A stretch of DNA of 64,000 bases. Source: Selaginella moellendorffii (Eukaryota; Plantae; Lycopodiophyta). Of this stretch, positions 1 through 64,000 are shown in pieces (within the stretch, counting starts at the first letter, position 1; each line of letters starts with the position of its first letter). The DNA lies in assembly GCF_000143415.4 (NCBI RefSeq), contig NW_003314395.1, forward strand, positions 186,001-250,000, read 5' to 3'. The translations under genes were made by a program, and so were the position numbers. The notes beneath the pieces are model-generated. The model had not been told where the DNA came from. It did not search any database and saw only the letters and a program-made list of their open reading frames with translations.

Positions 1-420
1 CCATTGTGTAGAATGCTCTAGCCTAGAGCTCTCCATATCTTAGATAAATAGATAGATACCAGAGTACACGTGAAATACGTGAGCGTCGATCCATTAACAC
101 TGGGCCGAGGCTGAAGAAGGACGAGATTGTGAAACAAAACTTGGCAGGAAGAGCTCGTGCATGTCGCCGTTGGTTTCTCGACACAACAGTCAAGGATAAT
201 TTGTTCAATCTCTCAAGTATAGAACTGTGCATTTTATATTAGTCCCAGCTGCACCATACAGGGCATATCAAAATGTGTGGACTACAAAAATTTGAATTCC
301 CATATAATCTCAAAAAGACATAACAAGGAAAAAAAAGGAATGAGATCCTATACTAGTTATCTACCTTTAAACCTCGCAGCTGGATCACACTTTAGTCTCC
401 TACAAAATCCAAGAACCAGG
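1..420. repeat. Scrambled block built from DUF455 exon fragments; copies at about 5003-5470 and (rearranged) 11866-12275
   Basis: Near-identical to 5003-5470. Contains ctgggccgaggctg, caggaagagct..catgtcgc.gttgg and the reverse complement of the DUF455 exon at 17790-17845. Confidence 0.8.
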
Positions 421-767
421 TTCTGCTTCACTTTTTTCACGTTTAAGTTCATGGCAGAAGGGGCAACAATTGCTAATTCTAATGAGGCTAACGGGACGAA
501 GCTGGCCCACGAGCATTTAAAACCCCCTCATCAAAATCTTCCAAGATTCATACCACTATTTTTCCATGTATCTAAGAAATGGATGAGCATTAGCGACATC
601 ATCATCCTCCATTTTCTTATCTATGCGATCAATGAAGACATTGGCAGCCCCTCTTAAGCTCTTTTGTCAGAGGCACCATAAGGTTTGAAGGAGCCACAGC
701 ACTGCGAGAGAAACGAGCAAAAAAACAAAAACAATCTCTGTAACAAAGAAATTGTAAATCTATTACG

Positions 768-1345
768 TTAAAAATTAAGTCTTTTATTTAAAGTGTACCT
801 ATACGTGTTAGCAGCAAAGATGATAAGTAAAATGACAGGAGTGCCTTTCAGAGGAATCCTCATCCTTTGGAACAGCTTTTTCACGTAGGAACCAGTGAAG
901 ACTACAACGACCAAAGCTAAATATGCACTCAATATTGACCACGATGCCTTGGTTCCGATGAAATCGTATACCACATACAGGAGGCTGAAGAGGAGCGGCA
1001 ACATCATCGTAGACAAGCTTGAAAAGAAGATCACCCAAAGAGAAGACATGAGATTGTCGAGCTCCTGAGCTTTTCTTTCCTTGTTATCAACAATTGCTAT
1101 CATACACCCAAATATGGAGATAGTTGCAGCCATAAAGAGGTGGAAGCAACGCCCCTTATCCGCGGGTGTTGCATTCTCTCTGATCTTCTGTGCCACGTGG
1201 CAGGCGGCCCCCTCCCAGGCTGAGGCTCAGCCTGCGCCTTCTCCACGTGCTTTGGGCCCGGGAGAGTCCTCCCCGATGAGGGAGATTCCCAACTGGAGAC
1301 ATGTGGAAGCCACAAAAGTGAAAGGTGTAATCAGCAATTTGGCCA
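768..1345 (-). pseudogene. Multi-pass membrane protein copy 1, broken by an inversion and a roughly 90-bp insert
   Basis: Paralog of the 12320-12850 ORF. Its 5' end (MAEGATIANSNEANG) lies on the + strand at 451-507, and a GC-rich insert sits at about 1185-1275. Confidence 0.75.
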
Positions 1346-1347
1346 AT

Positions 1348-2420
1348 CGCGCCACTATTAACAATGCCACTAGAAGAAAATTTTACACCAACTTTCATAA
1401 GGTAATGCGACTACCCACTGCATGTTCAGCCATTTAAAGCATATTTCCGGGACAAACAACAAACTCCGAGAGGGAAAGACGAGAGAGAGACACTCAAGGT
1501 CTCATTTTTAGTCTTGATTCTTTTGATTTCCTCTCGAACAAACGCAGCAAGCAGGGAAGAGATCTCATGGGTCTACAGGGAGAAGTAAGATTGAGCGGTC
1601 TCAAAGTGAAAGTCCACAAGATCTCGACGGTGGTTCCAGCCGGAGAGACCGAGCAATGCACGCTCTTCATGTCCAACATCGACCAGGTACTGGCTTACTA
1701 TGTCGAGACACCTACCATTTCTTGGCTGGGAGATTCAAGCTCAATCCCAAGCTGGGGAGGATGGAGCTGGAATGCAACCTCGAAGGGATCTCTTATCTGG
1801 GCGATACCAGTGTTCCAAATCAGCTCTTCCGCAATCTCGTTCTCCTTCCGTACGAAGGCAAGGCTCTCAACGATGCTCCTCTCATCATAATCCAGGTTCG
1901 TTCCTTGTTTTTCTAGCGTTTGTTCTTCGTTCTTCCTTGGAGAGAGCTTGGTTTCTTTGGGTGTTGGAATGCATGAGGATCGTATGGTTGCTCCGCTGCC
2001 AAAGGGATTCTCTGAGACCATCGCCGACGAGTACGTACGGTCGTCTGCGCTCCACCGTGGGAATTCATCTCTCCGTGGTGGAAGATCCGCTTCCAGGAGC
2101 TGCCGCTCTACGCGGGGCCCGTGGTAAACGACCGGGTAGAATTTGTTTTACTATAATGGTAAACAGGAGCCGGCAGAGACCTCCAAGTTTGGCTGTTGGA
2201 TTGTTTTCCCTAGGAAAATAGGAAAATGGTTTTTTATCGGACGGTGGACGGCGTCCGATGTGAAGCCCATCCCGACCGTTGGATTCGTCGCTTAAACCTC
2301 TTTTCCTTTAAGCTTTTGGCTATGGTCGCTGTGAGCCGATCTCCGTGGAGCTCAAGCGGCACCCGCATTGCCGTCGTGGGCTTTCCTCTGCGTCGTTTCT
2401 TCGTCGACGATTGCCATTGT
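1348..2420 (+). pseudogene. Internally deleted copy of the BAHD acyltransferase gene plus the FabZ promoter and 5' end
   Basis: Collinear blocks match 18440-20700 (MGLQGEVRLS..., VVNDRVEF, gaagcccatcccgaccgt), with many deletions and frameshifts. Confidence 0.85.
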
Positions 2421-2540
2421 CGGAGGCACCGTAAGGTTTGAACCACAGCACTGCGACAGAAACGAGCAAACACAAAAAAAAAAAGCTCTATAAAGTTCGA
2501 AAACTCACTATAACACAAAGAAACTGTAAATTTATCAAAG

Positions 2541-3086
2541 TCATTTTTTATATAAAGTGTACCCATACGTATTAGCAGCAAAGATGATAAGTAAAATGAC
2601 AAGAGTGCCTCTCAGAGGAATCCTCATCCTTTGGAACAGCTTTTTCACATAGGAACCAGTGAAGACTACAACGACCAAAACTAAATATGCACCCATTATT
2701 GACCACGATGCCTTTGTTCTGCTGAAGCCGTAGACAACATACAGGAGGCTGAAGACGAGTGGTAGCATCATTGTAGACAAGCTCGCAAAGAAGATCACCC
2801 AAAGAGAGGACATGAGATTGTCGAGCTCCTGAGCTTTTCTTTCCTTGTTATCAACAATTGCTATCATACACCCTGCTAATCCAAATACGGAGATGGTTGG
2901 AGCCATAAAGAGGTGGAAGCAACGCCCCTTCTCCACGGGCGTTGCATTCTCTTTGATGAGGGAGATTCCTGACTGGAGGCATGTAGAAGCCACAAAAGTG
3001 AAAGGTGTAATCCGCAATTTGGCAAACTTCAATGCTTCTTTGTTGGGGACAGCATTAGCTTCTGCAATCTTTCCCGCTTCTTCCAT
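2541..3086 (-). CDS. Uncharacterised membrane protein with about 5 TM helices (PGG-domain-like), copy 2
   Basis: Open intronless ORF from MEEAGK with several hydrophobic helices. LLITPFTFVASTCLQSG loosely resembles PGG-domain TM1. Confidence 0.6.
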   Translation of the reverse strand: MEEAGKIAEANAVPNKEALKFAKLRITPFTFVASTCLQSGISLIKENATPVEKGRCFHLFMAPTISVFGLAGCMIAIVDNKERKAQELDNLMSSLWVIFFASLSTMMLPLVFSLLYVVYGFSRTKASWSIMGAYLVLVVVVFTGSYVKKLFQRMRIPLRGTLVILLIIFAANTYGYTLYKK

Positions 3087-3451
3087 TAAACTCAAAGTCC
3101 TTTCCCTGCAAGCTGCTGATTTTGTTGAGCGGGATGATGAGAGTGCTAAGATGGATCACATGGCCTTGATCGACCAGCAAAACACACTATATATTCTTTA
3201 GATTCCGTGGAATGCCTTGAATCGGTATTTGCCGCACGATAAGCGACTTGCCACAATAAATAATAACATGTATACTTTTCTATAAATAATAACATGTATA
3301 CTTTTCTTTGTTTTGTTCTTACAAGTCAAACTGATTCTGGCATTTTGCTACATGAGCAGCAACGAGAAACAAATCTCTGCAACATGGCAAGTGTCACTTG
3401 ATTTTACATGGGGATCCGATAACCTACAAACAGCTTCTTTGTGTCTTGTTC

Positions 3452-4348
3452 TTACATAATCTTGCAAATCAAGTTCCTGGTAAACAGCTCGCTGGTGTTG
3501 TTCACGATCCAGGGGTGACCAAGAACTTGCTCCACCGTCAGCCTCCGGCTCGGATAAACCTCCAACATCCCCATGATCAAATCCTTTGCCTCGCTCGACA
3601 CATCACTCCAATCCAGTGCAAACTCCACATTGTCCACGCTTTTCAGCAATGACTCCACATAATCAGAGTGGTACTCAGGGAACGCCACCCTTCCGCTAAC
3701 GAGCTCATATAGAATGAGTCCGAGCCCCCAAACGTCCACCGCTTGAGTGTAGTATTTCGGCCATCCGCCCTCACCAGCCCTGAGAACATCTGGCGACATA
3801 TACCCAGGGGTGCCACAAAGGTGGTGCATCTCGTCTGCCCGGTCAGTCGCAACCCCAAAGTCAGACAGCTTCACCTCGTAAGGTTGCGCTGGATGCGTCA
3901 GCAAAACGTTTTCCAGCTTCATATCCCTGTGCACCACCCCAAGGTTGTGCATCTCCCTCAGCGTCTCGGCCAGGCTCTTGGTCACAAACGCCGCCTCGTC
4001 ATCCGCCAGCCTCCCCACCATCTTGAGCCTGTCCCGGAGAGTGCACGAGCAGAGCTCCAAGATTAGGGATCCCCACCAGCGGCCCTTGCGCTCCTCCTCG
4101 ACCATGTCGTAGATCTCTAGTGTACCATGGCAGCCATTGAGTTTGAGCATGATTTCCTTCTCTCTCTCACCCGACCTCTCGAAGCTCTTAGCCGCTAGCA
4201 ACTTACCACCCATTCTAAAGCTTACAAGGTGTACAGTGCCTTGCCCTCCCTTTCCAAGCTCAAAACCCACATCGTACATCTTCCTCAACGACGACAGCTC
4301 CTCGCTCACAACCAACTCACCAGTCTCGACCGCTCTCCACACAGTCAT
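3452..4348 (-). CDS. Minimal intronless CAMK-group (CDPK/PPCK-like) Ser/Thr kinase, copy 1
   Basis: GKGGQG, AAK, HRDMKLEN, DFG, CGTPGYMSPD, DVWGLG and HPW motifs; no EF-hand tail. Confidence 0.9.
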   Translation of the reverse strand: MTVWRAVETGELVVSEELSSLRKMYDVGFELGKGGQGTVHLVSFRMGGKLLAAKSFERSGEREKEIMLKLNGCHGTLEIYDMVEEERKGRWWGSLILELCSCTLRDRLKMVGRLADDEAAFVTKSLAETLREMHNLGVVHRDMKLENVLLTHPAQPYEVKLSDFGVATDRADEMHHLCGTPGYMSPDVLRAGEGGWPKYYTQAVDVWGLGLILYELVSGRVAFPEYHSDYVESLLKSVDNVEFALDWSDVSSEAKDLIMGMLEVYPSRRLTVEQVLGHPWIVNNTSELFTRNLICKIM

Positions 4349-4427
4349 GGCGAGATTAAACAACGATTGTTAGCGTGACCTAAAGGGAACTGCCTTTAAG
4401 TCTTGATCAAACCAGATTGAGTTATGA

Positions 4428-4993
4428 TCAAGACTTGCAGACCTTTGCGGTGAATTCCACGACATAGAGATTGTTTCCTTTGCTCGTTTCTTTCGCTGTG
4501 CCCGTGGCTCCTTCAAATCTTCCGGTGCCACCAACGATGGCGAAAAGAGCTTGAGATCCAGCGGTCGAGCTCCCGGCCTCGCCTTGAAACTCGAGGCTGC
4601 TACCATCAGCAAAGGAGCAATGCGAGGACTGGAAGCTCCCCAGGCCGGTGTTTGCGAGGATTCCCATGTATGTCCCCATGCATAACCTGGTATAGCCCTT
4701 GGTGGAGACCAAGAATGGGGCTGCGAATGTCTGCATTGATCCGGGTCTACCAGCGTTGTCTTTGGGAAGAACGTAGAACTCGTTTTGGTTGATCCCCGTG
4801 TCCGTAAACAGGGACTGGCCTTGGAAGGTGTAGGTCTTGCACTGTTTCACAAGATCCAGATGGTAGAAATTCTTAAGATCTTGACTAGCAATGCAAAGCA
4901 TGGATAAGAAAATGGAGTCTATACCTTGATGGACGATGCTGATGTCGCTAATGCCAGGATGATTAAGAAGATCCCAATTCCAGAGGAGGCCAT
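4428..4993 (-). CDS. Dirigent/allene-oxide-cyclase-barrel-like secreted protein
   Basis: FAIVGGTGRFEGATG motif. Upstream signal-peptide exon MASSGIGIFLIILALATS; a roughly 53-nt GT-AG intron would join it in frame. Confidence 0.7.
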
Positions 4994-5501
4994 TTGGCCT
5001 ATTATGTAGAATGCTCTAGCCTAGAGCTCTCCATATCTTAGATAAATAGAAAGATACCAGAGTACACGTGAAATACGTGAGCGTCGATCCATTAACACTG
5101 GGCCGAGGCTGAAGAAGGACGAGATTGTGAAACAAAACTTGGCAGGAAGAGCTCGTGCATGTCGCCGTTGGTTTCTCGACACAACAGTTGAGGATAATTT
5201 GTTCGATCTCTCAAGTATAGAACTGTGCATTTCATATTAGTCCCAGCTGCACCACACAGGGCATATCAAAATGTGTGGACTACAAAAATTTGAATTCCCA
5301 TATAATCTCAAAAAGACATAACAAGGAAAAAGTCTCTTCGGAGACACCAGATAAAATTGGAACGATAACAAGGAAAAAAAAAAAAGGAATGAGATCCTAT
5401 ACTAGTTATCTACCTTTAAACCTCGCATCTGGATCGTACTTTAGTCTCCTACAAACATCCAAGAACCAGGGTTCTGCTTCAATTTTTTCACGTTTAAGTT
5501 C

Positions 5502-6044
5502 ATGGCAGAAGGAGCAACGATTGCTAATTCTAATGAGGCTAACGGGAAAGAATCATTGAAGCTGGCCAAATTGCTGATTACACCTTTCACTTTTGTGGCT
5601 TCCACATGACTCCAGTCGGGAATCTCCCTCATCAGAGAGAATGCAACGCCCGCAGAGAAGGGGCGTTCCTTCCACCTCTTTATGGCTGCAACCATCTCCG
5701 TATTTGGATTGGCAGGGTGTATGATAGCAATTGTTGATAACAAGGAAAGAAAAGCTCAGGAGCTCGACAATCTCACGTCCTCTCTTTGGGTGATCTTCTT
5801 TGCGAGCTTGTCTACGATGCTGTTGTCGCTCCTCTACAGCCTCCTGTATGTTGTCTACGACATCAGCGAAACGAAGGCATCGTGGTCAATAATGGGTGCG
5901 TATTTAGTTTTGGTCGTTGTAGTCTTCACTGGTTCCTACGTGAAAAAGCTGTTCCAAAGGATGAGGATTCCTCTGAGAGGCACTCCTGTCATTTAATTTA
6001 TCATCAGTGCTGCTAATGAGTATGGGTACACTTTATATAAATAA
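5502..6044 (+). pseudogene. Multi-pass membrane protein copy 3 (nonsense mutation and frameshift)
   Basis: TGT>TGA at 5607-5609 relative to the 12320 copy; frameshift near 5990. Confidence 0.8.
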
Positions 6045-6345
6045 AAGACTTAATTTTATAACGTGATAGATTTACAATTTCCTTTGTTACAGAGATTGTT
6101 TTTGTTTACTTGCTCGTTTCTCTCGCAGTGCCGTGGCTCCTTCAAACCTTATGGTGCTTCCGACAATGCCGAAAAGAGCTTAAGAGGGGGCTGCCAATGT
6201 CTTCATTGACCGCATGGATAAGAAAATGGAGGACGATGATGTCGCTAATGCTCATCCATTTCTTAGATACATAGAAAAATAGTGGCATGAATCTTGGGAG
6301 ATTTTGATGAGGGGGTTTAAAGGTTTTAGCAGCTGCTCGTGGGCA

Positions 6346-7112
6346 ATGCAGCAACACCAGGAGTGGGCGGGGCTCCAGTCGTGGAGGTCCCCGGCGGCGC
6401 CACCCAATGAGCGGCGCCGCTGGGGGGATGCCGGCCCTGAGATGGTGGCGACTCCCTTAGATCACGCTGGTTCTTTCTCTCCTCCCCCTCGCAGCCTCGC
6501 GGAATGGGGCGCCTTGATCCTCGCCACCCCTCGTCCACTCTCCAAATCCCACTTGACGCACCACGCTTACAAGCTTTGGTGCAGTGGTGCTCTTCCGATT
6601 GGTGTAGCGGTCGCCATGGATTCTCCCGCAAGGCCAGAGAAGCCTCAGCTGGTAAGATTCTTCTTCTTTTCTCTCGAAGTTCTAGACATTCGTTTGTTCT
6701 TGCTGTGCCTATAGGTGCATCCAAGGAGAGTTCCAACAGCCAAAGTTCTGGGGATATCTCCCAGCGTTCATATGATCCATAACTTGGCACACATCGAGCT
6801 CAACGCCGTGGATCTTGCATGGGACACTGTGGTGCGCTTCTCGGCGTCGGGTGGCGAGCTCGATTCGCAGTTTTTCGCGGATTTTGCTCACGTTGCGGAC
6901 GACGAGAGCCGGCATTTCTGCTGGTGCGAGCAGCGATTGAAGGAGCTTGGTTCCAGGTATTTAGAAACTTGTAGTTTTCTCTTCATTTATCGTTTCTTTA
7001 CCATAGTTACGGAGATGTTCCGGCGCACAATTTGCTCTGGAAGGATTGCCAGAAAACTTCTGGAAGCGTGGATGCTCGTCTCGCAGTTATTCCAATGGTC
7101 CAGGTGCCTATA
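6346..7112 (+). pseudogene. 3'-truncated duplicate of the DUF455 ferritin-like gene (exons 1-3)
   Basis: Near-identical to 16825-17590, then breaks off into filler DNA at about 7112. Confidence 0.85.
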
Positions 7113-7267
7113 CGCTTCCACTTGAAGAGCTAAGAACTATTCTACCAAGCAACGAAAGTAGAAATAGAAGGAATGGCAAAACGGGGATCAACCAAAACGA
7201 GTTCTACGTTCTTCCCAAAGACAACACTGGTAGACCCGGATCAATGCAGATATTCGCAGCCCCATTC

Positions 7268-8827
7268 TTGCCAATCTCAGGGCGGACATGACACTCGCGG
7301 GCTTCGATGGTTTCAGGATCCAGAGGTCGGACCAGAGCGTTCCCTTTTTGGGCGATGGAAGCGACGACAGCAAGCTCCCTTCCGGGACCCTCTGTGTTCT
7401 CAGCCACAAAGAGAAGGAGATCATGAACGCTTTGGACGGTGCCGGAGTCCAGCCCACGGAGTCCGAGATCGCGCAAGAGGTGGCGGTTTTGTCACAAACC
7501 AATATCTACAGGCCGGGGATCGATGTCACACAGGCCGAGCTCCAGCCGCATTTGACGTGGAGGAGGCAAGAGAAAACCGAGATGGTGGGCTCGTGGAAGG
7601 CGAAGATATACGACATGCATCATGTGACTGTCAGTGTCCGGTCGCGAAGGGTTCCAGGAGCCATGACAGACGAGGAGCTGTTCGCTTCAGAAGAGGCCGA
7701 GGGAGAGGACGACGAAGACTACACCGATCTTCTAACCGAGGAGGAGAAGCAGCAACTGGACTCGGCGCTCAAGGCCGAGAATGGCGAGTTTATCGAGAAG
7801 GGATTTGACAAGGGTGGCAAGGACAACAGCAAGCTTCGCAGGCGCTTGGAGAACGGGGGGGATGATATTATATTGGACGGATTGCTCGACGATGATATGA
7901 GCGTAGGTGGTGCTTCGTCTGGCTCGGATATCCACAGGGAGGACAGGAAGAGCTGGTTTAGCTGGGGGAAGAAGAGCGTCAAGCATGAAAACGCAAAGAA
8001 GGTGGAGCCGGCAAGGAAGTCTCTCAGCGTAGAAGTAGAGCGGGGTGGCAGGAATAACAGCAGAGGTCTTTCGACAGGCGACCATCGAATTATAGAGCGG
8101 AGGACACATTCGAGCTCAAGAAGGGATACATGGACAAGCCTGCCAGGAAGAGCGTAAGCAGGGAGTCGATTCACAAGCCTGGAAAGGCTGGCGCTGAAAA
8201 CGAGTACCAGAAGGGATTGAGGCCGGTGCTGTGGCTCACGCCGGATTTTCCTCTGAGCACTGAGGAGTTTGTGCCGCTGCTGGACATCCTGTCCAACAAA
8301 GTGAAAGCGATTCGGAGGCTACGTGAGCTCTTGACAACCAAGCTACCGACTGGAACGTTTCCAGTCAAGGTAAGTTTATTTTCTTTTCTCGTTTCTCCAG
8401 TTCTTCGGTGACCAAACTTTGTTTGTTTTTTGCTTCGTCTCAGCTGGCCATACCAGTAGTGCCCACCATCAGAGTCGTCGTGACTTTCACTCGCTTTGAC
8501 GAGATCCGCGCGCCGTCGGAGGAGTTTTCCACGCCACTCTCGAGTCCTCGCCACTTCCAAGACGCAAAAGCCAAGGAGGGCGATGCTCCGCAAGCACAGG
8601 CATCATCGGCGAGTTCATGGTTTTCGTGGATGCGACCTCACAGCCAGGCAAGCTCGTCGGCGGTGTCGGACGATCACGGGCCCGACTTGGTGGATCCGTT
8701 TCTCATCCCCAGTGACTACACCTGGGTGGACGTGAACGAGAAGAAGCGGCGAGCCAAGGACAAGAAATCGAAGAGCAAGAAGAATAAGAAGCCTCCTCCA
8801 GCGCAGGGAGAGACAACGAAGGGCTAG
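7268..8827 (+). pseudogene. C-terminal fragment of an ANKRD13-like (GPCR-chaperone domain) gene
   Basis: ANLRADMTLAGFDGFRIQRSDQS, KGLRPVLWLTPDFPL, TKLPTGTFPVK|LAIPVVPTIRV and DPFLIPSDY. Intron at 8370-8443 is present; ankyrin N-terminus is absent; frameshift near 8100-8130. Confidence 0.8.
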
Positions 8828-8926
8828 TCTGCTTGCTAGCTCTCACAAGTTACAACAAACAAAGGCTTTTGGATTTATTTTTTGTAGGCGATTTACCACA
8901 CGAAATGAAATTCTTGTGTTCTTTCT

Positions 8927-9463
8927 TCACTTGTTGTATAGGGTGGAACCATACGAATTAGCAGCGATGATGATCAGGAGCGTGATATAAGTGCCCCTCA
9001 GAGGAATTTTGATCAGCTTTTTCACGTAGGAACCAACGAGGATTAGAATGCCGACGAGAAAACACGCACCCATGGTCGACCACGATGCCTTCGCTTCGCT
9101 AAAGTCGTAGGCAACATAGAAGAAGCTGAAAAAGAGTGGTGTCATCATCACGGACAAGCTCGTAAAGAAGATCATCGACATAGAGAGCATGAGCTTTTTG
9201 GCCTCTAGAGCTTTTCCCTGATCGTTATCAAGAAATGCTATTAGACACCCTGCCAATCCAAATGCCGAGATGATTGAAGCGAGAAGAAAGTGGAAGCAAC
9301 GCCCCTTTTCCACTGGTGTGGCATCCTTTTTGATGAGGGAGATCCCTGACTGGAGGCATGTCGAAGCCACAAAAGTGAAAGGCGTAATCAGCAATTTGGC
9401 AAACTTCAATGCTTCTTTGTTGGGGGCAGCATTAGCTTCTGCAATCTTTCCCGCTTCTTCCAT
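8927..9463 (-). CDS. Uncharacterised membrane protein with about 5 TM helices, copy 4 (most divergent)
   Basis: Open ORF from MEEAGK; clear paralog with a diverged C-terminal half. Confidence 0.65.
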   Translation of the reverse strand: MEEAGKIAEANAAPNKEALKFAKLLITPFTFVASTCLQSGISLIKKDATPVEKGRCFHFLLASIISAFGLAGCLIAFLDNDQGKALEAKKLMLSMSMIFFTSLSVMMTPLFFSFFYVAYDFSEAKASWSTMGACFLVGILILVGSYVKKLIKIPLRGTYITLLIIIAANSYGSTLYNK

Positions 9464-9804
9464 TAAACTCAAAGTCCTTCCCCTGCAAGCTGCCGATTTT
9501 GTTGAGCGGGATGATGAAGTGCTAATCTGGATCACATGGCCTTGATCGACCAGCAAAACACATTATATATTCTTTAGATTCCGTGGAATGCCTTGAATCG
9601 GTATTTGCCGCACGATAAGCGACTTGCCACGACTTGCCACAAATAATCATATGTATACGTTTCTTTGTTTTTTTCTTACAAGTCAAACTGATTCTGGCAT
9701 TTTGCTACATGAATAGCATTAAGGGAAACAAATCGCTGCAAACCGGCAAGTGTCACTTGATTTTACATCCAATAACCTACAAACAGTTTCTTTTTGTCTT
9801 GTTC

Positions 9805-10701
9805 TTACATAATCTTGCAAATCAAGTTCCTGGTAAACAGCTCGCTGGTGTTGTTCACGATCCAGGGGTGACCAAGCACTTGCTCCACTGTCAGCCTCCG
9901 GCTCGGATAAACCTCCAACATCCCCATGATCAAATCCTTTGCCTCGCTCGACACATCACTCCAATCCAATGCAAACTCCACATTGTCCACGCTTTTCAGC
10001 AATAACTCCACATAATCAGAGTGGTATTCAGGGAACGCCACCCTTCCGCTAAGGAGCTCATATAGAATGAGTCCGAGCCCCCAAACGTCCACCGCTTGAG
10101 TGTAGTATTTCGGCCATCCGCCCTCACCAGCCCTGAGAACGTCTGGCGACATATACCCAGGGGTGCCACAAAGGTGGTGCATCTCGTCGGCCCGGTCAGT
10201 TGCAACCCCAAAGTCAGACAGCTTCACCTCGTAAGGTTGCGCTGGATGCGTCAGCAAAACGTTTTCCAGCTTCATATCCCTGTGCACCACCCCAAGGTTG
10301 TGCATCTCCCTCAGCGTCTCGGCCAGGCTCTTGGTCACAAACGCCGCCTCGTCATCCGCCAGCCTCCCCACCATCTTGAGCCTGTCCCGGAGAGTGCACG
10401 AGCAGAGCTCCAAGATTAGGGATCCCCACCAGCGGCCCTTGCGCTCCTCCTCGACCATGTCGTAGATCTCTAGTGTACCATGGCAGCCATTGAGTTTGAG
10501 CATGATTTCCTTCTCTCTCTCACCCGACCTCTCGAAGCTCTTAGCCGCTAGCAACTTACCACCCATTCTAAAGCTTACAAGGTGTACAGTGCCTTGCCCT
10601 CCCTTTCCAAGCTCAAAACCCACATCGTACATCTTCCTCAACGACGACAGCTCCTCGCTCACAACCAACTCACCAGTCTCGACCGCTCTCCACACAGTCA
10701 T
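9805..10701 (-). CDS. Minimal intronless CAMK-group Ser/Thr kinase, copy 2
   Basis: Two amino-acid differences from copy 1; all catalytic motifs intact. Confidence 0.9.
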   Translation of the reverse strand: MTVWRAVETGELVVSEELSSLRKMYDVGFELGKGGQGTVHLVSFRMGGKLLAAKSFERSGEREKEIMLKLNGCHGTLEIYDMVEEERKGRWWGSLILELCSCTLRDRLKMVGRLADDEAAFVTKSLAETLREMHNLGVVHRDMKLENVLLTHPAQPYEVKLSDFGVATDRADEMHHLCGTPGYMSPDVLRAGEGGWPKYYTQAVDVWGLGLILYELLSGRVAFPEYHSDYVELLLKSVDNVEFALDWSDVSSEAKDLIMGMLEVYPSRRLTVEQVLGHPWIVNNTSELFTRNLICKIM

Positions 10702-10780
10702 GGCGAGATTAAACAACGATTGTTAGCGTGACCTAAAGGGAACTGCCTTTAAGTCTTGATCAAACCAGATTGAGTTATGA

Positions 10781-11858
10781 TCAAGACTTGCAGACCTTTG
10801 CGGTGAATTCCACGACATAGAGATTGTTTCCTTTGCTCGTTTCTTTCGCTGTGCCCGTGGCTCCTTCAAATCTTCCGGTGCCACCAACGATGGCGAAAAG
10901 AGCTTGAGATCCAGCGGTCGAGCTCCCGGCCTCGCCTTGAAACTCGAGGCTGCTACCATCAGCAAAGGAGCAATGCGAGGACTGGAAGCTCCCCAGGCCG
11001 GTGTTTGCGAGGATTCCCATGTATGTCCCCATGGATAACCTGGTATAGCCCTTGGTGGAGACCGAGAATGGGGCTGCGAATGTCTGCATTGATCCGGGTC
11101 TACCAGCGTTGTCTTTGGGAAGAACGTAGAACTTGTTTTGGTTGATCCCCGTGTCCTTCTTTACATTAGTTATGGAGATGTTCCAGCGCACAATTTGCTC
11201 TGGAAGGATTGCCAGAAAACTTCTGGAAGCGTGGATGCTCGTGTCGCAGTTATTCCAATGGTCCAGGTGCCTATATGTTTTTTTTTTTCTGTTCTTTAGT
11301 TCTCCAACTTTTCTATTCGAGTTTCTCTACTGTTTCAGGAAGCTCGGGGTTTGGACGCTGGGCCGAGGCTGGTGGAAAGACTGAAGCAGCTCGGTGATGA
11401 TAGAAGTGCCAAGATTGTGGAACAAATCTCTCAGGAAGAGCTTGCGCATGTCGCTGTTGGTGTCTCGTGGTTCCTGGATGTTTGCAGGAGACTAGAGTGC
11501 GATCCAGCCGCGAGGTTTAAAGGTGGATAAACTAGTACAGATCTTTTCTTCGATTTCGTGTCTGATCTCTTCCTTGCTTTCCTTGTTGCGAATGTCTGCA
11601 TTGATCCGGGTCTACCAGCGTTGTCTTTGGGAAGAACGTAGAACTCGTTTTGGTTGATCCCCGTGTCCGTAAACAGGGACTGGCCTTGGAAGGTGTAGGT
11701 CTTGCACTGTTTCACAAGATCCAGATGGTAGAAATTCTTAAGATCTTGACTAGCAATGCAAAGCATGGATAAGAAAATGGAGTCTATACCTTGGAGGACG
11801 ATGTTGATGTCGCTAATGCCAGGATGATCAAGAAGATCCCAATTCCAGAGGAGGCCAT
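10781..11858 (-). pseudogene. Dirigent-like gene copy 2, split by an inserted DUF455 fragment
   Basis: 3' half at 10781-11155 and 5' half at 11586-11858, with about 80 bp of dirigent sequence duplicated on both sides of the insert. Confidence 0.8.
11156..11585 (+). pseudogene. DUF455 fragment (exons 3-4 with introns)
   Basis: Matches about 17472-17908. Confidence 0.85.
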
Positions 11859-12319
11859 TTGCCCCAATGTGTAGAATGCTCTAGCCTAGCACTCTCCATA
11901 TCATAGATAAATAGATAGATACCAGAGTACACGTGAAATACGTGAGCGCATCGATCCATTAACGCTGGGCCGAGGCTGAAGAAGGTCGGTGACGACGAGA
12001 TTGTGGAACAAAACTTGGCAGGAAGAGCTCGTCGTTGTTTTCTCGTGGTTCTTGGATGTTTGTAGGAGACTAGAGTACGATCCAGCTGCGAGGTTTAAAG
12101 GTAGATAAAGATAACTAGTATTGCTCGTGTCTGATGTCATTCCTGTTTTTTTTCCTTTATATGGGAATTCAATTTTTTGTAGTCCACACATTTTTTGATA
12201 TGCCCTGTGTGGTGCAGCTGGGACTATATATGGAATGCACAGTTCTATACTTGAGAGACTGAACAAATTATCCTCGACTGTTGTGTGCGTTCTGCTTCAA
12301 TTTTTTTACGTTTAAGTTC

Positions 12320-12850
12320 ATGGCAGAAGGGGCAACGGTTGCTAATTCTAATGAGGCTAACGGGAAAGAATCATTGAAGCTGGCCAAATTGCTGATTACA
12401 CCTTTCACTTTTGTGGCTTCCACATGTCTCCAGTCGGGAATCTCCCTCATCGACCACAGTGCAACGCCCGCGCAGAAGGGGCGTTGTTTCCACCTCTTTA
12501 TGGCTGCAACCATCTCCGTATTTGGAATGGCAGGGTGTATGATAGCAATTGTTGATAACAAGGAAAGAAATGCTCAGGAGCTCGACAATCTCATGTCCTC
12601 TCTTTCGATGATCTTGTTTGTGAGCTTGTCTACGATGCTGGTGCCACTCCTCTTCAGCCTCCTGTATGTTGTCTATGACATCAGCGCAACGAAGGCATCG
12701 TGGTCAATAATGGGTGCGTCTTTAGTTTTAATCGTTGGTTACTACGTGAAAAAGCTGTTCCAAGGGATGAGGATTCCTCTGAGAGCCACTCCTGTCATTT
12801 TATTTATCAGCTTTGCTGCTAATACGTATGGGTACACTTTATATAGATAA
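12320..12850 (+). CDS. Uncharacterised membrane protein with about 5 TM helices, copy 5
   Basis: Open ORF MAEGATVANSN...GYTLYR*; the Harbinger element is inserted 4 bp after the stop codon. Confidence 0.6.
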   Translation: MAEGATVANSNEANGKESLKLAKLLITPFTFVASTCLQSGISLIDHSATPAQKGRCFHLFMAATISVFGMAGCMIAIVDNKERNAQELDNLMSSLSMILFVSLSTMLVPLLFSLLYVVYDISATKASWSIMGASLVLIVGYYVKKLFQGMRIPLRATPVILFISFAANTYGYTLYR

Positions 12851-13182
12851 AAGAGGAGCCATTGGCACCTGTGCTTTATATAAAAATATTTTAAAACGTA
12901 TATTTTAATTTTTGTGACTGTTGCATTCGCACTTCAGTAGTTTTTAAGTTGTTTTAAGCTTTAAGTATGCATTTTAAAACATTTTCATTCCCACCTGCAT
13001 AAGTTTTTGTAGTAAAACTTTAACGTAAAACACTAGTGACTTTGCACTTGACTTACTTTAAAATGTCTTCAAAATAGCATTCGAACATGTTTTAAAATAT
13101 TTTAAAATTTCAAATTCGAAATGCTAACCCTAAATTTCAATTTCAAATTTCAAATTTCAAATATTAAACTTGAACATAGCAA

Positions 13183-14685
13183 TCACGCAGTTCTACGACG
13201 CCGCAAACATAGGAAGTCTGTTAAGTTCTCTTGGACCTTTTGTGCATCCTCCGGCCCACGCAAGTCTTGCTGTGGTTCTCTCTCAGCCACAATAGAATCC
13301 CCGTAATCTTCGAAAATCTCTGCTTCTTTCAAGGCTTGAATGTGTTTCTCCCATGCTTTGATCTCGGCATTGATGTTTGTCTCACCAACATCAATCAATA
13401 AGTTGTGCAAGATGCAACAACTTTTGATGATGTTCGGCAGGTACTTCGGCTTGATCCTTTTTTTTTTATCCAAGCATTTGAATTTCATTTTCAAGAGTCC
13501 AAATGCTTGTTCAATAACAATCCGGGCCAGATGGTGTTGCTGGTTGTACTCCGCCTCAGTCACCATCAACCAGGAACTTGTTTCAAATGAATAATTGAGA
13601 AAAAAAAAAAAAACAAACAGCTTATCTAAGTGAGGGATCATCAAGTGCTGTTGTAGCTGATAGCCTTTGTCTCCCACTAGGTATGGCTCAATCCACTCAT
13701 CAAAAGCAAACTCCTGAGGAACTGTGAGTAATTCCCTCGCTTGAATCTTGTGGCATAGCCTGGAGTTTTGAAAAACCCTCATGTCATGAACACTCCTTGG
13801 GAAAAAAAAACCAATTAGATGTATAGAAGAAAAAAATTAAAAGTAATTACCTGGCCAACTTGCATAGATACTCAAGAACCTTTTCTGAGCATCACAAGAT
13901 CACCGAGTACCGTTGCTTTCGATCAAAGTAGCCCTCACCATTCGGGCCAACTGGTGGAATAATCTTGAAATGTGTACAGTCAATCGCCCCAGCCACATTA
14001 GGGAGACGGGTCTTGGTGATTTGCTGAAAATCTGCCGCCACAGCTCTAACCTCCGCTGCTGTCTTTGGGAATCGAATCTTGTACCTGAGGCACTTGACGA
14101 TTGCAGCAGTTGTCTGCACCACAATGTCATGTGCAGTGGCTTCCCCGATCCCAAACTTGTTAGACAGGTCGGAGTAGTCGGTGTTCTTGAACAACTTGTA
14201 CAAGGTGACCCCCAAACGAACATCCACTGGCACCGCTCTTCTAAACTTTGTATCCTGCTTGCAGATTTCAGCCTCTAGAGTGTCACAAAGCCCGAAGAAT
14301 GTCTTCTTCTCCATCCTCAGCTTCCGCTTCCATCGACCAGGGTCATACAACTCCATGAAGAACTTGCTCCATGTTGTCATACACCGCGGCTTCACCCACT
14401 AGAGACCGGTGTCAAGTCGCTTGGACAAGACTGCTTGAAGCTTGTCTTCGTCCTCCTCCTCGTCCGGAAGAGTTTGTGCCACTGGGGTCTTGTCATCGAT
14501 AATGGATTGAAAAGCCTCCATAGTGAGAAACAAAACTTGCAAAATAAGCAAGATTACCTTGTTCCTCAATAAGGCATCGATGACTGCTGCTTGATTGTTG
14601 AAAGAGCCATGTTCCTCCTAAGCATCTCTTTTGTTTTCCCCGGAAGCATCTTCTGTTTCCTCAGGTTGAACTGTTGCAAGATCCT
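13183..14685 (-). pseudogene. Harbinger DDE transposase (DDE_Tnp_4 type)
   Basis: GAIDCTH, WPG|SVHD, GDKGY and IEQAFGLLK motifs. Frameshift and stop at about 13892 (RYSVIL* instead of continuing into DAQKRFLSI). Confidence 0.85.
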
Positions 14686-14788
14686 GAAAAAAAAAATGGT
14701 TAGAAAAAATCTAAAATATCATAGCCTAAACATAGTTTAGTTTAATATTAATAATTAACGTCCCCCTAAAATCCCGAAAACAATACGG

Positions 14789-16224
14789 CTAACTCCTGGA
14801 TGTAGCCCCGTTCAAGAAGTTGAAGATGGAGCTTGCAAGGTTGGAGATGGCTCCAGCTAAAACTGTTGCAGTTGCAGCCTTTTCCTTCTCAGCCAGGCTA
14901 TTCTCCTTCATGCAAACAATGCTCTCTTTTTGCCACGCTAGATTCTGCTCATTTCGAGCAGCAGCAAGAGCATTCCCCTCAGCGAGCAAAGTTGTCATTC
15001 TTTTCTCGGCCTTCTTCGGGTTCTTCCGCTTTCCTGAACTCCCTGGCACCTGTGTAGCATCTCCAGGAGGATCAACACCATCTGCGGGATCCTCCTCGTA
15101 AGCTTCCTCTTCCGGAGCATCTGAATCAGCAAGAAATGTTGGAGATGTTGATGCTTGCTTTGCTAGGAATTCATCCATGATGTTGAAGTACTCGACTGGG
15201 AACACCTTCAAGTTCAACTTCACCAGCATAAGTCGCTTCGCATCCTCATTAAAGTAGTCGGGGTTCCCAGTTTTCCTCTGGAAATTGTAAACGCACTTGT
15301 AGTTGTTGCAAAGGTTGTTCCAGCGAGTCTGGCAAACCTTCCAGTCTCGCTGCATGCCAGCAGCCTGCATCTTCTTCGCAATCCTCTTCCAGCGATTAGT
15401 TGCTGTCAACGTCATCTCCTCGCTGCCCCGCATTGCCCCGATCTTTCCAAGATGATCTTCCCGTTTGAAGTCAATGAGGGAAGCCGTCTCATCATCCCCC
15501 CAGTTTTTCCTGCGTTTCTTCCTCACTTTCTTCACGACATGAACACCTGCCTCCCCTTCCTCGTCGTCATCGCCTTCCTCTTCATCACCCCGATCATCTT
15601 CTTCCACCTCCTGTTCAACGGCAACATCCTGCTCCTCCAAGTTATGAAACCAGAACTGCATATACTGCTGTCCTAGTGACTCAGGTCACTTACTTCGCCA
15701 CCCTAAACCCGAAACCACTCTCCTAGAATCTGAGCTAAACTTGGTTTGAAGCTTACCTCGTTGGTTGTCGTAGAAGAGAATTCAGAGAACAATTGAGTTC
15801 TAGAAGCCGTGGGGGGAGAGGCTCCAACTCCCTGTGCTACAGCTCCTCGTGCTCCAACTCCCCGTGCTATAGCTCCCTGCGCTCCAGCTCCAACTCCGCC
15901 CTGATTGAGGCCAAAATTCGAGAGATCGGCATCTCCATGGCCTCGGCCCTGAGGCAGCCTGCCTCCTCGAGCAACAGCTGGGCCTGGTGCTCGTCCTCCA
16001 GCCCCAAATGCTCCTCCACCACGATTGCTCCTCACTCCACGAGCAGCACCTCCTCGCTGGATGCCACTGCCCCAAACCCGCACCATCTCGTCAAACCCTA
16101 CAGTTCCTCCTTCCCCAAAATCAGCTCCTCCTCCTTCCTCCACTGAATCCCCAACAGGATCTAACCCTAGGGCGATGATGTCGGCTCCCCCGCCATAAAA
16201 TGCCTGAGCGCTCACGCAGCTCAT
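14789..16224 (-). CDS. Harbinger Myb/SANT (trihelix) DNA-binding protein
   Basis: WGDDETASLI...WKRIAKKM...RDWKVCQTRWNNL. Upstream Gly-rich exon 15757-16224 is probably spliced on. Confidence 0.8.
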
Positions 16225-16824
16225 GGCAAAAATCTGAAATGCCCTAATCAGGGTGCTGGAATCTTTGGGGAATTTTGGAGATTCCTTTTAAAAATATTTT
16301 TAAGTCTAAAAGAACCCTCCCCCCATCTTTTAAAATTGGTCTGAATGTTTTAAAAAGTGAAAACATTGTGTTAAAGTTAACACTATGTGCGAATCAAAAT
16401 GTTTTAAGAAAATATCCTAAATTTTAATGTAAAGTAATTTACTTTATTTTAAAACATAGTGCAAATGTATTCATCACTTAAATTTAGCACATTTCAAGAA
16501 TAAAGAGCAGGTGCAAATGGCTCCAGACTTAGTTTTTTAATGTGATAGATTTACAATTTCCTTTGTTACAGAGATTGTTTTTGTTTTTTTGCTCGTTTCT
16601 CTAGCAGTGCTGTGGCTCCTTCAAACCTTATGGTGCCTCCGACAATGGCGAAAAGAGCTTAAGAGGGGGCTGCCAATGTCTTCATTGACCGCATGGATAA
16701 GAAAATGGAGGACGATGATGTCGCTAATGCTCATCCATTTCTTAGATACATAGAAAAATAGTGGCATGAATCTTGGGAGATTTTGATGAGGGGGTTTAAA
16801 GGTTTTAGCAGCTGCTCGTGGGCA

Positions 16825-18301
16825 ATGCAGCAACACCAGGAGTGGGCGGGGCTCCAGTCGTGGAGGTCCCCGGCGGCGCCACCCAATGAGCGGCGCCGCT
16901 GGGGGGATGCCGGCCCTGAGATGGTGGCGACTCCCTTAGATCACGCTGGTTCTTTCTCTCCTCCCCCTCGCAGCCTCGCGGAATGGGGCGCCTTGATCCT
17001 CGCCACCCCTCGTCCACTCTCCAAATCCCACTTGACGCACCACGCTTACAAGCTTTGGTGCAGTGGTGCTCTTCCGATTGGTGTAGCGGTCGCCATGGAT
17101 TCTCCCGCAAGGCCAGAGAAGCCTCAGCTGGTAAGATTCTTCTTCTTTTCTCTCGAAGTTCTAGACATTCGTTTGTTCTTGCTGTGCCTATAGGTGCATC
17201 CAAGGAGAGTTCCAACAGCCAAAGTTCTGGGGATATCTCCCAGCGTTCATATGATCCATAACTTGGCACACATCGAGCTCAACGCCGTGGATCTTGCATG
17301 GGACACTGTGGTGCGCTTCTCGGCGTCGGGTGGCGAGCTCGATTCGCAGTTTTTCGCGGATTTTGCTCACGTTGCGGACGACGAGAGCCGGCATTTCTGC
17401 TGGTGCGAGCAGCGATTGAACGAGCTTGGTTCCAGGTATTTAGAAACTTGTAGTTTTCTCTTCATTTATCGTTTCTTTATCATAGTTATGGAGATGTTCC
17501 AGCGCACAATTTGCTCTGGAAGGATTGCCAGAAAACTTCTGGAAGCGTGGATGCTCGTCTCGCAGTTATTCCAATGGTCCAGGTGCCTATATGTTTTTTT
17601 TGTTTTTTTCTGTTCTTTAGTTCTCCAACTTTTCTATTCGAGTTTCTCTATTGTTTCAGGAAGCTCGGGGTTTGGACGCTGGGCCGAGGCTGGTGGAAAG
17701 ACTGAAGCAGCTCGGTGATGATAGAAGTGCCAATATTGTGGAACAAATCTCCCAGGAAGAGCTTGCGCATGTCGCTGTTGGTGTCTCGTGGTTCCTGGAT
17801 GTCTGCAGGAGACTAGAGTGCGATCCAGCGGCGAGGTTTAAAGGTGGATAAACTAGTACAGATCTTTTCTTCGATTTCGTATCTGATCTCTTCCTTGTTT
17901 TCCTTGTTACGATCGATCAGAATTAATGACGAGCTTGAACGTGGAGCTGAGAGGTCCATTCAACCACAAAGCGAGAGAGGCAGCTGGACTTCCTCAATCT
18001 TGGTACTTTTCATCTCATACTTCCTCGAAAATCTCTTTAACGATCGATCAATCCGCAGGTATGACACCGCTATGGATACAAAACTGGAGCAAAAACATCT
18101 GTCACCTCAGGTACGCTCTCGCCAAACTCGCTCTAAAAGCTTCGTACTTTGCTTTTACACAGGCCGGGACCATCTCTTCCTGCCTTCCCGAGGCAAGTTC
18201 TTCTCGGTCCGTGATCTCGTCCGTCTCACATTTTTGTGTTCTTCCAGGTTTGCTCGAGATTGGCAATTGTTGTGTCTTCCGAGAGCGACAATCTCCGCTA
18301 G
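16825..18301 (+). CDS. DUF455 ferritin-like (diiron) domain protein, about 7 exons
   Basis: HNLAHIELNAVDLAWD, DESRHF, EARGLDAGP and EELAHV motifs, plus LRGPFNHKAREAAGL; GT-AG introns. Confidence 0.85.
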
Positions 18302-18682
18302 AAAAGCTCGTTTTAAGATCCGATCAGATCCAATCCAGCCCAGGTAACTAAAGATCTTTTGCTCAAACTTTACTTGAGTTTTCTTTGGTTTGAAGTCTCG
18401 ATCTGGCGGTGGATTCGCAGAGCCCTCAAAAATCCCGCGCTGCCGCTGCTGCCGCCGCTAGAAGAAAATTTTACACCAACTTCATAAGGGAACGCGGCTA
18501 CCTTATCTACCGTGCGAATATCCCACTGCATATTCAGCCATTTAAAGCATCTTTCCAGGACGAACAACAAACTCCGAGAGGGAAAGACAAGAGAGAGAAG
18601 AGCTCCACACTCAAGGTCTCATTTTTTCTCTTGAGTCTTTCGATTTTCTCTCGAGCAAACGCGGCAAGCAGGAAGAGATCTC

Positions 18683-20364
18683 ATGGGTCTACAGGGAGAA
18701 GTAAGATTGAGCGATCTCAAAGTGAAAGTCCACAAGATCTCGACGGTGGTTCCAGCTGGAGAGACCGAGCAATGCACGCTCTTCATGTCCAACATCGACC
18801 AGGTACTGGCTTACTACGTCGAGACGGTCTACTTCTACGACAAGGGGGGTGACGCCGCGGTGGAACTTCTCCAGGAGGCGCTTGGGAGAGTTCTTGTCCC
18901 CTACCATTTCCTGGCTGGGAGATTCAAGCTCAATCCCAAGCTGGGGAGGATGGAGCTGGAATGCAACCGCGAAGGAGTCTCCTTTGCTGCCGCGAGCTGC
19001 GAGCTGCGAGTCTCGGATCTGGGCGATATCAGTGTTCCAAATCCGCTCTTCCGCAATCTCGTTCTCCTTCCGGACGAAGGCAAGGCTCTCAACGATGCTC
19101 CTCTCATCACAATCCAGGTTCGTTCCTTGTTTTTCTAGCGTTTGTTCTTGGTTCTTCCTTGGATAGAGCTTGGTTTCTTTGGGTGTTGAAATGCAGTTAA
19201 TGCATGATGATCGTTTGGTTGCTGGCTTTACACTTTTTTATGCGGTGGTTTTCTGTTCTTGCCAGGCATCTCTTTTGCATTGCAGGACCGCATTTAATAT
19301 CAGCGTGCTTGGATTCTTTACTCGTGAATTTTCTAGTCGTGACTCTTGATCTTTCCTTCGCGTTTTTACGTGAATTCTTGGACTTTGCGTCAGTGCTTGA
19401 CCGATCTCGACTAAAAAATCCATTTTTTTTTCTTTCCACACTCCAGGTGACCAAGTTTTCGTGCGGTGGCTTCGCAATGGGCGTTTACATGAGCCACGCA
19501 TCGCTCGATGGCATCGGCGCGCTCGAGTTCTTCATGAACTACTGCTCGGTTGCCCGCGGCGATGGCATGCAAGTCATCCCAAAGCCGGACCGGACGATGC
19601 TCGCCGCTCGCTCGCCACCGCAAGTAACTTTCGACCACACCGAGTACGTGAAGCTCAGCGATCTCATGGCCGCCGCCGCCGCCGCCAAGGCCACCGCCTT
19701 CACCACCCCGGACTCCGCCAACGCCACCACCCGTGCCCCACAAAAGCACGTCTACAAGAGCTTCTCCTTCACTCCCGACCGGATCGCCCAGCTCAAGAAG
19801 GCCGTCGTCGATGAATCCACCGCGACGATCGACAAGTGTTCTTCGTTCGAGGTGATCGTCGCCCATCTCTGGCAGGCGAGAACTCGGGCCGTGGAGATGG
19901 ATCCCGACTCGCCCTCCAAGCTCTTCTTCGCAGTGGACATTCGCAACAAGGTAGATCCTCCGCTGCCAAAGGGATTCGCTGGGAATGGCGTCCTCTCGGC
20001 GCCTTGCGTGAAAACTCTCGCGCGGGACGTCCGCGAGAACTCGCTGGGCTACTGCGTACGGAAGGTCCAGGAGGCCATCGCCTCGGTGACCGACGAGTAC
20101 GTACGGTCGTCCATCGACCACGGGGAGCTCTATCGCGGCGTGCCGGCGCTCCACGGTGGGATATTCATCTCCCCGTGGTGGAAGATCCCCTTCCAGGAGC
20201 TCGACTTTGGGTGGGGGCGGCCGCTCTACGCGGGGCCCGTGGTAAACGACCGGGTAGAATTTGTTTTACTGCTCCACAATGGTAAACAGGATGGCGGGCT
20301 CAATGCGTACCTGGCGCTGGAGCCGGCGGAGATGGACAAGTTTGAGAAGCTCCTCCAAGTTTAG
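18683..20364 (+). CDS. BAHD acyltransferase (HHT/omega-hydroxyacid feruloyl transferase-like), 2 exons
   Basis: HASLD (HXXXD) and DFGWG motifs; conserved intron at ITIQ|VTKFSCGG (19118-19446). Confidence 0.93.
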
Positions 20365-20522
20365 CGAGGAAAGCATCTGGGCCGTTGGATTGTTTGCCTT
20401 CAAATTAAAAGGAAAATAGGAAAATGGTTTTTTATCGGACGGTGGACGGCTTCTCCGATGTGAAGCCCATCCCGACCGTCGGATTTGTTTCTTAAACCTC
20501 TCTTTGTTTCAAGCTTTTGGCT

Positions 20523-21461
20523 ATGGCGTCCCCATCGTCGCTGTGCGCCGATCTCCGTGGCGCTCGAGCGGCGCCCGCATTGCCGTCGCAAATTTCTTCC
20601 TCCTCCTCCTCGGCCGTGGCGTTTCCTCTGCGCGCGCGGATCGGTGGATCGCTGAGCGTTTCTTCGTCGTCGATCGGACGCAGGGATCTTGGGATTGGCA
20701 AATGTAGCAGCGCAGGAGAGGCGGCGAATGTGGACGTCGAGCAAGTGCCGATCGAGAAGAGTGAGTGGATTTTCCCTCTCGATTTTCGATATTTTCCTTT
20801 GCATGTCCTTGATTTCATGCTCTTTGGATCAGGGTTTGAAGAATTTCCTTCTGTGCTAGACATCAACAAGATCCGGGACATTCTTCCTCACAGGTACAGT
20901 GTTTATACTGTCCTTGGTATTTGTATCTCTCTTGTTTGGCTCTTGTTTTTTCATTTGATCTCTCTTGTTTTGCTCGTAGATATCCATTTTTGCTAGTAGA
21001 CAGAGTGATCGAGTATCAACCCGGTGTCACGGCAGTAGGGATTAAAAACGTGACGATCAATGACAATTTCTTCCCCGGCCACTTTCCGGAGAGACCGATC
21101 ATGCCTGGAGTTCTCATGGTTGAGGTAGAAAACGATGAGACAGAGAATTTTCTTGCGTAGTTCTCATGCTTTTGAAATTTCTGTCCAGGCAATGGCTCAA
21201 GTTGGTGGGCTCGTGATGCTCAAGCCCGAAGCTGGCGGCTCCAAGGAGATTTTTTTCTTTGCGGGCGTGGACAAGGTCCGGTTCCGCAAGCCAGTGATCG
21301 CCGGTGACACTCTGGTGATGAGGATGAACCTCGTCAAGTTCCAGAAGCGATTTGGCATCGTCAAGATGGAAGGCAAGGCGTACGTTGGCAAGAATGTGGT
21401 TTGCGAGGGGGAATTCACCTTGGCAATGGCATCATCAGACGATGAAGCAACCAGCAACTGA
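20523..21461 (+). CDS. fabZ: Plastid 3-hydroxyacyl-ACP dehydratase
   Basis: Transit peptide; ILPHR|[28 protein letters not shown]|AMAQ and [10 protein letters not shown]; 3 introns. Confidence 0.95.
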
Positions 21462-22130
21462 GCTTTGGGCTTTTTTTGAGCTCATAATCAAGTTTTACAC
21501 GATATTATTCTCGTTTGATAAAGATGGTCAAGCTATTGTCTGTTAGCTCCATCAATCTTATGCTCGGTCTCATGCTTTTAGTGTTCAAACCTTAAAAAAT
21601 TTAAAACACCGCGGAAGCTTTGTCTAGTTCCAAATGTTCTTCCTTGTAATGTGGACTGATATTTCCCCATCAATGATAGTCCCAAATTGCGACTAATAAC
21701 ATGCAAGTTTCCAAGTAGATTCCAACACGTTCGCATGCCTTGTTTGAGTGATCCTCGCATTGCATTTCTTTCAACACTACTGGAGTTTTTTCTCAATAAA
21801 GAACTAGACTTGGTCTTGAGAATTTTAGGATGTGCTTGACCAGTAAATGCACGACAATGTCATACGTTGGCTTCTGCAATTCTCAAGCCAGATTATGTGG
21901 TCAAAGAATGTTTGCTACTCGTTTTGCTTGACTCTACGTTTATGCTTCCGCTTGATCACACATTATAACACGTCTTTTTTCTTTGTTAAGTTTAGGAAAC
22001 TAGCATACCAGGCTATCCTTTTTGGATGCAAGTCTCAATCGAAATAGACGTGATTTATATATACAAGACAACAATTCTGCCATACGCGACCCCATGCTCG
22101 TCCTCGTCAGAATTGGACGGCCAGACCTTC

Positions 22131-22136
22131 TATAAA
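22131..22136 (+). promoter_or_regulatory. TATA box upstream of the isocyanide synthase gene
   Basis: ctTATAAAga about 140 bp upstream of the ATG; AATAAA at 23904 downstream of the stop. Confidence 0.5.
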
Positions 22137-22271
22137 GAAGAAGACGAGGCAAATCCAGCATAGCAATCCAGAATCCCTTTAGCCAGTGCTCTCAGTGATC
22201 TACCACGAGCAATATTGCAAGTTTGGGTTAATACCGAATTCACAGCACTGCTACGTCGATCTATCCATTCT

Positions 22272-23843
22272 ATGGTATCTATGGCCTATCCAAAGGACAA
22301 GATTGCCTTCTTGTATATCCACACAGAGAGTGGCGAGCTTGCCTTCATGTCACAGTCTGCATCGCAATATGTCCCAGTTACCGGCACCCGGAGTGATTTC
22401 ACGTTTTCTTCCATTGTTGCAAGCAGCAGTGCAGAAGATTTAGAGGAGGTCAAGAAAGGCACACGTTCCATTGCTCCGGAGATGAACAGGTACACCATTT
22501 CCATGATTGGAGCTGATTCCCGCACTTCCTGGGAAGGCACAGTCTATGAGAGATACATTGGCAATGGTTTCGAGGGTGTGGTTTTCACCCAGGATCCCAG
22601 CCAGGGTACTCTCCAGGAGGCTAGCGAGATGAGTTATCTGGCCTCTCTCCTGCTGGAAAACAGCGTCATGACCAGGGATTGTCTCCTGGAGCCCTTCACT
22701 TCACACACACCTCAAGAGGTGGACGACATCACCTCCCAAGTTGTGGACATCATCGAGAAGAATTACATCCACTTTCCAAACCACGACCAGTGGTTCACCA
22801 GTGGGGGCAAGCAGAGGTTTGCGGACAAGTTGAGTTACCACGTCGCAAGAAACATTCCGCTCGAGTTCATCTTGCCGGCTTTTCCAGTCAAGTCGTGTAA
22901 TCCTGACAAGACACTGGGAATGTGCCCGGACAAAGCCGAGGAGCTGGCCATTTATTCCATGAAGATCGTGGCCGATCTCATCAAGGCAGTATACCCTCCA
23001 GGCGTGCACTACAACGTCGTCTCGGATGGCCATGTCTTCTCCGATCTCGTCGGCTCTGACGATGCTGCTGTGGAGTCTTATGGCGAGATGTTTTCGGAGA
23101 TGGCACACAACTTGTATCCCGGCTTGGTCAGTTTCTTCCGCCTGGATGAGTTTCTGCTGGACAACCACAGCGAGGACAGCATTACGAAGCTTATATCCAA
23201 CACCACCGTGGAACATCCCGTTGCTACCGAGCTCACCGCCAATGCAGAGAATGCCAGGCGAGCTCTCATGTGCTTGTTTGGATGTGACGAGTCAACTGTC
23301 ACCAAGGAGATCAAGGATGACCCGGAGACTCGCAATCTTTATCGTGGCTTCTCCAGATTCATGCTCGAGGACTTGTACGAACACAAGAGCTGCAAGAACC
23401 TTCCGTCAAAGTCGGCCAAGAAGAAGCTGTGTAGCCAGGTTGCCTTCCTCATGATCCTTAGGAACCGTGCCTTCTCGGCCATGGTGGAGTGGCTCTTCCC
23501 GTTGCAGCTGCGCATCTCCATCCACCCACATCCAAACAGAGGCCCTAAGTATGGCATCAACATCATCCATTCTTCTCTAGTGGCAGCACAGCGATCCTCC
23601 GAGGAGAAGAACTTCCACATCCCAACCCCATGGCACAATGCGGTGGTGGAGCTGGCTGATGGCAAGTTCATGCTGCTGCATTCCAAAGTCATCCGAGGTT
23701 CAAGTGTGCATGCTGGAGAAATGGCATGTGAGCAACTCCAGTTGAGTCAACAGTTGCTTCTCAAGCGTGAAGGCTATAGAATGATGCTGATGAGATATCC
23801 AGATGGTAGACCCAGCCACTACAAGCAAGTCTGCGTCTGCTAA
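22272..23843 (+). CDS. Dit1/PvcA-family isocyanide synthase (pyoverdine/dityrosine biosynthesis domain), intronless, 523 aa
   Basis: FILPAFPVKSCNPDKTLGMCPDKAEELA, VVSDGHVFSDLVG, YRGFSRF, RNRAFS, LRISIHPH, KYGI and IPTPWHN motifs in the family order. Confidence 0.9.
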   Translation: MVSMAYPKDKIAFLYIHTESGELAFMSQSASQYVPVTGTRSDFTFSSIVASSSAEDLEEVKKGTRSIAPEMNRYTISMIGADSRTSWEGTVYERYIGNGFEGVVFTQDPSQGTLQEASEMSYLASLLLENSVMTRDCLLEPFTSHTPQEVDDITSQVVDIIEKNYIHFPNHDQWFTSGGKQRFADKLSYHVARNIPLEFILPAFPVKSCNPDKTLGMCPDKAEELAIYSMKIVADLIKAVYPPGVHYNVVSDGHVFSDLVGSDDAAVESYGEMFSEMAHNLYPGLVSFFRLDEFLLDNHSEDSITKLISNTTVEHPVATELTANAENARRALMCLFGCDESTVTKEIKDDPETRNLYRGFSRFMLEDLYEHKSCKNLPSKSAKKKLCSQVAFLMILRNRAFSAMVEWLFPLQLRISIHPHPNRGPKYGINIIHSSLVAAQRSSEEKNFHIPTPWHNAVVELADGKFMLLHSKVIRGSSVHAGEMACEQLQLSQQLLLKREGYRMMLMRYPDGRPSHYKQVCVC

Positions 23844-24059
23844 GTTGCTGTTTGATTCTTTCAAGGTTTTGAGTAAATTTCCTAAGTCTAAGCCCATTCT
23901 TTTAATAAAAAATGAGTACATACCATTTTTGTTTACTATTGCTATTGCCGCCATGCAGAGACAAGAATAAGATACACCATGTTGATGTCCCTAATGATCA
24001 AAAGAATATCTTCGCCCCTTCAAGTATGATATCCATGCTTTGCATTACCTTATCCTGCA

Positions 24060-24255
24060 AGGAAATATTTGAAAAGATGCCAGAGCGCAATGTGGTCTCC
24101 TGGAACGCTATGTTAACAGCATATGCCGAGAACGGGCAGCTGGAAGATGCGGTTGGTACAACCGGATGTGTTCTCCTGGACGACGCTTTTAGTGGCATAT
24201 TCGGAGGCAAGGAATATTGTCTTTGGGAGTGTGAGGTCCAACAGAAACGTTAAAG
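24060..24255 (+). pseudogene. PLS-class PPR gene fragment
   Basis: IFEKMPERNVVSWNAMLTAYAENG and frameshifted PDVFSWTTLLVAY. Confidence 0.75.
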
Positions 24256-24379
24256 ATCTTGTATTGCATCACAAGATCCAGATCTCAATCTCTATATTTA
24301 CGCTCGAATCATAATCCAATGTGCCTTTTTAAGATTCAAAGGCAGCCGCCTTTTAGGTCATACCAATCCTTTAATCGCC

Positions 24380-25276
24380 ATGACTGTGTGGAGAGCGGTC
24401 GAGACTGGTGAGTTGGTTGTGAGCGAGGAGCTCTCGTCGTTGAGGAAGATGTACGATGTGGGTTTTGAGCTTGGAAAGGGAGGGCAAGGCACTGTACACC
24501 TTGTAAGCTTTAGAATGGGTGGTAAGTTGCTAGCGGCTAAGAGCTTCGAGAGGTCGGGTGAGAGAGAGAAGGAAATCATGCTCAAACTCAACGGTTGCCA
24601 TGGTACACTAGAGATCTACGACATGGTCGAGGAGGAGCGCAAGGGCCGCTGGTGGGGATCCCTAATCTTGGAGCTCTGCTCGTGCACGCTCCGGGACAGG
24701 CTCAAGATGGTGGGGAGGCTGGCGGATGACGAGGCGGCGTTTGTGACCAAGAGCCTGGCCGAGACGCTGAGGGAGATGCACAACCTTGGGGTGGTGCACA
24801 GGGATATGAAGCTGGAAAACGTTTTGCTGACGCATCCAGCGCAACCTTACGAGGTGAAGCTGTCTGACTTTGGGGTTGCGACTGACCGGGCCGACGAGAT
24901 GCACCACCTTTGTGGCACCCCTGGGTATATGTCGCCAGATGTTCTCAGGGCTGGTGAGGGCGGATGGCCGAAATACTACACTCAAGCGGTGGACGTTTGG
25001 GGGCTCGGACTCATTCTATATGAGCTCCTTAGCGGAAGGGTGGCGTTCCCTGAGTACCACTCTGATTATGTGGAGTTATTGCTGAAAAGCGTGGACAATG
25101 TGGAGTTTGCATTGGATTGGAGTGATGTGACGAGCGAGGCAAAGGATTTGATCATGGGGATGTTGGAGGTTTATCCGAGCCGGAGGCTGACGGTGGAGCA
25201 AGTGCTTGGTCACCCCTGGATCGTGAACAACACCAGCGAGCTGTTTACCAGGAACTTTATTTGCAAGATTATGTAA
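24380..25276 (+). CDS. Minimal intronless CAMK-group Ser/Thr kinase, copy 3
   Basis: Near-identical to copies 1 and 2, in inverted orientation. Confidence 0.9.
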   Translation: MTVWRAVETGELVVSEELSSLRKMYDVGFELGKGGQGTVHLVSFRMGGKLLAAKSFERSGEREKEIMLKLNGCHGTLEIYDMVEEERKGRWWGSLILELCSCTLRDRLKMVGRLADDEAAFVTKSLAETLREMHNLGVVHRDMKLENVLLTHPAQPYEVKLSDFGVATDRADEMHHLCGTPGYMSPDVLRAGEGGWPKYYTQAVDVWGLGLILYELLSGRVAFPEYHSDYVELLLKSVDNVEFALDWSDVTSEAKDLIMGMLEVYPSRRLTVEQVLGHPWIVNNTSELFTRNFICKIM

Positions 25277-25431
25277 GAACAAGACACAAAGAAACTGTAT
25301 GTACATTATACATTATCATGTAAAATGTACATAGCAGAATGGATTCCATGTAGTAAGAACAAGACAAAGCTATAATCTATTTAACGATTCTTCCGTAATC
25401 ATTTCTTTCGATGATTGTATATACATTTGTT

Positions 25432-26817
25432 TCATTTCTTCTCCGTTGCAACGCCCACGACGACGTTGCTCACCTGTTATCAAGCATCCTCGTTACATGG
25501 TCGCAGGATCAAAACGCACGGACGTACCAGTTTTCCACTCTCGTCAATCGTCATCGGGTTTTCAACGACGACTGTCTGAGGCTGTGGTCGAGGCTGCGGC
25601 TGCACAAGCAACAAGAACAGCAAATCATTCTCCAGAAACTGCAAGGAATAGTTACCAATTCCTGAGTTTGGAGCAGCGGCATGTATGGAGGAGGCGTGTG
25701 CGGCGGGAAAGGAAACCTCACATTGCTCATCTGTTGGCGAGAGAGATCAGAGAAAAACACACCGATGGAAAGGATCCTTACAGTGATTGGTGTGATGTAT
25801 TGGCACAAAGCGCATTTCACCGATTGTGCCCCGAACGCATAAACAAGCGTTGTGCTGCATCCTCCACAGTTTACGTGCGCTATCTGGTTCGCTGCGAGGA
25901 AGAGAAAAGATATCTCAAGGACCGGAAAAATCTACAAACTTAACTTACCATCCATTGCAACGTTTACTGTGTGGCAGCACGAGCACTGAACGCTCGTCGC
26001 TCCACGGATGTAGAGAAGCAAAGTCCGACATCCTCCACACACAAGTTGTGCCATCTCTGGTCCTGGACGTTCACAACTAGAAACCCAGACATCCGCAATC
26101 CAAAGGAGGAAGTGGAACATACCTTGCGGTGAAACTGGCGTGATGCAGCTACACAGAGCACACCGGACGTTGGTTGCTCCATGTGGATATATGAGAAGTG
26201 TTCTACAGCCACTGCAAATCAACTGGCTTTGAGCACCTGGAAGAATTTACATCAGGTCACTATTCTAACAATGATTCAGTAAGAACTGCTATAGACAGCG
26301 ATAACTATTCTATCAAGCAATGAAAGTAACAAGAACTCTTCTATCAGGGAACGAAAGTAGCAAGAGCTAAGAACAATTCTACCAAGCAATGCAAGTAACA
26401 AGAACTCTTCTATCAGGTAACGAAAGTAGCAAGAGCTAAGAACTATTCTACCAAGCAACGAAAGTAGAAATAGAACGAATGGCATCTATTCTATCGATCG
26501 AGACCAATGAACAAACCTGGAAGAGGAAGGAATGGGAGAAGAGGAGGATGTGATGGATATGGCGCGATAGGAACGGGCAGAGAAGGCGGCGTCCATGGAT
26601 TGCTCCTGATCAAGCTGCTGCTGCTGCTAGAACCAGCCAAATTGTTGGCGGCGCTGGTATCAGCTTCAGCAGGCGATCCAGACGGCGCCGCCGAGCTCCC
26701 CAATCCCGCCCCTCCCTGCGCCGCTACTAGCACCGCCGCGGCAGCCTCATTCTGATCCGGTGGAGGAGGCGCGTCGCCCCCGCCTCCAGCGATCAACGCA
26801 CTGTTGCCGCCGAGCAT
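25432..26817 (-). CDS. LSD1: LSD1-type zinc-finger protein (3 fingers)
   Basis: [44 protein letters not shown] and a third finger ending KCALC; C-terminus [15 protein letters not shown]|[13 protein letters not shown]. Start is approximate. Confidence 0.9.
26302..26467. repeat. About 69-bp tandem repeat (about 2.4 copies) in LSD1 intron 1
   Basis: actattctatcaagcaatgaaagtaacaagaactcttctatcagg...gagctaaga repeated. Confidence 0.8.
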
Positions 26818-27090
26818 CTTCCTCGCGAATCATTATCCTCTGGAGAAATACAGCGAGAGAGATGAATGGAGGTGGAATCACAGCGCGCTAGGGCGGTAGA
26901 GACCTTGGAAGAAATCCTCGCGCATTGCTCATCATTGCTAGGGTTCTTGGGCAGCCGTTGAAATCTCCTTTTTCGCTACTTGCTGACGTGTCCTTCTTTA
27001 GTGTAAATATCATGTTCTTTCTTACATTCCTGTCTTATGGTGTCCAGGACACTACCACTACACTGGGTTTATTTAGGGTTCTTCCTCGCG

Positions 27091-30000
27091 ATGGAAGGCG
27101 ATGGCGCGTTGCGAGCGATCGTCTACAATCGGGGCAGCTTGCGCCTTCTTGACCAGGTGTGGATTGGATGCGAGCGACACTAAGCCCGAAATTCTCTGTT
27201 TTCTTGGCAGAGGGAGCTCCCTTTCAAGATTGTGTACCTCGATGTGAACGATTCCGGCACTGGATGGTTAGAATCGATGATTCTTTCCGCGAGGGATCTC
27301 TGAGTGAGGTGTGATTTTGGCAGGAAAGCAATTAAAGATATGGTTGTTCGTGGAGCTCCGGCGATTGCCATTGCCGCAGCCTTGTCTTTGGCTGTGGAGG
27401 TCCACAATCTTCGCCCTGGCAAGGTCACGACTCCGCAAGACGCTCTCCTCCTTTTGCAGAAGCGTCTCGACTATTTGGTTTCGAGGTACGTATGATTCAT
27501 TGTTCCTTCCTTTTTTCCACTTTGGAATCCTTCTTTTTCTTTTGTAGCCGACCAACAGCCGTCAATCTCGCGGATGCCGCAGAGAAACTTAAGAAAGTGG
27601 CTTCAGTGGCAGCTAGTACCGATAATGCTAGCGCACAGGATGTGTTCCAGGTACTCGAGCACTTTGTCCATCCACATTGTGATCCATCCATGGATGCAGG
27701 CATACATTGAAGCCGCGGAGGCTTTTCTCGAAGAAGACGTCTCTTCCAACAAAGCGATTGGGGACTACGGCTCGGCGTTTCTTCTCAATGGAGCTGACGA
27801 GTCTCGCAAGCTGGCTGTTCTAACGCATTGCAATACTGGGAGGTGAGAACGACCTCTTTTGCGTGTTTTACGTAACACTTTCTTACTTTCCTGCAGTCTT
27901 GCTACTGCCGGGTATGGGACAGCTCTGGGAGTCATTAGAGCTTTACACTCGCAGAACCGCTTGCATACGGCATTTTGTACAGAAACAAGGCCGTACAACC
28001 AGGTGCGAAAGACGTCTCGTAGAACTTTGTATTGGTGGTAATCGATAATTAGCAGGGATCGCGATTGACAGCCTTTGAGCTGGTGCACGACAATATCCCC
28101 GCCGTGCTCGTTGCAGACTCTGCAGCAGCGTCGCTTCAATCTTCCGGGCGTGTGGATGCTGTCATAGTTGGCGCTGACAGAGTTGCGGCGAATGGTAAAG
28201 CCTAGCATTGTGTTTCATCTCCGTGATTTTTTGTTTCTTCAGGTGACACCGCAAATAAGATTGGAACGTACAGTCTGGCTGTGTCTGCCTCGCGCCACGG
28301 GATACCGTTTCTCGTAGCAGCGCCATTGACTTCGGTGGATTTGTCTATCTCGTCCGGCGACCAGATTTCTATCGAGGAGAGGTCAGCTTTGGAACTGACT
28401 CATACTCAGGGTGGACAAGGACATCGAGTTGCTGCCGAGGGAATATCGGTGTGGAATCCGGCGTTTGATGTAACACCAGCAGCCTTGATCTCCGCCATCA
28501 TAACTGATAAGGTACATGTCACCCGCCATGCAACTAAAGCGAAAGTGATGTTTTTCTACGTGCAGGGTGTCATTACGAAAGCTGATGAATCCGGCACCTT
28601 TGACATTCCTGCATTTGTGAAGAGCTTAACAACAACCGCTCCCGGAAAAGCCACCAGTTTTCGTCCCCTGAGCGAGAACACTGTGGCAGATTACGTGCAA
28701 AGTGTTTCGCACCTTGCGAAGCGACTTGGGGGTAGTAAACAAGACTGGGCGGTTAAAGAAGTTGGAGATGGCAATCTCAACTTTGTCTACATTGTTACGG
28801 GTGCAAGCGGCTCTTTCGTCTTAAAACAGGTAAGATTTATCGCAGCATTCATCCATTACAATGGCTCTTGTTTTCTCCATCCACAGGCCCTTCCTTATGT
28901 ACGATGTGTTGGCGATAGCTGGCCATTGTCACTGGAGCGTGCTTATTTTGAAGTTACGGCTTTGCAAGAGCACGGAAAGCACTGCCCAGAACACGTCCCG
29001 GAAGTGTATCACTTCGACCACCCGATGGCATTGTTTGCAATGCGCTATCTAGCGCCGCCGCATATCATTTTGCGGAAAGGACTAATCGCTGGAACGAAGT
29101 ATCCCTTACTGGCGGAACACATGTCGGACTACATGGCCAGGACGTTGTTCAACACTTCGCTTTTGGCAACTTCTACAACTGAACACAAGGCGGCAGGTTA
29201 TATCCTCGTTTCTTTTCTTTTTTTTTCCATTCACCTTGGAATCACGTCGTCATGTGCAGTCGCCAAGTTCTGTGGGAACGTCGAGCTTTGCAGATTGACA
29301 GAACAGGTGGTCTTCACGGAGCCGTATATGATCGCGTCAAACAATCACTGGACAACACCTCAGCTAGATGAGGACGCTAAGTCCATCCGCGAAGATGATT
29401 ATTTAAAGCTCGAGATTGCCTCGCTGAAGTCCAAGTAAGCCTTTCGTGCTTTCTTTTGCACAGCACCTACATTCATTCTGCTGTTGTTTGCAGGTTTTGT
29501 GAAAAGTCACAAGCATTGATTCATGGAGACTTACACACGGGATCAGTGATGGTCACTCAGGAGTCGACACAAGTGATTGATCCAGAGTTCGCATTCTACG
29601 GGCCAATGGGGTTTGACATTGGAGCCTTTCTCGGGAACCTTGCTCTTGCGTACTTTTCACAAGACGGTCATACGTCTGACAACAGCAATAGAGATGTAAG
29701 TCACTGCTCAAACTTGCAAGGCCTTTAACGCAAACGTCCACCGCTTCTTCAGGAATACAAAGAATGGATATTGAAAGTTCTACAGGATACCTGGAATTTA
29801 TTCAAAGAGAAGTTCCTTCTCTTGTGGACAGACAAATCCCAGAGCATGGGCGACGCATATCCGGCTGGCGTTTACACGTCGCTTGAGACTCATAAACTGG
29901 CCCAGAAGATTTATCTCAGGGACTTGTTCGAAGATGCGCTGGGTTTTGCCGGGGCAAAGATGATAAGGTAACAACAATAAGTTCTTTCGTAAGCTTTGTA

Positions 30001-30198
30001 AATCTTTGTTAACGTAAACTTTGTGCAAGCAGGAGAATCGTGGGCATTGCACACGTAGAGGATTTCGAATCGATCGAAAACCCAGAGTTGCGGTCACAAT
30101 GTGAAAGACGCGCGTTAAATTTTGCAAAAGATTTGCTCAAGACGAGATCCAAGCTCGCGTCAATTGAGGAAGTAATTCAGCTTATCAGAAAAGTGTGA
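27091..30198 (+). CDS. Fused methylthioribose-1-phosphate isomerase (MTI/mtnA) and methylthioribose kinase (MTK/mtnK)
   Basis: MTI motifs: [43 protein letters not shown] motifs: [35 protein letters not shown]. Both are joined inside exon 28566-28829. Confidence 0.9.
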
Positions 30199-30335
30199 GA
30201 TAACAATCATACAATCAAACTGCCAACGTACTCAGCTTTCCTGAAAATAAACCGAAAATCGAAATAAGAAATAGTTGAGAACTTCAAGCGTGGTGATTCA
30301 CTTACCAGCTTAATTATATTAGTGGAAGAGAAAAT

Positions 30336-33013
30336 TTACTTTGCGTAAAGCACGTCTTCCCAAGGATGTCTGTAGAGTGGCTGTTTTAATCTCTTTTGAT
30401 CGAAGGTATGCCTGGCAAAGCACGCGTTGTAAAAATGTGAAAGAAAAGAAGAATCAGCCATACCCGATCAAGCCGATAGTCCTAGCAAGAACAAAAAGTC
30501 CGTTGAGGTATCCGATTCCTACGATCTCATCTATTTCCTGCTGGCTGAACATTGCGCAGCTCGCGAGAAGATCTAAGAAGAGCGAGCCAATGGCACCGTC
30601 CACGTTGAGCACCAAGGTGTTCGACTTGGATAGTGTGTAGCTCTCGACACGAACTGCATACTCCATGTACTTGACCGACGGAAAGAAAGTTCGGCCATAG
30701 TGCTGGAGTAGCTCAACCCTCTTGTCACGATTGTCACCTCTCTTAATTCTGCAGGTATGAAGTATAAGAGATCATATATTTCGAGAACACAACGACAAGT
30801 ACCTGTGACCAATCCCTGGTACACGAATTCCTTTCTTTTTCATGGACTCCACGAAGTCATATGGTGTCAAGTTCTGTAGAACACGCACTGTGACGAAAAA
30901 ATAGAAGAAGAGAGGGTTCCACCTTGTCGTAAGCATCTTTGAAGTAGCGGGCTGCATCATCAATAGCTCCGCCAAAACGAGGTCCTATTGTAAGAAGGCC
31001 TGCACAAGAAAATAGTTGTAAAAATACCGATGGAGTCACACGAACCTGAGACTAGAGATGATACTAGATCCTTGCCAGCACGGGAGGTTACAATCGTATT
31101 GTGCGCGCCAGAAACGCAGGGACCATGGTCTGCACAGAGGATGATACACATCTGCAAAATTTGAACGAAGATTTAAACGCGAGTCTACAAAGACAATACA
31201 TGCCTCAATGAATTTTGTGCAGTATTTTGGAAGGCTTCTCTTGAACCAGAGCAACGATATTACGTCACCAAGGCCATAGTCCTTTTCAATGATTGTGGAA
31301 ATTTGTACACCAGCGTAAGTTGGTTCATCACCTTCAGGAATAACAGGCGAATTATTAGCTCTTTAGCCTTCCATAGTTTCTAACGAACCTCTGTCATCGC
31401 AGATTGTAGAGACAATGTGCGTCGGAGCTCGAACTTTTCCGTTCTTCACAGCAACGTGAAGATCTTCCGGCACGGTTGGCGGTTTTGGCTCGGGAGCGGG
31501 AACAATTGTCTGGTTCGAAACCTGAGATATGGACAACAATACGTAGGATTTGGAATCGGAAATAGTACTTGAGAAATACCAGTTTGTCGTATACGCCTTT
31601 GACAGCACTTTCCAATCCTTCGTATGACGTAGGCACAATTGCACCGGCCTCTTGAAGGGCCTTATTCTTTCCCTGTGCTGATTCCATATCACCACCGCTT
31701 TTAGCACCCTACAAACGCGAAAGAAGGCAGTGACGTAAACGAGAATCGGTCTTGAAGCACTTACGGCATGTCCAAATTGCACTTCTGACTTGAAGAGTTT
31801 GGCACAGGTTCCACTGACCCACGCGACGACAGGTTTCGTCACTTTGCCTTGCTTCAATGCCTCAACCAAAGAATACTCGTCCCTTCCGCCTAATTCTCCA
31901 AGCACTACGATCATCTTGATCTGTAAGGAGCAAAATCAAACACAAACACAGCAACCTTTATGATCGCCTGCTTACCTGGGGGATGTTGTTAAATCGTAGT
32001 ACATGATCTGAGAGAGTTGACCCAGGATAAACATCCCCACCGATAGCGATTCCTGAACAAAAACTAGATTTCGTCAAACTCAATGCAAACTCAAACTCAA
32101 ATGCTTGATAGACATACCTTCATAAAGTCCATCAGTTACACGCGCTATGACATTGTACATCTCGTTAGACATGCCACCCTGTGAAAAGAAAAGTCGTTGT
32201 CAATCAGAGGAAAGATCCATTTTTCCAAATCATTTTACCGATTTTGAGACGAAACCAACTGATCCGGGCCTGTAGAGTTTGGACTGGATTATGTTCTCTA
32301 AGGTACCAGCCGTGTCTCCGATTTTGAAAGCTCCGGCTTGGATGCCTCCCACTGTAGCAGGACCAATCACAACCTGAGTATAATTCATTCCATCAGAAAC
32401 AAACAAACGTAAAAAACAGGAATTTTTCGTTACTACTTTGTGATTTAAGGCAGCAAACGCAATGAGCTTCTTTGTGTCAGCTTCCGGAACTCCTTCCGCT
32501 ATAATCACGATCACACGAATTGTAGACTGCTTCAGAGCGTCCATGGACGACTGAAAGGCACTGCAAGGGCCAAGAGAAAGTAAAGACCAACCAAGGAACC
32601 AAAAAACAGATCTATCACCTTCTAAACGATGCAAAATTGATGAACACATCCGCCACTGGATGAGCTCTACACGCAGCTTGAACACTAGAAGAAAGAACGA
32701 GGAAACCAATCCACAATGTGATCCATCCAATCCAAAGTTACATACCTCCCATAGACAGGAACAGCGATCTCTTCTTGCCCGAAGAAGAGCTTCTGGAATC
32801 CATCCGATCCGGGATTGACAATGCCGGCCACGGAAGGAATCTCGCGGCCTGGAAAGAAATCGAATGAGAGATCGATGGACAAGGGAGAGAATTCTCGAGC
32901 CGCCTGACATTACCGCACAAGAAATCGTAGTCGAGCATTCGCTGCACGGGGCTCTGCTTGTAGTTGTAGAAGAGCGCCTGCGTCGTCCGCGAGAAGAGCT
33001 GCCCCGTCGCCAT
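30336..33013 (-). CDS. ACLB: ATP-citrate lyase beta subunit
   Basis: [68 protein letters not shown] and [11 protein letters not shown]. Confidence 0.96.
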
Positions 33014-33382
33014 GGGAGCTAGCTAGGGCAATACGATCCCTCCCCCGCCCCAAAGCGCGCTCGCGACTCGCGAGTCAGCGATCCCAGACCTAAAAACTGT
33101 ATCGCATTCTCGCGAATTCGAGCTTTAAGAACGATTCTCGCGAGTGACGCCAAACGCATGCTTGTATACCAGCCCGTCAAAATGGAAGGAAAGAAGGGTC
33201 TCCGGCTCGATTCCAGAGAGCTACCTATAGAGGAGCTACCTTTAGGGTTCTTGAGTAGGGGTAAAGAGGGAAACGATCCCTCTTGTAGGTAGTGCGCAGT
33301 CGAGGGATCCGGGCGGCGCGTGGATTCACGCGGCAGCTCTACATTTTTCGATTTCTAGGGTTTCTCGAGCAGGGAAGGAGCC

Positions 33383-34363
33383 ATGTCGGCATACGCAGAG
33401 TCTTATCAGCCGGCGGTGACGCATTTCTGCCACGGGTGTAATCTCTCGGTGCGCGCAGTGACCACGGACGATGTGATCTGCCCGTTTTGCCAGGGGGGTT
33501 TTGTGGAGGAAATCTCTAGCGATGAGGAAATTCCGGTGGCCGCAAGCACGAATTCCGCCCCTGGCAGCGCCGCTCCTCCTCCTCCTCCTCCTCCTCCTCC
33601 TCCGCCAGGGCCAGGATCCACAGCGCCTGAGTATCCACCCAGAGTTATTCCACAGCGCCATATGTTTATCCAAACGTTGACAGCCTTGATGCAAGGTTCT
33701 TCAATCTTTTTTTTTTGGTTTTCTTCCATGCATTGTTTACGCTGTTCTTTGCTTTGCCTCTTCCCAGGTGGTGGAGTTGGGAACGTAGAGTTCGTTGTGG
33801 ACCATGTCGGCAACCAGGGTTTCGTTGCCGACAATGGCGCCAACCCGGGCTCGCGCCGCACGTTTGGCAACTTTGGGGACTACTTCTTTGGCGCAGATTA
33901 TGATCACCTTCTCCAACAGCTTGCCGAGAATGATTTAAACCGCTACGGCACTCCGCCCGCGTCCAAGACAGCAGTGGAAGGCATGCCGACTATGAAGATC
34001 ACAGACGAGCACCTGGCCCAGGATTCCGCTCCGTGTGCGGTTTGCAAAGACGAATTTGAGTTGGGAACAGAGGTCCGCGAGATGCCGTGCAAGCATTTGT
34101 ACCACCCGGACTGTATACTTCCTTGGCTCAAGCAGCATAACTCGTGTCCGGTGTGCCGGTTTGAGTTAGCGACGGATGATGCAGATTATAACCAAGCTCG
34201 GATGCCTGGGACTGCTGGCAGTGGCGGAGGAGGTGGTCGCAGGGGCCGAGAATTTCTCCGGGGCCATCCGTATCGGGTCCCAGTGCCTCCATGGCTATTG
34301 GGGAGTGAAGCGTCTGGGTCTGGGGGTGGCGAGGAATATGATAGCTTGCGGGATGTGGACTAA
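33383..34363 (+). CDS. RING-H2 E3 ubiquitin ligase with N-terminal zinc ribbon (RING1/RNF126-like)
   Basis: FCHGC...CPFCQGGFVEE, GTPPASK and CAVCKDEF...MPCKHLYHPDCILPWL..HNSCPVCR; probable in-frame intron at about 33695-33768. Confidence 0.92.
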   Translation: MSAYAESYQPAVTHFCHGCNLSVRAVTTDDVICPFCQGGFVEEISSDEEIPVAASTNSAPGSAAPPPPPPPPPPPGPGSTAPEYPPRVIPQRHMFIQTLTALMQGSSIFFFWFSSMHCLRCSLLCLFPGGGVGNVEFVVDHVGNQGFVADNGANPGSRRTFGNFGDYFFGADYDHLLQQLAENDLNRYGTPPASKTAVEGMPTMKITDEHLAQDSAPCAVCKDEFELGTEVREMPCKHLYHPDCILPWLKQHNSCPVCRFELATDDADYNQARMPGTAGSGGGGGRRGREFLRGHPYRVPVPPWLLGSEASGSGGGEEYDSLRDVD

Positions 34364-34582
34364 GCTCTTGATGTCATCTGATTGTTTTTTCCTACAGTAC
34401 CTAGCTGCAGCAGCAATGTTTCATTTCTTACATTTGGCACAAGAGGGACACTATAAATGTAAATTGCATCTGTCAAACGAGGATCTTCTTCTCCTAGTGT
34501 TATCTGCATTCTACTTGTTGAGAAGGTAAGAGGTTTGTGAGGGTGGCAGTCTTTGTACACTGTCAAGAGCCTTCTGGTTATA

Positions 34583-36882
34583 CTACTTTCGAGCCTTCTT
34601 CTTTCCCTTCTCCGTGACATCCCAAGCAGCAGAGCACAGCTTCTGCTGCAATTGCCGCTTCTCCGTGGGAGGCTTGAAGTTGAAACAGCCTGGAAGGAAG
34701 CCATCAAACCACAAAAGAGTGAGAACAAGATGGATGAATCTCCAAGCTTTTGCTGTGATCACCTGTGTCCGAGGGAGTCTCCTTAAAACCATCAAGGATT
34801 GCAATGATGCCTCCGTCCTGCAACGAAGAGGAGAAGCCGGTTCGGGAACCAAGAGGATCAAGAAGCAGCCTTACCTTGTCGTGAGCTATGGTCTGATTTC
34901 TCCAGTACGCCAGTGGAGGTACAAGCAGCCTTCCTGTAAATGTTCTAGAGCCGTCACCGAAATGATCCAGCTTTTATTCGAAAGTGCTTACCACTCCTGG
35001 AAGTCTTCAAACCATAAGCCTCGATCACCTCGTCTTGCTTCACACGGGACGCTGGCAGCGGCGGGGGCACATTCTGCGAACACATCAAGTCAGGGACATG
35101 CACAAGGAAAAGATTGGACTTACGGAGGAGCGCTTTGGTCTCCGCTTGGTACGTTTCGACTGGGCAGTAGACGCCCCGGCTTCAATCTGGTTGTTAGTGC
35201 CAGAGACCACCTGCTGTTTCATGCTATCCTGTCCCACTTCTTGAGGAGTAGCAAGCAACTCTGATCCTGCTTGCTCAGTTTGCTCACGAGCCTCTTTATC
35301 TTCCTCGATAGAGCTCGGCTCTCCCGAGTCCACTGGAGGTGGTGCCGGAGCTTCCGCTTCCTCCTGTGGAAGCTTGTTCTTCCTAGGCCGGCCACGCTTT
35401 CCTGACGGCTTCGACAAGGGCCTCTTCCGTCCCCTCGCCGGTGATGGCTTTATGCTCTTCCGCTGCTCGGCAATGGTGTCGTTGTTTTCAACCACGGACT
35501 CGGCCCGGGCCTCGACGGTATCTCTCGGCTTTGGGCTCGGCGGCTTCTCGGAACCTGGCCGTTCGTGGACTTCAGCAGCCACGGTATGTTCCGGAGATCC
35601 GGCACCTGCTTGTTTCAGAGTAAGTTCTGCCACTGTACGTTCTCGAGTTTCTGTTCCCACGTCTTGTTCTCGCTCTGTCCCGAAAAGTTCCTCCACGATG
35701 GCTTCGGCAGCAACATCAGCCTCACCTTCGGCAACCGGTTCTTTGCAAGTAATCTCTGCAACAGTAGCCACCTCATTCTGGACCTCAGTCACTACTATAA
35801 TAGGTTCTGTGTCGCCATGAGCAACGGTAGTCTTCGTCTCCACACTTGGCTCTTTGCTGACCACTTGTGTTTCTGTTGTTGGTGATGCGGCTTGACTCTC
35901 ACTCGCAGCTGCCCCTTTGCTGCTACAGGGACTTGATCCCCCGAGCGAGCGCTTAGTGTCGCCGACTTTCTTGGTCATTCTCGAGACTTCGGTGTCGTCT
36001 TGGAGAACTCTCTCCCACGTACACGGGAAACCGGAATAGAATATATCAGCGACCTGAAATTTGCAGTAAGAACCAAGTGAAGGAACAGCCAAACTAGACC
36101 AGCTTACCCAGGCTGAAAACCCATTGGCAATAGTTGTTTCCTCGTCCATGGACCCCATCAAACGAACCTCAACTCCATCACAAGTTTTCAGTCTGCTCTT
36201 GTCAGTGCGCTGGGCAATCGGGCCAGTCTTTACGAATTCCGAGTCCATCCTAAAGCATAGAATGCTCAACAAGTATCCCGATAGCAAATGAAGAACTTAC
36301 CCGTACTGAAAGCCACCCAAGGCTACTTGCAACCTTCCGGACGTAGTGTCGGATTCTTCGAGCTTGATAAGAAACCATTTGTGCAGAACGATCTGGAAAG
36401 AACGATAGAACAACTCAAAAACCAGCAAAGAGAAAACCGGACGACAAAAAAGACAGAGCTTTCCACAACCAAACTCTACCTGGAATTTTTTAGAACCCCT
36501 CCTATCTCCTCTCTTCTTAAACAAACCCACTCAAACAAGCAAAATCTCCCAGAACAAAGATCTCTAGCAAACCTGGTTCTCCGGTCGATATCTCGGCATG
36601 GAGCACGGCCACCGCCACAAAGAAGCCCTGTCGCCAGTACTACAAGGAGGAGACTCCACTGCGATATCCCTCCGCAGCGTCATCTCCCGCTTGAGCGGCG
36701 TGGCCGGGAAGAGCATCCCGCCACCGCCGCAGCCACTCCAGTGCCCAGATTCCGCCGCCGCTCCTCCCGCCTCGCAAAAGAATTTGTGCGATTTGCCCCT
36801 GTACTCGTGCTTCGTGGCGCACGAGTGGCAGGAGCAAGCCTGCTGCTGCCGCGGATCCATGGATCTCCGCGACGGGATCATA
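34583..36882 (-). CDS. KNL2: KINETOCHORE NULL2 (SANTA domain and CENPC-k motif)
   Basis: SANTA domain: LHKWFLIK...TGPIAQR..LKTCDG...FYSGFPCTWE. CENPC-k motif: KTSRSG|RLLVPPLAYWRNQ. Start is approximate. Confidence 0.85.
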
Positions 36883-36932
36883 GCGCGCGCGCGCCCGCCC
36901 CTGCTCTTCACTAAAACCCTACTCCACTGTCA

Positions 36933-37654
<722 letters not shown>

Positions 37655-37799
37655 GGCTCCTCCTCCTCCCTGCGCGGCGCTTTCGAAAGCAGTAAGCCCT
37701 AGAGAGCGGCTTCTAGGGTTAGGGCTTTACTGCAAAACCGCTGCCGTCGATCTGAAAATATTTGGTTTTGAAAGGACGGCCAGGATTTTTGTTGTATAT

Positions 37800-39015
37800 A
37801 CTATAAGATATTCTTTGTACGGCCTAGAATGAGGAAAGAACCATGCCTCAACTTTCAAAGGTAACCTTTCTTTTTCTTTTGAAGGGTTTGTTTGATATCT
37901 ACTGTCTATTTTGAGAGTCTACTAAAAAAGTATAAATTTCAAAGTATAAAATGTAATTAAGAAGCTAAGCATATTATAACATTTTCAATGAAATATTTTT
38001 ATTTCTATTTAATTCTCAGTTTCATATATTTACTAGCATTTGCCCAGCATATGTTGCCTAGTTAGCAAAATACTTTTTATATATTAAAAACGAAATTGGA
38101 ATAGTATCAAAAAAACAAATATTGTATTCCACTTTGAAAGAAGAATTGGGTGAATATAAAAATCAATTCTTGTAAACTTAATAATATAAATATTTACAAC
38201 AAAATAAGTAAGAATAAATATTCATTAACAAAAATATTAGATACAAATTATTATTTGGAAATATGAATATATTTGGAAAAATACCCTACCCAGAAAAAGT
38301 AAAAATGAAATTTATATTATTAAAAATATGTTATATGTAAATTTTATTTCTAGTTGGGATAAACTTATATTAAGATTTTATCAAACAGAAAAGAATAATT
38401 ACTAAGAATAATTATTACTCATTTTTATTAGCAAGACATTACTTAATTATGCTTTTTACTTAAACAATAAGTTTACATTAATATATTATGACCCATATCC
38501 AGTCAAGAAAATAATTACTAACAAAATATTTTGTAAATATATATGCTATAGAAATTGTAATTCCATAGTATTATGTACTAATAAACTATCATTACAGTTA
38601 GGAATAAGAATTTAAAATATTACAGCTTTAATCAAGTGTTGCATACATTATCTTAGTTTTTCTGAATGAGCTAGATTGTAAGTAGCTAGGGCTATATAAA
38701 AAAAATATAATATATACTCCTATTGTTGATGCTTGAAATTTTGATCATGATCCTACACATTTATAAAACTACATCTATAAAACTAAGTCAACCCACATTT
38801 GATATACTATTATTTGGTGTTGGGTTTAATATGTTATAGTGATATTTAAATAGGCTATCGAATATATTTTAGTTTATTCTTACAAAATAAGATTATCCTA
38901 GAATACAGTTTTCTTATTATATTTACAAATACTGTTAACTTAAATTATAAAATTTCATTGTGACCTAAAATATTCAAAGATTATAATAATTTATAAAATA
39001 GAATAAGTTTAGATA
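37800..39015. other. Very AT-rich non-coding tract; possible decayed Helitron (minus-strand hairpin + CTAG|T at about 38031-38060)
   Basis: Abrupt compositional shift. The reverse complement reads ...ggcaacatatgctgggcaaatgCTAGTa. The tract resumes after the LTR element (45085-45270). Confidence 0.3.
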
Positions 39016-39177
39016 TGTGAGTGCATGGAATATGGAAAAGGAATACAGAAATGTGAATATCAATTAGCCCAAAAACCCTAAGCGAGTGGTCCGAATTAAA
39101 ACCAATCTGACAACTACCATAATCCCACTATGTTAATATTAATATACGGCATCATAGCTGTATACTTGGCCCTCACA
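39016..39177 (-). repeat. 3' LTR of the gypsy element
   Basis: TGTGAG...CTCACA; homologous to 44917-45084. Confidence 0.88.
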
Positions 39178-41581
39178 TCATCCCCTCCTCTCGGAATAAT
39201 GGAAGACTATTAGGGTTCTCTTGTAGACGGGTTGGGATCTGGAGGAACATTAGGAGGAGGCATCGGCAGATCTGTAGGTGGTATTAACTGCTCATGATCC
39301 CTTTGTATGAAACGTTTCAATCGCTGCACATGCACAATCTCTAGAGGATCAGCCTGCTGAACATCATGCCAAACCTTATAAACTTGTGGTCTAACTTGCT
39401 GCAACACTTGATATGGTCCTTTCCACTGTGCAAGGAGCCCCTTAGATAAACCACATACCATAAGATGGGGAAAACAGACTAACACCAAATCATTCACATT
39501 GTACTCCGCAGGTGGACAATGATAAAAGTTGTACCGCCATTGTTGTCCCACTTGTACGCAGCCTAAGTGTTCGGCAGACTCCGTTCGGACAAGTGGAAGA
39601 ATGCTCATCAAATACTGATCCCATGACCTAGCATCTGCAGGTCGTGGCAATCGCAAAGGTAAACCCCGCTCCATTGGTAATATTGGATCATGACCATATA
39701 GGAGTTTATATGGTGAAGCACCTATAGAACTCTACACCTTTGTGACATATCCATACCGAAGAGACGGCAAATAACCATTCCAATTCGAATGCTAAAAGTT
39801 CACATACTTCGCAATCATCCCCTTGAATGTCCAAACGAGCCGTTCCACCAGACCGTCTGATTGTGGATGATAAACACTCGTGAAAGTGTGGCATATCCCT
39901 AACCAAGACATCAAAACATGAAATGCCTCAACCATAAATCCAGGACCATTATCCAAAAGAATCCATTTAGGACAAGAATGTTGGAACACCACTCGATTAA
40001 GGACGAAGTATCTAACAGCAGTTGCAAAGGTGTTAGCAAAAGCACCAATTTCCACCTAACGAGTCAAGTAGTCAGAAGCAATAATAACATACTCATTATC
40101 AGTAGTTGACCGTGGGAAAGGTCCCATAAGATTAAACGCCACCAACTCAAATGGACGGGAAACTGCAATTGACTCCAACCGTCCTTCCGCAGCTTGAGGG
40201 GGAGTAGTACGAGCTTGGCACCAAACACAACTACGCACATACTGAATAATATCACATCGCATCTCCAGCCAATAAAAAGACCTACGCAGCTTCTCGGTTA
40301 CACAACGATGTCCCATATGCCCACCTAGAACAGGAGAATCATGGTAGGCATGGAGAAACTGCGGAATAAAGATAGAAGGCACCACCAGCCATAAATGATT
40401 ATCAGGATCCATCCCCACAAAATAAAGAAGGCCGTCTTCAAGGTGATATTGAGAATGTAAATGCCGAAAAGGCAAGTCATCAGCAAGTGATGCAAGATTC
40501 TCAAACCCATCTTGAAGCCTTCGAATCCATGGCTTAATCTTTTGAGCCTCGCAAACCTCATCAAGAGAAGGTAGATCTTGCTTTGCGCCTTGTGGACACT
40601 AAACGTCAGGTACAGCAACTGCCAATGGCACAGAATCCTCGTCTAGAAAATCCATAGAGGTTGGAACAATAGGCTTATCAGAAACATGAGAAGAGAATGA
40701 AAAAGGAAAAGGAGCTCGAGAAAGGGCATCAGCATCAGCCATAGAATTCCCTAGATGATGAACAACATCAAAATCATATATCTGAAGTTTCAAAACCCAT
40801 CGAGCAGAACGATCAACCAAGTTCTCCTGCTTCAATAATGAAGTAACAACAGCATAATCACTTTCAAGTAACATTCGAGAATAGATATACATGAAGTTTC
40901 TCGAAACCCCAAACTGCTGTTAAACACTCTTTCTCTATCGTGGAGTAGTTCATTTCCGCTAATTGTAATGTACGGCTTATATACGCAATGGGATGGTGCT
41001 AACCAGGCACATTTGAGCTCTCTTGCATCAACACACCTCCAAGACCAAAGTCAGAAGCATCCATGTGTAAAATAAAAGGTCGAGTGTAGTCAGGATATGC
41101 CAAAACGGGAGGAGTTGTCAATAGCTCTTTGAGATCCCCGAATGCCCGCTCACAACCTGGAGACCAGATGAAAGATGATGTTGATGACTTCAGCAACACT
41201 TGCAATGGTGCAGTGCAATAAAAAAGATGATCCACAAAACGACCGAGATACTGCACCTTGCCCAAGAAGCACTGCACATCATTCACACACTTCGGAGTAG
41301 GGAACTTTAGAACAACCACAAGATTGTCAGGATCAACTTGCAAACCCTCACGAGAAATACGGTACCCAAGATAAGTTGCATCCTTGGACCCAAACACGCA
41401 CTTCGACCGCTTCAGCTTTAAACCAATGTTGCGTAGCCGATCCAACACTTTACACACATCACAAATATGCTCTTCTCACGTCCCTTTCGTGAATCAAGAC
41501 ATCATCAATGAAGTCAGCAGTCACCTTTGGCATATCACAAAGAACTTCGTCTATCATCCGCTAGAAAGTTGTTGGAGCATT

Positions 41582-42660
41582 TGTAAGCAACCAAAGGGAA
41601 CGACTTGAGAGACGATCCATGAGGTTCAAATATAGAAGGAAAGGGCCCATGAATAAGAGTGCACCCTCTTTTCCAATCAGTTAAGGGTCTTGGGATATTT
41701 GGGGTTAAGCGTCCTTGGGTTTGAATAGTACTAGGCTGGGTGACTTGCTGGGAAGTCCAAACTCATGAGCTTACATTTGGTATCGAAGCGGTCTCGGGTC
41801 CAACTCTATTGGTTGGCTAAGAGAATCACACCACATATTGATTGACATCTGGCTGGTCCATTTGGTATCGGAGTGGTCTCGGGTCCGACTCTGTTGGTTG
41901 GCTAAGGGAATCACACCACATGTTGATTGACATCTGGCTGGTCCAGTTTGCTCCCGCTGGGCTCGACCCGAGGGGTAGGGTGTCAAGAGAGCGGGGCTCT
42001 CGGGAGAGCTGCGGCTCTCAGCTTCCGTTCACGAGGGCGTGAACTTGCAGGGAAGCGTGGTGGATTGTAAACAACCAAAGGGAATGATTTGAAAGATGAT
42101 CCGTTAGGGTTCAAAGATAGAGGGAAAGGGTTTATGAACAAGAGTGCACCCCCTTTTCCAATCGGTTAAAGGTCTTGGGATACTTGGAGTTAAGCGTCAT
42201 TGGGGTTGAATAGTACTGGGCTGGGTGACCTCCCGGGAAGTCTAAACTCAAAAAGCTTACATTTGGTATCAGAGCAGTCTCGGGTCTGACTCTGTTGGTT
42301 GGCTAAGGGAATCACACCATATGTTGATTGACATCTGGCTGGTCCAGTTTGCTCCCGCTAGGCTCGACCCGAGGGGTAGGGTGTCAAGAGAGCAGGGCTC
42401 TCGGGAGAGCTGCGGCTCTCAGCTTCCGTTCACGAGGGCGTGAACTTGCAGGGAAGCGTGGTGGATTGTAAGCAACTAAAGGGAACGACTTGAGAGACGA
42501 TCCATGAGGTTCAAATATAGAGGGAAAGGGCCCATGAATAAGAGTGCACCCCCTTTTCCAATCAGTTAAGGGTCTTGGGATATTTGGGGTTAAGCGTCCT
42601 TGGGTTTGAATAGTACTGGGCTGGGTGACCTCCCGGGAAGTCCAAACTCAGGAGCTTACA
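41582..42660 (+). mobile_element. Cassandra TRIM tandem dimer (LTR-int-LTR-int-LTR) nested in the gypsy RT
   Basis: LTRs at 41582-41775, 42066-42261 and 42467-42660 (TGTAA...TTACA), each with the 5S rRNA-like segment gttaagcgt..tagtact.ggctgggtgacc..gggaagtcc. PBS tggtatc(a/g)gagc (iMet); purine tract before each downstream LTR; TSD GCATT. Confidence 0.92.
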
Positions 42661-44916
42661 GCATTGTTCAAACCAAACGGCATCACCAATAACTCATACA
42701 AACCAAACGATGTACAAAAAGTAGTCTTAAGAATATCTTCTTCAACCATCGGTACTTGCCAGTACCCAGAAGCAAGATCTAGCTTAGTGAACCAACGACT
42801 TTGGCCCAGACGATCCAAAAGATCAGCAGTGTGAGGAAGAGGGTACATATCCGGGATCGTCACTTCGTTTAATTGACAATAGTCAATGCAGAAATGAATA
42901 CTCCCATCAGGTTTTGTCACAAGATGAGGTTCACATGCCCAAGGACTTCGCGACTTTCGAATAACACCCTTCTCCAACATTTCCTTGACGTTTGCACGTA
43001 AAATCTTGATCTCCATAGGTGACTGACGACGAACAGGAATCTTGATTGGACGAGCATCCCCGATGGAAATCGGATGACGTGTGGCAATCTTGGCCCCAGA
43101 CGATAAGTCAAATTCAAAGAGATCAGAATACTCCTTGATAAGCTGGTCAACAGCTGCAACACAAAAATCATCAGAGGGATCGGAAAAGGGAAGAGCAGAA
43201 TAAGATGGAAACACAGGAGGAAATAGTGGGGGAACAAAGGTAATAGAAGCAGAGGTAGAAATACAGGGACGAAGAGGTACGGAAGTGAGAGGAATGGATG
43301 AAACATAAAGAAGTATGAGACAAGGGGGAAAAGCCTCAAAGTCAAACTTGGCATGATTGTGCTGCAATCAATCCATATTAAGAATGAGGTCAAAAGCTTG
43401 ACTTGGCACCACCCGCAACGATTGCAACTCAAGCTCGAGATTGTCCACACACACAACCAAGTCCACCTCATCTTGTGCACATGCATGTGTACGGCCGTTG
43501 CCATAAAGAATGAAAACTGAATCCGCCGCACAACACAAGTGTAGACAACAACGTGTGGCAATAGGTCAAGCAATAGAAGATAAACTCGAACCTGTATCAA
43601 CCAACATGGAGAGAATAATAGGAGACCTCTTGTTATAAAAACGAGCTTGGAAAGTAAACACTGGATGAACCAATGCCGAGTGAACCCCTTGATGATACTC
43701 CCGAAAGAAAGATGGAGAGGTCACTAACTTATTTGCACAAGGTCCCTTTGTTACTCGCACGACTCCCCATTTCCCGGATGCACCTCGATGTCCAAGCCTT
43801 CCACTGCAGCAGCACCAACGAGACGTTGCTGACGCCAAGGTCTCCACCCAGGAAATGGAGGTTGCCAATCCAAAAAGCGCCGACAACATTGATAAGTATG
43901 ACTAACTTCATCACATGCCTAGCAATGAACATCATGGCCACGACCACGTCCTCGCCTTTATCCTTGGACTCGAGTAGCAGCAGCATCAACCTCCATTGGA
44001 ACAGGACCATCACTCATAGGAAATGGAGCTGAAGGACGTGTAGCGAAAAGTGGAAGAGGTGATGTCTCATAACGTTGTGCCAAGCGAAGAGCATCATCAA
44101 GGGTGGCAGGAGTAAGTGCATGCATAAATCTGACAAGATTTTGACGAAGTGCTGACCATAACATTCCTAGCTTGATCCACTCCGACATATTGGGCTCTGT
44201 ATGAAGCAAAAGACTTCGGAAATGAACGCCAAATTGCATCATTGACTTAGATGGCCCTTGGCGAAGATGATGCAATTATTGGAAGGCATCATCACAATCA
44301 TCGGCATGTCTGAAGGCGCATTTGAAGATGTCCAGAAGAACACTCCAATCCCCACAAGTGGCTGCGCTCAATCCATTGTACCACTGCAACACCGTCCCTT
44401 GGAGACACATGGGGAACTCACGCAAACATTGAGCATCATCCTAAAAATGATATGTGGCAATCACTGTGAAGTGATTGAACCAATGGTACACATCATCCCC
44501 AAGATTCCCATGAAAGAAGTCTGGCCGAACACAAGGATTGGCACCAAGAGCAAGAGAAGTTGGACCACATGCTGTGAATGCCGCCATTAATTGAGTTTGG
44601 TTGGTCAATTGCAAGCATATAGCATCAAACAATTGAACCAACTGCTGCTCTAAAGTCAAAGGGGGAGATTGCTGATCTACCATGAAGATGAATGAAAAAG
44701 AAAGAGCAAAAGAAGAGAAATGACAAAAAGCTGGAAGGAAATGGTAAATCTAGACAATGCAAAAAACTAAATCTAAACCAAAATCCTGAAAGGAAAGAAC
44801 AAAAGAAAGGAAATGAAAAAAGTTAGATCTAGACAATGCAAAAGTTAGATCTAAACCGAAATCCCAAATCTAAGCACTCTCCAAGGACAATCAAAGATGC
44901 CCCTCATCTCCACCAA

Positions 44917-45084
44917 TGTGAGTGCATGGAATATGGAAAGGGAATACAGAAATGTGCATATCAATTAGCCTAAAAACTCTAGCTTATATACAAGAGCAAC
45001 TGGTCCAGATTGAAACCAATCCAACCGCTACCAAAATCCCACTACACTAATATTAGTATATGGCATCATAGCCATACACTTGGC
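44917..45084 (-). repeat. 5' LTR of the gypsy element (outer end slightly deleted)
   Basis: Homologous to 39016-39177 and adjacent to the tRNA-Ala PBS. Confidence 0.85.
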
Positions 45085-45631
45085 GATAAAGTTGATTAAT
45101 TTATTAGTAAAGCATTAAAAATGTTCACTTAAAAATAAATATTCATAAAGGTGTTTAATGGTAACTGTTAACCTCATGTTTAAAATGTAAGTTTCATGCC
45201 CATGTCATTACTATAATTGCCCGATCAATACATCATTAATAATCATTACAAAGAAGAAAAACATATGAGAGCTCTTCTCTAGTGGCCACGCTCACTTCTG
45301 TTGTCATTGGCGGAGGTGCCGTTGCTGCCGCTAGGGGCTTGGGAGTGGATCTAGAGCCCGCAGCTCCAAATCTGCTGTTGGCAGGGATTGGGAGCCGCAA
45401 TTTCACTAATGTAGTGCATTTTATTTCTCTCCCCTTAAGCCAACTGGAAAAAGAGCAATTGCTTGATGAGAGAGCCTTTAGTGGCTATTTTATCCCCATT
45501 TATCCCCCAAGGTTCCAAGGATCCACGGTGACAGTATATCTAAATCTTATTGACTATTGACTAACAACCCTTACTGAGCCAAGGGGAACCAACACCTCCA
45601 TTTCCACACTAAATCTACCAATCCTTCTATT

Positions 45632-45932
45632 GTGTACATTCGTTCATGGATACTCCACACAAGAGGAAGGACATACGCATGGATGGATATTCCACACAAG
45701 AAGAAGGAGATAGTACATTCGTTCATGAATACTTCACACAAGAGGAAGGACATATGCATGGATGGATACTCCACACAAGAGGAAGGACATAGTACATTCG
45801 TTCATGGATACTCCACACAAGAGGAAAGACATACGCATGGAAGGACATACGCATGGATGGATACTCCACACAAGAGGAAAGACATATACATGGATAGATA
45901 CTCCACACAAGAGGAAGGACATACGCATGGAT
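45632..45932. repeat. About 40-bp minisatellite (about 7 units)
   Basis: gatactccacacaagaggaaggacata alternating with cgcatggatg or gtacattcgttcatg. Confidence 0.85.
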
Positions 45933-46908
45933 GCCCAATATGTATGATTTCAAATTTAGGGGTAAAAATATACTTTGCTCAAGGATATATTATATTTTTA
46001 AGTAGTCACTAATCAATGGGAATCGACCCGTGCCATTTGCTCCAATACCAACTGGAGCGCACCTTATCTCTTTCCCATTAAACCAACTAAAAAAGGGGCA
46101 ATTACTTGATAAAAGAGCCCTTAGTGGTTATTTTATCCCCATTTATCTTCCAAAGTTCCAAAAATCCATGGTGACAGTCATCCCATGATCCCATGCGTTA
46201 CACCTAGCCATTTACTCGCTCTCCTTTAGCACTATGCCCTTTCCCTCAAGCACTAGTGGAGAATGCTAGGAGCAATGGTGGCGAGACTATAGAAAGGCAT
46301 CCCATCAAGCTCCGGATCTGCTGCTAGCACTTGTTCCCGCAGGGATTGCTGTGGCGATTGAGTGGGATCTTTACCTGGGAGATTTGGGAGCCGCAGCTTC
46401 ACTAGCCATTTACTTGAGTGCATCGCTCTCTTGCCCTTTCTCTAAAGCAGTGGTGCTTCATGTTGGGAGGGTTTTTGCAGGAAAATTTAAAATTCAAAAA
46501 ATCTCAAGAAAAATCTGTATGTAAGTTTGGACGATGATAGCAATTTCAGGAAAGACACAATTCTGGTCAACACTTTGCATGTGCCACGTGTTGCCACACC
46601 TTCTTCTCTTGCCCCACTTGGCTTGGCCGCCTCCCGGGAGCAAACATCAGCGCAATTATTCGCTAACACGTAGTTAAAGAAATAACCCCTTTACAGTTAC
46701 CCCCCCATCAGACGGCTGTGATTGGCTGGATCCGGCGGCCCAGAAAGTTCCTCCTTATTGTGATAGATATTTATAAATAAACATGCATTTTGATTAAAAA
46801 AAACTTGAAGCAGTGAGATATTTTATAAATGCTAGACCACTAACCTTCAAGAGTTTGGTAGTACAAAAATACACATTTTAGTTAACAACACAAACCACAG
46901 AAGTTTTT

Positions 46909-48760
46909 CTAGCGAGGAACTTGAGGCGCTGGAGGATAGAAGTTAATTCCTGGAGGGATTTGAAGCGAGTGATACGACGGCGCTGGAGCACAGACCGGTG
47001 GTAGCGGAGGGCCTGGCGGGAGCGGCGGGAGTTGAGGCGGCGGCTGCTGTGGCGGCGGTGGCGGCGGCGGAGGTTGTCCCATCCCTGGATATGGATACGG
47101 CATTCTCAAGTTAGCGGTGCTCAAGAACTGTGAGTGCTGTGGCTGGAAACTCGAGTGAAGAACTTGAGCTTGTGGTGGCGGCGGCGCTTGCGAGTGAAGA
47201 ACTTGAGCTTGCGGTTGCGGCGGTGCTTGCGAGTGGAAAGGTTGAGCTTGCGGAGGTGGCGCTTGCGAAAACGCTGGATGGATAAACTGCTGTGCGAGGC
47301 CTTGATTCGTGCTGCCGCCGCCGCCGCCGCTGCTGCTCGAGTCGACGAGCTTGGGCCTCTTGTTGTCCGGCTGGAAGCCGAACTCTTCCGGTGTCAGTGA
47401 CGAGAAAATTGACGAGAGCATGGCTGCCGAGGACGACGAGGCAGCGAGTTTTGCTGCAACCTCCGCCGCTGTAGGAGTTTCCTTGACTTTCTTGCTTCCG
47501 TCGTCTATGGAAGCCATGCTTTGGACGACTGGAGGAAGCGGGCTCGGTGTCACGGATGGGAGAGCTTGTGTTCTCGTCACCGGCTTGGCTGGAGAAGAAA
47601 ATTCCTGAAAGAACGAAGATTTATGCTTATAGGACAACAAAAGAGAAACCACATTTCTCACCTCTATCTGGCATCTAACGAGCTCCAACTTTCTCTCCTG
47701 TGCGAGTAAAAATTTGTATTTGTTACAGGAACAAGCGCAGAAAGAAAGAGTGTTACCTGGTCTTCAAGAGCTTCCCTTAAGTAAGTTACAAGTTTAGACC
47801 GACTCCTTTCGATGGTTTCGAGCTGCTCGACCAGCTGCGAGAGATTTCCTCGCTGCTGTTGCAGCTCATCGCGCACAGTGGAATTTTCATTTTCCTGGCC
47901 TGCAAAATCATAGCGAAAATGCTATGAGAAACAAAGCACAAGTATTCCTCACCGTGGCTGGCAGCCTCCTTGCCTAACGCTTCTATTCGCCGTTTAATAG
48001 AGTTACATTCTTCGATCGTGGCTTCTTCATTAGAGAGACCGTCGTTTACATCCTGGAATGCTTTGGCCACCTTCTCAAGGATGCTACCGTCTAGTTTCTG
48101 TCACGTAGAAGCGAAAAACAAAAGCTATGATTTTAGAAGCTGAGCTCGGGAATAGTCTCTTACGATCTTTATAAAACTCGAAGAAGTGGTTGGTTTGTCC
48201 TTCCCTTTCTCCTTTTCTTTATCCGGGATCTCGAAGTCCGGAACTGGATTATTTCCCAACAGAGTCTCTTTGAGGCTTTGTGCACGAGAGCCAAAGACTT
48301 TTCTTTCCTCCCATATGTTTACCTGCGCAAAAACAATGTAGAAACAACGTTAAAACTCCGGCTCAAAGCAAACTAATGACTTACAAGTCGAGAGACTGCG
48401 TTGCGGCCATTCTCGTCTCCATTTGCTTTCACGTCCTTGAGAGCCCCGTTCAACACCTTCCAAAACTCCGACACAAACTCCGATCCTTTCCTCCGGCTGT
48501 TCTGTATGATGTCGTTCGCGAGATACAGAAACGAGACGCGCTTCTCTTTCGGTGCCGAGAAAAACTCCTTCTCCCAGGTCTTGGCGATCTGCTTTGCTCG
48601 CTTGCGATGATAGATGCACCAGTGTGACAGAGCTGCAAACGAAAACCCGCGTAAAGCGAACGAATTTCATGGAAACGAACTTACTTTCAATACTTTGCTG
48701 CGAAGCGTTTAGCTTGATAAGCTTCTCGGACAGGACTTCCACTGAAAACGCTCCAGTCAT
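46909..48760 (-). CDS. RPRD1/CREPT-like RNA Pol II CTD-interacting (CID) protein with Pro/Gln-rich tail
   Basis: LSEKLIKLNASQQSIE|TLSHWC, LYLANDIIQNS, IWEERKVF, coiled coil and AAEVAAKLAAS. Confidence 0.88.
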
Positions 48761-49305
48761 CCCTTCGTTTCACGACGCTAGCTCCTCTAGAAACGAGAAA
48801 TCCCCGCTCTAAGTCACTCGATTTCCACCACTATCACTACGGAGAAAAATCTAGTAAACCAAGCAGCGAGATTTCTTGAGCGAGGGACGCGCTTACCTGT
48901 ATGCTGCTATAGAGAATCCCTCCATTCCCAGAATGCGCGCCATAGCCACCACAACGAGCGCTCCATCGCGCAAGAACAAGGGTTTTGCAAATGCCCACAC
49001 TGAGTAAGACGGCATATTCCGTGAACAGGTAGAGGCCCTTGCTTAAGATTAAGCACTTGATAATTATTCGCATCAACAGTTCCTATGTTCGAGAATATGC
49101 GCTCGCGTATCCTTCCTTCGGTTGCTAATCCTGGGGAGTGAAGCTGCTCATCACATTTATTAGGGATGAATCGCTTATGCGGTGGCTTTTGGCGATCGTA
49201 CTCTCCCTTCGTACCAGCACTCTTCTTGAGCTCCCACGATCGGTAAAGAGGGATTCTCCAAATCTTGCTCGCAGGAGTGCCAGCGGCATCGCGGCGGGCG
49301 ATATT

Positions 49306-51271
49306 ATGGATCTCCCGGCGTCGCCAAGCAAGGATTGCGGCAGCAAGAAGCACGTCGTCGAGGTTTTCGAGCCCGGATCCTTCGAGCCGTCGGAGCATTT
49401 CTATCCGCGGGTCCTCAACGCGCAGATTCATCCCCTGGTGCGGTCTTTCATGGCCCTGGGCAACGATCGCATCAAGAAACGCTACTGCCATCTCCATCCG
49501 GAGGCAAACCATGACGCCGTGGCCAGGGCCTTGAGCTTCTCGACCAGGTAGCGTTTCTTTGTTGTCAATGTAGCTTCTCTAGAGAGACTCTTGCGATCGT
49601 CTTAAAGAATTCTTTCCCAGATTCTTCCAGTGGGGAGGGGCGGATTTGTTTTCCACGACTACCGAGCACGGGCAGAAGCGTTTCGTGGTCGTCGAGACGA
49701 ACTCGTGTCCATCCGGCCAGAAAGCCATGCCGCTAGCCAACGAAGAACTCGAGTTTGCTGGCTACCGCACGCTGCTCGAGAAATCTCTCATGCCATACAT
49801 TCGCGCTGGGAGCTACAATGGTCACCAGCTTCCAGAGGGCAGGCTCGCGGTTTTATACGACAAGAACAGGATGGAGTCGTCCGGCTATGCTGCTACGCTA
49901 GCCGAGCTCGCGGGCGAGCCAGTTTTCCTGGTTCCATGCTACGAGGACGATCCCGATCCTTTGATGAAGTGCCGCGAAGATGGTATTATCATGATCAACA
50001 CCGCCAAGCTTTTGTGGAGGTCTCACGAAGAAAACGGCAGTGGTGGTGGTGATAAGAGCTTGTTCGTTCCAGAGCCCGTGTGGGAGCCTGTCCGAGCGGC
50101 ACTGAGATATGTGACACAACGTCCATGGAGCAGAATTCCACCACTCACGCGGACTCTCGTCTTTAATCCAATCCTCGCGTGCTTGGCTGGTGGAAGGAAC
50201 AAGATGCTGGCTGCCAAAGCTTATGATCTCCACAATGCCGAGATAGCTGCGAGTGGCCTGAGCATCCTGACTCCGGATACTATATGGGACGTTTCCAAGA
50301 CCGAGATCCCGCTTTGGGTCCGGAGGATGGGAGGACTCGCCGTCGTGAAAATTCCTTACGCGAATGCCGGTATTGGCGTCTGGACTATCACTCACGAAGG
50401 TGAGCTTCAGGAGTTTATGGGAATGGACCATCGCTACGATCGCTTCATTGTCCAGGTAAGAGCTTTCAATTGCGAAAACTTGAATTCACCGGTGTTATAT
50501 GTTCGCAGGCTTTGATCGGCAATCACGGTTGGAGCAGCTTAAATCATGGTGGACGTCTCTATCATGTCGGAACAATTCCAAATCTCAAAGGGAACATTTA
50601 TGCCGCTGATCTCCGGCTCATGGTTGGCTCATCCCCGGAAGGCTTTTTCCCTGTGGCGATTTATGCTCGACGGGCACGGCTCCCTCTGTCCGAGAAGCTG
50701 GAACGAGGAATGAACTCGTGGGACATGCTCGGGACGAATTTGTCCGTCAAGGTACTTCTTTTTTAATGAAAAAGCTGACGACGACCGAAACTTCTCTACT
50801 TTTTTTATAAGAATCCTGACGGGACCTGGGGAACTGAAACGGAGCGACTGCTTCTGATGGACAGCAGAGATTTTAATCGTGTCGGGATCGGGCTAGATGA
50901 CTTGATAGAGGCTTACATGCAGGCAAGGAAGATTTAATCTTTGTTTTCTAAAGAGTGTTTCTTTGTCTTTGCTAGACTGTGCTAGCAGTGACCGCCATCG
51001 ATGGCCTGGCTTGCAAGCTTATAACATCAGAGGTAACGAATTCATAGTTTCTCCCCGCGCTTATCTGACGCAAAACTTACAGGGAAATTTTGGCTTGAAG
51101 CTGTTCCAGTCCTTAAACCCGGATCCCAAGCTCTTGGCGGAGATGTATCCAACAGAGCTCAAGCCGCCCTTGGCCACGAGTACTATGGAGCAGCAAAGCG
51201 CCGAGTGTAAAGAAAATCGAGAAGACGAAGAACAACCTCTGCGATTGGTACGCATAAGAATCGAGCCATGA
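49306..51271 (+). CDS. Uncharacterised ATP-grasp-like ligase, apparently circularly permuted
   Basis: GADLF...[10 protein letters not shown] lies N-terminal to [23 protein letters not shown] and DLRLMV; about 6 exons. Confidence 0.7.
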
Positions 51272-51832
51272 ATTTTTTTCTCTTTTTTCGTTGTTCTTCC
51301 ATCGTTGATGATGTGTGATTTTCAGGTGGCAAGACAAAAGCCTCTTCCAGCGCTTGCAGTCTTTGGACACTTACAAAGAGTATAGATAGAACTACTATGA
51401 TGAAAAATCACTACATAGTTACGTCTAATGGAGAGCTCCAAGTTCTTTTGACGCTTTCTCTAAGAACCATCGGCATTATAGCCTGGACACTTGTAAATAA
51501 TTGGAGTAAAACACTTTCCATTTTCTTACCAGGTTGCTCGAGTATTTACTTTACTGCCTTTTTGTGAGTGGCACGTTCGTAAGTAGTGCTTAGGGTTCTT
51601 CGACGAGAGCGCGAGGAGCCGCATCGGCGGCACGGGAGATGATATCAGCTTGCGCTTGCGATTTTGCATCGTCAGTGACCAGGTGAGCTTGGCGCTGCTA
51701 GAAGTCCCACGAATTTCCAGTGATTTCGTGCAGGATCGTGCGAGGGAGTATTTCGATCCGCGCTTTGTCTTCGGTAGCAAGAGTATGCCTTCTCGATCGG
51801 GTTTTTACCTTCTCTGATTCATCCATATTGCA

Positions 51833-54800
51833 ATGACAAGGAAGGATATGAATCGTGAAGTGGATCTAAGAGCTGCATTGGGTGTGGTACGCGCCGAGAA
51901 GAGAATGAGAAGGACACAAAATGCAGGTATTTCTTTCGTGACTTTCTCGGAGATTTTCCAAAGCGATTTGTTTATCAGATTGAAGCATAGAGATATTTGC
52001 AGTGCCGACTGGACAAACGATGAAGCACCATGGAATGCAGCTTTGGAGGCCCAAAGTCACAGCTCAATGTGTATCTTCCGGTAAGTTGGCACAGTTTCGG
52101 TCATCTGATATTCGCTTTGATTTGTTTAAGATGCTGGAACTTTGGAACCAAATGTTGTTACCAGCACGGGATCCTTGGACCAACTTACAGCCGTTTTTGA
52201 AGATGTCACGAGCAACAAACCAGAGAACAAGTTCTCGGCTTCTGTAGAGGTATGAGCCAAGAACTGAATGTTTTTTCTCAAGTAGATGACTCTTACAGGT
52301 GAATCAAGCGGTTATTCAGTCAATCAAAGCAAAAAGGTACTACGCTATTCGAAAAATGCCTTGAACATCCGTGAATATCAGAAACAAAATGAAGCGAAAA
52401 ATTGAAGCGGAATCCAATACCTCGTTGACATTTTCGAAGCAAAAATCAGGATTCTACATAGGTCAGTATGACTCCCTTGGTAACTTTTTATTCTTTTTAA
52501 ACTTCTCAATTTTAGTTGTTGAGGGTCTGTCGGACGAAGCCGTGCAGCAAGCTACAAGGCTTTTACAACCGGTGATAGACAAGGTATTAGTACCTTTCGA
52601 GTTCATTTTTGTGTCTCATGGAAAACTGTCAGAAAGACACCAAAGCTGAGTCAGTTACGGAAAAGTCTGCTAGCAGTAGGAGCTCTTCTCTGAACCCAGG
52701 TAAATGCCTTTGTTATTTATTATTTTTAATTTGGAAATGGATTGTTCTAGCTTCGACAAAACGATTAGCGAGTGGGAGTTTGCAATGGATGCCGAAAGCA
52801 GGCAATTTCTTTCTCTCTGTTTTTTTTCCTAAAAGCTGATTGTGCGCATTATGTGCTAACAGTGAGAACCATGCACACCGTAGCAGATGAATGTAAAGAT
52901 GTCAGTGATGTCGAACAGAACGACAGCGAAATGGTCTCTGGCTCTATACAGGTATACTGCATTTCATCTGCTCTTCCGGTGTTGATGCTACTACTTTTAC
53001 AGGTTGACAAGAAGCTGCTACGTCTAGTTAAAGGACACAAGTGAGTTCATTGTGCAGTTGCGTAAGCTGATCTTATTGTTACTCCGCAGGAATGAAGTCA
53101 AACAACGGATTGAAAAAGACACAAACACAACCATACGCTTCGGAAACCCTGTCGGTATGCTTATTCGTTATCTGTAAGATATTTTCACGCTAGCGCCTGA
53201 TGAGCTTTTGTTTTAGTTGTGGAGGGATCTTCCGAGGATTCGGTAAATAAAGCGCTAGAGGAGATACAAAGAATAGTTGAGGAAGTAAGTGTAAGTCGAT
53301 ATTCTTGTTCATCTGCTAACACATTTTTGCAGGGTGTGAACGACGCGAAATTTCAGTACTCTCATTTCCTTTCTCTGCCACTTAGCGTCCATCCTTCTCT
53401 GGTCCAAAAACTGGAGGCCTTTCAGGAATCCGTACTAGTATCGCTGGGAATTCCTCTCGTTGATGAAGAACAAACAGCAGCAGCTGATGCAGAGGAAACA
53501 CCAGAACAGGAGGCGCCAGAAGAGGAAGCAGCAGCTGCAGCAGCAGAAACTGTGACTTCCGGAGTGGAGGAACATGTGGATGATACTCGCTCGGTCGAAG
53601 CACCAGTAGAGGACGCGTTTCGTCAGTCTGTCCTCGGTTCGTTGGGTATACAGCCAAATGAAGGAGATGAAACTGATGCCGCTACTCAAGGAACTGTACT
53701 TTCGGAGATACAAGTCGAGGAAGAACCAGCAGCCACGGAAACCGTAGGCGAGGAAGAAACAGAATCAGGAAGTCAGTTGCACGTAGAAGGTGAAACACTG
53801 GCCACTGAAACCGAGGAAACTGTTGCTGAAGAGGTAACGGAAACAGATAACACCGCCGCATCAGAAACCCTGGAAACCGTAGCTGCTGATGAGGATACGG
53901 AACGGGAACAGCAAAATGCTGTTGCTGAAGTGCGGGTGGAAATGGAAACAACCGCAGATTTGCCTGAAGAGAAAGCGGAAGGAACCGAGCCACTGCAAGA
54001 CGTGCCTCTAACGCTAAAAAAGAAGAAAGGTCTGTGATTGTTTTTCCTCTCTCAGCTAACCGTAGCCGGTTTCATAGATTCTGGAGTCGAGAAATCAATC
54101 TTTATCAAGCCTACGAGATTTCACTTGACGGTTTTAATGCTGAAGCTCTGGAATGAAGAGCGCGTGGAGAAAGCCCGTGGCGTTTTGGAGGTAATCAAGT
54201 TCATGCACGTAAATTCTCGGGGTTTTCTTAACTCGTTTCTTCTCTCCCAGAAATGCTTGCCAGATGTAGCTGCAACTTTGGACAAAAGACCGGTCTCGGT
54301 GTCCTTGAAGGGATTGGTATGGAATATCGTCCTTGTTTTGCTTTGGAATATCGACTTTGATTTTTGCAAAAACAATTGCAGGAGATCATGAGGGGAAGTC
54401 CCAAAAACACGCGTGTGCTGTTTGCAAAGGTGGCGGACGCTGATGGTGGAAGTCGACTTTCAAAAGCTTGCCGTATCCTTTCTTTTTTGCCTTTTCTTCA
54501 CTTTAGATCGTATCTAACAGCTCTTAGCTCCATTTCCTTAGCATCTCATCACCACAGAGGTCATGATTGACGCTTTCGTTGAAGCCGGCCTAGTGCTTGG
54601 AAAAGATGGCGAGCAAGAACTAAAGGTAGATTAAAAATTGCTCGCTTTTTCGCTTTGCAATTGTTTCTAACGAAGTATCTCTCTTTTCTCTGACAGTTGC
54701 ACGCGACAGTTATGAACACAAGCCACAGAAGGAGGTACTGTCAGTCATGTTCTTTTTCCTTTCTTTTTGTGATTGTGGGTGTTGACTCTGTGCTGCTCGC

Positions 54801-55019
54801 AGCAAAAGTCGATACAGGAACAAGGGATTCGATGCCACGGATATCCTCGCGAAGTTTGGAGAAGAGACCTGGGGCGACTACCAAATCATGGAGGCACACC
54901 TCTCGGAGCGTTTCAAGTATGATGAGAATGGTTACTACCACCGCTGTGGCTCTATACCCTTCCCTGGAAGCACTGTTGAGACGGGCGTATCGCAAGGAAC
55001 AAGCCAACACGATACTTAG
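51833..55019 (+). CDS. ASCC1-like protein (KH-like domains + 2H phosphoesterase/AKAP7-like domain)
   Basis: YSHFLSLPL, FHLTVLMLKLW, LHATVMN, FDA.DIL..FG...WG and YYHRCGSIP; many short introns. Start is uncertain. Confidence 0.8.
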
Positions 55020-55128
55020 TGAGGCAGAGCAAAAGAAGAATGCAAATTTTTTTCTACCTGGGAGATTGATTGTATGTGATTGTTTTGCTCCATAATATAT
55101 CTGCCGTGGCTTTGAATTAGCAAGCTTA

Positions 55129-57484
55129 TTACGATATCATCAGCGTTGTTTTCTCTTCGTTGGCATCGTTATTATTGTTCTCGCCACCTGATGCTGGTTC
55201 TTCCTGTGAAAAGAATTCCACTGTGTCATTAAATGAGAAAGAACACATTTGCTTCACCTTTGGTTGCTGCAAGAGAGCTCGGCTTTGCTCGAAGTATTGA
55301 TTTGGATGGTTGATGCCATCGCTAGAACACCCGTGCACGGCTTCGAAAACTTCGGCACAGGCCAGCTGCCAAGGACGGGAAAAGTTAGCAGCTGAGCTTT
55401 AAAGCCTTTGTCCCCGGAACGAACCTGGTAATGCTGGCTTCGGGTCTTTTCAAGCGCGGAAGATACTTGCCTGGAATTTAATCCCAGACCACCTAAAGAA
55501 GCACGCAATTTGTCCTCGCTGCGTGTCACTAGCAACGAATGAATGGGAGCGTCTTTTTGAAACTGGACAGACCACACCTGAAGTGGCGATAGGGACATCC
55601 GTGATGATCTCCAACGCCAGGAGTTGACATGATCAGTTTCACACATGAATAAGGTGTATAGTCCTGCACGAGGAGCCACATGTAAGTATTGTTTCCACAA
55701 ACCTTAAAGAAACTTACCGTTCGCTTTCCTTCTTTTCCATAGTTGTGACGGACGTTATACGCGTACTCTTTGTCGAACTTTTCAACACCCACCTAATAAA
55801 TTACTCCCGTTAGATACTCGAAACTTTTCAAGTTTTTGCGCACCTTTCGAGAAAACTCGGCTCTCCAGAATGCCAAGGCATCTTCCAGCTTTAGACCGAT
55901 CCCCTGCACCGTAGAAACTTTAGTATAAAGAAGCAAACGAAAGACAAGCATCTCACCTTTAAGAAGAGTCCAAGTTGCTGCCGGCCGCCGTGCCTCAAAT
56001 GATGGTCATCACGCAGCTGAAACAACGAAGATAAAGCCGTTAACTGATTGCTAGATAGGCCAAACCTGAAAGAATAAACTTCGCATGCACAGTGGAAATG
56101 AAGCCTTTGCCAGTTGATCAAGATCTTGCAAAGCGATCTCATTCGATGATTTTGGCTGCGAACGAACGTAAATTGAGCTGCCTTTACAAACATCAATACC
56201 TGAGTATAGTCAGGTCCTAGATATCGTGTACTCAAAGCCTCAACCATCTAAAAAATGCCATGTTGCGTGAAGTCAACCATAAAAAACACTCTGAACTTTA
56301 CCGGTGCCAGTCGATCTTTCTCTTCTCCAGCAATGAAAGAAATCCACTTTCTGCGTTCAGGCAGATTAAATCAGTAGTGTGTTGTAGATATCGATGCTTA
56401 CCGGTTAGTTAGAACGAGAGCTTTGGACAAGCGAGACCGAAATTGGCCAACAACCAAAAAGCTTAGCTGCAACAAATAAAAGTAATTAAATGCCTTTTGT
56501 CAGGAATCTTACTTGCTCTCTGGGAACAAAAGCTTCACCACGTCGAAGATAAACCTTACGGCCGCTTACAAGCTCTGGCACGTCTTCAAACGGAACTTTG
56601 TAGTACATTTTAGCTGCACGTAAATGTACAGTATAAAAGATTAGAAAGTGACCGCATATACAATCGAAGGCTTACAGTTCGAAACCTGATTTGTCGAACG
56701 CGCCACACTCTCTAAATTTTCCTTCACCGCCTGCAAGACCAAGGGAGTTACTTGGGGCGCCCTTGAAATGAATACCTCAATTTCAGCACTGGTCATTGCT
56801 TTGTAAGGCAGATTGCAATCGTCCATAAGTTTTTGCTGCAAACGAACACGAGAACTTGAAAACAAAAAGAGAAGGAAATGAAACTTCCAGACCTGTGCAG
56901 CCGGCATTTCACATCGGAAACGATGACGAAACAAAACAGACTCGATTCCAAGGAACCACCGGCGCAGATCCTCGCTGAAGACACGAGAGTTAAACAATCT
57001 GGATATCCAAAACAAAGAAAAACGAAAAAAATGCCATACGTGCGACAATAAGCTAGGCGCAAGATGAAATGCGAAATCACGTCCTTCTTGCTGGAATCGC
57101 TCCCCATATGTTTCCTCCAGAGATCGCTCACCTGGCAAAATCAAAATTTGGAACGCATTACAACGGCCCCATTCTCACATCTCACAGACACGCACCAGCG
57201 GATCCATCTCCTCCATCTTCTTCCCCCTCGACCGCGCTTCCTCGATTTCTTTCAGCACTGAGCCGGCAACGAAACGTTCCAGCAGCCGAGATTTTCATGA
57301 AATTTGATCAAAACAACAAACCTCGCAGCCGATCCAGCGCGTACTCCTCAAAATCTTCCAGCGAGATCTCCTCATCGGGCGCCGCCTCGTAGAAGCTGAG
57401 CTTGCCAGCGCCGGCGCCTCCACCACGGCTATCCTCGCCTCCATCCTCTGCCCTACCACCGGCCCCAATGCTCCTAAACGCCAT
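55129..57484 (-). CDS. PRIM2: DNA primase large subunit
   Basis: [70 protein letters not shown] and INHPNQYF. Confidence 0.94.
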
Positions 57485-57701
57485 AGCCGAAACACAAAAA
57501 AATGGCGGGAAATTAACCCCATCGAATATCCTAGCACAAGTGCTACGTACAGCAAAAGCACATTTATCAGGATATTCGTTAGGGTTCTTGAGCGCGAGGC
57601 GCGCGAGCGAGGGAGAGAGCTAGCGAGAGCTGGATTTTCCCATTCTTAGATGGTCCGGAGGCGGCGGCGGTGCGGCGCGGCATTGGTAGTGATCCCAGCG
57701 A

Positions 57702-58763
57702 ATGGCGAGCTTGATCGAGGGGCTCCCGGATGCGATTGCAATGCAGTGCCTGGCGCGGGCGCCGCTAGGGATGCACAGGGCAATGCGGGCGGTGTGCCGG
57801 TCGTGGCGCGCGGCGCTGCGCAACGGCGGCGGCGGCAGTGGTGGCGCCGAGCTCTTCCGGGTAAGGTCCGCGGCGGGGCTGCGCGAGGAGTGGCTCTTCG
57901 TCACATCCTTCGAGCCCGACCGCGTGTGGGAGGCCTACGATCCATCCGGCGGCCACTGGCACACGCTGCCACTCTTCCCCTCCTCCATTGCGCGCCTCTC
58001 CAACTTCGGCACCGCCGCGCTCCACCGCCAGCTCTTCGTCGTCGGCGGCGGCAGCGACGAGGTGGATCACGCCACCGGCGAGCGCGACCGCCCCTTCGCC
58101 AGCGCCGCCGTGTGGTGCTTCGACGCGCTCCAGGGGCGATGGGAGGCGCGATCGCCCATGCTCACGCCCAGGTCCCAGTTCGCCTGCGCGGCGGTGGCGG
58201 GCAAGATCATCGTGGCGGGGGGATTCGGCTGCTCGCGCCGCCCGCTCGCCTCGGCGGAGATCTACGATCCGGAGGCCGACCGCTGGGACGCCATCGCGGA
58301 CGTGGGCGAGGTCCACAACGCGGCGTGCTCGGGGCTTGTTCTTGGCGGCGCCATGGCGCTGCTGTACAAGGGCCACTCGCTCGTCCAGCTCTACGATCCG
58401 GCGCTGGATTCGTGGACGCTGCATGGGTCGCAGTGGCGGGAGTTCCCGGGGAGATTGGCGGTGGTGGGCGATGAGGTTTGCGGGGTGGCGAGCTCCTACT
58501 TGATCCGGGGCTTGAACGAGCCGCAGCTATGGCGGCACTGGGCCGAGTACTTCCACAGGATAGGGTTTGGGGTGGCGGGGATTGGAAACGACTTGTACGT
58601 GGTTGGGGGGATCTTGGGGCCGCAGCAGGAGAGCATGAGGATTCACGTATTGAAGGAGGTGGATATCTGGAGCGTGGAGGGTGGCGAATTCGAGAAGAAG
58701 GGGACGACGAGCATGACTTGGTGCTCCGGGACGGTGTTGGGCTGCGCGGTTGTGAGCCTGTGA
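57702..58763 (+). CDS. F-box/kelch-repeat protein
   Basis: LIEGLPDAIAMQCLAR...VCRSW F-box; kelch motifs LFVVGG, IIVAGG and AEIYDP..DRW; intronless. Confidence 0.93.
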   Translation: MASLIEGLPDAIAMQCLARAPLGMHRAMRAVCRSWRAALRNGGGGSGGAELFRVRSAAGLREEWLFVTSFEPDRVWEAYDPSGGHWHTLPLFPSSIARLSNFGTAALHRQLFVVGGGSDEVDHATGERDRPFASAAVWCFDALQGRWEARSPMLTPRSQFACAAVAGKIIVAGGFGCSRRPLASAEIYDPEADRWDAIADVGEVHNAACSGLVLGGAMALLYKGHSLVQLYDPALDSWTLHGSQWREFPGRLAVVGDEVCGVASSYLIRGLNEPQLWRHWAEYFHRIGFGVAGIGNDLYVVGGILGPQQESMRIHVLKEVDIWSVEGGEFEKKGTTSMTWCSGTVLGCAVVSL

Positions 58764-59219
58764 TCGGTCGATCGATCGGTCTCTTGATTCTTCGTCTCTG
58801 GGCTTTGGAGAGATTGATTGATCGTGTAGTAGCATAGCAGCAAAACTCGATCTTTCATATCCAGAGCTCCACTTGGATCTTAAAGGTAAACAATGGGAGA
58901 GGTTCTCAAAAACCCTAAAAGCATTCTTACTCCATATCTTAAAGGTAAACAATGTGAGATCCTCAAGAACCCTAAACGCAGAGGAATATGCCCCGTCCAG
59001 GCAAGTGGGGACAAGATATATCCACGTTGTCCTCACACCGAGAGGGATTTTGCCTCTCGAAAGCGTTGTTACTTTTTAATCGTTGCGCTCTGCCACAACA
59101 ACAACAACAACAACAAAACTTTATTCTCATTTTCCTTCTCCTCTTTTGGGGCTCTCTCTCCTCTCTCTCTCTCTCTCTCTCATCGTTGCGCCATTGCCAT
59201 ATCACCACGTCGGAGAGCG

Positions 59220-59974
59220 ATGGTAAGTCTCTTCTAACTTCTCCTTCTTCCCCGTGTCCATCCATCCACACTCTTTCCCTTTCTTCTCTCCTCTTTAATT
59301 TTCTTCTCTCCTCGCGCATCCATTGCCGCGGGCGCCGCTGGTAGGGAGGAGGCGCCGCTAGTGTCACCAATCTTTTAGTCATGCTGATGTCGCCCACGCT
59401 AGTCCTCGCCAGGTCTCCCCTGTTCTTCCTCCCCCGCCCGCTACTAGCTCCAATCTCCATCTCCATCGTCGCGCTTCTCCTCGGGGGAGGAGCGCGTCCG
59501 TGCTGGGCCACGATTCCTTGCAGCCCCACCGTCCAGTGCCCCCAGAACTGCTGCTGTGGAGTGAATGGCTACTGCGGGACCGGGGATGGATACTGTGGCG
59601 CCGGGAATTGCCTGAGCCAGTGCCCCAAGAGCCCATCTCCGCCCAATCCTCCGCCGCAAGCACAAGCGCCGCCGGTGCCCCCCTCCTCCTCCGCCAATTA
59701 CCCGCCGCCGACGTCGTGGGGATCCTCCGGGGCTAACCGCTACGCTCCTCCGCCTCCGCAGTACTTCTACGCTGGCGGCTCCGGCTCCAACATTGCCGAT
59801 CTAGAGTACCACGACATCCATCACCACCACTACTACGTCGACAATGTGTGGAGAATTGTGGGGATCGCGTGTGGCATCGCGGCGCTGGTGCTCATCGCCG
59901 CGTTCCTCATCGTCTTGCTGGCCAGATCTGCCAAGCGTCGCAAGAATGCGTGTGATTGCGATGGCGATCACTGA
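59220..59974 (+). CDS. Hevein (chitin-binding type 1) domain + Pro-rich stalk + single TM protein
   Basis: ATG micro-exon (59220-22) and intron 59223-59344 in frame. [29 protein letters not shown]; [25 protein letters not shown] followed by RSAKRRK. Confidence 0.82.
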
Positions 59975-61777
59975 TCATGGTAATCCGGTGGGGGGATAGA
60001 TCTACATCGGATCGCCCATCTGGACGCGCTTGCGAGGAATCGTCCTTGACCATTCTCTTCTTCGGGGGGAATTCTAGCGAAATTTTAGAGCTCTAGTTTT
60101 TCGGGGGAGGGCCATTGTCCTAATAATGTTCTGACTCTAGCTCTAGTGGTACCATTGTTTTTGGTAACAATCTGATCTCATGGGGTGGGTAACAACAGTA
60201 AAAATTGTAAGAAAAAAAAATGGAAAATTTTGCTTTTGCTTCGCGAAGCTCAGCTTCTGTGTAACGTACGCAGGAAATTTCTCAGGCAAGAACAGGGGGT
60301 CAATACCTGCATTCAATTAAACAGCAGGGAGTGAAACATTTTGGATTTTCTATTTTTATTTTAGTTATATGTGGCTGTTTTGTTTTTTGTTTTTTTTAAT
60401 ATTCTGTTGAAATCAACGTCAAACGCACGTGAAAGAACAGCGTCCAAACCATACCATGCTAACACAGGTTGGTCCACTCACGGCAAGATCAATCAACTCG
60501 GGATTAGAACCTACTTAAGCGCTTACTACTTGCCATCCCAAACACTCTGCTGCAATCAAGTCTTCCAGAACCGAACATGCTTTTGCGAAAAGTTGTCGGC
60601 AACTAATACACAGCTTTAGGCCTGTATCCATTTTTATTTTTTTTTCCAAAACCAGAGAAAAGTAAAAAAAAAATATTAAAAAAGAAAAACATATCACTGG
60701 CTGGAACCTCTGAAGCACTGGAGAAAAAAAGGGTCACTTACCTCCATCAGTGCACCAGACAGACACCTACTTGATCGTCACTCTCTTTCAGTACAAAGCA
60801 ACATTGTTATTCTAGCATCCAATTCTAATTCCGCGACTAAAGTATTTTCAGCTGCTTTTATCACAAACAAAACCGTTGCTTCCAGAACAGTATTATGGAG
60901 ATAAATCTCAATCCAAGGACAAGAAACAAATGCAAAATTGTCACTCCAAAAGCAACGGATATGTCAAGCATGAGGTGGAATCGACACCGAGGACCGCAAG
61001 GTATGCCAATCCAGGCTCGACGAGATGATTAGGAGTTAAGCGCATAGAGACAGGCTCCAAGACAAGGTTCGTGTTGCAACTCCAGTCGCTTTCCTTGGCT
61101 GCTGCCGCAACGTCCTTTTTGCTCTCTCCTCTTTTGCTTTCAGCAAAGGCATCTTGGATACAGCTCACGAGTGCTGCGTCGTCCGGTCCAATCTCAAGTG
61201 CATGATCGTTTCTTCCATCCTCTTGACACTCTATTGAACTCGTCAAGGCGAGAAAATCGAGTTTACATTTCTGAATACTTAAAGAAACCAGAAATGCAAC
61301 AATTATATGAATGAATGATTGAATTCACCTTGTTGAATGATTCATCTGATGCTATAGCCATTATTAGATTCGTACTGAAGTAAATTTTCTTGTTCTAAAA
61401 CTTGTTTCATAAGTACAGCTATAGTATCAGATTGTAAATCAAACCAGCAAATCGAAAGTTCACATGTGATTGAAGAGTGTTTCCAGTAGCAAGGTGTTGA
61501 GGAGCTGTCTCTTTCCCATATTGGGCACAGTGGTGGGACCAATTCTCAGCAGCAACAAGCTTGAAGAACTTGTCAGCTCGCAAGCGTAGATCTCATATCT
61601 CGATCACTGTGAAAACCAGCAAGGACTTACCCGTCATGACAAGAAAGATGCAACTAGATTGAAAACCAGAGCTAATCTCTTTCTCTTGCTGGAATAAATG
61701 GATTGTCTTGTTAGATGTCGCGGCCTTTCTTATACCGTGGTGGCCCAGTCGTTGATAATGCAGATAAGTTTTGCTCA

Positions 61778-61850
61778 GGGGGTGTAGCTCAGATGGTAGA
61801 GCGATCGCTTCGCATGCGATAGGTAAGGGGATCGATGCCCCTCACCTCCA
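61778..61850 (+). tRNA. tRNA-Ala(CGC)
   Basis: 73-nt cloverleaf, G3:U70 pair, anticodon arm ATCGC-TTCGCAT-GCGAT, T-rich sequence downstream. Confidence 0.93.
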
Positions 61851-62603
61851 TTGTTTTGTGTTACCACGTTCAGTAAGTTCTGTGATCCATCGAGTACTTT
61901 TTCTATACCAAAACTTTGATCCCAGAACTTTTGTCTCTCGCATTTCGAGGTGGCGTCTCCATCTCTGCCTCCAGATTGGGGGTAATGCATGGCATGAGCT
62001 CCCCATATGGTGCTGGCACTCGCTTTTGAGAGTCGAGCTTCTTGAGCTCACCCATCTAAAAAAAGCCAAACTTCCACGATCAGAACATGAAACTTTGGTT
62101 CAGCAAACTTCTGAATCACCATCGTAACTAGAGCGTCTGATAGTAAATATCGACCATTCCAAGTGCTCTAGGGAATTCACAGTCATTTCTATAATTCACA
62201 GTCAGTCATACTGTGCCTTTTCCCGTCGGAACGTTTCCAAACTTTGTGTTAATGCCTTCCCTCTAGCCAGGCATTTTAGTTAACCTCCCTGAATCTTTCA
62301 AAGGCCGAAAGAAAAAAGAAAGGTAAATACCTTTCCGATGTTCGTGAATGTCGACGACGGAATAAAATGCGTGGTGTATGAGCACGATTGCAACGGTCGT
62401 GGGAGAAGACTCTAGCCTTTGTGCGCACAGCTGCATCCATAGCCGTTGAAAAGCAACATCATATCTAAACTAAATTTCATAGTAGTAATGAAGAAAGATG
62501 CGAAGTGCTAGTCTACACTAGATAGAAAACCATATTTTGCTGGAATAAATGGATTGATATGTGGTGGACGTGCTTTCACATACATGCTGATTACTTTTGC
62601 TGA

Positions 62604-62676
62604 GGGGGTGTAGCTCAGATGGTAGAGCGATTGCTTCGCATGCGATAGGTAAGGGGATTGATGCCCCTCACCTCCA
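62604..62676 (+). tRNA. tRNA-Ala(CGC) copy with two C>T changes (possible pseudogene)
   Basis: Identical to 61778-61850 except for an anticodon-stem C>T and a T-loop ATCGAT>ATTGAT change (B-box C56). Confidence 0.7.
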
Positions 62677-62765
62677 TTTTTTTGGTCATGGTTGAAAAGG
62701 TAAAATCGGAAAATGCCGGATCAAAAGCATTTCTCCTCTCTATTATCTTCACTTAAATTTGGAAG

Positions 62766-62830
62766 TGGAGGAGAGGGGCATCGATCCCCTTACCTATCGC
62801 ATGCAAAGCGATCGCTCTACCATCTGAGCT
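62766..62830 (-). pseudogene. 5'-truncated tRNA-Ala copy with TGC anticodon
   Basis: Lacks the 5' acceptor strand; CGC>TGC change. Confidence 0.8.
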
Positions 62831-63198
62831 CAAAATTACAAGAAATTTGAGTCCACTCTTTTAAGGTCCAACGAATTTGTTCAATGGCATCGACCACGAA
62901 GATCTCCCACAAAGATCTGCAAGCTACTTTTGGATTTTAATCAAATCCCAGCTCTCATCCAGTTCATAATGTTAGAATCGAGGATCATGTTTCTTGCAGT
63001 ACGATGGTCCTACCATTCATTCGAGAAAATCAAAGATGAGGAATAAGGAATATTTGACTATTCTTAATAATTAGAATTTGTTAACGATGGTTAAGATTTA
63101 GGGCTTGCGAGGAGCAAGCCATCGCAGGAAATGTAAGCGCCTATCACTGTTTCCGATCGATCGCGAGCGAAATCTCTCCTCTTCTAACTCTGCTGCAG

Positions 63199-64000
63199 AT
63201 GGAGGCGATGCTGAAAATCGTCCTGGCGATGCTTGTGGCGGCTCTCGTCGCCGCGCGGGGACTTGTGAAGAAATCCCTCTCGCCATCGGGAGCTGTGGCG
63301 GGTTTCGTGGTGCTATCGCTGTCCATGGCCTCGGGAATCCGGTAGAAATCTTGTCCTGGTTGTGTGGGAATTCTTTTCTGTGCTTCTTTGTTCTTGGACT
63401 GTTGTGTGTTGAAATTCTTTTTTTGCTTTTCAAGGTTTGGAGCTCTCGTCCTGGCGTTTTACTTGAGTTCCTCGTTCCTCACGAAGTATAAGTCCGATGA
63501 AAAACGAGGCGTGGACGACGATTTCAAGGAGGGTGGCCAACGAGACTGGTAAGTTTGTAGATTTTGCCCAAGGTTTTCCTACTTTGTGAGTTTGTTCTTG
63601 TAGAGAGTGTTGAATAAATTCTTTTCGTAGGCTCCAGGTTCTTGCCAACAGTGCGGGTGGAACTTTGCTATCGCTCGCTGTGGTATATTATACTGGCTGG
63701 GAAGACAAGTGTATGGATTCCAAGGGGGATGCTCTTGTCACTGGCCTTCTCGGAGGAATTCTCGGCTACTATGCTTGCTGCGCGGGAGATACTTGGTCGT
63801 CCGAGGTTGGAGTCCTTAGCAAAAGCCAACCACGCTTGATCACGACAATGCAGGCAAGCAAAGGAAAAACTTCGAGAGTGAATTCCTTGAAACTTTATCT
63901 TTGTCTTTCAGGTGGTGCCTCGAGGTACCAACGGTGGAGTTACACTGCTGGGAACTGCTGCTGCTGCTGTTGGAGGAGCTTTCATCGGTCTGGTTTACGT
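63199..64000 (+). CDS. TMEM19/DUF92 membrane protein (PGR-like), runs off the window
   Basis: KKSLSPSGA, DDFKEGGQRDW, GDTWSSEVG and VPRGTNGGVT. Confidence 0.88.

What the first reader, a model, noticed from the sequence alone, without database searches (positions are those of the whole stretch)
22272..23843. Intact Dit1/PvcA-type isocyanide synthase in a plant chromosome: candidate horizontally acquired isocyanide/formamide pathway
Seen: a 523-aa uninterrupted ORF with the family motifs (LPAFPxKSxNxxK, PDxxEELA, SDGHVFSD, RISIH, TPWHN), a TATA box and an AATAAA. It is intronless and sits between intron-bearing plant genes (FabZ, LSD1). Known: this family (yeast Dit1, Pseudomonas PvcA, IsnA, fungal XanB/CrmA) converts an amino-acid amine plus ribulose-5-phosphate into an isocyanide. 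It is characteristic of bacteria and fungi, not seed plants. The length and the roughly 130-aa N-terminal extension resemble stand-alone fungal Dit1. Inference: a fungus- or microbe-to-lycophyte transfer giving the plant isocyanide (copper-chelating, antimicrobial) or N-formyl-tyrosine wall chemistry. No Dit2-like P450 or PvcB-like dioxygenase is visible in the window.
Basis: partly seen in the sequence, partly recalled or inferred. Interest (0 to 1): 0.9.

Follow-up and report, generated by a model that had tools for sequence, protein, structure and literature searches.

The report
Fungal-type isocyanide synthase gene in Selaginella
The spikemoss Selaginella moellendorffii carries an intact, weakly transcribed Dit1-type isocyanide synthase gene, one of a family most likely acquired long ago from a fungus, so this plant may make isocyanide or N-formyl amino-acid compounds that I do not know from land plants.

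Summary
Window 22272-23843 (+) is an uninterrupted 523-codon ORF, or 520 from the second ATG.

The window is Selaginella moellendorffii. The gene is 98% identical to the RefSeq model named 'spore wall maturation protein DIT1' and lies in the same order: FabZ, ICS, kinase, LSD1.

It is a real plant gene, not a contaminant:
- two collinear haplotypes at 97% nucleotide identity;
- spliced plant neighbours;
- host-like GC3;
- sense-strand RNA reads at about 1-2% of FabZ depth.

It belongs to a Selaginella family with at least eight intact copies under purifying selection (dN/dS 0.12-0.23).

ML trees place the family inside the fungal Dit1 clade (100/99) and next to chytrids (83/89). An AU test against nesting gives p 0.066, so nesting is not proven.

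New here: the two earliest-branching paralogues keep a phase-1 intron at exactly the site of a conserved fungal Dit1 intron. The window copy has lost it.

The N-terminal extension is predicted to be PAS-like.

No Dit2 P450 lies in the window or beside the paralogues examined.

Product and activity are untested.

The scan found this family before on other DNA of this genome (s1-366111, s1-358600).

The parts
22131..22136 (+). TATAAA, 141 nt upstream of the first ATG; a candidate TATA box
   Evidence: Conserved in the other haplotype. The transcription start is not mapped. The furthest 5' RNA contig starts at 22256.
22272..23843 (+). Intronless CDS of a Dit1-type isocyanide synthase: 523 aa, or 520 aa from the alternative start at 22281
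22281..22601 (+). N-terminal PAS-like domain (aa 4-110), followed by a helical linker to about aa 145
   Evidence: AF2 model: pLDDT 87, pTM 0.89. VIA-align to PAS-B and LOV2 domains: Z 11-12, rmsd 2.1-2.3 A over about 100 residues. Foldseek probability 1.00. Pfam sees nothing here.
22707..23831 (+). Catalytic isocyanide-synthase fold (aa 146-520). The Pfam DIT1_PvcA match covers aa 188-475 (nt 22833-23696).
   Evidence: PvcA 3e59 Z 31.9 and PIsnA 9dh4/9dhm Z 31.4-31.6, rmsd 2.4-2.5 A, 300-307 residues aligned. Sequence matches to PDB chains. All 53 columns invariant across 48 Dit1-type proteins are kept.
23049..23050 (+). Site of a lost intron: phase 1, inside codon V260, directly after SDGHVFSDL
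   Evidence: Paralogues P0005 and P0006 have a 57- or 55-nt GT..AG intron exactly here. Fungal Dit1 genes of Powellomyces, Geranomyces, Phlyctochytrium, Cladochytrium and Coccidioides have an intron at the same site and phase.
23799..23822 (+). C-terminal PDGRPSHY tail, shared with the aligned chytrid homologues but not with the aligned Dikarya Dit1
   Evidence: Alignment A1; coordinates.
23904..23909 (+). AATAAA, 61 nt after the stop; a candidate poly(A) signal
   Evidence: RNA contig coverage ends near 23806. The 3' end is not mapped.
20484..21461 (+). Upstream neighbour: 3' part of the FabZ/FabA-type dehydratase gene, a spliced and well-expressed plant gene
   Evidence: Introns 20761-20832, 20892-20977 and 21123-21186 in RNA reads, depth 85-131. 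Pfam FabA on the allelic model.
24380..25276 (+). Downstream neighbour: intronless 298-aa protein kinase, one of three near-identical copies in the window
   Evidence: Pfam Pkinase E 5.7e-47. Copies at 3419-4353 and 9772-10706, about 96% nt identity. No reads in the runs laid.

Best explanation
Window 22272-23843 encodes a functional-looking member of the Dit1 branch of the DIT1_PvcA isocyanide synthase family. It sits in the nuclear genome of Selaginella moellendorffii.

Origin (inferred). An intron-bearing Dit1-type gene passed as genomic DNA from a fungus into an ancestor of this plant. The donor was most likely a chytrid-like lineage. The gene then adopted host composition and multiplied into a family of dispersed and tandem copies. 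In the subclade that holds the window copy, it lost its last fungal intron.

Mechanism (inferred from the family, not shown here). The C-terminal PvcA/IsnA-fold domain condenses the alpha-amino group of an amino acid with ribulose-5-phosphate to give an isonitrile. Tyrosine is the substrate in Dit1, PvcA and PIsnA. As reported for yeast Dit1, the recovered product may instead be the N-formyl amino acid. A PAS-like N-terminal domain, shared by the aligned fungal Dit1-type proteins, may bind a ligand or a partner.

No Dit2-type P450 accompanies the gene, so a yeast-style bisformyl-dityrosine pathway is not supported. A free isocyanide or formamide metabolite with a metal-binding or antimicrobial role is the more likely output.
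For: Family:
- Pfam PF05141 at E 5e-82.
- PDB sequence hits to PIsnA and PvcA.
- Predicted fold Z 31-32 to 3e59, 9dh4 and 9dhm.
- All invariant family columns are kept.

Host residence:
- 98% identity to the annotated S. moellendorffii DIT1 on a 3.15-Mb scaffold with the same neighbours.
- 97% nucleotide collinearity over more than 17 kb around the gene.
- Spliced FabZ and LSD1 reads on the flanks, and about 50% allelic SNPs in the RNA reads.
- GC3 of 0.65, within the neighbours' range of 0.52-0.72.

Selection: dN/dS is 0.12-0.23 among eight intact copies, with dS up to about 1.1.

Transcription: sense-strand stranded reads at depth 0.3-2.5, and RNA contigs at depth 3-10.

Fungal origin:
- The nearest non-plant hits are chytrids at 34-43% identity.
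- Careful ML tree: Dit1 fungi plus Selaginella 100/99; Dikarya 96/89; chytrids plus Selaginella 83/89.
- Quick tree with 71 rows: chytrids plus Selaginella, SH-aLRT 97.
- The N-terminal PKD..F.Y start and the C-terminal PDGRPSHY tail are shared with chytrids.
- Phase-1 intron at the identical site in Selaginella P0005 and P0006 and in five fungal genes.
- The intron-bearing paralogues branch first. The intronless clade has 100/97 support.
Against: - The AU test does not reject a tree in which all fungi form one clade without Selaginella (delta lnL 10.9, p 0.066). Nesting inside fungi, and the chytrid donor in particular, are favoured but not proven.
- The shared intron also occurs in an ascomycete. 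It argues for a fungal donor, not specifically a chytrid one.
- Other Selaginella species, lycophytes and ferns could not be searched as genomes here. The age and spread of the family in plants are unknown.
- Expression of this copy is very low in the runs read.
- No activity, product or partner enzyme is shown.
- One paper disputes that yeast Dit1 is a true isocyanide synthase (PMC7345447).
Confidence: 0.78

Rival explanations
1. The donor was a fungus other than a chytrid (a Dikarya or an extinct or unsampled lineage), or Selaginella is sister to all sampled fungal Dit1. The chytrid affinity would then be a sampling or long-branch effect.
For: AU p 0.066 for fungi as one clade without Selaginella. 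Support for chytrids plus Selaginella is only 83/89. The Selaginella stem branch is long, about 1.0. The conserved intron is also present in Coccidioides.
Against: Both trees place Selaginella with chytrids, and Dikarya are monophyletic at 96/89. The best hits are all chytrids. Terminal sequence signatures are shared with the aligned chytrids only.
Confidence: 0.15
2. Vertical inheritance of an ancient eukaryotic Dit1-type gene, lost in nearly all other Archaeplastida.
For: Other plant genomes could not be surveyed directly. The two EukProt protist sequences show the family exists in some protists.
Against: Among the 120 best hits listed from a 5.8-billion-protein collection that draws on NCBI nr, UniRef and EukProt, the only plant is S. 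moellendorffii. The hits above 60% identity whose source I looked up are S. moellendorffii fragments. The protist sequences fall outside the fungi plus Selaginella clade, which has 100/99 support. The scenario would need very many independent losses.
Confidence: 0.04
3. Contaminating fungal DNA or a misassembly, not a plant gene.
For: None found.
Against: Two independent haplotype sequences are collinear at 97% across the gene and both flanks. The gene lies 810 bp from the FabZ stop and 537 bp from the kinase start. Copies occur on at least six large scaffolds. Composition is host-like. Only 34-43% identity to any fungus.
Confidence: 0.01
4. The window copy is a redundant or decaying duplicate without its own function. 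Its low transcript level would reflect silencing.
For: Depth is about 1-2% of FabZ in two RNA runs. There are many paralogues, some clearly degenerate, such as P0007, P0010, P0014 and P0044.
Against: The ORF is intact in both haplotypes, with dN/dS 0.12 between them and 0.14-0.21 to paralogues. All invariant residues are kept. Only a few samples were read, so tissue- or stress-specific expression is not excluded.
Confidence: 0.1

Closest known systems
Fungal Dit1 (S. cerevisiae spore wall maturation protein Dit1; the 'dit superfamily' of Nickles et al. 2023, PMC10153163)
   Same: Same clade in the tree (100/99). Same length class and N-terminal extension. The same conserved intron site occurs in older Selaginella paralogues. 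The catalytic motifs are identical.
   Different: 30-32% identity to the three Dikarya Dit1 aligned. No adjacent Dit2 P450 or Dtr1-type MFS in the window or at the seven paralogue loci examined. The host is a vascular plant. The family is expanded to many copies.
Chytrid DIT1_PvcA proteins (Blyttiomyces, Phlyctochytrium, Powellomyces, Geranomyces, Cladochytrium)
   Same: Best non-plant hits at 34-43% identity. Sister position in the trees. Shared start M-x-(Y/F)PKD and tail (P/S/T)(D/K)GRPSHY. Shared intron.
   Different: The chytrid genes keep 2-4 introns within the Dit1 part and sit in clusters. In Spizellomycetales the cluster holds an OPT transporter, an AMP-binding enzyme and a beta-lactamase-family protein. 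In Cladochytrium it holds a P450 and an MFS transporter. None of these partners flanks the Selaginella genes.
Bacterial isonitrile synthases PvcA (3e59), PIsnA (9dh4/9dhm) and IsnA
   Same: Same catalytic fold: Z 31-32, rmsd 2.4-2.5 A. 24-30% identity. The same motif set aligns.
   Different: The bacterial enzymes are about 305-330 aa with no PAS-like N-domain. The NCBIfam PvcA equivalog model scores 121.7 against a cut-off of 600, so this is not a PvcA orthologue. No PvcB/IsnB TauD-type dioxygenase partner is present.
Other documented microbe-to-Selaginella gene families, e.g. microbial-type terpene synthase-like genes (from my own knowledge, not checked here)
   Same: A lineage-restricted, expanded family of specialised-metabolism genes of microbial type in a non-seed plant.
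   Different: A different enzyme class. For the ICS family, an inherited fungal intron marks the donor as a eukaryote.

Membership tests
DIT1_PvcA isocyanide synthase family (PF05141) | Significant match to the Pfam model above its gathering score | tested here: met
   275.8 bits against 26.4, E 5.4e-82, model positions 2-266 of 273.
DIT1_PvcA isocyanide synthase family (PF05141) | Conserved motif residues (LPAFPxKSxN..K, PDxxEE, SDGHVFSD, RxSIHxH, PTPWHN) | tested here: met
   All 53 columns invariant in 48 Dit1-type proteins are kept. Motif positions. Which of these residues are catalytic could not be taken from a paper here.
DIT1_PvcA isocyanide synthase family (PF05141) | PvcA/IsnA three-dimensional fold | tested here: met
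   The predicted model matches 3e59, 9dh4 and 9dhm at Z 31.4-31.9 over 300-307 residues. This is a prediction, not a solved structure.
DIT1_PvcA isocyanide synthase family (PF05141) | Catalysis: amino acid plus ribulose-5-phosphate gives an isonitrile (or N-formyl amino acid) | not testable with these tools
   Needs an enzyme assay or metabolite analysis.
PvcA equivalog (NCBIfam NF045653, L-tyrosine isonitrile synthase) | Score above the equivalog cut-off | tested here: not met
   121.7 bits against a cut-off of 600. It is a relative, not a PvcA orthologue.
Fungal Dit1 clade ('dit superfamily') | Phylogenetic placement within the Dit1 clade, apart from other fungal ICS classes and from bacteria | tested here: met
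   Support 100/99 in the careful tree. The other fungal ICS class (Asc2) and the bacterial rows fall outside in the 71-row tree.
Fungal Dit1 clade ('dit superfamily') | Co-located Dit2 (CYP56-type P450), stated to be a core gene of all dit clusters (PMC10153163) | tested here: not met
   No P450 hit among the 10 window ORFs scanned, out of 53 of 150 aa or more. The region allelic to about window 12-34 kb has no P450 gene model. No P450 within 10 kb of seven paralogue loci. A Dit2-like gene elsewhere in the genome could not be searched for.
Fungal Dit1 clade ('dit superfamily') | Conserved intron after SDGHVFSD(L/C), phase 1 | tested here: not met
   The window copy is intronless. The intron is present in paralogues P0005 and P0006 and in five of the six fungal genes examined. 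This is read as a secondary loss.
Horizontally acquired plant gene | Physical integration in the host chromosome | tested here: met
Horizontally acquired plant gene | Nested within the donor group, with the alternative rejected | tested here: inconclusive
   Nested with 83/89 support and SH-aLRT 97, but AU p 0.066.
Horizontally acquired plant gene | Absent from related plant lineages | tested here: inconclusive
   No other plant appears among the 120 best protein hits. The named hits above 60% identity in the representative search are S. moellendorffii. Unannotated plant genomes and other Selaginella species were not searchable.

The most novel reading that the evidence does not exclude
A vascular plant uses an expanded, selection-maintained family of fungus-derived Dit1-type synthases, each with a PAS-like N-terminal domain, to make isocyanide or N-formyl amino-acid metabolites. 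This compound class is not, to my knowledge, described from land plants. An inherited fungal spliceosomal intron documents a eukaryote-to-plant transfer of genomic DNA.
Probability: 0.45. Interest if true: 0.8.

Novelty: new member of a known kind. Interest (0 to 1): 0.62.

Why it matters
Isocyanide synthases are known from bacteria and fungi. Their products chelate copper, kill competitors or build spore walls. A selection-maintained, multi-copy family in a lycophyte would add a new class of nitrogen chemistry to plant specialised metabolism.

It would also be a well-marked case of fungus-to-plant gene transfer. The retained intron shows that the donor DNA was eukaryotic and genomic, which is rarely demonstrable.

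It gives a direct handle for experiments: eight intact genes to express, and a model plant with a small genome.

The gene models are already in RefSeq under a homology-derived name. The full-text library searched holds no paper that links Selaginella with this family. Subscription journals are not covered.

Tried and rejected
A second protein search gave two named bacteria (Iodobacter, a Pyrinomonadaceae MAG). Unnamed short bacterial-type sequences made up the rest of the outgroup.
- Naming of short representatives: 8 of 10 carry no name.
- Papers on the ICS mechanism or the PIsnA structure: none in the library. No catalytic-residue list could be cited, so family-invariant columns were used instead.
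- Conserved partner gene: the roughly 575-aa divergent neighbours of P0005 and P0006 looked like a possible shared partner. They are unrelated to each other: one looks by eye like a repeat protein, the other like a P-loop protein. Rejected.
- My first intron-mapping script returned nothing because of a bug. I replaced it with block matching.
- A Dit2 search in Selaginella was not run. The protein search lists only 120 hits, and fungal CYP56 sequences would fill that list, so a blank would mean nothing.
- Degenerate or partial Selaginella models (P0007, P0010, P0014, P0044, P0123, P0149, P0165, P0193) were left out of the trees. For the careful tree I also dropped the Asc2 class, two long bacterial rows, the environmental rows, two redundant ascomycetes and the near-identical allele P0001.
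Full report
**Observation.** The ORF listing gives one long ORF at 22215..23843 (+). Its first ATG is at 22272, which gives 523 aa.
- Pfam scores it as DIT1_PvcA: E 5.4e-82, 275.8 bits, aa 188-475.
- The NCBIfam PvcA equivalog model matches far below its cut-off, 121.7 against 600.
- The only solved relatives by sequence are the isonitrile synthases PIsnA (9dh4, 9dhm) and PvcA (3e59).
- A second ATG at 22281 gives M-A-Y-P-K-D. The RefSeq model, the paralogues and the chytrid homologues all begin there, so the true product may be 520 aa.

**Whose genome, and is the gene really in it?** The best protein hit is 98% identical: 'spore wall maturation protein DIT1 [Selaginella moellendorffii]'.
- That gene lies on the 3.15-Mb scaffold GL377574.1 in the order FabA/FabZ, DIT1, Pkinase, zf-LSD1. 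The window has the same order.
- The window and that scaffold are collinear at 97.0-97.3% nucleotide identity on both sides of the gene. dS between the two alleles is 0.055. I read these as two haplotypes or assemblies of one species.
- Stranded RNA reads show FabZ spliced at three GT..AG introns at depth 85-131. They carry about 50% alternative alleles at several sites. LSD1 is spliced on the other strand.
- The ICS ORF has GC 0.52 and GC3 0.65, inside the range of its neighbours (GC3 0.52-0.72).
- Contamination or misassembly is therefore excluded for practical purposes.

**Transcription.** In two stranded raw-read runs, about 12% of each read, the ORF is covered on the sense strand at depth 0.3-2.5, without any joint. 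In two older runs, whose spliced FabZ contigs show that they are RNA, contigs of depth 3-10 cover parts of the ORF. The gene is transcribed and intronless, at roughly 1-2% of the FabZ level in these samples. Transcript ends were not resolved.

**A family, not a single gene.** The protein search returns further S. moellendorffii proteins at 86, 86, 86, 77 and 71% identity, plus degenerate or partial models at 49-61%. Fragments also turn up in the representative search.
- Copies lie on at least six scaffolds. One is a tandem pair 14 kb apart, and another is a divergent head-to-head pair.
- Eight intact coding sequences give pairwise dN/dS of 0.12-0.23, with dS from 0.29 to 1.15 between paralogues. 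That indicates old duplications under purifying selection.
- No P450 lies within 10 kb of any of the seven loci examined.
- P0005 has two plant-type 2OG-Fe(II) oxygenase genes 3.7 and 8.2 kb downstream. This may be chance.

**Origin.** The nearest non-plant proteins are all from chytrid fungi (Blyttiomyces, Cladochytrium, Zopfochytrium, Phlyctochytrium, Powellomyces, Geranomyces) at 34-43% identity. Dikarya Dit1 follow at about 33-42%.
- An exhaustive HMMER scan of 1.84 billion representatives gives the same order. Every hit above 60% identity whose source I looked up is a S. moellendorffii fragment.
- A 71-row quick tree rooted on bacterial-type sequences puts the Selaginella clade (SH-aLRT 100) inside a chytrid clade (97).
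- A 47-row careful tree (LG+C20 PMSF, ultrafast bootstrap/SH-aLRT) gives:
  - Dit1-type fungi plus Selaginella, 100/99;
  - Dikarya, 96/89;
  - chytrids plus Selaginella, 83/89;
  - Selaginella sister to Blyttiomyces plus Spizellomycetales, 83/87.
- The AU test of the alternative 'all fungi one clade, Selaginella outside' is 10.9 lnL worse, with p 0.066. Nesting is favoured but not formally established.
- Two sequence signatures are independent of the tree: the start M-x-(Y/F)-P-K-D...F-x-Y, and the C-terminal tail P-D-G-R-P-S-H-Y. Selaginella and the aligned chytrids share them, but the aligned Dikarya do not.

**The intron.** This is the strongest new evidence.
- P0005 and P0006 are interrupted by a canonical GT..AG intron of 57 and 55 nt. 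It is phase 1 and lies directly after SDGHVFSDL.
- The Dit1 genes of Powellomyces, Geranomyces, Phlyctochytrium, Cladochytrium and the ascomycete Coccidioides each have a phase-1 intron at exactly this nucleotide position (CT[C/A] N|GT...AG|T[T/G] GG). The basidiomycete Violaceomyces lacks it.
- By my estimate, a randomly gained intron would hit one of the few conserved fungal sites in a 1.5-kb CDS with a probability of a few per thousand.
- In the careful tree P0006 and P0005 branch first, and the intronless genes form a derived clade with 100/97 support.
- The simplest reading is that genomic DNA of an intron-bearing fungal gene was transferred. The other fungal introns were lost early, and the last one was lost in the ancestor of the window's subclade.
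- In the window the former intron site lies between 23049 and 23050.
It reflects secondary loss, not a bacterial or processed origin.
- The intron rules out a bacterial donor. Because Coccidioides also has it, it does not by itself single out chytrids.

**Architecture.** An AlphaFold2 model built on a 48-sequence alignment has pLDDT 87 and pTM 0.89.
- Residues 146-520 superpose on PvcA and PIsnA at Z 31.4-31.9, rmsd 2.4-2.5 A, with 300-307 residues aligned.
- Residues 4-110 superpose on PAS-B and LOV2 domains at Z 11-12, rmsd 2.1-2.3 A, over about 100 residues. That covers whole PAS domains.
- The 'N-terminal extension' of Dit1-type enzymes is thus predicted to be a PAS-like domain plus a helical linker. 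Pfam does not see it.
- All 53 columns that are invariant across 48 Dit1-type proteins are kept in the window protein.

**Function.** From the family, the enzyme should couple an amino acid's amino group with ribulose-5-phosphate to form an isonitrile. This is established for IsnA and PvcA (my own knowledge). PDB titles show PIsnA bound to L-tyrosine and to an isonitrile product.
- For yeast Dit1 the recovered product is N-formyl-tyrosine. One paper argues that Dit1 does not perform isocyanidation, because PvcA cannot replace it (PMC7345447). Nickles et al. treat it as an ICS, and regard Dit2 as a core gene of every dit cluster (PMC10153163).
- Gene neighbourhoods differ among fungi. Cladochytrium and Coccidioides have a P450 and an MFS transporter next to Dit1. 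The Spizellomycetales, the sampled fungi closest to Selaginella, have an OPT transporter, an AMP-binding enzyme and a beta-lactamase-family protein, and no P450.
- Selaginella has none of these next to its copies. A bisformyl-dityrosine wall pathway is therefore unsupported. The RefSeq name 'spore wall maturation protein' is homology transfer only.
- I commit to 'amino-acid isonitrile or N-formyl amino-acid synthase that feeds a soluble specialised metabolite' at about 55-60%. Substrate, product and biological role are open.

**Known or new.** The gene models exist in RefSeq. In the searchable full-text library no paper links Selaginella with isocyanide synthase, Dit1 (the only co-occurrences concern a dicarboxylate transporter) or dityrosine biosynthesis. 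Broader queries showed none among the papers listed. The large fungal ICS survey covers fungi only and does not mention chytrids. Subscription journals are not covered.
- The scan itself had already flagged and followed up other copies of this family in the same genome, with the same reading (s1-366111, s1-358600).
  - the allelic and synteny proof for this copy;
  - the selection analysis;
  - the AU test, with its honest limit;
  - the conserved fungal intron;
  - the PAS-like domain;
  - the contrast of gene neighbourhoods among fungi.

**Verdict.** The finding is real, correctly identified and correctly interpreted in outline. It is a new host lineage for a known enzyme family, through a well-marked fungus-to-plant transfer. 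The chemistry is untested.

Noticed in passing
window 22281-22601 (aa 4-110 of the ICS): The N-terminal extension of Dit1-type synthases is predicted to fold as a PAS-like domain (Z 11-12 to HIF2a/ARNT PAS-B and LOV2), followed by a J-alpha-like helix. Pfam does not detect it. The aligned fungal Dit1-type proteins have an N-terminal extension that aligns here. The bacterial-type enzymes are only about 300-330 aa and lack it.
   Followed up: partly
window 3452-4363 (-), 9805-10716 (-), 24380-25276 (+): Three near-identical (about 96% nt) intronless genes for minimal protein kinases of about 300 aa. The copy next to the ICS had no RNA reads in the runs laid. A kinase also lies 3.3 kb from the P0004 ICS pair (L005 5676-6734). 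An earlier scan note (s1-392243) describes a triplicated module with such a kinase at the window's left edge.
   Followed up: partly
window 23940-24216: About 260 bp between the ICS and the kinase has no counterpart in the other haplotype (L001 11660-11681). It encodes a PPR-like fragment (..NVVSWNAMLTAYAENGQLEDA..). RNA contigs here have high depth and loose ends, as expected for a repeated PPR sequence.
   Followed up: no
L006 15331-16510 and 19821-20999 (S. moellendorffii GL377601.1): Two plant-type 2OG-Fe(II) oxygenase genes (DIOX_N plus 2OG-FeII_Oxy) lie 3.7 and 8.2 kb downstream of the intron-bearing paralogue P0005. This may be a recruited tailoring enzyme or chance. Bacterial ICS partners are TauD-type, a different family.
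   Followed up: no
L008, L009, L010 (Powellomyces, Geranomyces, Phlyctochytrium): In Spizellomycetales the Dit1-type gene sits in a conserved neighbourhood. An OPT oligopeptide transporter lies upstream on the opposite strand at all three loci, directly adjacent in two. An AMP-binding enzyme and a beta-lactamase-family protein are present at two of the three loci (not Powellomyces). In Geranomyces there is also an NRPS-like gene. There is no P450. This looks like a candidate chytrid ICS gene cluster that I have not seen described.
   Followed up: no
L011 3899-9247 (Cladochytrium tenue) and L012 278-7857 (Coccidioides posadasii): The classical dit1 / P450 / MFS-transporter arrangement is present in a chytrid (Cladochytriales; Dit1 is modelled as fused to the MFS) as well as in an ascomycete. 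The dit cluster is therefore older than Dikarya.
   Followed up: no
L008-L012, fungal Dit1 genes: Two further intron positions (after ..EMI[QKLM] | RN.., and after ..SIHP | H..) are conserved among the four fungi in which they occur: Powellomyces, Phlyctochytrium, Cladochytrium and Coccidioides. The second is also kept in the basidiomycete Violaceomyces. Geranomyces lacks both. Both are absent from all Selaginella copies examined.
   Followed up: partly
window 20545-21383 (FabZ): RNA reads show the alternative base at about half of the depth at several FabZ positions. This suggests both haplotypes are expressed about equally.
   Followed up: no
L007 7964-9610 (-): A 548-aa intronless ORF with a P-loop motif (GHPGTGKS), inside a 573-aa gene model with no Pfam hit on record, lies head-to-head with paralogue P0006. 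It is unrelated to the neighbour of P0005.
   Followed up: no
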